Below, piece by piece: positions 1 through 64,000 of a stretch of DNA of 64,000 nucleotides. Numbering within the stretch: the stretch's first letter is position 1; every line of letters starts with the position of its first letter. Made by a program: the position numbers and the translations under genes. The notes under the pieces are model-generated. The model was given only the letters and a program-made list of their open reading frames with translations, searched no databases and was not told where the DNA came from. The stretch is from a virus (lineage: Duplodnaviria; Caudoviricetes). The stretch lies in IMG/VR virus record IMGVR_UViG_2836968376_000001; one strand, written 5' to 3'.

Positions 1-153
1 GGTACTCGGAGGTCTGGATTAAAGCGGCTATGAATTTGACTAATGGTGAATTCCAAGCCTGTATAAAAAGCGCCGCCAAGCGGCTGGCACCCGCATGACG
101 GCAAAACGATAAATCTACACCGCTATTATAGGCGGAGAAAGAGAGTTTGTCAA

Positions 154-1461
154 ATGAAAGCTTACAAGGGCTTTAATAAAAATTTACAGTGCCGTGGGCA
201 CCAATATGAGATCGGGCGGACCGACGAGGAGCCAGATGCAGACCTTTGCGAGACGGGGTTTCACGCCTGCGAAGATCCAATTGACGTTCTGGGATACTAC
301 GCGCCTGGTGCCGGAAGCCGGTATTGCGAGGTTGACCTCGATGATGTAACCGGTCAGCGTAAAGATGATTCTAAGCGAGTAGGAAAGAAAATCACGGTTG
401 GCGCGGAGATTGGTATTCCTGGGCTGGTAAAAGCCCATATCAAATATGTCAAAGCGCATACCACATTCGAGCATACGGACCCGAAACAGGCCACTGCGGG
501 CTATCGTGGCGCTGCCACTGCGGGCGAATCCGGCGCTGCCACTGCGGGCTATTGTGGCGCTGCCACTGCGGGCAAATCCGGCGCTGCCACTGCGGGCAAT
601 TATGGCGCTGCCACTGCGGGCAATTATGGCGCTGCCACTGCGGGCTATTGTGGCGCTGCCACTGCGGGCAAATCCGGCGCTGCCACTGCGGGCAATTATG
701 GCGCTGCCACTGCGGGCAATTATGGCGCTGCCACTGCGGGCAATTATGGCGCTGCCACTGCGGGCGAATCCGGCGCTGCCACTGCGGGCTATCGTGGCGC
801 TGCCACTGCGGGCGAATCCGGCGCTGCCACTGCGGGCGAATCCGGCGCTGCCACTGCGGGCGAATCCGGCGCTGCCACTGCGGGCGAATCCGGCGCTGCC
901 ACTGCGGGCAATTATGGCGCTGCCACTGCGGGCGAATCCGGCGCTGCCACTGCGGGCTATTGTGGCGCTGCCACTGCGGGCGAATCCGGCGCTGCCACTG
1001 CGGGCAATTATGGCGCTGCCACTGCGGGCTATTGTGGCGCTGCCACTGCGGGCAAATCCGGCGCTGCCACTGCGGGCAATTATGGCGCTGCCACTGCGGG
1101 CAATTATGGCGCTGCCACTGCGGGCAATTATGGCGCTGCCACTGCGGGCGAATCCGGCGCTGCCACTGCGGGCAATTATGGCGCTGCCACTGCGGGCGAA
1201 TCCGGCGCTGCCACTGCGGGCTATCGCGGCGCTGCCACATCCCGCGGCTCGGTGTCCGTCGGAGAAAACGGCGTCGGCCTGGTCCGCGGGGATGGCGTAA
1301 AAGCAAAAGGCGGTCTCGGGGCCGTTCTGGTGATCTGCGAGGAAAACAAGGACGATTGCGGCATCAAAACGTGGAAAGCCGTTGTAGTAGACGGCAAGAA
1401 GATCAAAGCTGATACATACTACCAGCTGAAAAACGGCGAACTTCTGGAGGTAGTGAAATGA
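154..1461 (+). CDS. Phage protein with conserved N-domain (KAYKGF..CR..QYE.G..GFHAC) and 31 GAATAGxx octapeptide repeats, predicted beta-solenoid
   Basis: 435-aa ORF, GGAGAAAGAGAG RBS-like upstream, stop overlaps next start (ATGA). Confidence 0.85.
   Translation: MKAYKGFNKNLQCRGHQYEIGRTDEEPDADLCETGFHACEDPIDVLGYYAPGAGSRYCEVDLDDVTGQRKDDSKRVGKKITVGAEIGIPGLVKAHIKYVKAHTTFEHTDPKQATAGYRGAATAGESGAATAGYCGAATAGKSGAATAGNYGAATAGNYGAATAGYCGAATAGKSGAATAGNYGAATAGNYGAATAGNYGAATAGESGAATAGYRGAATAGESGAATAGESGAATAGESGAATAGESGAATAGNYGAATAGESGAATAGYCGAATAGESGAATAGNYGAATAGYCGAATAGKSGAATAGNYGAATAGNYGAATAGNYGAATAGESGAATAGNYGAATAGESGAATAGYRGAATSRGSVSVGENGVGLVRGDGVKAKGGLGAVLVICEENKDDCGIKTWKAVVVDGKKIKADTYYQLKNGELLEVVK
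490..1233 (+). repeat. Coding tandem repeat, 31 x 24 bp (18 invariant nt plus 6 variable nt)
   Basis: Unit GCCACTGCGGGC-NNNNNN-GGCGCT; hexamers TATCGT/TATCGC, GAATCC, TATTGT, AAATCC, AATTAT. Confidence 0.98.
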
Positions 1462-1790
1462 GCAAAGTAAATCAGCTTGTCCTTGACTGTGCGGCTAAAG
1501 TGCTCCGTATCAATGAGACAACGGAAGCGGAAATACATTTTGAAATCGACGGTACTGGAATTGAGTGCTGGGGATACAAGCACGGGTATGATAATGCTCC
1601 TAAAGTTGGGAATTATCCAGAACCTGATTTTGTCCCGCTACCAACGCCAGCAGAAAACGGAACTACATCATTTGTTGGGAAAATTTATATAGCTGATGAT
1701 CTTTTCGCAGACGCAGAAACACAGCTTCGCGCCCTGCTTGAATCCCTGAACGCGCTGGAAAAGGAACTGCTCACGAAGGAGGAAAAATAA
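1458..1790 (+). CDS. Hypothetical phage protein
   Basis: 110-aa ORF translationally coupled on both sides. Confidence 0.7.
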   Translation: MSKVNQLVLDCAAKVLRINETTEAEIHFEIDGTGIECWGYKHGYDNAPKVGNYPEPDFVPLPTPAENGTTSFVGKIYIADDLFADAETQLRALLESLNALEKELLTKEEK

Positions 1791-2302
1791 TGGCATCGCT
1801 TTATGAAATCAATCAGACCTATAAGGCGTTTTTGGATCAGATTGCATCCGGTGATATTCCAGAGGAAGCCATTGCTGACACGCTGGAAGCGCTCGATGGA
1901 GAGTTTGACGATAAAGCGGACAATATTGCATGTTACATAAAATCGCTTCTGAGCGATGCACAGGCTATCAAAGCAGAAGAAGACGCGCTTGCAGAGCGCC
2001 GAGAAGCCAAAAAGCATAAGGCTGACAGCCTACAAAACTACCTTTATCAGCAATTCAAACTGCGCGGAAAGGATAAATTGGAAACGCCTCGCAACGTTCT
2101 TAAAATCCGAAAGAATCCACCTTCGGTGCAGATCGACGATGAGGACGCCTTTATCGAGTGGGCCAAAACTCAGAAAGACACGGATATGCTCACCGTAAAA
2201 GACCCGATCATCAACAAAACATCCGTCAAAAACGCGCTGAAAGCCGGGGCCGAAGTCCCTCACGCGCAGCTCGTGGCAGGCGAAAAATTGTCGATTAAGT
2301 GA
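1790..2302 (+). CDS. Siphovirus Gp157 family protein
   Basis: MASLYEI..DTLEAL..KADNIA..RKNPPSV..K.ALKAG.EV..A.L pattern; upstream of annealase. Confidence 0.85.
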   Translation: MASLYEINQTYKAFLDQIASGDIPEEAIADTLEALDGEFDDKADNIACYIKSLLSDAQAIKAEEDALAERREAKKHKADSLQNYLYQQFKLRGKDKLETPRNVLKIRKNPPSVQIDDEDAFIEWAKTQKDTDMLTVKDPIINKTSVKNALKAGAEVPHAQLVAGEKLSIK

Positions 2303-2310
2303 GGCGTGAA

Positions 2311-2961
2311 ATGAATATCTACGAAAAAATCCTCGCGATCATGCAGGATGTCCAATATCTTGCCAAAGACGATCATGTCGAATTTGGAAAAACCAATTAC
2401 AAGGCGCTGTCTGAGGAAAAAGTAACAGCCATTATGCGCGCCGAGCTTATCAAGTACAACCTGATTGTCTATCCATTCCAGCAGGACTCCAACCGCGCGG
2501 GCAGCATCACCCACGTTGACACAAAATACCGGATGGTAAACGTGGAGGACCCGAAAGAATTTATCGAAATCGCTTCCGCTGGCGACGGTGCGGACTCGCA
2601 GGATAAAGGTTCAGGCAAGGCCATGACATACGCCTTTAAGTACATGTGGCTTCGTGTATTTGCACTTCCAACCGGGGAGGACCCCGACAAGATTTCAAGT
2701 GCCGAATTGGATGATAAGGCCGAAAAAGAGGCAGAAAAAGCCCAAAAAGCCGCTCCTCAGTACATCGGCGAGATCAAGCAGACCGTCATACTCAAAGAGT
2801 TGCACCGTACCGGATGGAACGCAAAAGAAATGTTGGCGTACCTCGGCAAGAAGTTCCCGCACGACGTGCCCGATACCATCGGCCACATTACAGAAGCACA
2901 GTTTACGTTTATCGTGAAAGCTCTGGAAAAGCGCCCGGATAAGGACGCTGAACCGGCATGA
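2311..2961 (+). CDS. ERF-family single-strand annealing protein
   Basis: NIYEKILAIM..KD..G.GADSQDKGSGKAMTYAFKY..F.LPTGEDPD motifs. Confidence 0.85.
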   Translation: MNIYEKILAIMQDVQYLAKDDHVEFGKTNYKALSEEKVTAIMRAELIKYNLIVYPFQQDSNRAGSITHVDTKYRMVNVEDPKEFIEIASAGDGADSQDKGSGKAMTYAFKYMWLRVFALPTGEDPDKISSAELDDKAEKEAEKAQKAAPQYIGEIKQTVILKELHRTGWNAKEMLAYLGKKFPHDVPDTIGHITEAQFTFIVKALEKRPDKDAEPA

Positions 2962-3494
2962 GGATACAGTTTGACCGTGCACGATGGGCGCAGGACGGCG
3001 ATGGTTTTTGGCTCTCACTCCGCACCAGAGCATCGGAGCAGGCGAAGATGTTTCTCGACGATATGCAGAACGGAAAGCTCTATGATGCTGAGATAAAAAT
3101 CCACCGTGAAAAACGGTCGCTCGACGCCAACGCCTATGCATGGCTACTCATGGATAAACTCGCATCAAAACTCCATATATCTCCGGAGGAAATCTATCGC
3201 CTATATATTCACGATGTAGCCGGTAATTTTGTTATCCAGCCGGTTCGGGAAGATATGATTGAGCGATGGGATAAGATATGGTGCTCCGGTCACGTTGGCC
3301 GCATGACGGACGATCTCGGGGAGTGCAAGCATACGCCGGGATACCACAATATCCGTTGTTACCTCGGCTCCTCGGATTATGACTCCGCGCAAATGTCGCG
3401 CTTGATCGAGCTTATCGTTGACGATTGCAAAGCGCAGGGCATCCAAACCGATACGCCGGAGGAGATCGCAAAGAGGGAGGCGCTATGGACTTAG
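2958..3494 (+). CDS. NinB/Orf-like recombination accessory protein
   Basis: KRSLDANAYAW and GSS.YD..QMS.LI..IV..CK..GI motifs; position after annealase. Confidence 0.6.
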   Translation: MRIQFDRARWAQDGDGFWLSLRTRASEQAKMFLDDMQNGKLYDAEIKIHREKRSLDANAYAWLLMDKLASKLHISPEEIYRLYIHDVAGNFVIQPVREDMIERWDKIWCSGHVGRMTDDLGECKHTPGYHNIRCYLGSSDYDSAQMSRLIELIVDDCKAQGIQTDTPEEIAKREALWT

Positions 3495-4330
3495 AACAAA
3501 CAGCAATAAAACGGATTCAGTATGCCGCCGAGATTTCTGAAACGTACTATAATGCTCCGCTGATTGTTACATATTCCGGCGGCAAGGATTCAGAAGTCAA
3601 TTTGGAACTAACAAAAAGGGCTGGAATTGATTTTGAAGTTCAACACAATCATACCACGGCGGATGCGCCGGAAACCGTGCGGCATGTCCGGGAAACATTT
3701 CACAGGTTGGAATTGGAAGGTATTCAATGCACGCTAAATCTTCCACGGTATAAATGGCAACCGGCTAGCATCTGGGGACTGATTCCGTCTTTTGGACCTC
3801 CAACACGAATCTTTCGATGGTGTTGCAAAATTTTCAAGGAATCTGGCGGTAAAAATCGTTGTGTTACTACTGGGGTACGCTGGGATGAAAGCACAGGCAG
3901 AAAGGCTAACCGTGGAGCGCTTGAAGCGGGAAGAGACAATTTATTTTTTGATGATAATGACGAATCGCGCAAAGATTTTGAAGCGTGTCCAATAAAAGGC
4001 ACCACAACAATAAATCCAATAATTGAGTGGAAAAATTCAGATGTTTGGAGCTTTGCAAGGTCTGAACATTTATGTATGAATCCGCTTTATGAATGTGGCT
4101 TTTCTCGCGTTGGGTGTGTTGGTTGCCCGATGGCGCAGAAGCATCGTTACGATGAATTCCGAAGATACCCAAAGTATGAATTAAATTATCGTCTCGCATT
4201 TGGAAGAATGATTAAAAGGCGAAAAGCAGCCGGAAAACCTACGCAATGGAAAACCGCAGATGAAGTTTTTGATTGGTGGATGGAGGACAAAAACCTTGAC
4301 GGTCAGATTGAATTTGAAGGGGTGAAATGA
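3485..4330 (+). CDS. PAPS-reductase family (PP-loop) protein
   Basis: SGGKDS PP-loop, WCCK..KE, GVRWDES, INPII.W, RVGCVGCP; RBS GGGAGG. Confidence 0.9.
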   Translation: MDLEQTAIKRIQYAAEISETYYNAPLIVTYSGGKDSEVNLELTKRAGIDFEVQHNHTTADAPETVRHVRETFHRLELEGIQCTLNLPRYKWQPASIWGLIPSFGPPTRIFRWCCKIFKESGGKNRCVTTGVRWDESTGRKANRGALEAGRDNLFFDDNDESRKDFEACPIKGTTTINPIIEWKNSDVWSFARSEHLCMNPLYECGFSRVGCVGCPMAQKHRYDEFRRYPKYELNYRLAFGRMIKRRKAAGKPTQWKTADEVFDWWMEDKNLDGQIEFEGVK

Positions 4331-4623
4331 CAATCAAAAAGGAAGAATTTTGTATTGTTCCTCCCGGCCCGTTTTGGACGAATGAGCGCCGCCCAGGTTT
4401 TGCCCGCCATGAAATTTTTTTCGGGCCGTACCGTCAGAAGTCAATCAAACTCGGCCTTGTCGTTTTTTTGACTCACGAAATGCACAACACGGGGCCGTAT
4501 GGCGTACATAACAACCACGAAAACGACCTGATTTTGAAACGTGCAGGGCAACGCGCCGCAATGAATTATTACGGATGGGATACGGCACGGTTTATAAACG
4601 AATTTGGTAAAAATTATTTGTAA
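4327..4623 (+). CDS. Conserved phage protein, degenerate HNH-like
   Basis: RHEIFFG..R.KS...GLVVFL....H.....GVH..FGKNYL pattern. Confidence 0.65.
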   Translation: MTIKKEEFCIVPPGPFWTNERRPGFARHEIFFGPYRQKSIKLGLVVFLTHEMHNTGPYGVHNNHENDLILKRAGQRAAMNYYGWDTARFINEFGKNYL

Positions 4624-4651
4624 CGCCGCTTTACGGCTGAAAGGATAATGA

Positions 4652-5302
4652 ATGGCACCTAGAAACCTGCTAGGCAATGTTTTTGGCAGACTTACCGTAA
4701 TAAGCAAAGCAAGCAATAACATTCACGGGAAGGCTCAGTGGTTATGTAAATGCGAATGCGGGAAAGTCAAAATAGTTTTAGCAGATAGTTTGATTTCTGG
4801 GAAAACTAGGAGTTGTGGATGCCTGCAAAAAGAAATTGCTCCACTTAATAATCCACCAAAACATGGTATGTCAAGAACGCGCCTATGGACTATTTGGTGC
4901 GGAATGAAAAGTAGATGCTATTATCCAAAAAATATCGCTTACAAAGATTACGGTGGGCGCGGAATAAAAGTATGTGACGAATGGCTACATGATTTTTTAT
5001 CTTTTTTCAAATGGTCTATGAAAAACGGATATGCTGAAAATTTGACAATTGATCGCATCAATTACGATGGAAACTATGCGCCTTCAAATTGTAAATGGTC
5101 AACATATGAGGAACAGGAAAACAACCGAAGGGATACGGTTTTTCTAACGATATCAGGAATAAAGCTTCCTGTTTCTGAATGGGCCAGAAAAGTGGGCATT
5201 TCAGCAGCAACACTACGGTGGAGAATTGACAACGGATGGAAAGAAAATGAAATTTTGATGCGCCCAAATTTGAACAACAAAAACATTAGGAGGCAAATGT
5301 AA
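4652..5302 (+). CDS. HNH homing-endonuclease-like protein
   Basis: FGRLTV..WLCKCECG..SCGC..YGGRGIKVCDEW..TIDRIN.DGNY.PSNC.W; AT-richer than neighbours. Confidence 0.85.
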   Translation: MAPRNLLGNVFGRLTVISKASNNIHGKAQWLCKCECGKVKIVLADSLISGKTRSCGCLQKEIAPLNNPPKHGMSRTRLWTIWCGMKSRCYYPKNIAYKDYGGRGIKVCDEWLHDFLSFFKWSMKNGYAENLTIDRINYDGNYAPSNCKWSTYEEQENNRRDTVFLTISGIKLPVSEWARKVGISAATLRWRIDNGWKENEILMRPNLNNKNIRRQM

Positions 5303-5739
5303 TGCTTAACTCCGTGAATCTTCAAGGCAGATTTATCGCAACGCCTGAGCTGAGACACACACCGAACGGTATTTCCGTTACATCATTTTCTCTAGCAAAT
5401 GATATTGGATACGGTGAGAAAAAGAAAACCGCATTCATCGATTGTGTCGCTTGGCGCGGTACCGCTGAGCTAATTTGCAAGTGGTTTCAGAAGGGCGACA
5501 TGGTAATTGTACAGGGTTTCATCCAGACGCGGACCTACACGGACAAGGATGGCAATAAGCGCAAGGCCGTGGAGATCGTCGCTGATGCGGTTCATTTTGC
5601 GGAGCCGAAGCGCGACAGGGATTCCAATAGCGGCAACAAAAATACATATGAACCCGCGCACGGATCAGCGGATATTGACGCCGGAGAAGATATGGGAGAT
5701 TTTGAAGAAACACCGGTTCCGGATGATCTCCCGTTTTGA
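5302..5739 (+). CDS. ssb: Single-stranded DNA-binding protein
   Basis: MLN.V.L.GR..PELR.T..FIDCVAW..and acidic DDLPF tail. Confidence 0.95.
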   Translation: MLNSVNLQGRFIATPELRHTPNGISVTSFSLANDIGYGEKKKTAFIDCVAWRGTAELICKWFQKGDMVIVQGFIQTRTYTDKDGNKRKAVEIVADAVHFAEPKRDRDSNSGNKNTYEPAHGSADIDAGEDMGDFEETPVPDDLPF

Positions 5740-5748
5740 GGCGGCGCC

Positions 5749-6114
5749 ATGAACATCATTGACTATATCCCCGTCGGTTCCGCCAACGCGATCAGCCGCA
5801 AGCAGCTCTGCGCCGTAACAGGGCTGCCGGACCGGCTCATGCGCCGGGAGATCGAGCGGGCGAGAAAAGATTACGCGATACTCAACATTGACGGCTCCGG
5901 GTACTTCCGCCCAGCAGATGGCGAGGCTTATCTTACCGAGAGATGGCTCAAGCAGGAGCGCAGCCGGGAACGGCATGTCAGGGATGCCACTAGAGGGGCC
6001 GAGAAAGCGCTTTTAGGTTCAAACCGTGAGTTGATACCGGTACACTCCTACGTGAGGCGTAAGCGCCGTGGAGAGGACGAGAGGCCGCAGATTGAGGGAC
6101 AAATGAGACTTTAG
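5749..6114 (+). CDS. Hypothetical wHTH protein
   Basis: IP.G..NAISR..L...TGL.DR..R..IE..R..GYF pattern. Confidence 0.65.
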   Translation: MNIIDYIPVGSANAISRKQLCAVTGLPDRLMRREIERARKDYAILNIDGSGYFRPADGEAYLTERWLKQERSRERHVRDATRGAEKALLGSNRELIPVHSYVRRKRRGEDERPQIEGQMRL

Positions 6115-6125
6115 AAGGTGAGAAA

Positions 6126-6914
6126 TTGCCGAACCGAATTTTAAAAGAATCAATTTGCACAAGCGACAGCATAGACCATCTGAGCATCGAGGCGGAACGT
6201 CTCTTTTATCGACTAATCGTAAATTGTGATGATTTCGGACTGCTGGATGCCAGGCTCCCAATCGTCAAAAGCAAGTGCTTCCCGCTGAAATCATCTGATA
6301 TCACAGACGATCAACTGAAATCATGGCTTTCCGAATTGGAAGCGCAAAATATGATCTTTTTCTATGAAAACTCCGGCCATGAATACCTGAAAATGTCAAG
6401 CTGGGAGCGGCACCAGCAGACCAGAGCACACCGCTCGAAGTGCCCGCTCCCCAATGATGAAAGAAGCCACATGAAATCAGATGATATCATCGGAAATCAG
6501 ATGTTTCAAAAATCGCCCGATACACGATACACGATACACGATACACGAAATACCCCTATAGCCCCCACAGGGGGCGAGAAAGAGGGACCTCAAGGCGAGA
6601 GCCTACCGGTTCAAACGGCCACAGGAGCGGAGAAATTCGCTGGCCGCTCCATGACTCTCGAGGATCGCTTTAATCGCTTCTGGAAAGCATATCCAAAAAA
6701 AGTTGGCAAGGGCGCGGCTGAACGCTCGTTCAAAAAATACAAGCCAAACGAAGTTTTGCTTGTTGCCATGTTGGAGGCCCTGAAGCTTCAACGACGATCA
6801 GATCAGTGGCAGCGCGACGGCGGGCAATACATCCCGAACCCGGCGACCTGGTTGAATCAAAAGCGCTGGGAAGATGAAGCCCATCCGGGCAGAAAGGACG
6901 ATTTTTTACCATGA
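6126..6914 (+). CDS. Phage replication initiator
   Basis: TTG start; RLFYRLI..DDFG N-domain, FW.AYPKKVGK..YIPNPATWLNQ.RWED C-domain; precedes helicase. Confidence 0.85.
   Translation: MPNRILKESICTSDSIDHLSIEAERLFYRLIVNCDDFGLLDARLPIVKSKCFPLKSSDITDDQLKSWLSELEAQNMIFFYENSGHEYLKMSSWERHQQTRAHRSKCPLPNDERSHMKSDDIIGNQMFQKSPDTRYTIHDTRNTPIAPTGGEKEGPQGESLPVQTATGAEKFAGRSMTLEDRFNRFWKAYPKKVGKGAAERSFKKYKPNEVLLVAMLEALKLQRRSDQWQRDGGQYIPNPATWLNQKRWEDEAHPGRKDDFLP
6473..6548. repeat. Iteron-like repeats in initiator linker (candidate phage origin)
   Basis: GAAATCAGATG x2 then CGATACA x4 (6518-6545). Confidence 0.6.
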
Positions 6915-8128
6915 TCATGAATATTGAGGCCGAGCAATCTCTGATCGGCAGCATCCTTCTCGGAGGGGCCAAAACGATGGCGGAGATTCAGTTGATCATC
7001 GAGCCAACAGACTTTCAGGTTCCGGAAATGCAGACGATCTACGCGGCATGCCTAAAGCTGTATTTGCAAAACAAGCCGATTGATGCTGTTTCCGTGCTAG
7101 CGCTGACTGGGGAAGAATACAAAACCACCATCATCCCCGCCGCTCAGATTGTACCTTCCGCCAGACATGCCGCAGAGTACGCGAGGATCGTCCGTGAGGC
7201 CGCGCAAAAGACACGGGCTTATAGTTTGACCATTGAGCTTGCCGACGATTTACAGCGCAACACAGAGGCGGGGGAATGCCAGCGGAAGGCAGAGGAAGTT
7301 TTGAAATGCTTCGATGAGCCGAAACAGGAGGACACCGTTTCCGCCGAGGAAATGTATATGCGCTTCTTCGACCGGCAGGATAGCCCGAGGGAGTACATAC
7401 ACACCGGATTCTCAAGACTGGACAAATACACTTACATCGAGCGGGGGGATTACATCATCGTCGGTGGCCGTCCGAGCGCAGGGAAAACCGCTTTTACCCT
7501 CCAGATGATGCGGAATATTTCCAGAAAATACACCACAATTTATTTTTCGCTTGAAACAAATAACGAAAAGCTCGGGGACCGGCTGATTGGCGGGTTCAAT
7601 GAGGTCTCACTTTCAGGAATCAAAACCAATTCAATCACCGACGAGGAATGGCAAAGGATTACAAATGGCTACAATGAATTTAAAAAATTAAATTTTTACA
7701 CAGTCCGAGCAGCGGGGTATTCCCTAGCACAAATTCAGGCAAAGGCATTACAACTTCACGCGGAGGTAATTTTCATAGATTACGTTACCCTGATCCGGCA
7801 AAGCGGCGAAAGCCTCGTGGACAGGGCCACAAAGATTTCAATGGGCCTGCACACCTTAGCCCAGCGGAACGGGATCACAGTCTTTGCCCTCTCGCAACTC
7901 AACCGCGCCGGTAAAGCCGCGCCTGATATGACGGCCCTAAGAGATTCCGGCCAGTTCGAGCAGGATGCCGATGATGTTTTTCTTATAGAGTACGACGAGG
8001 ATAAACCGGAGGAGCGCGTTTTGAAGATCGCAAAAAATAAGGAGGGGCGCTGCGGTTGCATTCAACTGGAATTTCAACCGAAGATTCAGAAGTTTTCGGA
8101 GGTTGAGACAAGATATGACGAAACTTGA
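6911..8128 (+). CDS. dnaB: DnaB-like replicative helicase
   Basis: EAEQSLIGS, GRPSAGKT Walker A, IFIDY, LSQLNR, LRDSGQFEQDAD, IAKNKEG. Confidence 0.95.
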   Translation: MIMNIEAEQSLIGSILLGGAKTMAEIQLIIEPTDFQVPEMQTIYAACLKLYLQNKPIDAVSVLALTGEEYKTTIIPAAQIVPSARHAAEYARIVREAAQKTRAYSLTIELADDLQRNTEAGECQRKAEEVLKCFDEPKQEDTVSAEEMYMRFFDRQDSPREYIHTGFSRLDKYTYIERGDYIIVGGRPSAGKTAFTLQMMRNISRKYTTIYFSLETNNEKLGDRLIGGFNEVSLSGIKTNSITDEEWQRITNGYNEFKKLNFYTVRAAGYSLAQIQAKALQLHAEVIFIDYVTLIRQSGESLVDRATKISMGLHTLAQRNGITVFALSQLNRAGKAAPDMTALRDSGQFEQDADDVFLIEYDEDKPEERVLKIAKNKEGRCGCIQLEFQPKIQKFSEVETRYDET

Positions 8129-8270
8129 GGCCCTGAAAGCCTGTGTTTGGCTTGAATGCATCGTAGAGTCTGGTAATCGCAGCAATATTTTCGAACGCGA
8201 AGAGGCAATTAAAAAGATCAGGGGAATTCAATCCATGCTGGCAAGGCTCCCGGATGAGGCGGAAGAATGA
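8115..8270 (+). CDS. Small hypothetical protein (51 aa, not in ORF track)
   Basis: MTKLEALKACVWLECIV..DEAEE; fills gap and is coupled to next gene. Confidence 0.55.
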   Translation: MTKLEALKACVWLECIVESGNRSNIFEREEAIKKIRGIQSMLARLPDEAEE

Positions 8271-8611
8271 GCACTGTATTTATTCCAGGATTTAAATTTG
8301 GAAATCAAAGGCATAGCAAATACAATGCCGTTAAGACAACGGTTGATGGAATTACATTTGACAGCAAGGCCGAGGCGAAGCGGTACACAGAGCTAAAGCT
8401 AATGCTTCGGACCGGCCAGATCAAGAGTTTCAATCGGCAGCCGTCGTTTATCCTCTCTGGCGGGATCCGCTACCGCCCCGATTTCATAGTGTGGGATGGG
8501 TCTAGGGTATGGGTTGAGGATGTCAAGGGGATGGAAACCGCAGCATTCAAAGTCAAGGCTGCGGAATTCCGGGAAAAATATCCATATTTTGAACTGAGGA
8601 TCGTCCGATGA
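8267..8611 (+). CDS. DUF1064-family PD-(D/E)XK endonuclease (likely resolvase)
   Basis: SKYNA.KT.VDGITFDSK.EA.RY..Y.PDF..VEDVKG. Confidence 0.85.
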   Translation: MSTVFIPGFKFGNQRHSKYNAVKTTVDGITFDSKAEAKRYTELKLMLRTGQIKSFNRQPSFILSGGIRYRPDFIVWDGSRVWVEDVKGMETAAFKVKAAEFREKYPYFELRIVR

Positions 8612-8781
8612 AGCAATACACCGAAGTCTGTTATCACTGCCACCGCGAGTATCCATCCTGTGAAATCCGTACTTGCCCGGTAAAGCAAAAGCCGGTATGC
8701 CGGTACTGCTGCATGAAGTGTGGAAAGCATACGGAAGTTGGTACCGGAATCGGGTGCGAATTGATTGAGGCGAAAAAATGA
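8608..8781 (+). CDS. Small Cys-rich zinc-finger protein (57 aa, not in ORF track)
   Basis: MKQYTEVCYHCHREYPSCEIRTCPVKQKPVCRYCCMKCGKH..GC; ATGA overlaps at both ends. Confidence 0.7.
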   Translation: MKQYTEVCYHCHREYPSCEIRTCPVKQKPVCRYCCMKCGKHTEVGTGIGCELIEAKK

Positions 8782-9005
8782 AAGATAGTCGAATATTTGA
8801 TGCTGAAATTTCTGCATTTTTTCATTCTTATTTAACTTTTCCAAAGCAAGATTACAATACGTTTGGAACACTTACCCAGCAAGCGCTACGGGATGCAGTA
8901 CATGTTCTTTTGACAAATCGAGTATTTTCTTCAAAAGAGGAAATGAAATCCGAGGCTCTCAAAGATTTTGGGGTAATTTTGCCAAATGAAATATTTATAG
9001 GGTGA
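8778..9005 (+). CDS. Hypothetical phage protein
   Basis: 75-aa ORF coupled to upstream stop. Confidence 0.55.
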   Translation: MKDSRIFDAEISAFFHSYLTFPKQDYNTFGTLTQQALRDAVHVLLTNRVFSSKEEMKSEALKDFGVILPNEIFIG

Positions 9006-9118
9006 ACATCAAATGAAAAGTAAACAGCGTCATTCCGGCGGCTCATACCGCCGTATGAAAACGATGATATCTTATCACGCAAAGGCCGGGAAAGACCGGC
9101 AGAAAGCGAGGAAAAAGC

Positions 9119-9424
9119 ATGGAGAGAAATTATGTAATTGTATGCAATGAACATAAGCCACTTTTACCTGAAACCCTCTTGTTTTGGGGATTCCATACGG
9201 AAGATTCGGAAGAGCGCAACTTTGGGGGCTATACAATCCAGATTGACAAATGCGAACGGTACACCCGTGAAGAGTTGGAATCATGGCGTGGGTACTTGAA
9301 AAAAGAATATCCGTTTTATGATGAAATCAAGCCGCACAGTTTCCGCAAACATAGCGAAGTACTGATTAGCATTGAACAGCTTGAAAAAATGGGATACCGC
9401 GAAATGCACGTAATGTGCCAGTAA
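9119..9424 (+). CDS. Hypothetical phage protein
   Basis: 101-aa ORF, GAGG RBS. Confidence 0.65.
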   Translation: MERNYVIVCNEHKPLLPETLLFWGFHTEDSEERNFGGYTIQIDKCERYTREELESWRGYLKKEYPFYDEIKPHSFRKHSEVLISIEQLEKMGYREMHVMCQ

Positions 9425-9435
9425 GGAGAAAAACA

Positions 9436-9798
9436 ATGCTGAACATTGAAGAGATCAAGGCCCGTGAGCAGGCGGCAACGCCGGGGCCGTGGATTTCGAT
9501 ATTTGACATGAAAGGCTTTACCGTTTTTGATATGATCGGTGAAAAAGGCAAAATGATAGCGAGACTGTTTAATTCAAACAAAAAATACAAACGCCCAGAT
9601 GCGGATTTTATCGCCCACGCCCGCACCGATATTCCGGCGCTGATAGAAAACAACGCCGCCAAAGACCAGCAGATCGCCACGCTGAAAAAGGCGCTTATGC
9701 AGGCTATCCGAGAGGGGCATACGGATTTATCTCCCGCATCGCATCAAAAGCTGTTTGACCATTACGTTCAGGCGCAGGAACAGGAGGGAAAGAAATGA
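9436..9798 (+). CDS. Ead/Ea22-like protein
   Basis: EEIKAR..AATPGPW..DADFIAHARTDIPAL; AAGGAG RBS. Confidence 0.75.
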   Translation: MLNIEEIKAREQAATPGPWISIFDMKGFTVFDMIGEKGKMIARLFNSNKKYKRPDADFIAHARTDIPALIENNAAKDQQIATLKKALMQAIREGHTDLSPASHQKLFDHYVQAQEQEGKK

Positions 9799-10004
9799 AA
9801 GTTGAAGAAATTGTACACAATTACGGCTCAAAAAGCTCTATAAAGAGCAAACAACAGTTCTCGGAATATAGATGCCCCACATGTGGACTTATCCTGCTCG
9901 CGCACCCGAATTTCTGCGGGAAGTGTGGTACTCTCCTCGAATGGCCGGATGGGGTAAAAAAGCAATTTGAGGATTGGCAAAAGGAGGCCACAGATCATGC
10001 CTGA
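9795..10004 (+). CDS. Small zinc-ribbon protein
   Basis: CPTCG..NFCGKCG..L.W. Confidence 0.7.
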   Translation: MKVEEIVHNYGSKSSIKSKQQFSEYRCPTCGLILLAHPNFCGKCGTLLEWPDGVKKQFEDWQKEATDHA

Positions 10005-10326
10005 CCTTACGCCGCTTGAAGCGGCTGAAAAGCTAGAACAGTATGCAAGAAGCGCGCACCTATTTGGATGTATTCCAACGTTTGACAAAGGGGAAGAAGT
10101 ATTTAATTTTGCCGCCTCCTACCTACGCAAAATCGCCGCAGGAAAGTATAAGCCGGTGGTGCATGGGCACTGGATTGGTGGCTACGCGCACAAAGACAAT
10201 GTATGGACTTATACACAGCCAAAATGCAGTAATTGCCACAATACGGTAACGGGCGGTACAACAAAATATTGCCCTTCCTGCTCCGCTCTGATGGGTGGAA
10301 AGGATGATAGCCATGAGACCGATTGA
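9997..10326 (+). CDS. Zinc-ribbon phage protein
   Basis: PVVHGHW..CSNC..KYCPSC.A.M; AGGAGG RBS. Confidence 0.7.
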   Translation: MPDLTPLEAAEKLEQYARSAHLFGCIPTFDKGEEVFNFAASYLRKIAAGKYKPVVHGHWIGGYAHKDNVWTYTQPKCSNCHNTVTGGTTKYCPSCSALMGGKDDSHETD

Positions 10327-10567
10327 TGCAGACAAAATTGAATTTCTTGGGTTAAATAATCGTGTGTGCCCGGACTTATCTGCAATGGATGTTATAGACG
10401 AGCAGCCGACCGTTGACGCTGTTCCGGTGGTGAGATGCTTTGACTGCCAATATCGAAATACGGTTCAATGCCCAGCATATCGGAAACTGGATGATACCGG
10501 AGAAATAATTACGCCGCAATATGTGAGATTTTGCAGCTACGGCGAGAGAAAGGACGGAGAAAAGTGA
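10313..10567 (+). CDS. Hypothetical Cys-containing phage protein
   Basis: MRPIDAD..PTVDAVPVVRC.DC..FCSYGER. Confidence 0.7.
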   Translation: MRPIDADKIEFLGLNNRVCPDLSAMDVIDEQPTVDAVPVVRCFDCQYRNTVQCPAYRKLDDTGEIITPQYVRFCSYGERKDGEK

Positions 10568-11289
10568 AACCAATTTATGAACCAAAAGCACGGGCGAAAG
10601 AATACGGCGATCTTGCAATCAACATTTACACAGGCTGCCCACACAACTGTTTTTATTGCTTTGCGCCGTCTGTATTGCATAGGAGCCGCGAAGATTTTAG
10701 CGGTCATGTGGAGCCACGCAAGGATATTGTGAGAGCCGTAAAGCGTCAACTTGAATCGGAGCATATCACTGGAAAACTGATTCATCTGTGCTTCACTTGT
10801 GACCCGTACCCGCTGGGCTATGATTCTTTCTCAACACGCGAAATTATCAAAGCCATAAAAGCGGCGGGCAACCATGTTCAGATTCTTACGAAGAATGGAA
10901 CTGACGCGATACATGACTTTGACCTTTTAGACAGAGAAGATTGGTTCGGCGTTACATACGCGGGCTACCCGAATCTCACGGACGGCATTTCGCCCGCAGA
11001 GCCGGGCGCTGGCACTCCATTCTGGCGCTTGCAGGCTTTGAAAGGCGCGCACGCCGCAAAAATTAATACGTGGGTATCCTGCGAACCGGTTCTTAGCGCG
11101 AGCGACGTTCTTCTCCTGATTGAAAAAGGCAATTATATTGACAAATTCAAGATTGGGAAAATGAATTATCATCCGTCAAATATCGACTGGAAAGCATTTG
11201 GAGAAGCGGCAGAAGCGGCATGCAAGAAGTATGGCAGGAATTATTACATCAAAGAAGATTTGAGAAAGGAAATGGAAAACCATGCCTGA
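10564..11289 (+). CDS. Radical SAM protein (SplB-related)
   Basis: NIYTGCPHNCFYC (CxxxCxxC), TCDPY, ILTK, WVSCEPV. Confidence 0.85.
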   Translation: MKPIYEPKARAKEYGDLAINIYTGCPHNCFYCFAPSVLHRSREDFSGHVEPRKDIVRAVKRQLESEHITGKLIHLCFTCDPYPLGYDSFSTREIIKAIKAAGNHVQILTKNGTDAIHDFDLLDREDWFGVTYAGYPNLTDGISPAEPGAGTPFWRLQALKGAHAAKINTWVSCEPVLSASDVLLLIEKGNYIDKFKIGKMNYHPSNIDWKAFGEAAEAACKKYGRNYYIKEDLRKEMENHA

Positions 11290-11668
11290 CCTTATCCAGC
11301 AAATCCGCGATACATACTCCACAGATAAAGCCGCAGCGCTCAATATGTTGCCTGAACTGTTTCAACAGTACGACGAGGGGAAGATCGTGGAGTTGCCGTG
11401 CAAAGTGGGGGATAAGGTTTTTGTTAGAGCCGACACATGGGGAAATACATGGAATTTCGTGACGGTCGATTACGGAAAGCTTTTGGTCGGAGAAATTATC
11501 GGAATTGTCAAGACCAGAAAGCAAACGCTCATGAAAATTCAAGTCGAGCATCATGTTTCGTGGAAGAAAGAACGTAAGCGGTATCCGGTCGGCGCAATTG
11601 GAATAACTGTCTTTCTAACTGAGAGTGAAGCGAAGGAGCATCTTAAAAATGTGCAAAAAGGATTTTAG
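11282..11668 (+). CDS. Conserved phage protein (LPCKVGD..IG.TVFLT family)
   Basis: Family motifs; C-terminus appears replaced by HNH insertion. Confidence 0.75.
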
Positions 11669-12203
11669 TGAATACAAAGGAAAAAGATATGGACGTCTTA
11701 TAGTAACTGATGTTATTTATGTTCATGGAAGCAAAACGCGTTTCAAATGCAAATGTGATTGTGGAAAATCGTTTGAAACGAGTGCAGACAACATCTTGAG
11801 GGGACGTACGCGGAGTTGCGGATGCTTGAGACATGAGGTTAGAATTTTCAATGGGGAAAAATCGGTAATACATGGTTTTGTAGGGCACCCGCTTTATAGC
11901 GTACATAATTCGATGATAGAGCGGTGTGAAAACCCAAATAACCACGCCTATAAAAACTATGGCGGAAGGGGAATTCAGGTTTGCAAAGAATGGCATGACA
12001 TGGGTGAATTTGGAAGATGGGCGTTGGCTCATGGATACAAGCGAGGGCTATCTATTGATCGTATTGACAACGACAAAGGTTATTCACCAGAAAATTGCCG
12101 TTGGGCCACAATGAAAGAGCAAGGGAATAATAGAAGAACTTGCTTAAACTACAGACACACCCGTGAAGCAGCCGAAGCCGCGTTGAAGGAGCGTAAATCA
12201 TGA
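11649..12203 (+). CDS. HNH homing-endonuclease-like protein
   Basis: [44 protein letters not shown]. Confidence 0.85.
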
Positions 12204-12415
12204 TTTTCCCTGACCGTCTTCGCCAGCTCCGCGAGGAATCCGGGCTGTCGCAAAGGCAACTTGCCGATAGAGCCGGATTATCACTGACAATGATCCGTTT
12301 TTATGAATACGGAAAAAGCGGCCCTCCTGGATACTCTCTATTCCATCTGGCCGACGCTCTGCATGTCTCAATGGATTATCTTTACGGAAGAACCGATAGG
12401 AGGGATGTTGATTGA
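12200..12415 (+). CDS. XRE-family HTH regulator
   Basis: RL..LRE..GLSQ..LA...YE.G...P....LAD.L.VS.DYL.GR. Confidence 0.9.
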
Positions 12416-12777
12416 CGCGAGAACAGCTTGAGAACTATCACGACATCATTGTCCGCTTGAAAGACCTGAAAACGACAATCGTCACAGACTCGGTAAAGGG
12501 TTCGCTTGACGAGTATCCATACATAAACCACTCAGTTACGCTCCACGGGGTCCGCAGAGACGAGAAAGCACGGCAAGAGGTGAAATTACTCGAACAGGAA
12601 AAAGATGCCATAGACGGGTTTATAGACGGCATTGAGGACGTGCGCGTTCGTAACATCCTTGATTGGAAGTATCGCAAGGGTTTTGGATGGAATGAAATAG
12701 CGGCGCACAGTGGAAGAAGCATTAGCGCCGAAAAAGAATATTCGCGCAGATTTTTTAAAAGAAATTTGCAAAAGTGA
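12412..12777 (+). CDS. RinA/ArpU-like late transcriptional activator
   Basis: Last early gene before terS; R.IL..KY..G..W.EIA sigma4-like C-terminus. Confidence 0.75.
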   Translation: MTREQLENYHDIIVRLKDLKTTIVTDSVKGSLDEYPYINHSVTLHGVRRDEKARQEVKLLEQEKDAIDGFIDGIEDVRVRNILDWKYRKGFGWNEIAAHSGRSISAEKEYSRRFFKRNLQK

Positions 12778-12804
12778 CCATTGTGACGATAGTTACGATA
12801 TAAT
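12774..12804 (+). promoter_or_regulatory. Probable late promoter with activator-binding direct repeats
   Basis: GTGACCA/GTGACGA/GTTACGA at 9-bp period in place of -35; TATAAT at 12799-12804. Confidence 0.65.
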
Positions 12805-12859
12805 TAAAAATGAAGAGTTGTAAGAGCGTTTACAAGGAAACATTTATCCATATCGAACT

Positions 12860-13103
12860 CGCCTCCCGGCGGCGGGAATAATAGCCGGGTCCTCCCAAGC
12901 GCCGCTCGACTTGCTACGGGCGGCGCAGATATGCCAGCATAAAGGCCAATTCAAACGGATTGACTGCGGCGTGTTAACCGGATGCTGACACTACATACCC
13001 GCCGGAAGGCTTGTCAGGCTGTATCGATCCAACCGAGGCGCACGGTTTCGGCGGGCGCGCTTGAATATTCTAGCGTATCGCTTCGGCGGTGCGCTTTTGT
13101 TTT
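12860..13103 (+). ncRNA. Candidate structured late-leader RNA ending in a UUCG terminator
   Basis: Five consecutive GC-rich stems in an ORF-poor interval. Confidence 0.45.
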
Positions 13104-13427
13104 GGTGAACTATGAAATATCATTACATACCAGAATTCAATTCGTATCTATTTGGGGCAGCGGAGGCCAGAGCCGATCGTTATTGGAGGGATAGACTTGG
13201 ATATTCCAGAAAGACGGCAGGAGATATACAAAGCAATCCTGAATCTGAAAAGCAAGCCGTCCCTCGCAAGGGAGGAACGAGCGGAACTGGCGGAGCTGCA
13301 AGCGGAATGGAATAGGCTGATATGGTGCGGGAGAAAAGCATGAACATACCTCAATGGGGCTATTTAATAATACTCATTGTTATGATAGTTTTCTTTAGGA
13401 ATAAATAGTAAAGCGAGGTGAGAGGCG

Positions 13428-13919
13428 GTGAGTTCCAAACTTACAGCAAAACAGCAGAGATTCATTGATGAATATTTAATTGATCTGAACGCTACGCAAG
13501 CCGCCATTCGCGCGGGATATAGCCCCGTAGCGGCGACGGTTCAAGGAAGTCGCTTGTTAAGCTATGCTAATATTCGTGCTGAAATTGATAAGAAAATGCA
13601 GGTCCGCAAGGATGAAACGATTGCAGATCAAAATGAAGTTCTCCAAACGCTCACCCGAATCCTTCGCCGTGAGGAAAAGGAAAACACCGTTGTAGTCACG
13701 AAAAAGCATAAAAGTTCTTATGACTCCAACGGTAAGAAAAAGATCGTTGACGAGGAAACACCTGAAATCGTTGAGATACCGGCAAAGCTTTCAGACGTTA
13801 ACAAGGCCGCTGAACTTCTCGGGCGGCGCTACGCTCTCTTTACTGACAATACGCGGCTTGACGCAGATGTCGGGGTGACAATCGTTGATGATATCCCAGA
13901 ATCAAGTAAAGCTGACTGA
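13428..13919 (+). CDS. terS: Terminase small subunit
   Basis: LT.KQ.RF.DEYLIDLNATQAAIRAGYS..KAAELLG. Confidence 0.95.
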   Translation: MSSKLTAKQQRFIDEYLIDLNATQAAIRAGYSPVAATVQGSRLLSYANIRAEIDKKMQVRKDETIADQNEVLQTLTRILRREEKENTVVVTKKHKSSYDSNGKKKIVDEETPEIVEIPAKLSDVNKAAELLGRRYALFTDNTRLDADVGVTIVDDIPESSKAD

Positions 13920-15159
13920 TATTATCGCCCCTGCGTTCTACCCGGTCCATCATGATATAAAGCAAGGCAAGCACACCTATTACAAATTAGACGGCGGGCG
14001 CGGCTCTACAAAGTCCTCATTTGTGAGCGAAGAAATCATAAGCGGCATGATGCGGGATGCGGCACAGGGCAAGTACACGAATGCAGTAGCTTTTCGCAGG
14101 TACAAAGAGAATCTTCACGATAGTGTTTATGAGCAGCTTATATGGGCGATTGATAAATTGGGCGTATCGGGATACTGGAAAGATACAATATCACCGCTGC
14201 GCCTTACTTATATTCCAACCGGCCAGCAGATCCTATTTCGCGGCGCTGATAAAGTCAAAAAATCGAAGTCAATCAAAGTTTCAAAAGGCTATATTAGATA
14301 TCTATGGTTTGAAGAACTGGACGAATTCGAAGGATCTGAAAAGATCAGGAGTATCCAGCAGTCGGTTGTTCGTGGTGGAGAACAGTTCACAGTATTCTAC
14401 ACTTACAATCCGCCAAAGTCTCAAAGGAACTGGGTAAATGATCCGGTTGAATTCTCCATGCCCGACATGCTGCAACATCATAGCAATTATTTAACCGTTC
14501 CCCCTGCGTGGCTAGGAGAGCAGTTCATAGTTGACGCGGAGCACTTAAAAGAGGTTAAGCCAGAAGCATACCGGCATGAATACCTGGGCGAAGTAACCGG
14601 GACCGGCGCGGAAGTGTTTACAAACCTGACGCAACGCACGATTACCGACGAAGAAATCAAGAGGTTTGATAGGATTCATCGTGGCCTTGACTGGGGATAT
14701 GCTTCGGACCCGTTCGCTTATGTGGCTTGCCAGTACGACAAGACGCGCAAGCGACTTTTTATTTTCGATGAAATATATCAGGTTAGATTAAGCAATGGCG
14801 CATCTGGAAAGCTCGTGAAGCAGCATAACCCATTGAATCAGGAAGTAACGGCAGATAGTGCCGAACCGAAAAGCATAGCGGATTACAGAGAAGCGGGAAT
14901 TCGCATTCGCGGGGCAAAGAAAGGTCCAGACAGTGTTGACTATGGTGTCAAGTGGCTTTCGGATGAATTGGAAGAAATCATAATTGACCCGGACCGCTGC
15001 CCTAACACATGGCGTGAGTTTTACGGCTATGAGCTGGACCGGGACGCAAACGGGAATTTCAAGGCAGGGTATCCCGATAAAGATAACCATACGATAGATG
15101 CCGCACGGTACGCAATGGAAAGCGAAATGCATCGCGGCGGAACAACAATAGGGTGGTGA
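13885..15159 (+). CDS. terL: PBSX-family terminase large subunit
   Basis: GGRGSTKSS Walker A, WFEE, YNPP, GLDWG, DSAEPKS, DNHTIDA.RY. Confidence 0.95.
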   Translation: MMISQNQVKLTDIIAPAFYPVHHDIKQGKHTYYKLDGGRGSTKSSFVSEEIISGMMRDAAQGKYTNAVAFRRYKENLHDSVYEQLIWAIDKLGVSGYWKDTISPLRLTYIPTGQQILFRGADKVKKSKSIKVSKGYIRYLWFEELDEFEGSEKIRSIQQSVVRGGEQFTVFYTYNPPKSQRNWVNDPVEFSMPDMLQHHSNYLTVPPAWLGEQFIVDAEHLKEVKPEAYRHEYLGEVTGTGAEVFTNLTQRTITDEEIKRFDRIHRGLDWGYASDPFAYVACQYDKTRKRLFIFDEIYQVRLSNGASGKLVKQHNPLNQEVTADSAEPKSIADYREAGIRIRGAKKGPDSVDYGVKWLSDELEEIIIDPDRCPNTWREFYGYELDRDANGNFKAGYPDKDNHTIDAARYAMESEMHRGGTTIGW

Positions 15160-15163
15160 TTAA

Positions 15164-16708
15164 ATGCAGGATTTAAACGCAATCAGAAAGTACATTCAGA
15201 ATACAGAGGGCGAATATGCGCACTTCGCGGTAGTGGCGCAAGAGGGATTCGACTATTATTCCAACCATGACAAAATCAAGAATACCGGTGCCGCCGCAAT
15301 TGACGAAGTAAACGGCTATCTGAAATTGATCGGAGCGAACCCTCTACATAGCGCGGACAACCGCGTATCGCTGAATCGCCACCGCCTTGTAGTAGATCAA
15401 AAGATTGGTTATTTATTCTCTGAACCGCCGCAGATTGACGTACCGGAAGACGATAGCGGAACGGGTGATGATCCGCTACTCAAACAGGTTCAGGATACGA
15501 TGGGTACGCAGTGGCCGAAAGTAATTCGTCAGCTTGGCCTTGATGCTTCCAACACGGGCAAAGGATGGCTTGAATATTGGTCAGGCAAGGACGATACAGG
15601 CAAGAATGTATTCGACTATTGGTATATTAACCCGCTGACAGTTCGGCCCATATACGACCGCTCAACGGCAAAGAAAAAGCTATTGTATTTGATTAGGGCT
15701 TATGCGTTTCTAGACGCTGGCGGTAATCCGGTAACGCGCTATGAGTTTTGGGACGATCAGGAAGTAGCATATCTCATTAAGCCGGAAGCAACAGCCGAAT
15801 GCAAGGCACCTACGATTGACTTTGAGACGCTTCCCGACGGAACGTATAACATTCAGCCGCACGACTACGGCAGGATACCGTTTATTGAGTTCCAGAACAA
15901 CGCTCACGCCGACAACGACCTTATCATGTACAAAGATATCATCGACGCGTTGGATAAGCTCGTGAGCGGCTTTGCAAACGATATTGACGATATTCAGGAA
16001 ATTATATGGGTGCTAAAAAACTATAACGGCGAGCGTGAAGTTACGGCATACAATCAGGATGGTAGCCCAAAGCTTGACAATGATGGGAATCCAATTAAGC
16101 GCCCGGTTGACCCTGTGCAGATGATGAAACTGAAAAAGTTTGTATCTGTAGATGGAGATAACGGCGGCGGGGTTGAACCGATTCAGGCACCTATTCCTTT
16201 CGAGGCTCGTTCAAAGTTCCGCGAAATCCTCAACGAAGAATTCTGGTTTTCTGCAATGGCAGTCAATCCGAACCCCCCGACTTCGGGCGATCAGTCAGGG
16301 GTGTACATTTCATACCTTTATGGGCAGTTGGAGGAAAAGGCCGGGTTAATGGAAACCGAGTTCAGGACCGCAATTGATGAATTTTTGAAAGCGATTCTTC
16401 ACTATCTCGGTTCTGATGAATCCACACAATTCAACCAGACGTGGAAACGGACAAAGCCGCAGAATGATACAGAGATTTCAGCAATTATCGCGCAGACGCC
16501 GAACACGGTCATGTCGGACGAGACTAAGACCAAGGTTCACCCGCTGGTTGATGACTGGCAGGCAGAGCGGGCGCAGATCGAGAAGGAGCAGCAGGAGCGA
16601 GAAAAGAACCTGCTCGACCAATACAACCAGCAGGCGGGCGCTCCGGGGCAGGAAAAGCCTCCCGGAAAGCCGGAGCCGAATGCAAATGATGGGGGTGAAA
16701 AGGAATGA
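15164..16708 (+). CDS. SPP1 gp6-like portal protein
   Basis: VDQK.GYLF, GRIPFIEF.NN, YK.IIDA.D, SG..I...Y; follows terL. Confidence 0.9.
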   Translation: MQDLNAIRKYIQNTEGEYAHFAVVAQEGFDYYSNHDKIKNTGAAAIDEVNGYLKLIGANPLHSADNRVSLNRHRLVVDQKIGYLFSEPPQIDVPEDDSGTGDDPLLKQVQDTMGTQWPKVIRQLGLDASNTGKGWLEYWSGKDDTGKNVFDYWYINPLTVRPIYDRSTAKKKLLYLIRAYAFLDAGGNPVTRYEFWDDQEVAYLIKPEATAECKAPTIDFETLPDGTYNIQPHDYGRIPFIEFQNNAHADNDLIMYKDIIDALDKLVSGFANDIDDIQEIIWVLKNYNGEREVTAYNQDGSPKLDNDGNPIKRPVDPVQMMKLKKFVSVDGDNGGGVEPIQAPIPFEARSKFREILNEEFWFSAMAVNPNPPTSGDQSGVYISYLYGQLEEKAGLMETEFRTAIDEFLKAILHYLGSDESTQFNQTWKRTKPQNDTEISAIIAQTPNTVMSDETKTKVHPLVDDWQAERAQIEKEQQEREKNLLDQYNQQAGAPGQEKPPGKPEPNANDGGEKE

Positions 16709-16902
16709 CGAATAAGACTTTTTTTGATGGCCATTCAGAAAAAACTTATACGCAGGAAGAATTAAAAGATGCCATTAACAAGGCGACCTGTGAAGCGTAT
16801 GAGCGCGCTAAAACTGAATCCGAAAAGATTCGAACCAAATATAACGCCCTGTTGTGCATACTGCGTGGTTTGGACGATGCTTTCGGCGACGGTGATCTCT
16901 GA
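16705..16902 (+). CDS. Small hypothetical protein
   Basis: 65-aa ORF coupled between portal and minor head genes. Confidence 0.6.
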   Translation: MTNKTFFDGHSEKTYTQEELKDAINKATCEAYERAKTESEKIRTKYNALLCILRGLDDAFGDGDL

Positions 16903-17954
16903 TGCCGTCGTACTGGGAGCAGCGCTCGATTGACAGCATAGGCCGCATGGAGAAAGCCGTAAACGGTCAGCTCCCGGACCTCATAGCATCGTTTGAGCAG
17001 GCCAAGCGCGACCTCAACGGCACCGTGTTCCGCTTCTATGTCCGATATGCGAATAACAACAAAATCTCGCTGGACGAGGCGCAGAAGATCCTTTCTCTTT
17101 CCGAGTTGCGGGAGTTTCGCGGCGACTTGGCGGAGTTTGAAAAACTCGCAAAGGATTCCATCGGCACGTTCAACCTTCAAGTTGACAACCTGTCCGTGAA
17201 AGCCCGCGTGACCCGCTATGAGGCGCTCCTGACACAGTGCGACGCCACTCTGCAAAAGCTTTATCAGGAGCAGCGGCAGCAGATTGAGAGCACGGCAACA
17301 CAGATTTACACTGAGGAGTATTACCACAGGCTTTTCGACATTGAGCAGTACACAGGTTTTCAATTCAAGTTTTCAAAACTGGCAGACAGCGCAATTCGAA
17401 AAGTGATTGAGCAGCCGGTTTTCGGAATGGATATTTCAGAACACCTATGGCGGCAGGACATTGATACAGGCTTTAAGATCCGGCAAACATTAACAAATAT
17501 GTTTGTCACTGGCAGACCTCCGCAAGACTTTTCCGAAGAACTTCAAAAGCAGATCGGCGCTGTTCGCGTTGATAAGCAAGGCAATGTAACCGGAACCGGC
17601 AAGAAATACGAATCTTACCGACTTCTTTACAATGAATCGTCGCACGTTACCGGTCAGGCCAATTATCAGGCATATGTGGACGATGGCATAGAGAAATATG
17701 AAATCGTCGCAGTGCTGGACAAGGCAACATGTAATATCTGTGCTCCACTTGATGGCAAGACATACGATCTATCAAAAAAGATTGAGGGCATTAATTACCC
17801 ACCTTTCCATGTGAATTGCCGGTGCGTTGCCGCGCCGCATGTCGATGTTGAAGGGTTCGACAGTACACGAATAGCCCGTGACCCTGAAACAGGCAAATCC
17901 TATCAGACAACAGCGCAGACATATGAAGAATGGGCGAAAGGAAAAGGCATATGA
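16902..17954 (+). CDS. Minor head protein (SPP1 gp7/Mu gpF family)
   Basis: SYW..R, LD..TC..C..LDG, NYPPFH.NCRC. Confidence 0.9.
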   Translation: MPSYWEQRSIDSIGRMEKAVNGQLPDLIASFEQAKRDLNGTVFRFYVRYANNNKISLDEAQKILSLSELREFRGDLAEFEKLAKDSIGTFNLQVDNLSVKARVTRYEALLTQCDATLQKLYQEQRQQIESTATQIYTEEYYHRLFDIEQYTGFQFKFSKLADSAIRKVIEQPVFGMDISEHLWRQDIDTGFKIRQTLTNMFVTGRPPQDFSEELQKQIGAVRVDKQGNVTGTGKKYESYRLLYNESSHVTGQANYQAYVDDGIEKYEIVAVLDKATCNICAPLDGKTYDLSKKIEGINYPPFHVNCRCVAAPHVDVEGFDSTRIARDPETGKSYQTTAQTYEEWAKGKGI

Positions 17955-18129
17955 AGTATTGCCCCTACAATTTAAAAATTGAGCAAGTCACTGAAAATAC
18001 ATATGAGTACAACGATGATAATCTCAATACAATGCATACCCAAAGCTATTAGAAAAGCAAGACCGTATGCCATGCATTGGGAAAGATTGTGGTGCTTTTT
18101 ATGATGGCCATTGTCACTATAGGGGATGA
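17951..18129 (+). pseudogene. Small Cys-rich gene broken by a 1-nt deletion (or sequencing indel)
   Basis: MKYCPY..MHTQ stops at TAG; adding one A at ~18043 restores KLLEKQDRMPCIGKDCGAFYDGHCHYRG*. Confidence 0.55.
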
Positions 18130-18185
18130 AAGGCGGTGATCCGCTTATCTCGCTTGCCGCGTAACGGCTGAATAAATAAAAAGGA

Positions 18186-18614
18186 TTGATTATTATGTCA
18201 GAAGATATTACCCGTGCAGACCTTGAATATATGTTCAATACGGCGGCTGAAAAGTTTTTCAAAGAATTCAAGGCAGCAAGAATTGAACCGGTCATCAACA
18301 TAAATTCCGGTTCTACTTCCGTAAAAGAAATCAGCAAGCAGCTTGCGCAGATGTTTCGGGAATCAGCGGATTCCGCAGCGGGCGGGTGCTATTCGGAAAC
18401 TTTTTCTCGCGCAACAATGGCCAAGCAAATCAAGAGAAGCGAGCTTATAAAAGAAATTCACGATGCGGTTATCGAAAGTTTGTCATCTAGCATCACAATT
18501 GATCTGGATGTCCCTTCTGCTTCTTGCAAAATCGGGTATCCTGTCAATGCTGCTGAACGGGCGGCAGAGAACGTGATAAAGCGATATATTGGTGATATTC
18601 AGGTTATTGATTGA
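18186..18614 (+). CDS. Hypothetical protein (moron-like in head module)
   Basis: 142-aa ORF with own RBS and downstream terminator-like hairpin at 18616-18646. Confidence 0.65.
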   Translation: MIIMSEDITRADLEYMFNTAAEKFFKEFKAARIEPVININSGSTSVKEISKQLAQMFRESADSAAGGCYSETFSRATMAKQIKRSELIKEIHDAVIESLSSSITIDLDVPSASCKIGYPVNAAERAAENVIKRYIGDIQVID

Positions 18615-18738
18615 AAACGTCCCGCCTTACGGCAGGGCGTTTTTTAATACCAAATTATCCGTGGTGCGCGGAACAAAATAATGCACACCGCAATGCGGGG
18701 ACTGGCCCGAGAAAAAGGATAGCGGGTAAGGAGTTACA

Positions 18739-19302
18739 ATGCTCGAATGGCTAAAAACAATCTTAGGTGATACGTACACCGAAGATATTGACAAAAAAGT
18801 ATCTACCGAAATCGGCAAAGGATTTGTTTCCCGCACTGATTTCAACACTGCAAACGAGGCAAAGAAGACCCTTGAAGGTCAAATCGCCGACCGAGACAAA
18901 CAGATCAAAGGCTTTGAAAAGTTGGCCGGTGACAATGAAGCCTTGAAAACGCAGTTGACACAGGCGCAGGAAGCAAACAAGACAGCCAAAACCGATTATG
19001 AAGCCAACCTGAAAAAGGTCACGCTTGACAGCAAGGTTGAAACTGCTTTGCTTGGCGCAAAAGCCAAAAGCACAAAGGCCGTCCGCGCTTTGCTGGACGA
19101 AAGCAAAATTTCAATTGACGGGGATAACGTCCTAGGCCTGAATGAACAACTTGAAGCCTTGAAAAAGGATTCGGCTTATTTGTTCGGGGACGCGCAGACG
19201 CAGAATCCGCCGCCGCCGGTAAAAGGCGATCCGCCTAAGACCGGTGATAATGATATGGCACAATGGGCAAAAGAGGCAGGAGTAAAACTGCCGAAAACAT
19301 AA
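18739..19302 (+). CDS. Head scaffolding protein (minor structural GP20 family)
   Basis: G..FV....FN, coiled coil, AK..KAV.ALLD, GL.EQL..LK....YLF. Confidence 0.9.
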   Translation: MLEWLKTILGDTYTEDIDKKVSTEIGKGFVSRTDFNTANEAKKTLEGQIADRDKQIKGFEKLAGDNEALKTQLTQAQEANKTAKTDYEANLKKVTLDSKVETALLGAKAKSTKAVRALLDESKISIDGDNVLGLNEQLEALKKDSAYLFGDAQTQNPPPPVKGDPPKTGDNDMAQWAKEAGVKLPKT

Positions 19303-19317
19303 GGAGCTGAATATTAA

Positions 19318-20259
19318 ATGGCAATCAACAGTTTTTCTGAAAAAGTAACAAAGTTTATCCCTATCCTTGACCTGATTTACGAGCAGGCTTCCGTAACGTC
19401 CGACATGGACGATGCGACGCTTGCGACGCAGTTCGTTGGAACCAACAAAATCAAACTGCCGAAGATTTCCGTTGACGGTGCTGGCAACTACGACCGTGAT
19501 ACCGGATACACTCAGGGCGCGGCTTCCGTAACCTGGGAGGAACACACACTACAGTATGACCGTGGCCGTAAGTTCCGTATCGACGTGATTGACAATGATG
19601 AAGTAGCGTTCGACCTTTATCGTCAGGTAGCGTCTGAATACGTGAGAACGAAAGAGGTTCCCGAAATTGACGCTGTTCGCTTCGCTGAAATCTACTCGGC
19701 GGCTACTCGCTCCGGCACCCTTGCGACAGTAGCAACAAAAGACCTTACGTCTTCCGACAGCATTATTTCCTTGTTCGATGTCGCGGAATCCGCCATGAAT
19801 GAAAAAGATGTTCCGCAGGAAGGACGCGTTCTGTACGTCACCAACGAAGTTTACCGGATGCTGAAATCCGATGCTGCCATTTCCCGCCGTATCGACGTTG
19901 GTCAGGCGAATACAGACATTGACCGCCGCATTGAAATGCTAGACGGAATTACGCCTATCGTGAAAGTACCGCAGACCCGTTTCAACAGCCTTATCCAGTT
20001 GAATGATGGTACTACGGCTGGCCAGACTGCGGGCGGGTTCCAGACGATTACGGGCAACAAACCGATCAACTTCGTGTATGCATTGAAGTCCGCGATTCAT
20101 GCGGTGATTAAGCGCAATGCCGACAAGATCATTACTCCTGATGCGAACCAGTCCGCCGATGCTTATGACATCTTCTATCGTATGCACCATGACCTGATTG
20201 TCAAGGACAACGAAACCGCCGGTATTTACATTCATACCAAGGCAACCGCACAGGCGTAA
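19318..20259 (+). CDS. Major capsid protein
   Basis: K.PKI..DG.G.YDR..GY, L.YDRG..F.ID..D, PE.DA.RF; follows scaffold. Confidence 0.9.
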   Translation: MAINSFSEKVTKFIPILDLIYEQASVTSDMDDATLATQFVGTNKIKLPKISVDGAGNYDRDTGYTQGAASVTWEEHTLQYDRGRKFRIDVIDNDEVAFDLYRQVASEYVRTKEVPEIDAVRFAEIYSAATRSGTLATVATKDLTSSDSIISLFDVAESAMNEKDVPQEGRVLYVTNEVYRMLKSDAAISRRIDVGQANTDIDRRIEMLDGITPIVKVPQTRFNSLIQLNDGTTAGQTAGGFQTITGNKPINFVYALKSAIHAVIKRNADKIITPDANQSADAYDIFYRMHHDLIVKDNETAGIYIHTKATAQA

Positions 20260-20270
20260 GGGGGAAAATA

Positions 20271-20414
20271 ATGACTTACGTTAAGCGAAGGGGAATGGTT
20301 CTTCTTGTGGACGATTCCCAGGTAACGAAATACACCGGAGAAGGATTCGAAGTGCTGAACCCGGACGAGCAGAAAAAGGAAGCCGGTGCAAAGGATGGCA
20401 AAAACAGTAAGTGA
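20271..20414 (+). CDS. Small protein after capsid (47 aa, not in ORF track)
   Basis: MTYVKRRGMVLLVDD..; GGGGG RBS, fills gap. Confidence 0.55.
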   Translation: MTYVKRRGMVLLVDDSQVTKYTGEGFEVLNPDEQKKEAGAKDGKNSK

Positions 20415-20754
20415 TGTATTGACGGAGTGGACGGCGCGCGGCTATATAGCAACATCGCCGTCCGCCGATGATACGGCGAAATACACATCTTTCATCAATC
20501 AGGCCCTGCAAAGCATTTGCGCATACTGCAAACTTCCGCAAGACATGACCGGCTTACCCGATGGCTTGTTCTATGCGTGGGTTGAAATCTCATGGTCAAT
20601 TTTTAAAGGCGGCGTATTCCAGCAATCAAGCGGTACAGTTAAGTCGGTTTCAGAGGGCGATACGTCGGTAACGTTCAATACGGATACGAACAAAGCAACG
20701 GCTCCGATTATTGACTATTCTTCCACGTTAAACGCATTCAGAAGGTTGTGGTAG
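20395..20754 (+). CDS. Head-tail connector (adaptor)
   Basis: I..YC..LP.GL, VKSVSEGDTSVTF, LN.FRR. Confidence 0.85.
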   Translation: MAKTVSDVLTEWTARGYIATSPSADDTAKYTSFINQALQSICAYCKLPQDMTGLPDGLFYAWVEISWSIFKGGVFQQSSGTVKSVSEGDTSVTFNTDTNKATAPIIDYSSTLNAFRRLW

Positions 20755-20755
20755 T

Positions 20756-21112
20756 ATGAATTTACCAATAGATACTATCGCAAGCTGTAAATCGGTCATG
20801 CAAGCACAGTGGGACGATTACGCGACGGTGACACGGGATGTAGATGTAAACCAGTCTACAGAGACACAAACGGTTTACGAAAACATTTTATGTCACCTGT
20901 CCGAAAAGTCTGCGCCGGTTCTCAATACCGACAATGCGGCCGCAATGACGGAACCCGTTTTTACTTTGCTTGTCGATACTGCCGTAACGCTTAAGCAGAG
21001 CGATTCAATTACGGTGTTGCACAAAGGTCAAACGTTTACCGGACTTGCTGGGCTTCCGTTTAACCGCACATTCTCGAACAGCGTTGTGCTATCCGGGGTG
21101 AAAATATCATGA
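20756..21112 (+). CDS. Head-closure protein
   Basis: Synteny; VYENI.C.LS motif. Confidence 0.7.
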   Translation: MNLPIDTIASCKSVMQAQWDDYATVTRDVDVNQSTETQTVYENILCHLSEKSAPVLNTDNAAAMTEPVFTLLVDTAVTLKQSDSITVLHKGQTFTGLAGLPFNRTFSNSVVLSGVKIS

Positions 21113-21531
21113 GCGTTATTGGATTTCAGCAGTACATGGAGCAACTAAAGCAATTGGGAGCTGACCTTGACGATAGCGCACAGCGCGTTTTGTCTCAAAT
21201 GAACGCAAAGGCAATGGCAGAAACGATTAAGCAGACACCCGTAGGGAAATACCCAAAGGGAAGCGGCAAAGTAGGAGGTACGCTACGCAAAGGTTGGATT
21301 AACGGCGGAACTCATAAAGTAGGAAACGGGCACGAGAGCAAATATCACAATAGTGTGTACTATTCGCTTTATGTAAACAATGGGCACCGCATCGTCAGCA
21401 AAAAAGGCGAAACGACCGGATGGGTAGATGGAATTAGGATGCTGGAATACGGCCAAAATTCCGCTCAAGAATCAGCGCAATCTATTTTCAATAAAGAAAT
21501 TCAGCGAGTAAAGAAGAAAGGCGGGTGGTAA
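21109..21531 (+). CDS. HK97 gp10-family neck protein
   Basis: TPVG..GGTLR.GW..Y..YV..GHR..GWV.G..ML. Confidence 0.85.
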   Translation: MSVIGFQQYMEQLKQLGADLDDSAQRVLSQMNAKAMAETIKQTPVGKYPKGSGKVGGTLRKGWINGGTHKVGNGHESKYHNSVYYSLYVNNGHRIVSKKGETTGWVDGIRMLEYGQNSAQESAQSIFNKEIQRVKKKGGW

Positions 21532-21532
21532 T

Positions 21533-22015
21533 GTGACTATTCCAACCAATATATGGTTTAACCCGAGTTTGAACGCTCGGAGGCTTGCAAGCACATTAAC
21601 CATCGCTGACAATCTTTTGATAGGGACCGCCGTTGTTATGGCAAACCTGTTTCCGACTATGAAAGTTGATATAGGGAACCGAAAGTCCGGGGTAAGCCCT
21701 CCTGAGCTTGCGGTTAATCTTTATCAGCAGCAGAATTCAAAGCGGCTGGCAGACACAGACGAATTTACTTTTGGCCTTGAAATAACCTATATTCCAAAAG
21801 ATTCAACAGATCGTGCTGAGATTTCTCACACGATTTTTTTATTGCTTCAAAACCTTGACGTGATTCCTTCCGACATCGGCACGTTTCGGATGCTTGATAA
21901 AAGCTCGGACATTACCGACGGATTAGGACACGTGACCGGAAACGTCACGGCGTGGGAGATCCTGCCTGACGATTCCGCAATTATCCAGAAAGCTACAAAG
22001 GAGGTTAACATATGA
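21533..22015 (+). CDS. Tail terminator (XkdJ-like)
   Basis: Position immediately before sheath; size. Confidence 0.65.
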   Translation: MTIPTNIWFNPSLNARRLASTLTIADNLLIGTAVVMANLFPTMKVDIGNRKSGVSPPELAVNLYQQQNSKRLADTDEFTFGLEITYIPKDSTDRAEISHTIFLLLQNLDVIPSDIGTFRMLDKSSDITDGLGHVTGNVTAWEILPDDSAIIQKATKEVNI

Positions 22016-23289
22016 TCCAGATTTTACCCGGAACAAACGTTACAGTTCAGGCTGGGGAACGTGCGGCGGAGCTTGTCGCAACTGGTATCGTTGCTATGCC
22101 ATTCGCCTTGAATTGGGGCGATACGGTGACGGAGATCAATGCCAGCGATGACACGCTTTATTCGCTCGGATACAAACGCTCTGATTATACCGGCGCTGGA
22201 ATGAAACTCGTTGCCGAAGTTCTTCACAGTGCAGATAAATTGATTCTTTATCGGTCGAATACCGATGGCGGTGTAAAGGCTACTGGAACAGTAGTAACCG
22301 GAATTACGGCAACAGCAAAGTATGTCGGTACCCTTGGCAATGACATCACTGTGACGGTAACGGCAAGCGGCGAGTCCTGGGTGATCAAAACATTGGTTGG
22401 AACTACTGAGATTGATTCTCAGATAGTTACCGATGAATCGGAATTCGTCGCAAATGATTTCATTTCAGTCTCAGGCACCGGCACGCTTGCGGCGGCTTCG
22501 GTCAAACTGACCGGCGGCACAAACGGTACTCCACGCTCCACAGAGGCGGATTTGTGGCTTGCAGAGATGGAGAAGTACACATTCAATGTAATCGCCTACT
22601 GCGGAAGCACGGCGGCAACAATTACCGCGCTTCGCGCATTTGTAGCGGATCAGAGAGCAAAGAACAACATGATTCAGGCCGTAATGAGCGGCGTTGCTGC
22701 GGACAATGTTGCCATTTACAATAATACCGTGGGCGGAGGCCCTGACGATTACGATCTGTCTGCGTTGGAGGCATGCTCCACAATTGCGGGACTGGTTGCC
22801 GAAGTCGGGATTACAGGCAGTTTGACCCACCACCAAATCAGTTGGTGGACAAAAGTTAGTCCCAGCCTTACGCATACGCAGCAGGAAACCGCCGTGCAGA
22901 GCGGGCAGCTGATTGTCGCATTGATTTATGGTGTCCCCACCGTCGTGTATGACATCAATTCACTGGTTACATACACCGACGAGGCCCCGAAGGATTTCCA
23001 CAAAGGGCTGATTATGCGGACGCTTGACAACTACGCTATGAATCTGCAAAAGCTCCTGGACACGAAGTGCATCGGCAAGATCAGGAACAGCGTAGAGGGT
23101 CGCGCTCAGATCAAAGCGAAAGTCGTAAAACTCACTACTGAAAATTATCTGAATCCCGGTTATCTGGAAGATTTCACCGCAGACGATGTAACAATCAATG
23201 CCGGAACCGATTCCGACAGCGTTGTTGCAACGGCAAACATCAAAGTCGCTGATACGGTGGATAAGATTCAGATCACCGTTATTGCGTAA
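22012..23289 (+). CDS. Contractile tail sheath (XkdK-like)
   Basis: LPG..V, G.VAMP..L.WG, TAKY.G..GN, DINSL, DF.K...R.LD, GK..N..GR. Confidence 0.9.
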   Translation: MIQILPGTNVTVQAGERAAELVATGIVAMPFALNWGDTVTEINASDDTLYSLGYKRSDYTGAGMKLVAEVLHSADKLILYRSNTDGGVKATGTVVTGITATAKYVGTLGNDITVTVTASGESWVIKTLVGTTEIDSQIVTDESEFVANDFISVSGTGTLAAASVKLTGGTNGTPRSTEADLWLAEMEKYTFNVIAYCGSTAATITALRAFVADQRAKNNMIQAVMSGVAADNVAIYNNTVGGGPDDYDLSALEACSTIAGLVAEVGITGSLTHHQISWWTKVSPSLTHTQQETAVQSGQLIVALIYGVPTVVYDINSLVTYTDEAPKDFHKGLIMRTLDNYAMNLQKLLDTKCIGKIRNSVEGRAQIKAKVVKLTTENYLNPGYLEDFTADDVTINAGTDSDSVVATANIKVADTVDKIQITVIA

Positions 23290-23302
23290 GGAGGCGTAAA
23301 GA

Positions 23303-23743
23303 ATGAACAAAGAGAATTTACAGGATATTCCTTCTGGCCATGATGGGAAAGCGTACTTTACGCTGGACGGTGACCGGCTGGAAGCATTCCGAATCGCAAA
23401 GATTGAGGGCCGTGTAGAAACCACCAAAGAAGATAAAATGTTTCTCGGCTCCAGAACGCAGCAGCATGCCGTAAGAGGCATGAATATTACGGGGGACTTA
23501 TCTTATTACAATGTGTCAAACGCGTTCGCAAAGGCGTGGAGAAACTACAAAAACGGCGGAGACGTACCCGATATTGAATTGCAGTATTACTCCGATGCCG
23601 GTACAGACAACTCAAACCGCGTCGAGGTTCAAATGACCGGCGTTATCCCGGATAAAATTTCATTTGGCATTCTGGACGATTCCAGCACCGACGCACAAAA
23701 ATTGGACTGTACCTATACCGCGAACGATTTTGATGTACTTTAA
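23303..23743 (+). CDS. Tail tube protein (XkdM-like)
   Basis: SG..G.AY.T.DG, LG.R..QH..G..ITG; follows sheath. Confidence 0.85.
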   Translation: MNKENLQDIPSGHDGKAYFTLDGDRLEAFRIAKIEGRVETTKEDKMFLGSRTQQHAVRGMNITGDLSYYNVSNAFAKAWRNYKNGGDVPDIELQYYSDAGTDNSNRVEVQMTGVIPDKISFGILDDSSTDAQKLDCTYTANDFDVL

Positions 23744-23752
23744 GGAGGACAT

Positions 23753-24142
23753 ATGGATAAAACCCTAGAAAGCTTCTTGCACCCGCACAGAAAACCTAAT
23801 TTGAAAGTCCGACTGAAAGGATTCGATGAAGAATTTGAATTTCGGCAGCTTTCTGCAAACGAGGGAATCGAAGTTGCAAAGGATTCGGCAAGCAAAGATT
23901 TACCCGGTTCTTTGCCGCTTGTTCCGACGATGGCCGCCGCTATGGTAAAACCGAATCTGCGGAGCAAGGAACTGCAAGACGCGCTCTCCGAAAAATGCGG
24001 CCACAAAATCATGGAGCCTTATGACGCATTGATCGAACTGATTACCGATTCAGAACTTGCCGAACTGATGAAAGCGTATAGCGATTTCGTCAATGCAAAT
24101 GCTGACTTCATGGACGGGGTAAAAGAAGCAAAAAACGCATAG
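23753..24142 (+). CDS. Tail assembly chaperone (XkdN-like) with -1 frameshift extension to 24318
   Basis: PNL..KELQD motif, ends EAKN; slippery A AAA AAC at 24130-24136. Confidence 0.85.
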   Translation: MDKTLESFLHPHRKPNLKVRLKGFDEEFEFRQLSANEGIEVAKDSASKDLPGSLPLVPTMAAAMVKPNLRSKELQDALSEKCGHKIMEPYDALIELITDSELAELMKAYSDFVNANADFMDGVKEAKNA

Positions 24143-24317
24143 AGGGAAGCTGCCGGGGACATGGTGATGGAATGTGGGCTTACGCTCACTTGGTATTCCA
24201 GAACCACAGCATTTTACCGGCGACTTTCCTCAATCTTCCTGTTGTTGACCTGACCATGCAACGTGCGTTTATAGTAGCAAGTGACCTTGTGGCGCAAGAA
24301 CACATGAGAGAGAAATA

Positions 24318-24345
24318 AAAGCGGTGGGAGTTAACCCGCCGCTTT
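24318..24345. terminator. Bidirectional terminator-like hairpin
   Basis: AAAGCGGTGGG-AGTTAA-CCCGCCGCTTT between convergent genes. Confidence 0.6.
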
Positions 24346-24526
24346 ATTCGTTGTAAGTTAGCGTTATTGTTTTTGCAACCATTGAACCATTGTACACCGG
24401 AGCAGAAACAGGAACAACACTGATTATATTTTCAGCAGAAATATTATTTTCCTTAATAAAACTATTCACCATTTTATCAAGGTTTGTGTGAAACATAGTT
24501 TGCTTAAATGTTTTTACCTTAACCAT
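24344..24526 (-). CDS. Antisense AT-rich moron, 60 aa
   Basis: AGGAGA RBS; MVKVKTF..NLDKMVNSFIKEN..L.Y. Confidence 0.7.
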   Translation of the reverse strand: MVKVKTFKQTMFHTNLDKMVNSFIKENNISAENIISVVPVSAPVYNGSMVAKTITLTYNE

Positions 24527-24589
24527 ATATTCCCATCTCCTTTTATAAAAGGATATCACAAAAAAATCACCATGTAAAGGGGTGATAGC

Positions 24590-26080
24590 TTGGCAAATAC
24601 ATTAGAATCCATTATGCGGCTTACAGATCAGTACACCGCAACTATGAGCAAAATCATTAATTCCGCGCAGCAAGGCGAAAAAGCGACAGAAAACGCATCT
24701 AAAGGCGCAAAAACGCTTGGGGAAGCGTTTCGAAACATCCAACCACAAACTGTAAGCGCGGCAACTGGAATTACAGGCATAACCGGAAAACTTGCAACCA
24801 TGATTTCTACGGTTTATCTCGCCCGTAAAGCGTTCGGGTTTTTAAAAGAATCTATCCAGACGGCGGCGACACAGCAAATCCAGCAAACTACACTCCAATC
24901 ACTGATGGGAAACAAGCAGTTAGGTACAGACCTTTATCAGTTTGTTTCAGCATACGCCAGCAAATCAGCTCTTGACCGTGAAAATTTATCTTCTGCAACA
25001 ACTTCTTTTTTGGCGTACACCAAAAATATTAATCAGCTTCAACAGCTTCTTGACCTGACTCAGCGCCTTTATTTGTTCAACCCGGCGCAGGGAGCCGAGG
25101 GCGCAGTATTTGCTTTGAAAGAAGTCTTGTCCGGTCAGACAATGAGCCTTAGAAACCGATTTAACATGACTGGAATTTCAGCCGATACAATTCAGAAAAA
25201 CTTTCAAAAAGGCGATATTGCTGGGACGATTTCCTATCTTGACAAAGAATTTAATAAATTTGGTGCTACGCAAGGCGTTGTTGATGCGAATTTTAAAAGC
25301 CTTTCTGTACAGGCAGAATTATTCAAAACAAACCTAATGTCGGCTATTGGGGACCAATCTAATGGAGCTGTACAAAGCTTATCCGGCACATTCCAGCAAC
25401 TAAACGCAGATATGGACGCTGGAAAATTTCAACCATTTTTTAACGTTATGGCGCAGGGAACGCAAATGCTTGGACAAGGACTTTCATGGATTGCACAAAA
25501 CGCCTATATTTTGGTCCCTGCCGTTGGCGGAGTAGTAACTGCACTTGTAGTATTTAATTCCGCTATGATGGTTGCCCGGACGGTTGCACTATTAACCGGA
25601 ACAACAGTTAGTCTTGTGGCTGGTCAATGGATTACGGCGGCTGCGCTTATTGCAGGAGCAGCGGCAACGATTGGGATAGCTTCTTCACTTTCAAAGCAAA
25701 ATGACGATTTGAAAAAATCTGCCGCGACGTTATCTGATGTTAAATCTTCCGCAGCAAAGTTCGCCGCCGAACAAAAAAAGCTCGGCGCTTCCACACTTGG
25801 AAATTCTACGCAATTTGGATCCATTCCTACCACAATAAATAACAAAGACCCGATCAAAGTATCCGGCACGGTAGAAATCGAAAAAGAAAACCTGAAATAT
25901 GTCTTTGAGGCATCGGCGGCTAAGTTCTTCGCGACGTTCAACGCGCAGAAAATTGAACCGTCCGTAAACATTGCGAACCAAACGGTAAATAAAACCGCTG
26001 ACCTAGACGAGGTAGACGGCTATCTAGGGAATCTTCTCGCAGGTCGCGCTTCTGCCTCCGCCGGAGGTAAAATGCTATGA
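24590..26080 (+). CDS. Tape measure protein (short)
   Basis: L.D.YT..M N-terminus, Ala/Gln-rich helices, hydrophobic segment; after chaperone. Confidence 0.85.
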   Translation: MANTLESIMRLTDQYTATMSKIINSAQQGEKATENASKGAKTLGEAFRNIQPQTVSAATGITGITGKLATMISTVYLARKAFGFLKESIQTAATQQIQQTTLQSLMGNKQLGTDLYQFVSAYASKSALDRENLSSATTSFLAYTKNINQLQQLLDLTQRLYLFNPAQGAEGAVFALKEVLSGQTMSLRNRFNMTGISADTIQKNFQKGDIAGTISYLDKEFNKFGATQGVVDANFKSLSVQAELFKTNLMSAIGDQSNGAVQSLSGTFQQLNADMDAGKFQPFFNVMAQGTQMLGQGLSWIAQNAYILVPAVGGVVTALVVFNSAMMVARTVALLTGTTVSLVAGQWITAAALIAGAAATIGIASSLSKQNDDLKKSAATLSDVKSSAAKFAAEQKKLGASTLGNSTQFGSIPTTINNKDPIKVSGTVEIEKENLKYVFEASAAKFFATFNAQKIEPSVNIANQTVNKTADLDEVDGYLGNLLAGRASASAGGKML

Positions 26081-26898
26081 CATTTCATTACTATGTGTCC
26101 TTCGGAGGGTTCTCCCTTTACGCGGTGGAATCCGTCCAAGACAAAAACGGGCGTGATCTTGAAACATACGACGGGGTAGGGGCGGGGAAGTTTAATGTTC
26201 CAAATGCGAAAGACCCGGAAACGTGGTCTATTCAATGCCAACTATATGAGAATGCGACAGAGGCTTCAAAGTATAACCAATGGAGAGCATCAGAAATATT
26301 CAATGCATGTAAATCTTTGCTAGGAAACACAACAGACCCTTCCCGCCTTGTCATAACAAACATTCGCAATTCATCCGCTAACCTGTCAGTATTGGCCTGG
26401 TTCAAATCCTATGATTCGCAGGAAACCTCTCCGGGGGTTTACACCGTCACATTTGAACTGGAGGAATACAAGCCTGTCGGCGTGAAAACGACGAACATAC
26501 CGACGGTAGCGCGTCCCGGAAAAGTGCCAACTCCGCCTAAAGTAACTCTTTCATCAAGCAATACGGCATATAAAAATTATAAAAAGACCGGCGTCGGAAC
26601 AAAAACAGACGCGGAGATTTATAAAAGCAAAGCGGCTATTCAGGAAAAAAAGCACGATTATCTTACCCTAAAAAGCAGTGGGAAGCCGGTAACAAATGCG
26701 GCGACAGTAAAGCCTGGAACGATTTACGCGCCAAAGACCGTGAATAATATTTCCCCATACTCCGGCGCAACTGGCAACAGTGTGAGCGCCAAAGCACAGT
26801 TGCAGGGCGTAGCCGCCGTTGTGAGTGGCGCAGGTACGGCAATCAAAAACGCTTATTATGATGCTGTCAGTTGGCTTGACAAGAAGCTGAACGGGTGA
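26077..26898 (+). CDS. XkdP-like tail tube initiator
   Basis: Synteny; Y...L.EYK motif, Pro/Thr linker. Confidence 0.65.
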   Translation: MTFHYYVSFGGFSLYAVESVQDKNGRDLETYDGVGAGKFNVPNAKDPETWSIQCQLYENATEASKYNQWRASEIFNACKSLLGNTTDPSRLVITNIRNSSANLSVLAWFKSYDSQETSPGVYTVTFELEEYKPVGVKTTNIPTVARPGKVPTPPKVTLSSSNTAYKNYKKTGVGTKTDAEIYKSKAAIQEKKHDYLTLKSSGKPVTNAATVKPGTIYAPKTVNNISPYSGATGNSVSAKAQLQGVAAVVSGAGTAIKNAYYDAVSWLDKKLNG

Positions 26899-26902
26899 TG
26901 CT

Positions 26903-27865
26903 ATGCTGACGATTAACGGCGAAGATGTATCCGAAATTGCATGTAATGTCAAATATGAAACACGCTGGAACGACGGGGCCGGGAAGTTTACGTTTGAATA
27001 TCCTGCGGCGCTTGGGAAACTTTACCCAAACGGTTCAACAGTCATTTTCTATTTCGGCTCCGTCAATGTGTTTTACGGGTTCCTTTTTTCCACAAAAAAA
27101 GACAACAAAAAATATTCCTGTACGGCATACGATCAACTGCGCTATTTTAAAAGCTCAAATTCAATCATCCGGCCTAACGGAACGACGCTGACAAGCTGGG
27201 TAAACACGGTAGCCTATGATTGCGGGGACCGGATCAGGCTTGGCACGATAGAAAGCACGGAATATCAGCTTGGAAAGTATCTTTATGACAACAAATCCCA
27301 CCTGGATATGATCTATATGTCGATTCAAGACAACCTTGTCGGGAATGGATATTGGTACGTCTTCCGTGACAGCTTCGGCGCGCTGGAACTGCGGGATATT
27401 TACAATCTTCGGCTGCCTATCATCATCGGGGACGGATCGCTTGCGAAGGATTACGAATACGAAAAGTCGATTGACAGCGACACCTATAATTTCGCGGTTG
27501 TGGCAAAAGACGATTCCAGTAAAGGGGTACGGAATACTTACGTTGCAAAGGACGATAGCACCATTAAAAAATGGGGTAAACTGATGATCTATGACAAGGT
27601 TTCCGCAGACCTGAACGACGCGCAGCTTGCTTCCCGTGCCAACCGGCTTCTCGGGATCAAAAACCGTGAGACTGAAACGCTGGAAAACGTCGATTGCGCC
27701 GGAGATTCAAGGGTAATGGCCGGAAACAGTATCCGCGTGGTTATTTCATCCATTGGCCTTGACGCCTGGGCTGTTGTAGATCACGCGGTACATGAATACA
27801 AAAGCACGGAACATACGATGAAACTTGACCTAATGTTTTCATATGCAGGAACGGCGGTGAGCTGA
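26903..27865 (+). CDS. XkdQ-like baseplate hub
   Basis: F.G.LF, TAYDQLRY.K, Y...D.FG.L, Y.KSID..TYN, I..WG.L. Confidence 0.9.
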   Translation: MLTINGEDVSEIACNVKYETRWNDGAGKFTFEYPAALGKLYPNGSTVIFYFGSVNVFYGFLFSTKKDNKKYSCTAYDQLRYFKSSNSIIRPNGTTLTSWVNTVAYDCGDRIRLGTIESTEYQLGKYLYDNKSHLDMIYMSIQDNLVGNGYWYVFRDSFGALELRDIYNLRLPIIIGDGSLAKDYEYEKSIDSDTYNFAVVAKDDSSKGVRNTYVAKDDSTIKKWGKLMIYDKVSADLNDAQLASRANRLLGIKNRETETLENVDCAGDSRVMAGNSIRVVISSIGLDAWAVVDHAVHEYKSTEHTMKLDLMFSYAGTAVS

Positions 27866-28104
27866 TGGACTTATACAACGCGATCAAACAGATTGTTGAT
27901 GAATATCTGGCTGTCTATCAGCCGGCAGATTTAGTTTATGGAATTTGGGGCGCATCCAGCGTGAAGATTGACGGAAAGCCTATGTCTGTACCTATTGACA
28001 TGGTGGACGTACCGGAAGGAACAACCGTCACAATTGGGAAACGCGTCACGCTGATGATGAAGCAGGGCGGTCAAAAGTACGCATTGATCGGGGTGTTGGG
28101 ATGA
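27865..28104 (+). CDS. XkdR-like (DUF2577) spike protein
   Basis: G..V.L...QGGQKY. Confidence 0.8.
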   Translation: MDLYNAIKQIVDEYLAVYQPADLVYGIWGASSVKIDGKPMSVPIDMVDVPEGTTVTIGKRVTLMMKQGGQKYALIGVLG

Positions 28105-28496
28105 GTGTTTTAAAAACCTACGGATTAGAAACAGAAGATATCTTCCATCCATCAAAAACGTGGAAAATAGACGGGGACCATATCTATGGCACGGCTGACG
28201 GAATCGATGCAGTGTTACAGGCCGTACAACTCATTTTATCCGTAGAGCGATTCGAGTATCCGATTTATTCAACGGACTACGGGATGGAATCGTCAGACCT
28301 GATCGGAAAAAGCCGTGAATATGTCAGCGGAGATTTGCAGCGCAGAATATCTGAAACGTTGGCAGAGGACGACCGCATAACCGGAATTTCTAATTTCGAT
28401 ATCACGTTTTCCGGTGAAACCGCAACAGCCACATTTACCGTAAATACCATATTCGGAAATATAGAAAATCAGGAGGTGACGGTGCAAAATGGCTAG
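28101..28496 (+). CDS. XkdS-like (DUF2634) baseplate wedge protein
   Basis: DG..AV.QA...L..ERF.Y.IYS.DYG.E, DDRI, FTV.T.FG. Confidence 0.9.
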   Translation: MSVLKTYGLETEDIFHPSKTWKIDGDHIYGTADGIDAVLQAVQLILSVERFEYPIYSTDYGMESSDLIGKSREYVSGDLQRRISETLAEDDRITGISNFDITFSGETATATFTVNTIFGNIENQEVTVQNG

Positions 28497-29586
28497 TCTT
28501 CCGTCTATAGATGATTACGATTACAACACGATTTTATCTGAAATGCTTGCGCTGGTCCCTGACACGGTTGACAAACGGGAAGGAAGTATTATTTATAACA
28601 CTTTGTCCCCCTGTGCGTTCCTGATGGCGCAGCAGTCCTATATGATTGCCTACCTGATGGCCTTGATGTTTGCTGACACGGCGGAAGAGGAATGGCTGGA
28701 CCGGGTTGTTACAGATTTTGGCGTTACGCGCGAAGCAGCTACTTACGCCGTTCGGCAGATCAATTTATTTGACAGCTCCGGCGCGGCAATGGATGCGGCA
28801 ATAGGCAACCGATTTCAAATTAACGATGTTTCATTCGCGCTGACTGAAAAAATCACCACAGGCCAATATAAGGCCACTTGCGAACAGGCCGGTTCTTCCG
28901 GCAATCTGTATTCCGGGGCAATTCTTAACGCAGACAACATCAATAATTTTGGGAGCGCCACATTGATAGCGACTCCCTTAATTTCCGCCCGTGATGATGA
29001 AACGGACGATGATTTAAGGACAAGATTTTATGAAAAGGTCCGCCAATCCGCTTTTGGCGGCAACATTGCGGATTATGAAGAAAAAGTCCTTGCAATTGAT
29101 GGAGTGGGTGCCGTTGAAGTATTTCCGGCGCATATCATGGGGACCGCCGGAGCCGTTGGACTCGTCATAGGCGACGAAGACGGCAAAACCGCATCAAGCA
29201 CATTAGTGAATACCGTTCAGACCGAAATGGGAACGGACGGCGACGGGATCGCCCCAATCGGGCATACGGTTACGGTCGAAACATCAACGGATCTGACGAT
29301 TGATGTTTCCGCCGAGATACAGATCAAGACCGGATCTAGCTTCGCCACAATCCAGCCTGTGGTTGTTCAGGCGATCACAGATTATATTAACGCTGTCGGG
29401 TTTAAAGACCCGACAATTTTTTATGCCAAACTTCAAGCGGCGATCCTAGACAGCCACAGCGATATTGTAGATATCGGCGCGGTTACGATCAATGGAGCAG
29501 CACAGAATCTTGCATTGTCAAAAACATTCGCGTCGTATCAGGTTCCGGTGGTCGGCACGATCACGGTCACGGAGGTGTCTGGCTGA
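28489..29586 (+). CDS. Baseplate J/XkdT protein
   Basis: DKREGS.IY, CE.AG..GN, E.DD.LR.R, GGN..DY, G.APIGH.VTV. Confidence 0.95.
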   Translation: MASLPSIDDYDYNTILSEMLALVPDTVDKREGSIIYNTLSPCAFLMAQQSYMIAYLMALMFADTAEEEWLDRVVTDFGVTREAATYAVRQINLFDSSGAAMDAAIGNRFQINDVSFALTEKITTGQYKATCEQAGSSGNLYSGAILNADNINNFGSATLIATPLISARDDETDDDLRTRFYEKVRQSAFGGNIADYEEKVLAIDGVGAVEVFPAHIMGTAGAVGLVIGDEDGKTASSTLVNTVQTEMGTDGDGIAPIGHTVTVETSTDLTIDVSAEIQIKTGSSFATIQPVVVQAITDYINAVGFKDPTIFYAKLQAAILDSHSDIVDIGAVTINGAAQNLALSKTFASYQVPVVGTITVTEVSG

Positions 29587-30149
29587 TGTTTTACGATGAA
29601 CAGTCAAATTATCTCAACCAGCTCCCGGAACGGCTGCAAGGAATTGTTGAGGTCAACGCGATAGCCGGGTCGGTTGATTTTGAAATCGACAAGCTGTCCG
29701 CCGCCGTAAAAAAGGCAGTAAATAATAAGTTCCCGTCAACCGCAGACGAAGACGGATGCGCACGATGGGAAAAGATACTGAGTCTATCCGCGCCGCTCAA
29801 TGGCACGTTACAGGCCCGCAGAGACGCAATCAGGGCAAAGATCATAACAAAGCCTCCAATCAATCTCATGGTATTAAAATCCATTGTTGAGGCTTACATG
29901 GGCCTTGAAGTTGATGTATCGCTCGATGGGTATCAGGTACACATTAAGTACCGCGGCGAGTCCAGAATTGCCGACCTCAATCCTCTGTACGCTACCATGT
30001 GGAAAACGATACCGGCTAACATGCTGGTGGATATTGCTTATCTCTATACGATATGGGATGAACTGGATGCGCAAAGCCTGACATTTGACGAGCTGGACGC
30101 TAAAAATTTGACTATGAATGCTTTTGAGAAAGGAGAGTGGATTTCGTGA
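29586..30149 (+). CDS. XkdU-like (DUF2313) baseplate protein
   Basis: TA.E.G..RWEK.L, L..RR..I, IPAN. Confidence 0.85.
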   Translation: MFYDEQSNYLNQLPERLQGIVEVNAIAGSVDFEIDKLSAAVKKAVNNKFPSTADEDGCARWEKILSLSAPLNGTLQARRDAIRAKIITKPPINLMVLKSIVEAYMGLEVDVSLDGYQVHIKYRGESRIADLNPLYATMWKTIPANMLVDIAYLYTIWDELDAQSLTFDELDAKNLTMNAFEKGEWIS

Positions 30150-31729
30150 ACGCAATCACTGAATTTTTAGGGACGGACGGAGCGACACGGGCGAATTTCA
30201 ATAGCCGAATCTCAGAAATGAACACTGCGTGCGTCCAGACTTATACTTACACCAAATCCAGCGGCGTATATGCCTTGTCAGGATCAGGACCAAACGGAAA
30301 ATTTTATGCCAATGACGATTACGCGGAAGGGGACACGTTTACGGTCAACGGTACGGCGGTCACGGCGCAGTTGCAGAACGGGGACAGCTTGCCGGACGAA
30401 TTTTTCAAGGCCGGGGCGACAGTGCCGTTCATCTACGACGCGGAGAATGCAAAGCTAAATTTTAAGCAGTCCGGAGGTACGAAATTAAATCTGTTTGTGC
30501 AGCCGGACGAACCAGAGAATAAAAATGGTATCTGGATTGAAGCGCCCGAAAAACATTCCGTAAACAGGATCACAGACAAAAACAGCTTTACCATTGGCGG
30601 AGAGATCAGGACGTATGATAGCTCACTGAACGCTGGAACTGCATTTAATACAGTAAGTAATCTTGATAGGACGGTTGCTCTTTCATATAATGGCGATATC
30701 TATCAAATACGAGGGCATTTACTTGGTGCAACATTATATTTGTATATTTATCGTTGGAATCATTCCACAAATACGGTATCAACTGTTTATTCTCATACTA
30801 TAACTTTATCCAGTTCTGGTTCAGCTCCTGGCATTTCCGCCGTTATTGCCTGTATCTCTGGTACTACCTTATATGCGGCGGTATCCTGTGTTTATGATGA
30901 TACCGTTGGAACGATTATCTGCAATTTTGATTTAACAACACAAATAGGGACTACAACAACTGATGCAGCACATGATTTATTAACAGGCCAAACAGGAAAT
31001 GTTAGCTATATGTTTCCTTCTGGTCAAGTGGGAGCTAAAGGCACCATTGTCTATTTTGTCTATAGGGCTAACTTTCCAAATACTCCTTCTTATTATACTG
31101 CTTTGCTTTCTTTTGATTTTGCTACAAATACACATCATACTATAAAAACAATCAGTTCAAATACTACATCTCAAGATAATGAAAAATCATTATCCGAAGG
31201 TGTCCTAGTCGATGACAAAATTTATTATCAGTGCTTTACTGATTCATCCGATACTTCACAAACCACAATCCGAATTTTTGACACGACAACAAACACTGAA
31301 ACAACACAATCATTAGGCGGGTCGTTGCATCCGCTTCCTTCAATTTATGGTATAACTGCTTATCAAAACAAACTGTATTTGCGTTGTACTGATTCAACTG
31401 CATCATTGCATGAATTTGAAATTGGAGTATGGACAAACCGGACAATTTCCCCATTTGCTACTGCAATTGTCGCTGTTATTCAAATCGGCACATCATTAGC
31501 GGTTTTATATTCTTCAGGAAATATCCAGTATTACGACTTTGCTTCTGAAACGCTTGCGGAAAATACGCTGGCGATTTTGGACGGAATCAGCCGAAATACG
31601 CAGTTAATTTCTACCAGCAAAATGAATGTTCCGTTTCGTTTTCAAGATGCCTGGTGGTATTCAACCGATTTCAACGAATACCCGACATACATCGGTGACG
31701 GGTCCGCATGGACAAAGTATAAGAATTAG
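30137..31729 (+). CDS. Tail fibre/receptor-binding protein with AT-rich central domain
   Basis: After baseplate; GDTFTVNG N-domain, Thr/Ser/Tyr-rich beta-propeller-like middle. Confidence 0.75.
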   Translation: MDFVNAITEFLGTDGATRANFNSRISEMNTACVQTYTYTKSSGVYALSGSGPNGKFYANDDYAEGDTFTVNGTAVTAQLQNGDSLPDEFFKAGATVPFIYDAENAKLNFKQSGGTKLNLFVQPDEPENKNGIWIEAPEKHSVNRITDKNSFTIGGEIRTYDSSLNAGTAFNTVSNLDRTVALSYNGDIYQIRGHLLGATLYLYIYRWNHSTNTVSTVYSHTITLSSSGSAPGISAVIACISGTTLYAAVSCVYDDTVGTIICNFDLTTQIGTTTTDAAHDLLTGQTGNVSYMFPSGQVGAKGTIVYFVYRANFPNTPSYYTALLSFDFATNTHHTIKTISSNTTSQDNEKSLSEGVLVDDKIYYQCFTDSSDTSQTTIRIFDTTTNTETTQSLGGSLHPLPSIYGITAYQNKLYLRCTDSTASLHEFEIGVWTNRTISPFATAIVAVIQIGTSLAVLYSSGNIQYYDFASETLAENTLAILDGISRNTQLISTSKMNVPFRFQDAWWYSTDFNEYPTYIGDGSAWTKYKN

Positions 31730-31740
31730 GAGGTCTTACA

Positions 31741-32079
31741 ATGGCTTATCAATCATGGCGGGTTTGGGATGGTACGTCTGCTTTAGCCGGTGTTCCACAG
31801 GCCACGCCGGAAGCTCTGACAAAGGCGTACAGCCTTGACAGCACAAAGCAACTTATCATCTACAAGGACGCGGACGGGAACGAGGGCAATGTCAGGGTAT
31901 ACGCCTCGACGGTATCCACGGAAACCATTCAGGCGGATTTTGACGCGGAAGTGGCGCGGCAGGAAGCGGAGGCCGGTAATAAAACGGATTTACAGAAACT
32001 ACAGGAGCAGGTTGCCTATACTCAGGCGGCGCAGCTTGCAATACAGGCTTATATAGCTCAGCAGGGAGGTACAACATGA
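31741..32079 (+). CDS. Hypothetical protein (fibre assembly-like)
   Basis: AGGAGG RBS, C-terminal coiled coil. Confidence 0.7.
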   Translation: MAYQSWRVWDGTSALAGVPQATPEALTKAYSLDSTKQLIIYKDADGNEGNVRVYASTVSTETIQADFDAEVARQEAEAGNKTDLQKLQEQVAYTQAAQLAIQAYIAQQGGTT

Positions 32080-32432
32080 CTTGTAAAGCAATGATCGAAA
32101 TTTTGTTTAATACGGGGCTGTTTTCTACGGTATACAAATTGTTGATGGTCATTAACTGCTGGATTTCAGGGCTGATTTCGCTGACCGATGCGCAAGATCT
32201 GTGCACGGCATGCGGGTTCACTTTTACCAAACCGGCCGCTACGGGCCAAACGGTCCTTACGGACGGCACCGCTGCATATACGCTGGTATCTTTGATTACA
32301 GACTATCACGACAATGCTTATTCAAAATCGATATCGATGGAGATCGAAATACATAGCTTGATCGATACTTTGCAAAAGGCCGGCTATCTTACGACAGATG
32401 AACAAACATCCCTGAAAGGGCTGGAATGGTAA
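32076..32432 (+). CDS. Hypothetical protein
   Basis: GGAGG RBS, coupled. Confidence 0.65.
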   Translation: MTCKAMIEILFNTGLFSTVYKLLMVINCWISGLISLTDAQDLCTACGFTFTKPAATGQTVLTDGTAAYTLVSLITDYHDNAYSKSISMEIEIHSLIDTLQKAGYLTTDEQTSLKGLEW

Positions 32433-32878
32433 TGCAGAAATTCGCCGCGTGGATACGGCGGCACAAAACAAAATTTATTGATACCGGAATCGCATTAGGG
32501 CTTGTGCTTTTGGCATGGGCCTATTTTAATGCGCCGGTCAATATCAACCGCATGACAGCCGCAGACTGGCGGGATACGCACATTCAGAAAATAGGCGCGG
32601 TTACAATTCAAAAGCTGGAATCGAACGGGGCGTACCAGGACATTCGGGAAGTCGACGCGCTGCCAGGAATCGGCCCGGTTAAAATGATACAGATTCGGCA
32701 TTACTTTACCACATGGGATACGGCAAAGGCCGACGTATGGTATTGGGGGCTGCTGGCAGGGCTGATTTTAACATTCGGCTGCGGGCTTGCGCGGCATGTT
32801 GTCAGATCGAACAAGCGGGAGGCAGCGCGGAGGCTGGAACGACGGTTAGGGCTGGATGATAAAAACGTGAAGCGGTGA
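32426..32878 (+). CDS. Two-TM membrane protein with ComEA-like helix-hairpin-helix domain
   Basis: PVNIN..IQKIG..NGAY..I.E...LPGIG.. flanked by two hydrophobic segments. Confidence 0.75.
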   Translation: MVMQKFAAWIRRHKTKFIDTGIALGLVLLAWAYFNAPVNINRMTAADWRDTHIQKIGAVTIQKLESNGAYQDIREVDALPGIGPVKMIQIRHYFTTWDTAKADVWYWGLLAGLILTFGCGLARHVVRSNKREAARRLERRLGLDDKNVKR

Positions 32879-32882
32879 TAAT

Positions 32883-33164
32883 GTGGGGGCAATTGAAATC
32901 GGAACGATCATTGCAATTGTCGGGTGCTTTGTCGGCCTCGCTGGATGGCTGAACGGAAGAGACAAGCGCATCGCGGACGATGGGGAATGGAAAGGCTCCG
33001 TCAACGCGAAACTGGATTCTATCCATAACGATATTTCCGGCGTTGGAAAAGATATTTCAGAAATAAAAAGCGCGCAGGTTGAGGCAAATAAAAAACTGGA
33101 AAACCATGAAACCCGAATTACTGTCCTTGAAAGTAAAGTGGACGGAAAGGAAAAAACAGCATGA
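32883..33164 (+). CDS. Holin-like/XhlA-like membrane protein
   Basis: N-terminal TM, coiled coil, HETRITVLE; before endolysin. Confidence 0.7.
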   Translation: MGAIEIGTIIAIVGCFVGLAGWLNGRDKRIADDGEWKGSVNAKLDSIHNDISGVGKDISEIKSAQVEANKKLENHETRITVLESKVDGKEKTA

Positions 33165-34024
33165 ATTATACTCTTGGAATTGATGTATCCCACCACAATG
33201 GCATTTTAAGCCTTGCGAAGCTCAAAGCAACGGGGCACTGTCAGTTCGCGATCATCCGCGTCTGTCACGGCACGACGATGGACCGGCAATTTTCCACGAA
33301 CCTCGCGGCCTGTAAGACGCTGAGAATCCCGTATGCCTTTTATTGGTATGCGGAATCCGCGACGGTTTCCGGAGCGCAAGCGGAGGCAAGATTTGTCCTG
33401 TCGAAGATTGCAGGAACATCGCCGTTGTTCGTCGCCTACGATGCCGAATGCGACGCGCTTGCGGCGCTGGGAAAGAATCAGACCACGGATACCGCTTGGG
33501 CCGCGCTGGAGCTTGTGAAGAACGCTGGATATGATCCGTGGGTTTATAGTAACGAGAGCTGGAAGCGGAATGAGATTGATATCCAGTACCTGAAAAACAA
33601 AGGCGTAAAATTTTGGTACGCACGGTACACCGGGCAGAACCCGGACGAAGCAAGCTATGCCTCTCTGTGCGACATGTGGCAGTATTCCAGCACCGGCAAG
33701 CTCTCCGGGAACGGCTCGCAATATATAGACCTCAACATCTGCTACAATTCAGCGCTGAATGTGAAGATCGGCGGCGGGGGGATCACGGTCGGTTCTTCTT
33801 ACTGCGATACGACGATGGACATTAAGATCAAGCGCGGCCAGACTTACACTTTGGCCACTGGTTCTAAAAACGTCACGACCGGAAATAGCACGGTGATTCA
33901 GACGGCGGGACAGACCGTCTCCGGAGGGAAGTATCTCACCACTCTGAAAGCCGCAGGGGCCGTTGGGCAGGGAGCCGGGGTATTCGTCAACGGCGTAAAG
34001 AAGTTCGTCGCGACGGTCGTATGA
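33161..34024 (+). CDS. GH25 muramidase endolysin
   Basis: GIDVSHHNG, AYDAE, WYARY, MWQYSS.G, DLN. Confidence 0.92.
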   Translation: MNYTLGIDVSHHNGILSLAKLKATGHCQFAIIRVCHGTTMDRQFSTNLAACKTLRIPYAFYWYAESATVSGAQAEARFVLSKIAGTSPLFVAYDAECDALAALGKNQTTDTAWAALELVKNAGYDPWVYSNESWKRNEIDIQYLKNKGVKFWYARYTGQNPDEASYASLCDMWQYSSTGKLSGNGSQYIDLNICYNSALNVKIGGGGITVGSSYCDTTMDIKIKRGQTYTLATGSKNVTTGNSTVIQTAGQTVSGGKYLTTLKAAGAVGQGAGVFVNGVKKFVATVV

Positions 34025-34365
34025 AGCGGCACATGAGGAAACGTACAACCCACAAGCTTATTACCAATGCGGTCCATCTGGCATGTCTCGCGGCGGCGGT
34101 CTACATCTTTGCCGTCTGGCGGACCGGAACGGTCACGGATGCCCCGCAGATGCTTCAATACGTCGCGTGGGTAGAGATCGTCAACCTGTCGCAATATGCC
34201 GCGAAAAGCGGATATGACCATCATTGCGGCGTGTTCGATAATCCTGCAATTCAGGCGGCGGTTCAGGGCATGCAGACCGGCGACCTGTCACAGGCCGCGC
34301 AGGTGATCTCCGCAGCGCAGGACAGCCAGACCGATTCTGGCGGAAATAATAACATGGCCGGTTAA
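34021..34365 (+). CDS. Lysis-module membrane protein
   Basis: Two hydrophobic segments, Y.AKS motif. Confidence 0.65.
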   Translation: MKRHMRKRTTHKLITNAVHLACLAAAVYIFAVWRTGTVTDAPQMLQYVAWVEIVNLSQYAAKSGYDHHCGVFDNPAIQAAVQGMQTGDLSQAAQVISAAQDSQTDSGGNNNMAG

Positions 34366-34385
34366 CCCGGCGGAAAGAGGTACAT

Positions 34386-34751
34386 ATGACAATCGATATT
34401 ACTCAGGTCATTGTTGCGATCATCGGAGTGGTGGGCACCGCACTCATGGGCGCTATCACTGCCTACCTGGTCCCCTGGCTGAAATCAAAGCTCACGGCCA
34501 ATCAGATATCTGTGATCTCCGGGCTGGTCTACAATGGCGTTAAGGCGGCGGAAACGTTATTCACGGAAAGCGGCAGCGGGGAAAAGAAATTTCAATACGT
34601 CATGGATTCGGTCAAGGCGTTTTGCGAAAAGTACCGCATCACTTTTGACGAAACCGCCGTGAAGAATGAGATTCAATCTGTCTGGAAGGATTTATTCAGC
34701 CACGATACTGAAAGCGGGGCGGTCGCGTCCGGCACCACGGGCGCGAAATAA
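34386..34751 (+). CDS. LL-H-family holin
   Basis: TM then PWLK.K, V.AAE.L...G.GE.K..YV. Confidence 0.85.
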   Translation: MTIDITQVIVAIIGVVGTALMGAITAYLVPWLKSKLTANQISVISGLVYNGVKAAETLFTESGSGEKKFQYVMDSVKAFCEKYRITFDETAVKNEIQSVWKDLFSHDTESGAVASGTTGAK

Positions 34752-34766
34752 CATACAGATATGATT

Positions 34767-34808
34767 ATGCCCTCCTGACCGTGATGGTTGGGAGGGCATT
34801 TTTTATTT
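34767..34808. terminator. Late-operon terminator
   Basis: ATGCCCTCCTGACC-GTGAT-GGTTGGGAGGGCAT followed by T-tract. Confidence 0.8.
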
Positions 34809-34928
34809 GTATTTGCGCTCTAATTCAAATATCGCCCATCTTAGCACTGCCGCTGTATCTGGGCCTTTGCGCTCAATCTGATGGAGCAGGGCATACAGAC
34901 GTTCAATGCGTTTTTGTTCAAGAGTCAT
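34803..34928 (-). CDS. Small hypothetical protein (41 aa, not in ORF track)
   Basis: MTLEQKRIERLYALLHQIERKGPDTAAVLRWAIFELERKYK; GAAAGGA RBS. Confidence 0.65.
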   Translation of the reverse strand: MTLEQKRIERLYALLHQIERKGPDTAAVLRWAIFELERKYK

Positions 34929-34975
34929 AGGTTTTTCCTTTCTGCCCGTCTGGCCGTTAGCGAAGCCTGTATAAT

Positions 34976-35152
34976 TTATTCGGATATGTCGATAGCAAAA
35001 TCTTTAATATTCCATCCCATTGACTTTATGCAAGATTCAGCGTTTTGCCTGATATGGCTTCTTTGCTCTTTGTCCAGAAATCCAATAACGAAATACGGAT
35101 TACTTTTAAAAACCGCAACAATATTTCCCCTGTCATAATAAACTCTAATCAT
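34976..35152 (-). CDS. Small hypothetical protein (58 aa)
   Basis: MIRVYYDRGN..; GAAAGGA RBS. Confidence 0.6.
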   Translation of the reverse strand: MIRVYYDRGNIVAVFKSNPYFVIGFLDKEQRSHIRQNAESCIKSMGWNIKDFAIDISE

Positions 35153-35192
35153 ACTGTTATCCTTTCTGCCGGGAACGTTGCCCGGCGCGGCG

Positions 35193-35408
35193 CTATAATG
35201 AATCGTAAATTTCTCTGAGCGTTGCTCGAATCTCATAATTTTTTACTGGATGCCAAACACCTTTGTATAGCCACATTGCAACACAACTTTTAACTTCGAT
35301 ATTTGGACCTGTCATGCTGGGACCGTTGGTTTCGGTTAATGCAATGATTTTGTATTGCTTCCCGTTGCGCTCAAGCACAAACGGAATATTCTTCTGTTTC
35401 TTCATCAT
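35193..35408 (-). CDS. Small hypothetical protein
   Basis: 71-aa ORF in reverse-strand cassette. Confidence 0.55.
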   Translation of the reverse strand: MMKKQKNIPFVLERNGKQYKIIALTETNGPSMTGPNIEVKSCVAMWLYKGVWHPVKNYEIRATLREIYDSL

Positions 35409-35559
35409 ATCTAACAGCCCCGCGCGATTCTAATTCATCAGTAATGACGGCAAATACCAACCGCTCGTTTGCTTCCATTGCGGTACCGTTCATGAGCGTA
35501 AAGCAATTTAAAAGCATTTCCGTACCCTGCTCTTTTATGTTTGCCTTTATTAGTTCCAT
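35371..35559 (-). CDS. Small hypothetical protein
   Basis: First gene after leftward promoter; GAGGGG RBS. Confidence 0.65.
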   Translation of the reverse strand: MELIKANIKEQGTEMLLNCFTLMNGTAMEANERLVFAVITDELESRGAVRYDEETEEYSVCA

Positions 35560-35591
35560 CCTTGACCGCCCCTCTCTTAATTTCTGTACTC

Positions 35592-35690
35592 ATTATAATA
35601 CTAATAACGTTATTAGTAAACAATAAATACTGCCAAACTTATAATAGCGTTATTAGTAAGATTGACTAATTGCGTTATTGGTGCAAAAAT
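35592..35690. promoter_or_regulatory. Divergent promoters with three palindromic operators
   Basis: CTAATAACGTTATTAG (35601), ATAATAGCGTTATTAG (35641), CTAATTGCGTTATTGG (35666); minus TTTACT-17-TATAAT; plus TTGACT-17-AAAAAT. Confidence 0.75.
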
Positions 35691-35715
35691 GATATGCTAT
35701 GGTAGAGGTGAGAAT

Positions 35716-36009
35716 GTGGAAAAGCGTAAACGCGATATGAAAAAACAAACAGAATGGAGCCGCAACTATAATGAGAAATCATATGATCGGCTGTATATTA
35801 CCGTTCCCAAAGGGCAAAAGGCAGAATTAAAGGCTTATGCAGCTTCGCAAATGTCTGAAGAATATCCGAATGGCGAAAGTCTAAATGAATTTGTAATTAT
35901 AGCGATTAATGAGCGCATAGAGCGCCTTGACATTGACAAGATTTTAAATAGAAAACATGATCCAGATGTCGTAAAGCGTGTAATGGGCGCAATTGAGAAT
36001 AAAAAATAG
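35716..36009 (+). CDS. Ribbon-helix-helix (Arc-like) regulator
   Basis: YN.K.YDR..I.VPKG.K..LK..A..ESLN.F...AI.E. Confidence 0.8.
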   Translation: MEKRKRDMKKQTEWSRNYNEKSYDRLYITVPKGQKAELKAYAASQMSEEYPNGESLNEFVIIAINERIERLDIDKILNRKHDPDVVKRVMGAIENKK

Positions 36010-36154
36010 CCCACACCGAAGCATGGACTATTGCAATCTGGAATAATGCGGCTATAATGGAAGTTGCAAAGGGTCACGGACGGTTATCCTCCGTTCTTAG
36101 GAAAAAGCTCTTTCAACGCTTGGGGCACAATACCCCGAGAATGGAGGTGATTGC

Positions 36155-36235
36155 ATGGAGATTCTCTATGCGGCTATCTTCCTTGTCGTAGCGACGGGAT
36201 ACATAATCGTAGTCGCGCAACAGGCAAAAAAATAA
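36155..36235 (+). CDS. Type I toxin-like single-TM peptide (26 aa, not in ORF track)
   Basis: MEILYAAIFLVVATGYIIVVAQQAKK; GGAGGTGA RBS; TTGCAA-16-TATAAT at 36031-36058. Confidence 0.75.
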   Translation: MEILYAAIFLVVATGYIIVVAQQAKK

Positions 36236-36310
36236 CCGCCCCCGGTTCAAAGGTTAGCGGTTATTATCGCGCTTTGGGCTGTCTACTTCGGTAGATGGCC
36301 CTTTGCTTTA
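36225..36310 (-). ncRNA. Putative antisense antitoxin RNA
   Basis: Convergent TTGACA-17-TACAAT (36344-36316); two hairpins; ends approximate. Confidence 0.6.
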
Positions 36311-36429
36311 TCTTCATTGTATGCGTGGCATTCCGATTTGTCAAGAAAATTTTATGTGTCTGTTTCGCATCTATCAGGGAAGTTGCGGAGGATATAGGAG
36401 GGGCAAACTCAGTGATTTATAACCCGATT

Positions 36430-36450
36430 TTGTACGACACTTGTACGACA
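36430..36450. repeat. Tyrosine-integrase arm-type direct repeat
   Basis: TTGTACGACA x2 about 100 bp from att core. Confidence 0.65.
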
Positions 36451-36552
36451 TAAAAAGCTATTTATTTCTTACGGATTCTTATGTACTATTTTAAGAATGG
36501 CTATCCAATGCGGAATTTTGAAGAAATTTATAGAAATATTCAACGCGACTTA

Positions 36553-36609
36553 AAGATTTAGGTTCTTGTGGATTATTCCATGCAGGTTCAAGTCCTGTCA
36601 CCCGCACCA
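36553..36609 (+). tRNA. 3' half of tRNA-Leu(TAG), prophage att core (fragment, not a functional gene)
   Basis: AAGA-TTTAGGT-TCTT anticodon arm, long variable arm, GCAGGTTCAAGTCCTGT T-arm, CACCCGCA-CCA; no acceptor 5' strand or D-arm upstream. Confidence 0.9.
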
Positions 36610-36610
36610 T

Positions 36611-36656
36611 GCCGAGTGTTCTTATAGTATTTGAAAGTGCTGTAAGAACACTCGGC
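36611..36656. repeat. Long inverted repeat at recombinase 3' end (terminator and/or att arm)
   Basis: GCCGAGTGTTCTTATAG..CTGTAAGAACACTCGGC; paralogous IR at 56253-56297. Confidence 0.75.
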
Positions 36657-36667
36657 TTTTTATATGC

Positions 36668-38260
36668 TTATCCTGCCATTTGCGCTTGGGAGTAGCTTAC
36701 GGCTACTCCTTTTCTTGTCTGTATCAGAACATCCGGTTCCTGTAGAGATGAAACATCCGGTATTTCAATGGAGCCGATACAATTATAATGAATAGTCAGC
36801 TTCTGGACGTATACGCCGTTTACCTTCTCAGCCTGATGGACTTCAATGTGATCGATCAGTTCGTTCAGCATACGCGGTGTGAGCTTTCTGGCTCTGGTAT
36901 ATTTACGCACAGTGGCAATGAACATATCCGTGCCCACAGATTGACGGCTTTCTTTATCAAGCTCGGCCCTCAGCGTTTTTATCCGCCCTGCTAATCCGCT
37001 CTGCTCATCTTCATACTGCTTGGTCATTTTTGAAAACCGCTCGTCGGAAATTTTCCCGGCCACATTGTCCTCATACATTCGATCAAACAGTCGGTCAATC
37101 TCTTTATCGCGGGCCAACAGAGCATTGTATCCTTTTTGCTTTTTCTGCCGCTCAAGTTCCACCGTTTGCTGAGAATGTCCCATAACCGCTTTGACAAATT
37201 CATCTTCATACTTGCTCGCAAATTTTGTGAGCCTGTGGATTTCTCCCAGTACGACCTGTTCCAGAAAGTCGACACGGATATAATGGGTAGAAGCACAAGT
37301 ACCCCGATTACCTTTGTAATTGGAACAGTTGAAATACTTGATGTCCGGGTTGCCCTGATTGAAGTGGTAATGCAGATTGTGACCGCAGTCGGCACAGACA
37401 AGCAAGCCGGAAAACATATTGGTTTCTCCCTCATTGGTTTTCCGCTTACGGATTTTGCCGCGCTTCTGCTGTACTTTTTCCCATGAAGCGCGGTCAATGA
37501 CCGGATCATGCACATCCTTAAAGATAACCCAATTGTCACGGTCGTTCTCAATTCGCTTCTTATTCTTGTAGGATTTGCTGTACGTCTTGAAATTGAGAAC
37601 GTCCCCGCAATACTCCTGTAAGGAAAGAATCTTCGTGATAGTTGAACTGTTCCATTTCGTGGGCGGTGCGTCTTTATGCTTGCCAGGGCGGTTGACACCT
37701 CGTGTTTGCCAATAAGATATTGGAGTCAGGATGCTATCCGTCGCATCCATCGAATCATCCGGTGCAGCGGCCTCCGGTTTTCGGTCTGCCGGATTGGATT
37801 GATACGTATTTGCTCTATCCGTATTTGATTTTTTAGGGATATTAGTTCCCTTAGTATTTAATTGCGCGGGATTTTCCGTATCCGGTTTTTCCATATCCGG
37901 GGTATCCAGATACGGCTTTTCCGTATCTGGTGAATCCGTATCTGGGAAAGGCGTACCCGGCGGCTTGCGCGGCTGCTCATAGATGGTATATTCGGTATCC
38001 GTGATGCGCCCGTCTTTGCCGCGAAGCTGTTGGCGCTCCATATAGCCTGCGTTTTCCAGCTCCTTGAGTGCTTTTCCGATGGCGTCCACACCTTCCCGGC
38101 AGATGGAGGCAAGGCCCCGCGTGGTGTAATCCCAATCGTCCGGAAGGGAGAGCATCATGGACAGCAGCCCTTTCGCTTTCAGGGACAAGGCCCTGTTCTT
38201 CAGGTGATGGTTGCTCATAACCGTGTAGTCCCGCGTCCGCTCCACACGAAAAACCGCCAT
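36668..38260 (-). pseudogene. In-frame fusion of ICE Rep-like N-terminus to C-terminal half of a DUF4368-type serine recombinase (catalytic domain absent)
   Basis: MAVFRVER..YTVMSN..SLKAKGLL wHTH up to ~37745, then YCGD..NFKT, FSGLL.CADC similar to 56302-58011; no YxRxS motif. Confidence 0.85.
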
Positions 38261-38289
38261 TTTGTATCACTCCCTTCCATGTGACCGGC

Positions 38290-40152
38290 TTAATCGGTAA
38301 TCGTGAAGTTTAATATCAGTTCATGGGAAACGGTTCGCGTATTCACCCAGGCTAAACCGAATTTAGCGGTAAGCGCCAGATTCCCCAACGCTCCGTTCGC
38401 GCCGAGCGTTCCCAACGGGACTTCCGACGCGAGATCACCCGTATAAACAGGCGTTTCCCGGTCAACCGCCGTCCAGCCCGAACCGGATGTTTTGCTGATT
38501 CCCACGCCGAGCGCGATTCCGCTTCCGGTCTGCGCCGCGGTCAGGCTGTTCCAGTCCAAATAGGACGTGGGGGCGGCGTCACCGATGCCGGATGTCGCTT
38601 TCAGGTCCGCGACGGAAACCCGGACGGGGAAAGTGGAATGGTTGGTAATCGGAATATCTGGCGCGGTGAACGGCGTGTTGCTGTTTGGGTCGATTGAATA
38701 GCCGATACTGACCGGATGTGTGACAGATACCAGCTCGTCCACAGGATAATGAGCAACGGATAAAATATTCTCGGCCTTGTCTACGGCGGCAATATGAATG
38801 TAAAAGCTGCCTCCGGATGGACGGGAAAAAGTATAGCTGTTTGATGTCGTTGTAATGCTCCCGTCCGGGACGGTATCGGGACTGTTGTCCACTACGATAG
38901 AATAGTCTTTCATCCCTGTTTTCAAAGAAGCGGAAACAACCGGGGAATCGTATTTCACGCCGTCGTTCTGCCCTGTGGCCTCCACATAGTATTGATAGCC
39001 GGTCGCGTTGTCCTGAGAAGAATAATTGACGGTGTACTGTGTCCGTTCGGAATTGTGCGTAACGCCAGAAATGGTCGGTTCATCCGGCGCGTCCAAATCC
39101 TGACCTTTATGATCGTTCCAGCTTGTGTCGGTCGTAATCTGAGCGAGGTAAAACAGGGTGTCGGCCGTAACGCGCTGTTCGTCAGACGTAGCTTCACCGT
39201 TGGAATGGCCAGCCTGAATCATGGCACAGTTCGACCAGCTTGTCAGATAAAAGGTGTTGGTGCCCTGCCCGCCGGAGCCGGTGGCCTCCGCGCTATTTTG
39301 GTAAGTGTAGGGCTGCTGATACGTCATCCAAACATCCCCGAAAGCAAGTTGATTGGAATGGGACATCGGGACGTTCAGGACCGTACCGACGTCCCCGATT
39401 TTCCACGGGTAATTGGTGAGCAGGCCCTTTTTGGCAACTTTGATCTGTGTGCCGCCGAGTACCGTGTATTTTGGGATGGTCTGAATATTGCAGTAGTGAG
39501 CAAGCTTGTAGAAATTCGGCATTGAAATTCGGTCGTTGCTCACCATTGTGTCATGCCCGAACAGGACGCCTCGACCGGTTTTGATAAAGGCATCAGTTTT
39601 ACTCTCCGCAGTAACAGATAAATCCTGACTGCCGTTGGAATCCCACGCTCCGAAATACAGCACGTCGTATTTGTAGCTGCCGTCCGCGTTTTTCAGATAA
39701 GCGTCCGGGCTGGCGTTGAAATCCGAGATCGAAACAGCGTCCACGGAAATGAGGCCCTTGCCGTAGCCTTTGGAATCGTACTCGTTCGGCGTTTCCATCC
39801 ACATTTTGAGGGATGCCGACTTCGGCAGGGTGTAGCTTTTGCCCTGCCACGTTGTAAAGGAAACGGTCGGCGTGACAACAGGATAGATGTTCAGAACCTT
39901 CGCGCGATCTTTTGCGGGAATGCTCTGAAAGGTTGATTCATGCGCGGATTTGGAATAGAGCATATAGCTGTATGGCTGGCTTTTGTCGCTGTTTGTCCAG
40001 TTCAGCGCCACATAGTTCCCGGGCGGGTTCGGCGTCGCGGTCAGCGACAGAACCGATGCGGCGGAGGCCGCGAATGCGGGTGAAGCGCCGGACAGCAGAA
40101 TCCCGGCAGTAAGCAGAGGGACGAGAAAAAGCCGCCTGAATGATTGCTTCAA
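38290..40152 (-). CDS. Large secreted protein (DUF5057-like core) with C-terminal pilin-like domain; putative tip adhesin
   Basis: TTG start after GAAAGGAGG; signal peptide ..ASPAFA; last ~145 aa homologous to 40221-40811. Confidence 0.8.
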   Translation of the reverse strand: MKQSFRRLFLVPLLTAGILLSGASPAFAASAASVLSLTATPNPPGNYVALNWTNSDKSQPYSYMLYSKSAHESTFQSIPAKDRAKVLNIYPVVTPTVSFTTWQGKSYTLPKSASLKMWMETPNEYDSKGYGKGLISVDAVSISDFNASPDAYLKNADGSYKYDVLYFGAWDSNGSQDLSVTAESKTDAFIKTGRGVLFGHDTMVSNDRISMPNFYKLAHYCNIQTIPKYTVLGGTQIKVAKKGLLTNYPWKIGDVGTVLNVPMSHSNQLAFGDVWMTYQQPYTYQNSAEATGSGGQGTNTFYLTSWSNCAMIQAGHSNGEATSDEQRVTADTLFYLAQITTDTSWNDHKGQDLDAPDEPTISGVTHNSERTQYTVNYSSQDNATGYQYYVEATGQNDGVKYDSPVVSASLKTGMKDYSIVVDNSPDTVPDGSITTTSNSYTFSRPSGGSFYIHIAAVDKAENILSVAHYPVDELVSVTHPVSIGYSIDPNSNTPFTAPDIPITNHSTFPVRVSVADLKATSGIGDAAPTSYLDWNSLTAAQTGSGIALGVGISKTSGSGWTAVDRETPVYTGDLASEVPLGTLGANGALGNLALTAKFGLAWVNTRTVSHELILNFTITD

Positions 40153-40220
40153 ATAGAAACCCTCCTTTCGGCGTGGAAGGTTGGCCGGGAAAATCCCGGC
40201 CAATTCCCGCGCTTCTGTTC

Positions 40221-40811
40221 TTATGTGAGCTGGAACTGGAAAACAAGCTGATGGTTTGCCGTGTACGCCCCGTCGAACGCAAGACCGTAGTCCGCCGTCA
40301 GGGACAGCGCGCCGGAAGTGTTCGGATTCAGCGTTCCGACCTGTAATGGCGAATCGCTCACCGCCCAATGGGTGGATGTGCTGTACCCGCTGTTCCAGCC
40401 GGAATTGCCTTTTGCCGCAATGCCGAGCGCGATGTACTTTTTGGAATCCGCGAGGTTGAGCGAACGCCACGCTTTTGCGGACGGATCGACGTCGGTGAAG
40501 GTAAGAGAGCCACCCGAAGCGGCTTTCAGGGATTCCACCGTGGCAATCACAGCGACTTTGGTGTTGTTGGTCACTTTGATGTCAGGCGCGGTAAAGGTTT
40601 CGGCGTCCGGGCTGATGGCGTAGGCCACGTTGATCGGGTGTGTGACAGAAATAGTCAGCGGCGAGATGGAGCCGTTGATCGTCACATTCCCCGTAATGTT
40701 GCCTGTGCCGGTGTCGGTTTTGTCGGCGGCGAACGCCGGGACTGCCGCCGTCACGCCGAGCACGGCAAAGGTGATGATACCTGCGAGGACCTTTCTGAGT
40801 TTGCTTTTCAT
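40221..40811 (-). CDS. Secreted beta-rich protein; putative major pilin
   Basis: Signal peptide ..VPAFA-A; no LPxTG or TM anchor; AAGGAGG RBS. Confidence 0.8.
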   Translation of the reverse strand: MKSKLRKVLAGIITFAVLGVTAAVPAFAADKTDTGTGNITGNVTINGSISPLTISVTHPINVAYAISPDAETFTAPDIKVTNNTKVAVIATVESLKAASGGSLTFTDVDPSAKAWRSLNLADSKKYIALGIAAKGNSGWNSGYSTSTHWAVSDSPLQVGTLNPNTSGALSLTADYGLAFDGAYTANHQLVFQFQLT

Positions 40812-40859
40812 TGAGAAGCCTCCTTATGAACTTTTATATCAACCGGACTATCCGGCTGA

Positions 40860-41447
40860 TTACGAAACGGAAAGACGGATTTTGTAGTAGGCCATTCCGA
40901 GGTAAGCCTTGGTATCCTTGTTGTAATACCGGATGGTCGCCGTCACACTGTGATTCCCGGATGAAACCTGACGGGACAGGGTAAGCCCGTCGATGTGCTG
41001 CCCCGGATAGATCGGCGCGGATTTCGCCACGGTTTCGCCGTTCAACACGATTTCACACTGCATAATGACGGTATTGGAAGACGGATTCTCCACTTCCCAT
41101 GTACCGGAAGTCCCTTTCGACCCGTTGAGGAAGGACGCCTGTGCGCTCACCTTGTCGGTGACGGTGACTTCCTGTTTTTGAAGTCGGGACAGGATTTCCT
41201 GCCGCGACGGGGTGCTGCTACTCCCCGGCTCCGCGCTTCCGGCATCGTCCAGAGACGGAGCGGACGACGAGGGAACGGAACTGGAAGGCGGCGGGTTCGG
41301 ACAGGGGTGCTGATTTCCGCAGCTTCGCAGCAGGAGAAGTAATAGAAGCAGCAACAGCAATAGAAGCGCAAGAATGTACGGCCATTTGCGTTTTCGCTTT
41401 TCATCCTCCTTTTTACCTTTGCTTTCGTTGATTTTTTCAGTTGTCAT
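40860..41447 (-). CDS. Membrane-anchored Ig-like protein; putative assembly chaperone/anchor
   Basis: Basic N-terminus, poly-Leu TM, RSC, Pro/Ser linker, ENPSSN..I.L..SAPIYPG domain. Confidence 0.8.
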   Translation of the reverse strand: MTTEKINESKGKKEDEKRKRKWPYILALLLLLLLLLLLLLRSCGNQHPCPNPPPSSSVPSSSAPSLDDAGSAEPGSSSTPSRQEILSRLQKQEVTVTDKVSAQASFLNGSKGTSGTWEVENPSSNTVIMQCEIVLNGETVAKSAPIYPGQHIDGLTLSRQVSSGNHSVTATIRYYNKDTKAYLGMAYYKIRLSVS

Positions 41448-41514
41448 GCGGTTTCCTCCATTCATTCAGACATGAAAAAAGGCGTCCCTTTCGGAACGCC
41501 TGAAACGACGGTTA

Positions 41515-42450
41515 TTATCTTTCCTGATCTCGCTGCCGCTTTTTCTGCCATCCGTCCAGCAGCCGGATAATGACCTGTTCCATCTGCTGCGGGGTATACG
41601 ACTTGGGGAAATATTTTTGGAGCTTATCCGCTTTGATGGTCAGATCGTTTTTCTCCGGCTTCTTTTCCTCCGACATGATCGCCAGCATACTGTCTTCGTT
41701 CAAGTGGCCCTCCGCGCTGAACTTTTTCAGCCGCTGGGCCTGCGAGAGCGAGGGGGTGGCCTGTTCGCTTTCGATGGTGTCGAGCAAAAGCGTCTGTTCC
41801 TCCGGTTTGAGATACGACAGCTCCACGGCGGGGGTCATGGCAATTTTCTTGTCGTCCACCATCTGCTGAAGCTGCGGCGTCAGCTCGTTCAGCCGGATAA
41901 AACGCTGCACCTGCCTGCCGCTTTCACCGGCTTCTCTCCCCACAAGTTCAGCACTTTCTAAAGTTTCCAACTTCCCGACAACTTGTCGGGAAGTTAAATC
42001 CGTCCTCGCACCTTGCCGTTTTATGGCCTCTAACTTCATTTTATACGCTTTAGCCCGTTCGCTCGGCAGGATGTTTTCACGCTGAATATTGCTGTCAACC
42101 ATAATAATGGTCGCGGCGTCATCATCCAGAGTGCGGACAATGACCGGCATGGTGGGAAGCCCCGCCAGCTCACAGGCGTGTTTGCGCCGGTGGCCGGAAA
42201 TAAGCTCATAGCCGCCGTCCGCGCGGGGACGGACAATGGCGGGAACCAACACACCGTATTCCTTAATACTCTCCACGGTTTCTTTCATGGAATCATCGTC
42301 CCGCACCTGAAACGGGTGGTCGGGAAACGGGTACAGTTCCGAAAGCGGCATATCCGTGACCTTTTCGCGTTTGGCGTCCTCACGGGTTTCCTCCGTGGAG
42401 AAAATATCATCGTAGCTGTTCAGACTTATGTTTTTGGCGCTGCTTTTCAA
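41515..42450 (-). CDS. parB: ParB-family partition protein
   Basis: HPF, GVL.P.IVRP, YELISGHRR, VDSN.QRE. Confidence 0.92.
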   Translation of the reverse strand: MKSSAKNISLNSYDDIFSTEETREDAKREKVTDMPLSELYPFPDHPFQVRDDDSMKETVESIKEYGVLVPAIVRPRADGGYELISGHRRKHACELAGLPTMPVIVRTLDDDAATIIMVDSNIQRENILPSERAKAYKMKLEAIKRQGARTDLTSRQVVGKLETLESAELVGREAGESGRQVQRFIRLNELTPQLQQMVDDKKIAMTPAVELSYLKPEEQTLLLDTIESEQATPSLSQAQRLKKFSAEGHLNEDSMLAIMSEEKKPEKNDLTIKADKLQKYFPKSYTPQQMEQVIIRLLDGWQKKRQRDQER

Positions 42451-43225
42451 TCTTCAACACCTCCTTTGTCAGCTCCCGATACGCCTCGGCAACCTTACCC
42501 TTTGGGTCGTGGGCGAAAATACTCCTGCCCTCCGCGCTGATCTCAGCGGCGCGGACTGAATGTGGAATCTCCACGTCGAATACTTTCAGCTTTGAGCCGT
42601 AGGTGTCCCGCAGCAGGGCGCTGATTTCTTTGGCATAGTTGGTACGGCTGTCTACCATCGTCAGCAGAATACCATCGATTTTGAGCTTCGGATTGATCTG
42701 CCGCCGCACCTTGTTGATTGTCTGCAAAAGCTGTTCGAGGCCCTTGGCCGGAAGGTACTGCGCTTGAACGGGAATGAGCACGCTGTCGGCTGCGGCCAGA
42801 GCGTTAACGGTCAGCATTCCCAGTGAGGGCATACAGTCCAAAAGCACATAGTCGTATTGCCGTTTTACGCCGTCCAGATACTGCTTCAGGATTTTTTCAC
42901 GGCTCATGGCATTGACGAGCGATACCTCCATACCGGAAAGCTCGATATTGGCGGGCATGAGATCAATGCCCTCGTCGTGATGAAGAAGGCCCTCTTTGGG
43001 GTCAATGGCTTCTTCGGTGAGAACCTTGCCCATTACCGTTGCCAGCGTCACGGATAGTTGATCAGGCTGGGGATTACCCAAACTGATTGTCAGAGAGCCC
43101 TGTGGGTCGCTGTCCACCAGCAGCACCTTTTTTCCTTCCTGCGCCAGCCCGATGCCAAGATTGGCGCAGGTCGTGGTCTTACCGACACCGCCCTTTTGAT
43201 TGGTGACGGCAATTACATTGGTCAT
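42407..43225 (-). CDS. parA: ParA/Soj-family ATPase
   Basis: NQKGGVGKTTT, D.DPQG, DC.PSLG. Confidence 0.95.
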   Translation of the reverse strand: MTNVIAVTNQKGGVGKTTTCANLGIGLAQEGKKVLLVDSDPQGSLTISLGNPQPDQLSVTLATVMGKVLTEEAIDPKEGLLHHDEGIDLMPANIELSGMEVSLVNAMSREKILKQYLDGVKRQYDYVLLDCMPSLGMLTVNALAAADSVLIPVQAQYLPAKGLEQLLQTINKVRRQINPKLKIDGILLTMVDSRTNYAKEISALLRDTYGSKLKVFDVEIPHSVRAAEISAEGRSIFAHDPKGKVAEAYRELTKEVLKIEKQRQKHKSEQLR

Positions 43226-43722
43226 GTGACTTTTCACCTCCTGAAACAAAAAAGGACGTTCCCTTTCACGGAACGCCCTTAAAATATGATGAAGTTATTC
43301 AATTTTTAGGAGTAAATACTGCTTCTTAATTGCCCGTAAGCCCTTGATATTACTGACTTTTTTGAATAAATGCCGTAAGAATACTCGCACCAAATCATTA
43401 CTCAAAAAGTGATACAATGATAGCCACCTTGAAAAAGGTGGCTTTGTTGTTTTTATGGCTATTTCACTGGACTTTCTGGGTCTTTGACCCTGAAAAGGTG
43501 CTCGCTCCTGCGGCATAAGCCTTGATTTTCCACTGTTGACTGCAATCGTTATCACTGATTTTTGCACACCTTTGTTGGGGTGTGCATTTTTGTTATGGGG
43601 GTGCGCAAAGTCCTTTTTATGGTACCGGTCAGGTAATATAATTAGAAAGTGGAAACATGCTCTTGCAATTGTTCGACATGTAGAATATACTAAACTCTAT
43701 ACTGGTACAAGGTGGTAAAACA

Positions 43723-43905
43723 ATGGAATATATTACAGCACAAGAAGCTGCTGATAAGTGGAGCATTACAAGGCGGCGTGTCCAGATTTTATGTGTTAAC
43801 GGACGAATCGAAGGTGCTATAAAAATGGCAAATTTATGGCTGATACCTAAAGATGCAGAAAAACCCGCCGATGGCAGATTGCTGAGATATAAAGACCGTG
43901 GATAG
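43723..43905 (+). CDS. Small excisionase-like HTH protein
   Basis: Y.T..EAA.KW.I..RRVQ.LC..GRI.GA..W.IP. Confidence 0.8.
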   Translation: MEYITAQEAADKWSITRRRVQILCVNGRIEGAIKMANLWLIPKDAEKPADGRLLRYKDRG

Positions 43906-43938
43906 TTTAAAGATTAAATGAAATGTGGAGGAAATGAT

Positions 43939-45894
43939 ATGCCGGAATCTTTAATAGAAATGCTTCCAAAAATTGTAGCGGAAGGAAAAAAAGAAGTCGA
44001 GCAAATTATGGAACGCTTAGAAAGTCCTTATAAACTAGGACTTCAAACAAATGAATATGTCGTTCCGTCAAAAGCACAGGGCGACTTATTTAATGTAGTA
44101 AAATATCCGCAGGAGCAGCAGGAATGGACAAACCGTCTTATTTATGGAGACAACCTTTTAACTATGCAGGCGTTGCTTGCAGGCGATGAAGAAAGCGGGC
44201 TTCCTTCCATGCGTGGAAAAATTGATTTGATTTATATTGACCCGCCGTTTGACAGCAAGGCGGATTACCGAACAAAAATCAAGCTTCCAAGCGGTGACCT
44301 AGAACAGAAACCTTCAGTAATTGAGCAATCAGCATATGCTGATACTTGGAAAGATGGTACAGTTAGCTACTTAAGAATGTTATATCCTAGATTGGTATTA
44401 ATTAAGGAGCTGATGTCAGAAAAAGGAAGTCTTTATGTTCATTTGGATTGGCATATTGGACATTATGTTAAACTGCTTTTAGATGATATTTTTGGGAAGC
44501 AAAATTTTGTCAATGAAATCGTTTGGGGATATAAAGACATTGGTTCACGTGCGGTATCATATTTTAAGAAAAAACATGATGTGCTTTATCTGTATCAAAA
44601 GTCTGATAATAGGATATTTAATATCCAAAGGCAAAAATTATCAGATAGTACCATGCAACGATATGGTTCATACTTTGATAAGAATGGTTATATTACTTAT
44701 AGATGGCTGAAAAATAATAATCCTGGCGTTTTTGCAAAACTAAAAGGTCAACCAGAAAATTTAGATCAGCCTTGGCTTGATATTAACAATGGGCAACCTT
44801 TATCAGATTGGTGGGATGATATTTCCCCGCTTAAGAGCCATTTTAACGAATCTACAGGCTACGATACTCAAAAACCGGAAGCACTTCTTGAACGAATTAT
44901 AAAGTCATCCTCAAATGAAGATTCGATTATTGCGGACTTTTTCGCAGGCTCCGGCACAACAGGTGCAGTTGCCGAAAGACTCGGACACCGATGGATTATG
45001 TCTGATTTGGGAAAACCAGCTTGCATGATTATGAGGAAACGGCTTGTTGATATGAATGCAAAGCCATACTTATATCAGGCGGTTGGAGAATATCAAAAAG
45101 AGGTTTTTGCATCTAATAAGATTTATAAACGTGTGGGAGATTTGGCCACTGTAGTTTTGGGCCTTTATGGAGCAATACCATTTACAAAGGAACAATGTCC
45201 TTCGCGTAATCTTGGCTACATAAAAGGCGGGAAAACACTTGTAATTGTCGACTCCCCCAATAAACTGACTGGTGCCTCGAGCATTAAAAAGGCTCAAGAG
45301 CTACGTGAAACTTATCTCGGTGGGTGGGATAAAGTCATTGTACTTGGCTGGAATTTTAGCTTCGATATTGGGCGCATCTTGCAGGAATTGCAAAATAAAG
45401 ATAATCGTATTGAAGTGCAAGTTATTCCTCCGGATTTACTTGAAAAGTTGACAAAAAAGTCAGGATATGAAAAGCTAGTCAAAAGCGGTGAAATCCGTTT
45501 TTCAAGTCTACAGTATCTTACAATTAAGTCCGTACAAAAGATTGACTACGGAGAAGATACAGAGAAACTCACAATCATGCTCGATAATTATATTCTTCTG
45601 TCACCGGACGCTCTGCCACTAGAGGATAAGTACAAACAGGCTCTACAAGAAATTATGGCAAATGACCCTCTTTCCCTCATTGAATACTGGAGTATTGACC
45701 CAGATTATGATGGAGAGACTTTTGTAAGCGTTTGGCAGGATTACAGAGAAAACGAAGATACGGATAGTGATGCGTTTAAGGTAGTAAATCAGACAACTCT
45801 TACGGTAACAAAGAAACAAGGGAAACGCACAGTATGTGTAAAAGCAGTCGACATATTTGGCTTTGAAAGCATAGCCACACAGGAGGTACAGTAA
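43939..45894 (+). CDS. mod: Type III R-M methyltransferase
   Basis: LIYGDNL, YIDPPF, TQKPE.LL.RII, DFFAGSGTT. Confidence 0.92.
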   Translation: MPESLIEMLPKIVAEGKKEVEQIMERLESPYKLGLQTNEYVVPSKAQGDLFNVVKYPQEQQEWTNRLIYGDNLLTMQALLAGDEESGLPSMRGKIDLIYIDPPFDSKADYRTKIKLPSGDLEQKPSVIEQSAYADTWKDGTVSYLRMLYPRLVLIKELMSEKGSLYVHLDWHIGHYVKLLLDDIFGKQNFVNEIVWGYKDIGSRAVSYFKKKHDVLYLYQKSDNRIFNIQRQKLSDSTMQRYGSYFDKNGYITYRWLKNNNPGVFAKLKGQPENLDQPWLDINNGQPLSDWWDDISPLKSHFNESTGYDTQKPEALLERIIKSSSNEDSIIADFFAGSGTTGAVAERLGHRWIMSDLGKPACMIMRKRLVDMNAKPYLYQAVGEYQKEVFASNKIYKRVGDLATVVLGLYGAIPFTKEQCPSRNLGYIKGGKTLVIVDSPNKLTGASSIKKAQELRETYLGGWDKVIVLGWNFSFDIGRILQELQNKDNRIEVQVIPPDLLEKLTKKSGYEKLVKSGEIRFSSLQYLTIKSVQKIDYGEDTEKLTIMLDNYILLSPDALPLEDKYKQALQEIMANDPLSLIEYWSIDPDYDGETFVSVWQDYRENEDTDSDAFKVVNQTTLTVTKKQGKRTVCVKAVDIFGFESIATQEVQ

Positions 45895-45895
45895 T

Positions 45896-48838
45896 ATGCC
45901 TAACATGAAAAATACTGGTACCGGAGACATCCCTCTCAAATTTGCGATACGATTGACGCAAATTGTGAATGAATCGTATGAATCAGGCGAAATGCTTGAA
46001 AAAGTTACAGCGGTAACAAAAGATTTACTCAGATATTGGTTTAACCCTGCTTTTACTGAAACACGGCCATATAATTTTCATGTGGGACAGCGGCAAGCAA
46101 TTTTAAATATCATTTATGTACATGAAATTCTAAAGGCAAAAAACGTATTTAATATGTACGAAATGGTAGATGATGAATTGCTTGCAGAGCTTGGTGTTGC
46201 GGAAGTCAGCGCTGAAAAATATAACTGTCCAAAATATGCTGTTAAAATGGCAACAGGTACTGGTAAAACATGGGTTATGCACGCACTTATGATTTGGCAG
46301 TATTTGAATGCAAAACATGAGGACATGCCATCAGACCTATATTCAAAAAACTTTTTACTTGTAGCTCCGGGCTTGATAGTATATGAGCGGTTGCTGGACG
46401 CTTATCTTGGTAAAGAAAATGAGGATGGAATCCGAAACTTTGAAACTTCTGATTTTTATAAATTTCAGCAGTTACTTATTCCAGATGCCTACAAAAATGC
46501 TCTTTTTGCCTTTATTCAGAATAATGTGGTTAAAAAAGAGGAAATCGGTAAAAAGATAACCGGGGATGGCATGGTTGCAATTACAAACTGGCACTTGCTG
46601 GCTGGCGGGGATGAAGAATCCGAAGACGAAAATGATGATCCGTTTGCTAATCCGGCCGCTATCATAAAAGACCTGTTGCCAATAACGCCGGGTACAACCG
46701 CTGGACATACTCTTGAATCGCTGGACAACCGTTATTTTAGCGGAAGTGAAATTGAATATCTTTCGAACCTTAAGGATATTGTCGTATTTAACGATGAAGC
46801 GCATCATATCCATGAAAACAAGGTGGACGGTGAAGATATTGAGGTTAAGTGGCAGCAGAGTCTGTTGAAAATTGCTGAACATAAAGGTGACCAATATACA
46901 CAGGTGGACTTTTCTGCTACACCCTATAATGAAACAGGTGGGGGCAAAAACCGGACAAAGCATTATTTCCCGCATATTGTGGTGGATTTTGATTTAAAAA
47001 CTGCCATTCGGAAAGGGCTTGTTAAGACAATTGTATTAGATAAGCGCAATCAAATTGCATCACAGGATCTTGCGGAGCTGGATTTTAGGGCTGAACGGAA
47101 CGGAAATACAGTTATTGGACTCTCCCAAGGACAAAAAGTGATGCTTCGCGCAGGTTTGCAAAAATTGCAAATTCTTGAGCAACAGTTCTTGGAATATGCT
47201 GATAAAAAGAAATATCCTAAAATGCTCGTCATGTGTGAAAATACACAGGTATCCCCTTTTGTTGTAGATTACCTCAAAAATTACGAGGGTTTGGCGGAAA
47301 ATGATATACTACAGATCGATTCGGATAAAAAGGGTAATATTCCTCCTGATGAGTGGAACGAAATCAAGCAAAAGCTTTTCAATATTGATGCCTTATCAAA
47401 ACCTAAGGTTATTGTTTCCGTTCTCATGTTGCGTGAAGGCTTTGATGTGAACAATATCTGCGTCATTGTACCTCTGCGTGCAAATTCGGCTTCTATTCTA
47501 TTGGAGCAGACGGTTGGCAGAGGCTTACGGCTTATGTGGCGTGAACCTGATTATCAGGATATTAAAGAGGAAAACCGAATCCGCTTACTCAAAGAAAAAA
47601 AATCTCCAACGAATTATTTCGATATTCTAAGTATTGTAGAGCATCCGGCTTTTATGGATTTCTATAACGACTTAATTGATGATGGCTCTGTTATAGAAGT
47701 CGATGAAATGAAAAATGATAAGAAGAGTATTGTCGGAGATATTATCGACGTGCCATTAAAATCGGATTATAAGGGGTATGATCTCTTTTTCCCAATTATA
47801 ATAAAAGATAAAGAAGAAACCATAGTCAGTGGTAAACTGTCTTTGGATAAAATGGAAAGTTATCATACATTTTCTTTCGATACTCTTAAGAAATTTACAT
47901 CTCAGAAAGATGATACTTTTTACTCAGAAGAGATAACGGTTAAAACAAGGTTTGGCAACTACATTGTCAGTGCACAGGTATTTGATGCAAAAAGCTATAA
48001 TGATTTTATTGCAAAAATCATTGGAGCAATTTCAACGTCCATTGAGCGTGTAGGTATACGTAAAAAAGAAAGCTTTCCCTTTATGCAGATAAATACTGCC
48101 GAACTTGCCGGAGTAATAGATACCTATATTCGCACTAAATTGTTTGGAAAACTTTTCAATCCTTTTGAAGATAACAATTGGCGTGTGCTTTTGCTTAGAA
48201 AGTCCTTGATTGTGGAGCATGTTATTAAAGAAGTTAGCAAGGCAATTTATGAGATGCAGAATAACATTGAAGTAAAAGATGCAGTTATATTAAAAAAATA
48301 TTTTTCAGAAATTGGTTCCATGAAAATGCGTGAGAATTATTCTATCCCAGTTGCAAAGTCCATTTATGAAAGGCTGCCGTATCCAAGCAACAAGGGTGAA
48401 TATGAGAGAGCGTTTATGGAGTATTGCGACAATGATTCTCAAACTGAATCTTTAATAAAAATTAAAGAGAATTATCATACTTTTGCGTATTTAAATTATA
48501 TCCGAGATGATGGTATGATTTCACACTACTTCCCCGATTTTATGGTCAAGCTCGGCGATAAAATTTATCTTGTTGAAACCAAAGCGCAGAAGGATGCAAA
48601 TAATGTAAATGTACGCAGCAAAGAAAAATCTGCGCTTGACTGGATAAGAAAAATAAATGAACTAAAGCCAGAAGACCGAATGAATTGTAAGTGGGAATAC
48701 GTTCTCGTAAGCGACTCGCTATTTTATCAATTCAAAAACAATGGCGCGTCAATCTCAGAGATTCTTGAATATGCAAAATTAACTCAGAATACAACGGATA
48801 ACGGGCAAATAGCATTTTTTAATGAAGGAGCAGAATAA
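45896..48838 (+). CDS. res: Type III R-M restriction subunit
   Basis: MATGTGKT, DEAHH, FSATP, LREGFD, QTVGRGLR, PDF..VETK. Confidence 0.92.
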   Translation: MPNMKNTGTGDIPLKFAIRLTQIVNESYESGEMLEKVTAVTKDLLRYWFNPAFTETRPYNFHVGQRQAILNIIYVHEILKAKNVFNMYEMVDDELLAELGVAEVSAEKYNCPKYAVKMATGTGKTWVMHALMIWQYLNAKHEDMPSDLYSKNFLLVAPGLIVYERLLDAYLGKENEDGIRNFETSDFYKFQQLLIPDAYKNALFAFIQNNVVKKEEIGKKITGDGMVAITNWHLLAGGDEESEDENDDPFANPAAIIKDLLPITPGTTAGHTLESLDNRYFSGSEIEYLSNLKDIVVFNDEAHHIHENKVDGEDIEVKWQQSLLKIAEHKGDQYTQVDFSATPYNETGGGKNRTKHYFPHIVVDFDLKTAIRKGLVKTIVLDKRNQIASQDLAELDFRAERNGNTVIGLSQGQKVMLRAGLQKLQILEQQFLEYADKKKYPKMLVMCENTQVSPFVVDYLKNYEGLAENDILQIDSDKKGNIPPDEWNEIKQKLFNIDALSKPKVIVSVLMLREGFDVNNICVIVPLRANSASILLEQTVGRGLRLMWREPDYQDIKEENRIRLLKEKKSPTNYFDILSIVEHPAFMDFYNDLIDDGSVIEVDEMKNDKKSIVGDIIDVPLKSDYKGYDLFFPIIIKDKEETIVSGKLSLDKMESYHTFSFDTLKKFTSQKDDTFYSEEITVKTRFGNYIVSAQVFDAKSYNDFIAKIIGAISTSIERVGIRKKESFPFMQINTAELAGVIDTYIRTKLFGKLFNPFEDNNWRVLLLRKSLIVEHVIKEVSKAIYEMQNNIEVKDAVILKKYFSEIGSMKMRENYSIPVAKSIYERLPYPSNKGEYERAFMEYCDNDSQTESLIKIKENYHTFAYLNYIRDDGMISHYFPDFMVKLGDKIYLVETKAQKDANNVNVRSKEKSALDWIRKINELKPEDRMNCKWEYVLVSDSLFYQFKNNGASISEILEYAKLTQNTTDNGQIAFFNEGAE

Positions 48839-48840
48839 CT

Positions 48841-49062
48841 ATGCCAGATATAAAATTTGAGATAACAGAATCGCTTGGTGTTTTATCAGAAAACGCCAAA
48901 GGGTGGAAAAAAGAGCTCAACCTTGTCAGTTGGAATGAACGCGATTCCAAGTACGACATTCGCGACTGGTCGGAGGGACACGAGAAGCTTGGCAAAGGGG
49001 TTACTTTGACCGGTGAGGAAATCAAGAAATTGCGGGATATTTTGAACGGGATAGAGCTGTAA
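48841..49062 (+). CDS. YdbC/PC4-like ssDNA-binding protein
   Basis: GW.KELNL.SWN..KYDIRDW..KG.TL. Confidence 0.85.
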   Translation: MPDIKFEITESLGVLSENAKGWKKELNLVSWNERDSKYDIRDWSEGHEKLGKGVTLTGEEIKKLRDILNGIEL

Positions 49063-49083
49063 ATATAATGTGGGGGTGTAATA

Positions 49084-49284
49084 ATGCCAACAGCAAATAA
49101 TTTTGATGAATTATTTAAAATGCTAAATAATGAAGATGTCTTGTATGATCAACTAATTGGGCAGACGATTGATTACACATGCCCCAACTGCAATGAAGTT
49201 GTGAAGCTTAAGCTGCTTAAGGGGGAAAAAGCTATATGTCCCTCTTGCAAAAAAGAAATAAGCGTAAAGCTGGATATTAAGTAG
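49084..49284 (+). CDS. Small zinc-ribbon protein
   Basis: CPNC..CPSC. Confidence 0.65.
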   Translation: MPTANNFDELFKMLNNEDVLYDQLIGQTIDYTCPNCNEVVKLKLLKGEKAICPSCKKEISVKLDIK

Positions 49285-49326
49285 CTTTGAAATTTATTAG
49301 ATATCATAATAATAAAGTTAGGAGAG

Positions 49327-49809
49327 ATGATCATGTCAAAAATGAAAATTGCAGATTTTTATTACGGCGCGGTGTTGTCCATGCTCTTTAACAGCCATAT
49401 CAAACCGGCGCTAGTTGAGGGTGACGATGACAGGCAGATTTATGATCTCACTACCAATACTGGAGAATGCCGATTTTTTATTAAATATCGCGCCGATAAA
49501 GAAAATCGCAAAACCGAGGATTATAGTAGCTGGGTGTTTAACCTAACCAACAGTGACAAACAGGAAATACTGAGTTACATAGATAATGGTTATAATCTCG
49601 TGCTCGCTCTTGTCTGTGGCGTAGCTGGGCTTTCGGACAGTGAGATTGCAGTTATTGATAAAGATCAAATAAAAGAACTGCTGGCTCTTGGTAAAAGTTC
49701 GATTACGATCAGCATTAAAAAAGGTGAACACGCTTTCAGAATTTCTGTTGGCGGCGGCAGAGAAAATGCTATGAAAATCAAAACAAATCGCTTTGAAGAA
49801 TTATTTTAA
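49327..49809 (+). CDS. Hypothetical protein, possibly PD-(D/E)XK-like
   Basis: DFYYGA.L, F.IKY, W.F, LALVCG; GGAG RBS. Confidence 0.7.
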   Translation: MIMSKMKIADFYYGAVLSMLFNSHIKPALVEGDDDRQIYDLTTNTGECRFFIKYRADKENRKTEDYSSWVFNLTNSDKQEILSYIDNGYNLVLALVCGVAGLSDSEIAVIDKDQIKELLALGKSSITISIKKGEHAFRISVGGGRENAMKIKTNRFEELF

Positions 49810-49821
49810 GGGGAGCATCTG

Positions 49822-49986
49822 ATGGATAAATTTCAATTGAGAAATTATGATTTTGACATATGCCCTAAAACGGATAATCCTATTATACGGGGAGACTGCG
49901 ACAATTGTAAATACTATGCTGGTTTTCAAATGGCTAATGGTTTTCCTTGCGTAGAATGCACCTACAATTATTCGGAAGAGGAGTAG
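49822..49986 (+). CDS. Small Cys-rich protein (54 aa, not in ORF track)
   Basis: GGGGAG RBS; ICP..CDNC..CVEC. Confidence 0.6.
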   Translation: MDKFQLRNYDFDICPKTDNPIIRGDCDNCKYYAGFQMANGFPCVECTYNYSEEE

Positions 49987-49992
49987 TGCACA

Positions 49993-50196
49993 GTGAGATA
50001 TGGTATCAGAAAGCCAAGTCTCAATAAAATGATAAGTGCCCGGACAAGTCCGAAACGGTTTATCCGGCATAATCTCGGCTTAAAGGCACCTCGTGGCTAT
50101 GGTTGGATAACTAATCCAAAGAAAGCCGCATATAACAGGGTTTATAATCGGACTTCAGTTAGCGTTTTTAGCTTATTTAAAAAGTTATTCAAATGA
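49993..50196 (+). CDS. Small basic conserved phage-type protein
   Basis: G.RKPS..K..SART..G.GW..NPKKA.YN.VY..T. Confidence 0.75.
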   Translation: MRYGIRKPSLNKMISARTSPKRFIRHNLGLKAPRGYGWITNPKKAAYNRVYNRTSVSVFSLFKKLFK

Positions 50197-50572
50197 TAGT
50201 AATATTTTGCCATAATCCAAATGTATTATGAATACGATAAATGCCTAACAAGCCGTTTCCCAGCTTACTAGGCATTTTTTGTGCCAAAATTAATATTATT
50301 GCCAGTTTATAAAAAAATATACAAATTTTAGCTTGACATTTTTTTCGGTTTGTTTTAGAATATAAAGCATCATCTGATTGGAAATAATTCCTTATTGTTT
50401 GATCCCCCAATTTTATATTACTAAATATTCTATTTAGACTTAAGCGAAACTTACATATTTATAGTTACCAATTGAACAGTTCTTAGTGTATTTTGCACTA
50501 TAATTCTGTTTATTTGATACTATAAGATATGTAGGTTTTTTATTTTGTCAAAAATTGAAGGAGGAAAATCAG

Positions 50573-50899
50573 ATGGAGAAACAAAATGTATTTTGTAAGA
50601 AAAATCACAAGAGGCTTTTAGATGTTCAAGCGGGTTCCCGATTAATTATCAGGATTAAGTGTAGTAATAGCAGATGTAAATGTAAAACGACTTGCGAAAA
50701 GAAAGAGATTATTCGCATTGGCAATCTGCAAAATGCGTGGCCCGTTGAATATATCCCTCACCGGTGCCCTGTTTGTGGGCAAAGACTCTTTGATACTTCA
50801 TCAGACAGCTGTGGGAAAGTGACCATTAAATGCATCCGATGCCGGAACATTGTTGACATATCAATTGGCGATATTAAAGAATCCGCTTACGCGGCATAA
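50573..50899 (+). CDS. Tandem Mu-Com-like zinc-finger protein
   Basis: C...KRLLD..IKC..C and RCP.CG.RLFD..IKC.RC. Confidence 0.7.
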   Translation: MEKQNVFCKKNHKRLLDVQAGSRLIIRIKCSNSRCKCKTTCEKKEIIRIGNLQNAWPVEYIPHRCPVCGQRLFDTSSDSCGKVTIKCIRCRNIVDISIGDIKESAYAA

Positions 50900-50997
50900 A
50901 ATCGAGTACACATTTTTTAGTGAGCGAGCAATCAGAGCATAACAAAAACTATAGCTAACAAAATTAAGTAATTATATCATGAAAAGGAGAAGATAGT

Positions 50998-51183
50998 ATG
51001 GCTAAGGAACAACAGAATGTAACCTCTCTTAAAATTAAAGGCAAACCCAAATGCCCAATTTGCGGACGACCGCTTAACTTCGTTTATGATGATGTAGGAT
51101 ATGGTCACATTAATGAAAAGTGCAAAAACTGCGGTAGGAGCGCAATTGTAGACCTATCAACATTGTTAGCGGTTCCTGCTTAA
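50998..51183 (+). CDS. Mu-Com-like zinc-finger protein
   Basis: CP.CG..L..KC.NC; AAGGAG RBS. Confidence 0.65.
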   Translation: MAKEQQNVTSLKIKGKPKCPICGRPLNFVYDDVGYGHINEKCKNCGRSAIVDLSTLLAVPA

Positions 51184-51576
51184 AATATTGTACTGAGCAA
51201 CCGGAGCATAGCAAAGCTATAGCTACCAAACGCCAGACAAGAACGTAATTGTTTTTGTCTGGCGTTTTTTAATTTTTATATCAAAATATTAACCATACCA
51301 AGGAGCCGAATGAGCTACCAAGGCTCCCTACAAAATAGAAAATTAAAAACATACTTCGTACAGAGCACCATCCGATAAACCGAGATAGGAGCCTGACAAG
51401 TAGCTGTAAAGCTATGCGTCAGACTCCTTTTTTTGTTTTCAGCTGCTTGTCATGCTCTTGAAAAAATTCAAGAGCTATAAAAATCATTGCAGATACGTCC
51501 CAAATAAGCAAACAGACGTGTTTTTAAGCAGTTGTGTATTAGCTCTTGAAATTAAAAAATTCAAGGAGCTAATGAC

Positions 51577-51981
51577 ATGAAAATCACGTACAAATTTGCA
51601 ACTGGTGAAGCAACCACAATTGAAGTATCTGACGAAATTGGAGAAATTCTGATCGACCTTGACCGTAAGGAGTACAACGTCAATCACAAAGAAACCCGCC
51701 GCCACACCTCATTGGACGGCCTCGATTTTGAAGGGAAGCTGTTTGCCGATGACATTGACATTCCACACCTGCTGGAGCAAAAAGAAACTGTCCAAATGGT
51801 GCGTGCTGCCGTGGAACAGCTCAAACCCAAACAGCGTGACTTGATTTACGCGTTGTATTTGTCGGACAAGCCAGTTTCACAGGCCGAATACGGCAGGCAA
51901 CTCGGCATTGCTGAAACCAGCGTTCAGCAGAATGCCAGAAGGACAAAACAGGCTCTCAAAGAAATCCTTGAAAAAGTGTAG
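51577..51981 (+). CDS. Sigma-70 region-4 (ECF-like) regulator
   Basis: ETRRH.SLD, L...QR.LI..LY..Q.EY...GI. Confidence 0.8.
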   Translation: MKITYKFATGEATTIEVSDEIGEILIDLDRKEYNVNHKETRRHTSLDGLDFEGKLFADDIDIPHLLEQKETVQMVRAAVEQLKPKQRDLIYALYLSDKPVSQAEYGRQLGIAETSVQQNARRTKQALKEILEKV

Positions 51982-52044
51982 GGGTCAGGCCCCTGCCCTG
52001 GCCTAAGTTATGGAGGGTAACAAAACACATCCCTCCAGAAAGAG

Positions 52045-52287
52045 GTGAACGGTGTGAAACATGAACTCAAGATCAGCGTTTCAAAAAAGCCGCAGACCGG
52101 TGGCATCGTCCGATGTCGTAACGTGACCCTGCGTGAGCATGCGCTGCGCCGCCTGTTTGGCGAAAAACAAAAGCTGATCGTTTTGATTCCTGGCGACAGC
52201 GTAGAATCGCTGTCAATCAAAGAAATTGAACCACAAGGAGGTATGACCCATGAGTCAAATAAAACTACTGCTCAATGTTGCATCTGA
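52045..52287 (+). CDS. Hypothetical phage-type protein
   Basis: L.ISVSK.P..GIV.CR....RE..LR.L.G..IPGDSV. Confidence 0.65.
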   Translation: MNGVKHELKISVSKKPQTGGIVRCRNVTLREHALRRLFGEKQKLIVLIPGDSVESLSIKEIEPQGGMTHESNKTTAQCCI

Positions 52288-52567
52288 TTTGCGCAGCTTA
52301 GCAGACAGCCTGCAAGCCGTGGCCGGTGCCACTGATCAGGATGAACCAGCACCGGAAACAAAACCTGTCAAGGAAAAGGTATCACCACTCGCGCCTAAAG
52401 AATCGCCCGTTACGATTGAGCAGGTGCGCGCAGTACTAGCCAATAAGAGCCGCTCGGGTAAAACGGCTGCAGTCAGAGATTTGCTTGGTAAGTTCGGGGC
52501 CGCAAAGCTCAGTGAAATTGAGCCGGACAAGTACCCTGCCCTGTTGCAGGCGGCGGAGGAACTGTAA
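52250..52567 (+). CDS. Conserved phage protein of DUF2800/PolA-type prophages
   Basis: LL.V..DLRSLADS..VRAVLA.KS..G....VR.LL.K.GA.KLSE..P..Y..LL..AE. Confidence 0.75.
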   Translation: MSQIKLLLNVASDLRSLADSLQAVAGATDQDEPAPETKPVKEKVSPLAPKESPVTIEQVRAVLANKSRSGKTAAVRDLLGKFGAAKLSEIEPDKYPALLQAAEEL

Positions 52568-52660
52568 TGGGTCAGCATGGCAAAATAAATCGCGACGCGA
52601 CAGTTGGGACGACACGGCAAGGCAAAGAGCGCGTGAAATGAACGAGAGGAGGAATAACCC

Positions 52661-54256
52661 ATGGCAGCAACAGCAAGAGCAGTAACCGTCATACAGCCTA
52701 CGGTTATTCACCGGATTCCATTCAGCGCGGAGAACCGTACCGCACGAAAACGTGTGGCCGCCTATGCCAGAGTATCCACTGACAATGAAGAGCAACTTTC
52801 CAGTTACGAGGCACAGGTTGACTACTATACCCGATATATCCACGATAATGAAGAATGGGATTTCGTGGAGATTTACACCGATGAGGGTATTTCAGCCACC
52901 AACACCAAAAAACGTGACGGTTTCAAACGCATGATTGCGGATGCACTGGCTGGAAAAATTGACCTCATCCTCACAAAATCAGTTTCCCGGTTTGCCAGGA
53001 ACACCGTTGATACCCTCACAACCGTTCGAAAACTGAAGGAAAAGGGCGTTGAGGTATATTTCGAGAAAGAAAATATTTACACGCTCGACAGCAAAGGTGA
53101 ACTGCTGATTACCATCATGTCCAGCCTTGCACAGGAAGAATCGAGGTCAATCAGCGAAAATGTTACCTGGGGCCAGCGGAAACGCTTTTCCGACGGCAAA
53201 GTCAGCCTGCCATATAAGCACTTTCTCGGATATGAGAAAGGCGAGGATGGTTTACCAAAGATTGTAGAAGCGGAAGCCCAAACGGTGCGCTTGATTTACA
53301 AGCTATTCATGGAAGGCAAAACGCCGTCTGGCATTGCCAAGCACCTGACAAAAAGTGGTGTACCTACCCCATCCGGAAAAAGCAACTGGCCATCTAGCAC
53401 GGTGGAGAGCATCCTCACCAACGAAAAATACAAAGGTGACGCTGTCCTTCAAAAAACATTTACAGTGGATTTCCTTACCAAGAAGATGAAGGTAAATGAG
53501 GGTGAAGTTCCCCAGTATTATGTAACGAACAGTCACCCGGCCATTATTTCGCCCGAGTTGTTTGATTTGGTGCAAAATGAAATGAAGCGGCGCAAATCCA
53601 CGGCAGGCCATCAAAGCGGTACGGGGTGCTTTTCCAGCAAAATCATCTGCGGTGAATGCGGCGGAGTTTACGGCAGCAAGGTGTGGCACTCCACCAGCAA
53701 ATATCGCCGCACAATATGGCAGTGTAACAACAAATTCAAAAATGCGGAACCCTGCAAGACACCCCACCTGTATGAATCCACACTGAAGCAGGCATTCGTG
53801 AATGCTTTTAACAGCCTGATTCAAAACAAAAGTGAAATTCTGGACGGTTATGATACCATTATTCAGTCTCTGACCGACAATACCGCTCTGGATGCCGAAA
53901 GCGCCGCCCTTCAAGAGGAATGCGATGTGGTGATGGAACTGATACGAAAATGCGTGGATGAAAACGCCCACAGCGCCATCGACCAGTCCGATTACCAGCA
54001 ACGATATACCCCGCTGATTGAACGTTACGAAACCGCAAAGGGCAAATTTGAAGCGGTGAATGAACAGCGGCAGGAGCGCACGGTAAAGCGCGAGAAAATG
54101 GCTGGGTTTATCCAAACACTGAAAAAGAGCGCTACTCTCCTCACTGAATTCGATGAGGAACTATGGTACGCGACAGTGGACAGGATTATCGTTCAATCCG
54201 AGCACGAAATTACCTTTCAATTCAAAGACGGCACCGAGCTGCCGTGGATAATTTAA
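52661..54256 (+). CDS. Large serine recombinase
   Basis: VAAYARVST, DEGIS, KSVSRFARN, NEKYKGD, C..C zinc ribbon. Confidence 0.95.
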   Translation: MAATARAVTVIQPTVIHRIPFSAENRTARKRVAAYARVSTDNEEQLSSYEAQVDYYTRYIHDNEEWDFVEIYTDEGISATNTKKRDGFKRMIADALAGKIDLILTKSVSRFARNTVDTLTTVRKLKEKGVEVYFEKENIYTLDSKGELLITIMSSLAQEESRSISENVTWGQRKRFSDGKVSLPYKHFLGYEKGEDGLPKIVEAEAQTVRLIYKLFMEGKTPSGIAKHLTKSGVPTPSGKSNWPSSTVESILTNEKYKGDAVLQKTFTVDFLTKKMKVNEGEVPQYYVTNSHPAIISPELFDLVQNEMKRRKSTAGHQSGTGCFSSKIICGECGGVYGSKVWHSTSKYRRTIWQCNNKFKNAEPCKTPHLYESTLKQAFVNAFNSLIQNKSEILDGYDTIIQSLTDNTALDAESAALQEECDVVMELIRKCVDENAHSAIDQSDYQQRYTPLIERYETAKGKFEAVNEQRQERTVKREKMAGFIQTLKKSATLLTEFDEELWYATVDRIIVQSEHEITFQFKDGTELPWII

Positions 54257-54271
54257 GATTTTTAAAATACA

Positions 54272-54316
54272 ACTCCCGCAGGGCTGGCAGTAACGTCAAC
54301 CTTGCGGGAGCTTTTG
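54272..54316 (+). terminator. Rho-independent terminator
   Basis: CTCCCGCAGGG..CCTTGCGGGAG-CTTTT. Confidence 0.6.
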
Positions 54317-54473
54317 TCATTTATGGGGATTTACCAATTGAAACCATGTGGTGGTTATTGCTTCGTTACACTATATATAAATGATATAATTTCTCGTTGC
54401 CTTTATTTGAGGAAACTTAAGGTGCAGGCATGCACCGCACGAGCTGTGAGCATCTGACAACGGTAAAAAGGGG

Positions 54474-55652
54474 GTGATAATTACGAAAAGAAAAATTGAA
54501 ATAGGCAACATTCAGAAATGGGAAAAATCATCAAAGGCAAATGAAAAACGGCAAGCGCAAAAGGAACGTATCCGGGAGGCTTACAAAAATGGCACTACGG
54601 TTGAGGTGATTCCCGCAAAAGCGGAGCAAAAATCAGATAACATGAGACGCTTGCGGGTAGCCGCATACTGCAGAGTTAGTACGGATGAAGATGCCCAAGC
54701 CAGCAGTTATGAACTACAGCTTCAGCACTACCGGGAGATGATAATGAATAATCCCGATTGGGAGCTGGTGGATATTTATGCTGACGAGGGTATCTCTGGT
54801 ACCTCAACAAAAAAACGTGCTAATTTTTTGCGCATGATTGATGATTGCTATGCTGGAAAAGTAGATATGATCATTACAAAAAGTGTAAGCCGCTTTGCAA
54901 GAAACACACTGGACTGTCTGGACAATGTGCGTAAGCTAAAAGCGCTTGATCCTCCGGTTGGCGTATTTTTTGAAACAGAAGGCTTTAATACTGCTGAAAG
55001 CAAAAATGAATTTACACTTGGCATTATGAGCCTTGTCGCTCAAGGAGAATCAGAGCAAAAAAGCGCAAGCATACGGTGGTCTATTATCCAGCGCTTTAAG
55101 AAAGGAATACCCATAATTCCAACGCAATGCTTATTAGGTTATGACAAAGATAAATTTGGCAATTTGTTCATTATCCCTGAAGAAGCAGAGGCTGTAAAAT
55201 ACATATTTGCCTGTTATCTGGATGGCTTGAATGCTCGTGAAATCGCAAATGCCCTAACAGAATCCCATGTACCCACAGCAAAAAACAATGCAGTCTGGAG
55301 TTCAAGCGCGGTATTAAGCATATTGCGCAATGAAAAATATTGCGGAGATGTACTGATGCAGAAGACCTATACGGTCGATTGTTTCACGCACAAAGCGGTA
55401 AAAAATACGGGTCAGGTTCCGCAATACAGACTGCGTGACCATCATCCTGCCATTGTGCCCCGTGATGACTGGCTTCTGGTGCAGGAACAGCTAAAGCATC
55501 GGAGGCATTCCTCCCAAAAGAAAGAAGTTCCCATTGAAAAGAAGTTTTATGTTCATCGTGTCAAGGGTGGATTGCTTCGTGGATTTGCAATAATCAATCC
55601 AAAATGGGACAACCGTGAAGTAGCTCTGTTTTTACAGAAAATTAAAAAATGA
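54474..55652 (+). CDS. Serine recombinase (no C-terminal zinc ribbon)
   Basis: VAAYCRVST, DEGISGT, KSVSRFARN, NEKYCGD. Confidence 0.92.
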   Translation: MIITKRKIEIGNIQKWEKSSKANEKRQAQKERIREAYKNGTTVEVIPAKAEQKSDNMRRLRVAAYCRVSTDEDAQASSYELQLQHYREMIMNNPDWELVDIYADEGISGTSTKKRANFLRMIDDCYAGKVDMIITKSVSRFARNTLDCLDNVRKLKALDPPVGVFFETEGFNTAESKNEFTLGIMSLVAQGESEQKSASIRWSIIQRFKKGIPIIPTQCLLGYDKDKFGNLFIIPEEAEAVKYIFACYLDGLNAREIANALTESHVPTAKNNAVWSSSAVLSILRNEKYCGDVLMQKTYTVDCFTHKAVKNTGQVPQYRLRDHHPAIVPRDDWLLVQEQLKHRRHSSQKKEVPIEKKFYVHRVKGGLLRGFAIINPKWDNREVALFLQKIKK

Positions 55653-55666
55653 AAGAGGTCAATACA

Positions 55667-56089
55667 ATGTTCAAAGAATTTAATCAGTTTAGTTTTAATG
55701 TTATCGATGTTACTCTTAAAGGCGAATCCGACATACTTATCAATACAAAAGGAATCACTATCAGCAGGGGCGTTGTTGAAGAAATGGGCTACCCGTCTCA
55801 TGTGCGCATGATGATTGACAATGAAAACAAAGTTTTTGCTATTCAGGCTTGCAAACAGACCGATGAGAATGCGTACAGATTTTCAAAACCAAAGGGCGAA
55901 CAGAAAAAGCCAGTTTATTGCCACATTATAGCCATTAGAAATATTATCCGTGATTTGATGGCAGACAGCTGGTCGGAAAAAGATTCTTATCGCATAAAGG
56001 GAATCTATTACAAAGATGCCAAAGCTATGGTTTTTAATTTAAAGGCTGCAACCCGGCAGGAACCTTATTCTGCACCCAAGAAAGATTAA
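55667..56089 (+). CDS. Hypothetical protein co-transcribed with recombinase
   Basis: F.VID..I...GIT.S....EMGYP; GAGG RBS. Confidence 0.7.
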   Translation: MFKEFNQFSFNVIDVTLKGESDILINTKGITISRGVVEEMGYPSHVRMMIDNENKVFAIQACKQTDENAYRFSKPKGEQKKPVYCHIIAIRNIIRDLMADSWSEKDSYRIKGIYYKDAKAMVFNLKAATRQEPYSAPKKD

Positions 56090-56252
56090 TAGCTTTTTGT
56101 ATTGTTAGCAGCAGCCGCCTGAATCGAATTTCGGGCGGCTAACTGTATGTTTGGTTCCCATGTTTTCGATACACTTTTTAGCGATACCTATACATTTTAG
56201 CGAAAGGTATAGGCATTGCTAAATTGTATCAAACTTTACGCCCTTAGACATG

Positions 56253-56297
56253 CGGAGTGTCCTTATAGGATCTGAGTATCCTTATAAGGACACTCCG
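56253..56297. repeat. Long inverted repeat at recombinase 3' end
   Basis: CGGAGTGTCCTTATA..TATAAGGACACTCCG. Confidence 0.8.
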
Positions 56298-56301
56298 TTT
56301 T

Positions 56302-58244
<1,943 letters not shown>

Positions 58245-58353
58245 ACTGTCTCCTTCCCATAGCTATGTAAATATTTTTAAGCCTCCCCGTGTCCCGTGGG
58301 GAAACACCAAAGGGCAGCACCATAGCCGGTGCTGCCCTCTAATCTTGCTCCAC

Positions 58354-59919
58354 ACTTCGGGCCAAGTTCGAGGTGTTGACAAACCCCATCATTCGGGACG
58401 AAGCCATGAGAAATCCAGGGGGAACAGGCAAAAAAAGAAGCGCCTTGGGACTTATCCCAGGCACTTAACCATGCGCTTTAGGTTTAAGGCGGTTGCCGAC
58501 AAGAGGCAGTGATCTTCCGCCGCCTCGATTCCCCGTCTGAACAGACGTCTTAAGTTGTGCATCCATTTCTGGGCCGCAAAGCTGCCCTCACACCAAATCT
58601 GGCGCAGACTCAGGATATGTTTGTGGGTGAATGTACCATCCGTGTCCCGCTGCTTTTTTACGGATTCCTCAAAAATATTCTTTCGGATCGCGCGGCTTTG
58701 ATGGCTGCCACTTACACACTTGCTTAGCATCGGGAGGCCCGGCAGTTTTTCTTTTCGGCTCTGTATACCCGGCAGACGTTGTAGTGCTCCCTCTCAAGAT
58801 TCCGCAGGGTCAGTTGTTTTCCAGCAGGGCAAATAAAGCAGTCCTTTTCCGCATCATACTGAAAATTCTCGCGCCTGAACTCCACCTTGTAGGTTGCCCC
58901 GCCCGTTGCTGCGGGCGTGTACAGCCAGATGCCCATATCGTCCATCGCCCGGTAAATCATGCTGGTGCCATAGGCGCTATCCGCGCCGGCTGCTTGAATA
59001 TCCAGTCCCAAATGCTTCCGCATGTATTCAATGCGTCCCAGGTATGGCTCCGAATCGTTCACATTTCCCGGTGTCACTGCCACATCCACCACAATTCCGT
59101 GAGCGGCATCCACGCTTTGATGATCCAGGTAATGCATTCCTTCCGGTTTTCCGGGCCGCTGCAGCATTTCAGCGTCCGGATCGGTGGTGCTGACCGTCTT
59201 TTGCACCTTTTCGCTTTCCTTTTTCTCACGCCCCGCGCGCTGCGGCTTGATGGCGCCGGATGACTCCAGCCGCGCACGTTCCTCCACTTCATACTGATCC
59301 AGCCGTTCCATATAGTCCGTTGTCTCGCGCTGGGCCAGTACTTTTGTATTCGCCTTAAATGAGGCATTCGCTTTTACATGCGTGGAATCCGTCAGAATGA
59401 TCTTTCCATCCACCAATCCCTTTTCCATGCATAGATGCAAAATATGTTCAAACAGGTGACGGTCACCTCTTTTCCATGAAACCGTCTGCGCCGATTCTGG
59501 GAAATTGTAGAATGATCGGGCACCCGATCATCCAAATCCAACCCCAGGAACCACCGGTAGGCCATATTCACCTGAATCTCCTGCTCAATGCGACGCTCCG
59601 ATTCGATACCGTACAGATATCCCACCAGTAGATATTTTACCAGCACTACCGGATCGATTCCGGGCCTGCCGTTATCCGGGCAGTACAAATCCCGAACCTC
59701 GTCGTAGATGAAGCTGAAATCCACGGCGTTTTCCAGCTTGCGCAAAAAGTGCTCCTGCGGCACCAGGTCCTCAAGGGTGACACAATGCATTTTTATCTGT
59801 ATCCCGTCTCGCTCCGTCAGCATTCCCAAACACATCCCACTGCTTTTTCTTTGCCTACATTATACCATTTTTGCCTCTCCTTTTGGAACTTTGTCAACAC
59901 CTCGAACTTGGCACGAAGT
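58354..59919 (-). mobile_element. IS1182-family insertion sequence
   Basis: 30-bp IR with 1 mismatch at 58354-58383 and 59890-59919 around DDE transposase. Confidence 0.9.
58452..59823 (-). pseudogene. IS1182 transposase with two frameshifts (~59460, ~58735)
   Basis: LVP..H.LR, GRP.IDP, PDHSTIS, DSTH.KANA, ADS.YG, R...EG.F..K split over three ORFs. Confidence 0.9.
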
Positions 59920-62900
59920 CGCTGAAAATATCTCAGAATGTGACAAACCCAACGCGCAGCGGCGCCATGCAGAAGCTGACCAACTTGACGCCGGGTACGG
60001 TTTATACGCTGTCCTCATACGTAAAGGCTACAGACACAAGCGGAGGCAACGGAGCCTGCCTATATGTTGCTTTTTTCGATAGCAATGGTAACGGTGCCGG
60101 ACCTGTAGCCGAGAGTAAGGGAATTTCCAAATCGACAGGAAACGAATGGCAAAGGCTTTCTGTGACCTTTACGGTTCCGACAAACGCAACCCGGGTAGAG
60201 GTATACGGCGGTTTGAGCTATGCGAACGGGACCGCCTGGTTTGACTGTCTCCAACTGGAAATTGGAAGTGCTGCCAACACCTACAACATGCTGGAAAACG
60301 GGGATTTCAATTATTACAATGAAAGCTACCAGCCCACAAGCTGGGGAACAACAAATTTTGCTTCGGGTGACGGCGTGTCCAACGGTTGGCTTCAGATTAA
60401 CGGAGGAACAGCGATTGCCAAAAATATTTATCAGGATGTTTCCATCAATAAGCCCGCCAGCCAGGTAACATTTTCCGTATCCGGCGAATCTGAGGCTGAT
60501 TCTGTCCCCTTAGGTGACAGCTCAACTTCCGGACGCTATTATGCGATTGATCTCGGACTCTTTTATTCGGACGGGACCCACGAATGGCAGTATATCAACT
60601 TTAATCCGGATACCAGCGGGATACAATATAACAGTGGGCCAATTTCTGCGTCCAGCCAACATCAGGGAAAGACCATTACCAAAGTAACCTATGACATCAT
60701 TTATTACAATAACTCAAATACCGCATTATTTAAAAGATTGACCCTGAATTTTGATCTGTCGAAAACGACCAACGAATACAACAGCAATGGGAACCTGACA
60801 AAGACCACTCAAGTCAATCAGGGTTCCGCTACCTATACATATCAGAATAACGAGGTAACGACTGCCATCCAGCCGGACGATACCGGAGGCGTTTACACTT
60901 ATGGCGGGAACGGGCATCCGGACGCTCCTCCCAAACCTCGCTGGGCAGCGTCTACTCGCATGATGACTATGGGAATGTCACAGATACGAAAACCGGAACC
61001 GTCAGCGGCGGAGCATTGGCCGGCGGGTCTTTCCTTGAAACCTCTCAAGCCTATGATTCGACCGGAAACTATGTGGCTTCCAGCACGGACGAGCGCGGAA
61101 AAGCAACCGCATATAACGTAAATTCGACAACCGGATTGCTCACATCGGTTGAAGGTCCCCAAAAAGAAGACGGCACCGATGGGACCCAAATCACTTATTC
61201 TTATGATTCCCTTAAACAGCTGACCGGCGTCTCCGCTGCGAATGGGAGCCAGACGGTCCAAAATCGATACGGATACGATGCTGCGGGCCGTCTGACGCAG
61301 ATCACGCATAACGGATTCAATTATACCATCGATCATGACGGTTACGGAAACGCGACAATATTTAATGCAGGCTCAAGAAACCTTCTCACCAAAATCTTTG
61401 CTTCCGGAAACGGGAATCTTCTTTCGTTAAAGTATAAGAATAACTCCGGCGATTTTGTATGGGGATACAATTACGACTCGCAGGACCGCGTGACCTCCGT
61501 TACGAAAAACGGCGCGACCGCTTATCTTTATCTCTACGACGCCCGTGGAAATCTCGCCAAGGTAACGGATCAAACGGTCTACGGAGGATTGACCACCACC
61601 TATTCCTATGACCCCAGCAATTACCTGATCAAAAGGGAATCTTCCAGCGGCGACACAATCGAATACAGCTATGACGATAAGAACCGCCCGAACGGCGAAT
61701 CGTATGTGTTTGACGATCAGAATGTTTCGACCGGCTACACCTACGGCAACGATAACCTGAAAGGCGTTACGAATCTGTCGACGGGCGACGTCGTTTCGCA
61801 CGCTTACGATTCGCTGAACCGTGAAATAGAAACCTCCATTCATTCCCCCGCGCCGCTTATGCCTTATCTTACAGCTCAGCGCACTTATGTCAGCGTCCCG
61901 GACAGCTCCAATAACAGGACGTCTTCCCTCATCGCCGATTATACAAATGCCACAGCCCCTTCGGATGGCGGCACGGCAACCGAACTTTCCCAATATAATT
62001 ATACCTATGACAACAATGAAAATATTAGGACGGTAACGGATCAGGACGGGAACGAAACCCGGTATACCTACGACCAGTTGAACCAGCTCGTCCGCGTGGA
62101 CGACCAGAAGAACAGCGTCAGCACGACTTACAGCTATGACGGAGGTGGAAACATCACCGGGACAAGCTCCCACGCTTACACCACGGGGACCCTTGGGGCT
62201 TCCACCGGGAGCACCTCCTATGCCTATGGGGACTCCGACTGGAAGGACCTGCTGACCGGCTACAACGGTCAGGGAATCACCTATGACGGCATCGGAAACC
62301 CACTGACCTATCGGAACGGGATGTCCTTTACCTGGGAAGGTCGGGAGTTGGTTTCAGCCGTTGCAAATAATCATCATGCGAGCTATACTTATGACGACAG
62401 CGGAATCCGCACTCAAAAGGTCGTCGACGGAACGATCACCGATTACTTTACGGAGAACGGCAGGATTCTGGCCCAGCGCAGCGGCGACGACGTCATGTGG
62501 TTCCAGTACGACAGCGACGGGACGCCGGTCGGCTTCACCTCCGGGGACGACGCCTACTACTATACCAAAAACGCGCAGGGCGACATCACCGGAATCGCCG
62601 GAGTCGACAACGGCGAATACAGGCTGCTGGTGGAGTATGACTATGATGTTTGGGGCAAGCTGCTCAGCACCACCGGAGAAAAGGCGGACACGCTTGGGGT
62701 GCAAAACCCGTTCCGTTATCGCAGTTACTACTACGACAACGAGACGGGACTCTACTACCTCAACAGCCGCTACTATGACCCACAGACCGGGAGATTCATC
62801 AGCGCGGATGATGCCGAAACTTTGCAGTCATCCCAGGGTGATGTACTTGGAACAAACTTATTTGCATATTGCGAGAATAATCCTGTGATGAATAGTGATC

Positions 62901-63325
62901 CGGATGGATATCTTTCTATTCCAGCTTGGATTGTTGGTACGTCATTGGACGTATTGTTTCTTGCTCTAAACTCCGCGATGATGGCGGGATATCTTTCTTT
63001 TAGTGGAACGATCTATGCCCTTGCAAGAAACCCATTTACAAAGAAACTTGCAATAAATCTAATTACGGATAAAGTAATTCCCGTGTTTGTCAGGGGCTTT
63101 TATAATCCAGCATTAACACTGATGCGAAAGGTAATGTGGAGGATTGCCGGGGTGACATTTCAACTGGGTAAAGGTAAGGGAATTGATTTCCTAGTAAATT
63201 CATTGAAAAACGGCGCGATGAATCATTTAGCTTCATTTGTTACAAGTATGTTATCTTGGGGTGGGATAATATCAATGGCTTTTGATATGGCAGATGGAAA
63301 TTGGGATGGATACGTTACGGTTTAA
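59904..63325 (+). pseudogene. Rhs/WapA-like YD-repeat toxin, 5'-truncated at IS and frameshifted near 60920
   Basis: CBM-like domains, YD repeats, NPFRYR.YYYD.ETGLYYLNSRYYDP..GRFIS.D, PV...DPDG. Confidence 0.9.
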
Positions 63326-63340
63326 ACGAGGTAAGGTATT

Positions 63341-64000
63341 ATGGGTAATATGAAAATTGAATGTTATCATAAAATAGGAATTACTATTTTGCTAAAAATT
63401 GATGATGATATGGTCGAATTTAAGGATGATAAAAAGAGCAAATCATTTATTAACTTAATTTTAGAAAATGGAAATCATGAAATAACATTTACCAAAGATT
63501 CATTTCTGAATCATTGGTATTGGTGGTTAAACATCTTTAATCCAATTTATGTGCTTTTGTTTCTGAAAAATGTAACAAAAGGAAATTTGGGGTATGACGA
63601 TGATTTCGCCTCTTGTACAGTTCATTTCACTGTCACCAATAACAAGGATATGAGTTTAAAAGCTGAACTAATTTCTCAAGAACACAACAAAAATGGAAAA
63701 CAGGGGGACTATTTTAAATTTAGTAATATAAAAGGCAAAAATGTTAATATTAAGTCTATAAAGACTAATAGGATGGAAAAAATCTTAATAAAAAGATGGC
63801 GCATTTCAAAAGGATTTCCTATTCCTTTTTACTGTATCTTAACTTATATAGCTTTAGCCATCAAGATGGTTAACAGTGAATTAGCATCCAACATTCCAAT
63901 TTTTATTTATATTCTGTTTTCTGCTATTTATTCTGTATACGCTTTAATTTCGGTATTCAAGAAAAGGAGTGTTGAAGAAAATTTGAAAGGTGCTAAATAG
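63341..64000 (+). CDS. Putative membrane immunity protein
   Basis: AT-rich, directly after toxin CT, hydrophobic segments. Confidence 0.65.
   Translation: MGNMKIECYHKIGITILLKIDDDMVEFKDDKKSKSFINLILENGNHEITFTKDSFLNHWYWWLNIFNPIYVLLFLKNVTKGNLGYDDDFASCTVHFTVTNNKDMSLKAELISQEHNKNGKQGDYFKFSNIKGKNVNIKSIKTNRMEKILIKRWRISKGFPIPFYCILTYIALAIKMVNSELASNIPIFIYILFSAIYSVYALISVFKKRSVEENLKGAK

Follow-up and report, generated by a model that had tools for sequence, protein, structure and literature searches.

The 150-aa open reading frame analysed here (hereafter the target) is a genuine gene, conserved among relatives, and belongs to the late operon of a complete prophage with a contractile tail; the window, i.e., the whole stretch of DNA analysed, is 64,000 nucleotides long (IMG/VR record IMGVR_UViG_2836968376_000001). 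Judged from the target and its relatives, the gene product is very probably a membrane protein carrying a divergent short-type (HhH)2 domain of the ComEA/PsbU class, which is predicted to lie outside the membrane, and it is encoded in a cassette with a 118-aa orphan protein. If so, the ComEA fold of competence biology, known in soluble or singly tethered form, would have been recruited by phages into a membrane-clamped, tailed and partner-coupled architecture, and the gene lies at a boundary used by phages for lysis and accessory functions.

Late operon, family and upstream partner

The element has the terminase, portal, capsid, sheath, tape measure and baseplate genes of a prophage, and the GH25 endolysin and LLH holin are encoded close to the target (Table 1), which confirms the earlier note on this DNA in calling the gene phage-encoded and adjoining lysis genes. 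The target gene is separated from its neighbours by gaps or overlaps of at most 4 nt, its GC content is that of the neighbours, and the one terminator of the operon lies 3′ of the holin gene. A crude scan for the sigma-70 consensus found no promoter-like site on the target strand from 30691 to 34214. The idea that the target is a moron with its own composition or promoter was rejected, because neither a GC break nor such a site was found. Most homologues begin at a second ATG, which lies at 32432 in the window and overlaps the stop codon of the preceding gene as TAATG, so the protein is possibly 148 aa long; the 150-aa numbering is used throughout. The 93-aa protein encoded downstream matches phrog_1863 at 6.3e-10 and Pfam XhlA at E 0.049, and weak matches to coiled-coil families suggest that it contains a coiled coil.

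Table 1. Features of the target, of its parts and of the surrounding late operon (positions in the window).
Feature	Position	Strand	Basis
Putative tail fibre, 530 aa, low-GC C-terminal part	30137..31729	+	
112-aa ORF between tail fibre gene and partner, no family match	31741..32079	+	
Partner, 118 aa, soluble helical orphan protein, stop overlapping target start	32076..32432	+	
Target ORF, 150 aa, membrane protein of TM, ComEA-type HhH domain, TM	32426..32878	+	
N-tail, basic, aa 1-16, conserved AW.RRHK motif, predicted cytoplasmic	32426..32473	+	alignment, hydropathy/charge count
Hydrophobic helix 1, aa 17-35, signal anchor or cleavable signal peptide	32474..32530	+	Kyte-Doolittle
Short-type HHH_3 / ComEA-PsbU-like (HhH)2 domain, aa 36-97	32531..32716	+	profile and structure comparison
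Juxtamembrane motif F-T-T-W-D-T, aa 94-99, family-specific	32705..32722	+	alignment
Hydrophobic helix 2, aa 104-122, predicted membrane anchor absent from canonical ComEA	32735..32791	+	Kyte-Doolittle
C-tail, basic, aa 123-150, ending in conserved DKNVKR, predicted cytoplasmic	32792..32875	+	alignment, charge count
93-aa protein, N-terminal TM helix, weakly XhlA-like	32883..33164	+	
GH25 endolysin	33161..34024	+	family match
Single-TM protein, 114 aa, within lysis cassette	34021..34365	+	
Holin, Holin_LLH, phrog_6918	34386..34751	+	
Terminator-like hairpin, 15 pairs plus T-run, closing the late operon	34767..34799	+	

Thirty-two homologues of the target were found (E 5.6e-62 to 2.9e-38, identity 48–93%), and the 30-sequence alignment of the family holds 20 invariant columns. 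An exhaustive profile search with the family gave 189 cluster representatives at E ≤ 1e-3, of which 17 (124–162 aa) were fetched and aligned as a sample of the wider family; both hydrophobic segments are present in 15 of these distant members, the other two being P0050, which is without the first segment, and P0083, a tandem-repeat protein. Loci of relatives were located in viral contigs with a tight 8-sequence alignment, and no confirmed locus was found there for the distant relatives P0036, P0053 and P0085. The family is rare: it occurs in 2 of 301 genomes of the host's family and in 2 of 400 genomes of its class, one of the latter being a partial match. A tblastn search (E ≤ 0.01) of 50,697 cultured-phage records gave no match to the target, the ESM Atlas gave no usable match, and the PHROGs gave the family one match, of unknown function, together with one weak spanin match and none to holins. 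In the literature searched, no description of the TM-HhH-TM architecture was found either, in agreement with the opinion of the earlier note that no described system has it.

In 19 of 19 distinct loci (those with an intact gene and room upstream), the partner gene lies directly upstream of the target gene, its stop overlapping the start of the target. The pair has tail-fibre genes on one side and lysis genes on the other, although the types of tail, holin and endolysin beside it vary from locus to locus, and it looks like a two-gene cassette, that is, a portable accessory. A small TM protein and an endolysin follow the target in every locus with downstream sequence. The holins found in these loci are Holin_LLH (window), Phage_holin_1 (L025, truncated copy) and a weakly LLH-like protein (L027), and 91–92-aa membrane ORFs after the endolysin in L003 and L004 are candidate holins; the endolysins are GH25, M15/VanY and others without family assignment, and the tail modules beside the cassette differ among the loci. 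The partner itself had no PDB match below E 0.85 in Foldseek, VIA-align reached a best Z of 4.7, there was no Pfam match at E ≤ 1, the PHROGs matched 0 of 13 members, and the ESM Atlas scores were 0.81 or lower and often reached by shuffled sequences. Several matches to glycosyltransferase-51 transglycosylases, all sub-threshold, were not relied upon. The conserved tail motifs of the target, AW.RRHK and DKNVKR, are compatible with a cytoplasmic contact to the partner. The partner gene did not appear in the earlier note.

The HhH domain and its place on the membrane

Five approaches place the middle domain in the HHH_3 fold of ComEA/PsbU type, and the HhH assignment, predicted from profiles and models, holds at family level. 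When searched alone in Pfam, the target matches HHH_5 at E 0.12 and gives no HHH_3 match at E ≤ 1. HHH_3 is matched by 15 of 30 members of the close family (best 2.6e-4) and, in the wider family, by 13 of 23 (best 5e-6); the ComEA families TIGR00426 and TIGR01259 are matched by 14 of these 23, and PsbU (NF002708) by 13 of the 23, with a best value of 4.7e-6, about as good as the ComEA matches. The host's own ComEA (153 aa, canonical layout), which is encoded elsewhere in the genome together with ComEC, was found by the wide-family profile at E 9.2e-9, and hhalign aligned it with the family at E 6.5e-6 and a probability of 84.8. The top PDB profile matches of the family are 8dfk and 2duy, and the latter, a ComEA-related structure, is also the top Foldseek match of the target (TM 0.63 by target, rmsd 2.6 Å over 58 columns, probability 0.97, E 0.29), followed by PsbU at ranks 2–5. 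All structural matches of the target have E > 0.1; the AlphaFold pLDDT within the domain is 59–68. Among the viral structures of BFVD, only ComEA-annotated proteins of giant viruses match the domain (best E 0.21), and no phage protein of the same architecture was found. A VIA-align search with the whole target model reached a best Z of 7.2, mostly with unrelated helical hairpins fitting the two long helices; since these helices drive the matches, the result is uninformative on the domain.

The curated cut-offs are all missed: P0034 scores 23.3 bits against 152.35 (TIGR01259) and 53.1 (TIGR00426) and 24.1 bits against 27 (HHH_3), and the best PsbU score is 26.6 bits against 85. The TM-HhH-TM family and the partner family are both labelled hypothetical at present, the former because all its HhH matches fall below the curated cut-offs.

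The motifs named in the earlier note are all present in the 150-aa frame, that is, VNIN (aa 38–41), NG.Y (NGAY, aa 67–70) and LPGIG (aa 79–83), as are the two hydrophobic segments and the basic tails. After its VNIN cap, the domain has a first hairpin that is degenerate (K-I-G), then P/A-Y and a canonical second hairpin, G-I-G-P-V-K. In the domain alignment with secreted short-type HHH_3 repeats, the family is gap-free from the first hairpin on and has a 2–4-residue insertion before it; both have a Thr three positions past hairpin 1, the P-Y and, in hairpin 2, the G-I-G with its K/R. The first glycine of hairpin 1 is lost in the window's subfamily, and the second hairpin with its basic residue is canonical in the target family. 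In sequence, the closest relatives of the family are ComEA-type repeats and not PsbU. T96, W97, D98 and T99 of the juxtamembrane motif are invariant in the close family, and the wider family has F.T.DT.R.

K164 is the most important lysine of B. subtilis ComEA and is needed for DNA binding and transformation (PMC9747964). Mapped by count on the alignments, its position corresponds to an invariant Thr (T60) in the close family. Since the secreted short-type repeats also have Thr there and the host ComEA has Leu, this Thr is not evidence excluding DNA binding. The loop of the target is net neutral, and the host ComEA domain is likewise.

As for topology, Kyte-Doolittle analysis gives two hydrophobic segments in 47 of 49 family members, and the mean counts of K+R against D+E are 4.0/0.5 in the 12-aa N-tail, 8.2/3.9 in the 26-aa C-tail and 8.2/8.3 in the 71-aa loop; the target itself has 5 K/R against 1 D/E in the N-tail and 11 against 4 in the C-tail. 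Because 47 of the 49 relatives have this positive-inside pattern, an N-in/C-in protein with the domain outside is predicted, as the earlier note had proposed. The multi-repeat relatives P0040, P0048, P0083 and P0139 have a hydrophobic, signal-peptide-like N-terminus in 4 of 4 sequences read. The domain would therefore be placed on the outer face of the membrane, held by helix 2 and probably by helix 1 as well. As it follows helix 1 without a linker and is separated from helix 2 by about 7 residues, it is expected to be flush against the bilayer. Helix 1 may, however, be a cleaved signal peptide instead of a lasting second anchor: before Tyr33, position −1 is A/G/C/S/T in 30 of 30 sequences and position −3 is V/A/T in 23 of 30 (A30-W31-A32 in the target). 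Of the "doubly membrane-anchored" protein of the earlier note, the two hydrophobic helices are thus confirmed, and the double anchoring is uncertain because helix 1 may be followed by a signal-peptidase site. The target has no lipobox cysteine behind this helix.

Candidate functions of the cassette

In a tentative reading, which is quite possible but short of probable, the target would be an accessory of the lysis step, that is, a sensor or clamp for DNA outside the membrane. Late in infection, its outward domain would bind dsDNA or another phosphodiester polyanion of this kind within the wall space; the DNA would come from lysed neighbours or from abortive superinfection, and the signal would pass to the membrane and cytoplasmic side via the conserved basic tails and the partner protein, so as to modulate the moment of cell lysis. 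The target is small and has a charged C-tail, as in holins and antiholins. In a more specific version, the cassette of phages of Gram-positive anaerobes would be a lysis-inhibition-like system, evolved independently of T4 RI/T, which delays or triggers holin firing on external DNA, with the partner bound to the tails; this is unlikely. The antiholin role suggested in the earlier note is weakened, as far as it would be tied to one holin, because several unrelated holin families co-occur with the target, and, since unrelated holins, endolysins and tail modules accompany the pair, its look of a portable accessory argues against a specific holin partner. Counting against DNA sensing as such, as far as can be read from the sequences, are the degenerate hairpin 1, the Thr at the K164 position, the net-neutral loop and the precedent of PsbU, in which the fold is able to serve protein binding without DNA. 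The missed curated cut-offs, the structural E values, the low pLDDT of the domain and the rarity of the family also weigh against this reading.

If the domain binds DNA, the family is a candidate for the perception of extracellular or superinfecting DNA by Gram-positive phages; to our knowledge, such perception in lysis control has so far been addressed mainly in T4. If it does not, the fold would, for the second time after PsbU, have a function other than DNA binding on the outside of a membrane. As the window is from a genome complete in one contig, the prophage may be testable there if the strain is cultured.

Among the other explanations, it is unlikely that the outward domain captures incoming DNA or, as a mimic, takes the place of the host ComEA, thereby blocking superinfection or transformation. 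The presence of ComEA and ComEC in the host would make the pathway available for interference, and the resemblance of the cassette to a portable accessory fits as well; competence blocking is frequent among mobile elements (PMC12378983), Ltp is a precedent for surface-exposed exclusion (PMC3952083), and one ComEA of a Gram-positive bacterium is a phage receptor according to a report (PMC9009173), so that a mimic could matter in phage entry. The exclusion or competence inhibition from the prophage state that the earlier note considered is nevertheless weakened by the packing of the target in the late operon, without a promoter-like site between 30691 and 34214 and without a compositional break. 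The exclusion genes known of this type are those expressed while the phage is a prophage, and DNA entering by the tail tube is normally not exposed outside the membrane. Moreover, no ComEA homologue is among the competence inhibitors covered in the available part of PMC12378983. Were the topology inverted, a cytoplasmic domain might tether phage DNA to the membrane for replication or packaging, which is extremely unlikely in view of the strong positive-inside pattern in 47 of the 49 members and of the position of the gene among late tail and lysis genes, not replication genes. HhH domains do bind DNA irrespective of its sequence, and phage DNA is known to become attached to membranes, p16.7 of phi29 reportedly tethering phage DNA to the membrane, but ComEA and PsbU are extracytoplasmic and the four multi-repeat relatives look so.

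A ligand other than DNA is improbable too. In this explanation the HhH fold binds a protein or a polymer, e.g., teichoic acid or another envelope component, and the pair serves as an envelope accessory by which the membrane or wall would be prepared or marked for release or assembly; the PsbU matches about equal to those of ComEA, the degenerate first hairpin with no lysine after it, the invariant juxtamembrane T-W-D-T without ComEA counterpart, and the predicted position of the domain flush with the membrane, where lipid-anchored polymers would begin, all point this way, while the canonical second hairpin with its basic residue, the closest relatives being ComEA-type repeats and not PsbU, and the lack of a candidate ligand point the other way. 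It is very unlikely that the target is itself a pore-forming holin, i.e., a two-helix N-in/C-in protein with a globular loop and one of several holins in the cassette. The features by which class II-type holins are described are found in it (small size, two hydrophobic helices, N-in/C-in topology as predicted, a highly charged C-tail, and a lysis-proximal gene two genes from the endolysin), and a large outward domain is compatible with a holin, as is seen in T4 holin T; yet no holin family is matched in Pfam or PHROGs, other holin-family or candidate proteins are encoded nearby in the window, L025, L027 (weak), L003 and L004, and a folded loop of 70 residues is atypical of class II holins.

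Likenesses to known systems

The reading of the target as a lysis accessory has a precedent in T4, whose lysis inhibition is believed to be set off by phage DNA in the periplasm, with the antiholin RI as its sensor (PMC8385771). The holin T and the antiholin RI (PMC8385771, PMC11413866) are likewise small phage membrane proteins with an outward globular part, and theirs controls lysis timing. No sequence or fold relation of the target to them was found, the host of T4 is Gram-negative, and RI is specific for its holin, whereas the target family occurs with several holin families.

Among surface proteins of phages, Ltp of phage TP-J34 is said to be built of DNA-binding-like helix-turn-helix folds, and it is reportedly a lipoprotein whose gene lies in the lysogeny module and is expressed in the prophage state. 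As the prototype of surface-exposed exclusion lipoproteins (PMC3952083), it is comparable to the target in being phage-encoded, surface-exposed and tethered to the outer face of a Gram-positive membrane, the latter two being predicted for the target; the target differs in its HhH fold, hydrophobic helices, late-operon gene and missing lipobox cysteine. Mobile elements often block competence, e.g., with ComI of pBS32, Prx of streptococcal prophages and others, and ComI is a single-pass membrane protein suspected of contacting ComGA, ComEA or ComEC (PMC12378983). The target is likewise small and from a mobile element, and it could be directed at the DNA-uptake apparatus, but the inhibitors in the available part of that source include neither a ComEA homologue nor one known from a late lysis-proximal operon.

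PsbU shares the fold class and the non-cytoplasmic membrane face; it is, however, a soluble lumenal subunit of photosystem II without membrane helices or phage context, and the target is similar to it at fold level alone. The host, judged from the organisms of related loci, is a non-photosynthetic member of the Bacillota.

ComEA of B. subtilis and G. stearothermophilus (PDB 8dfk, 8dss; PMC9747964) has a homologous HhH domain with the N-I-N cap, the P-Y/F and the second G-I-G hairpin. It is tethered to the membrane, as is the target with its domain predicted outside, and by analogy the expected activity of the latter would be non-specific binding to the dsDNA backbone. The layout of ComEA is one N-terminal anchor or signal peptide, a linker and a C-terminal HhH domain, with an oligomerisation domain added in Gram-positives (PMC9747964), whereas the domain of the target begins right after helix 1 (aa 36), without flexible linker or oligomerisation domain, and has a second hydrophobic helix and a basic tail of 28 aa behind it. 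The ComEA gene belongs to the chromosomal core and a competence context, and the target gene to a prophage late operon. The target is not a ComEA orthologue and not a competence DNA-uptake receptor. From the "ComEA-like DNA receptor" of the earlier note, therefore, the ComEA-type fold is retained; the rest is weakened by the missed curated thresholds, the absent linker and oligomerisation region, and the host's possession of its own ComEA and ComEC.

The short-type secreted HHH_3 proteins (T. thermophilus 2duy; P0040, P0048, P0083 and P0139) give the best structural match and the gap-free alignment, and the family profile picks up such repeat proteins with E values from 1e-18 to 1e-4. They carry Thr or Lys three residues after hairpin 1, and they are soluble or secreted and often have 2–7 repeats, whereas the phage family has one domain between two helices and the T-W-D-T motif.

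Gene and late-operon setting

As judged from its gene content, the element in the window is a complete contractile-tailed prophage, in which a DnaB-like helicase, large terminase, portal, head protein, major capsid, sheath, tube and tape measure were recognised, together with YqbQ-like, sheath initiator, baseplate J and Mu gp48-like proteins. The ORF that the earlier note had delimited was confirmed on the plus strand (150 aa; hereafter the HhH protein). Its first ATG lies 7 nt ahead of the end of the upstream ORF (the partner), and a second ATG at 32432 overlaps the TAA of that ORF as TAATG; since the start of most homologues corresponds to the second ATG, the product has 148 or 150 aa. In this stretch the intergenic gaps are at most 20 nt and several genes overlap, a crude scan of 30691–34214 found no promoter-like site on the plus strand, and the GC of the gene (0.49–0.55) is like that of its neighbours, so that it reads as a late-operon gene. 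A self-contained moron was also considered, and was rejected on the present evidence, which is the absence of a promoter-like site in this crude scan and the neighbour-like GC.

Features of the tail/lysis junction of the window, in gene order
Feature	Coordinates	Strand	Remarks
530-aa fibre-like ORF	30137–31729	+	first in order
112-aa ORF		+	between fibre-like ORF and partner
Partner, 118 aa	32076–32432	+	directly 5′ of the HhH protein gene
HhH protein, 150 aa	32426–32878	+	
93-aa protein			3′ of the HhH protein gene; TM helix at the N-terminus; weak resemblance to XhlA; weak family matches are the only basis for a coiled coil
GH25 endolysin			3′ of 93-aa protein
114-aa single-TM protein	34021–34365	+	between endolysin and holin
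LLH holin			last of cassette
Strong terminator-like hairpin	34767–34799		3′ of holin

In the fibre-like gene, the C-terminal two thirds (30400–31500) have a GC of 0.35–0.41 against about 0.48 around them, and relatives in other loci were seen for the N-terminus only; the low-GC part looks like an exchanged receptor-binding end. The 114-aa protein, an unnamed lysis-cassette member, has a clear relative at the same place in the related locus L035 (5694–6077). At 36668–38260 on the minus strand, a 530-aa protein carries N-terminal HTH_36 with Recombinase, Zn_ribbon_recom and DUF4368 and gave no match to a resolvase catalytic domain; at this end of the prophage, it may represent a large serine recombinase that is chimeric or in decay.

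Protein family, HhH domain and membrane topology

All the motifs claimed in the earlier note were found (VNIN, aa 38–41; NGAY, aa 67–70; LPGIG, aa 79–83), and its two hydrophobic segments (aa 17–35 and 104–122 in Kyte–Doolittle windows) and basic tails (5 K/R to 1 D/E in the N-tail, 11 to 4 in the C-tail) were borne out. A word-indexed search gave 32 homologues (E 5.6e-62 to 2.9e-38; 86–154 aa; 48–93% identity), all 32 without a functional name, and the alignment of 30 family sequences has 20 invariant columns. When 1.84 billion cluster representatives were searched exhaustively with a profile, 189 matched at E ≤ 1e-3. Among the small matches fetched, 17 proteins of 124–162 aa share one layout, in which a hydrophobic helix follows a basic N-tail, the N-I-N cap, HhH domain and F.T.DT.R motif come next, and a second helix leads into a C-tail that is again basic; a hydrophobicity scan found both helices in 15 of the 17, P0050 lacking the first and P0083 being a tandem-repeat protein. 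The remaining matches are mostly longer, with 2–7 matched stretches each, and the four sequences read (P0040, P0048, P0083 and P0139) carry tandem ComEA-type repeats after a signal-peptide-like N-terminus.

The family is rare. With the family profile, 301 genomes of the host's family yielded 2 carriers, one of them the host itself, and with the wide profile 400 scored genomes of the class yielded 2, one of these matches being partial and interrupted by internal stops; 50,697 cultured-phage records gave no match. By their organism titles, related contigs come from MAGs of Bacillota, Oscillospiraceae and Ruminococcaceae. The phage gene is present once in the host genome, which also encodes a canonical ComEA of its own (153 aa) and a ComEC.

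The evidence on the fold is singly weak and concordant. The protein alone matched only HHH_5 (E 0.12), scoring 13.3 bits where the cut-off is 27. Of the close members, 15 of 30 matched PF12836 (HHH_3), the best at 2.6e-4, and so did 13 of 23 in the wide set at E ≤ 0.01 (best 5e-6); in the latter, the NCBIfam ComEA models TIGR00426 and TIGR01259 matched 14 of 23 each and the PsbU model 13 of 23, all far under their cut-offs. Against PDB sequences, the family profile ranked B. subtilis ComEA first (8dfk, E 0.057) and the ComEA-related 2duy of T. thermophilus second (E 0.1), PsbU chains coming next. The host ComEA gene was matched at E 9.2e-9 in a whole-genome search with the wide-family profile, and hhalign aligned its product with the family at probability 84.8 (E 6.5e-6; 32% identity over 59 columns). 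In the AlphaFold model, for which the 30-sequence alignment served as input, the mean pLDDT is 72.9, with 78–90 in the two long helices and only 59–68 in the domain; in Foldseek against the PDB, 2duy was top (probability 0.97; TM 0.63 by target; rmsd 2.6 Å over 58 columns), followed by four PsbU chains and G. stearothermophilus ComEA 8dss, all at E > 0.1. The domain aligns without gaps to short-type secreted repeats from hairpin 1 on, ahead of which the family has an insertion of 2–4 residues, and both share a Thr three residues past hairpin 1, P-Y, and a second G-I-G followed by K/R. This concordance leads us to accept domain homology, the domain probably being of a divergent ComEA/PsbU type as judged from profiles and model.

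The description "ComEA-like" thus stands for the domain and falls for the protein: ComEA orthology was rejected, because curated thresholds, architecture, context and the hallmark lysine do not fit, and the protein works, at most, like a ComEA domain. In B. subtilis, K164 is described as the lysine on which ComEA function depends most (PMC9747964). By our own alignment mapping, the equivalent position in the family is a conserved Thr; this is mild evidence against DNA binding, as bona fide short-type repeats also have Thr there and the host ComEA has Leu.

Two hydrophobic segments are present in 47 of 49 distinct family sequences, the other two lacking the first. Across the 49, mean K+R to D+E is 4.0 to 0.5 in the 12-aa N-tail, 8.2 to 3.9 in the 26-aa C-tail and 8.2 to 8.3 in the 71-aa loop. 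By the positive-inside rule, basic tails are cytoplasmic; the charge pattern therefore predicts that the domain faces outside, as had been proposed, which fits its relatives, namely the extracytoplasmic ComEA and PsbU and the four multi-repeat proteins with their signal-peptide-like N-termini. The protein had also been called doubly anchored; both hydrophobic helices are there, and the lasting anchorage of helix 1 is in doubt. A-W-A ahead of Tyr33 (aa 30–33; 32513–32524) matches the −3/−1 rule of signal peptidase I, with A/G/C/S/T at −1 in 30 of 30 close relatives and V/A/T at −3 in 23 of 30, so that helix 1 could be removed after export; the conserved N-tail motif AW.RRHK and G25/W31 within the helix speak against cleavage.

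The conserved pairing with the upstream partner

The window and 29 related loci were searched with profiles of the HhH protein and of the partner, the partner profile having been made from 16 of the same loci and matching there by construction. After removal of five duplicate rows with identical scores or the same contig (L017 = L001; L028 and L033 = L002; L034 = L035; L031 = L003), 25 distinct loci remained, the window included. L011, L016, L019, L022 and L026 are uninformative, their contigs stopping where the gene starts or no more than about 100 nt from there, and in L025 the 5′-truncated copy abuts opposite-strand non-phage genes. In 19 of 19 informative distinct loci, the gene immediately 5′ of the HhH protein gene is that of the partner, on the same strand and either abutting or overlapping it, also in the distant subfamily (L002, L027, L035 and L036; 19–34% identity).

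The flanking genes change. A BLAST-recognisable homologue of the 93-aa protein lies 3′ of the gene in 12 of 24 locus rows compared, and a different small membrane protein fills its slot in L002, L003 and L027. The endolysin is of the GH25 type in L003 as in the window, of the M15/VanY type in L025 and without an assigned family in L027; the holin is Holin_LLH in the window and Phage_holin_1 in L025, and L003 and L004 have candidate holin ORFs of 91–92 aa without family assignment 3′ of the endolysin. Baseplate J was seen only in the window and L035 among the loci scanned. Since tail, holin and endolysin genes vary in this way, the stable unit at the tail/lysis junction of these otherwise mosaic phages is the partner with the HhH protein.

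The partner is predicted to be compact, mostly helical and soluble (pLDDT 94.9; pTM 0.86). Nothing convincing was found for it in the PDB by Foldseek (best E 0.85) or VIA-align (best Z 4.7) or in the ESM Atlas (scores 0.81 or lower), Pfam gave no match, and 0 of 13 family members matched PHROGs; it is an orphan family, as unexplained as the HhH protein.

Some individual loci may be added. L025 (4998–6603) is a remnant lysis cassette with a truncated copy (residues ~51–150 only), a small TM protein, M15/VanY and Phage_holin_1. L010 (982–1458), in a fermentation-metagenome contig of stated coverage 2, has a 95%-identical copy whose frame is split into two pieces at about residue 88, which would fit either a pseudogene or an error in sequencing. 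In L036, a reverse transcriptase (2473–3552; RVT_1, E 5e-20) between a fibre-like gene and the pair suggests a diversity-generating retroelement beside the cassette.

Possible function and known systems

With architecture, fold class, predicted orientation, operon membership and conserved pairing established in silico, we infer ligand, timing and role as follows. Tentatively, the protein may be a lysis-associated sensor or clamp, whose domain would hold or sense DNA, or a polyanion like it, on the outer face of the membrane and signal through its tails and the partner. The constant place by the lysis genes, the holin-like size with a charged tail, and the precedent of the T4 antiholin, believed to sense DNA outside the membrane (PMC8385771), point to this reading. 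The antiholin role proposed earlier is weakened in its strictly holin-specific form by the variety of co-occurring holins, and that the protein is the holin proper, in a cassette with its own LLH holin, is improbable.

Exclusion or competence interference is rather unlikely: mobile elements are described as blocking competence (PMC12378983) and ComEA is reported as an E. faecalis phage receptor (PMC9009173), but the late-operon packing makes it less likely that the lysogen expresses the gene. A PsbU-like role in binding something other than DNA, with PsbU among the structural matches and Thr at the K164 position, is about equally doubtful. An inverted topology, in which the domain would tether DNA in the cytoplasm, is very improbable given the tail charges. 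The sensor or clamp remains our working proposal, and function as a whole is conjecture.

Searches of open-access literature and preprints brought up no account of a ComEA-type membrane protein encoded by a phage, in agreement with the earlier remark that no described system is known to have this architecture; what is new here is the architecture and the obligatory partner, both of them testable. By gene order alone, the slot is presumably the place of XepA in PBSX-like elements. Gram-positive ComEA is described with a linker and an oligomerisation domain (PMC9747964), whereas the domain of the phage protein begins directly past helix 1 and stops about 7 residues short of helix 2, so that it is predicted to lie flat on the membrane.
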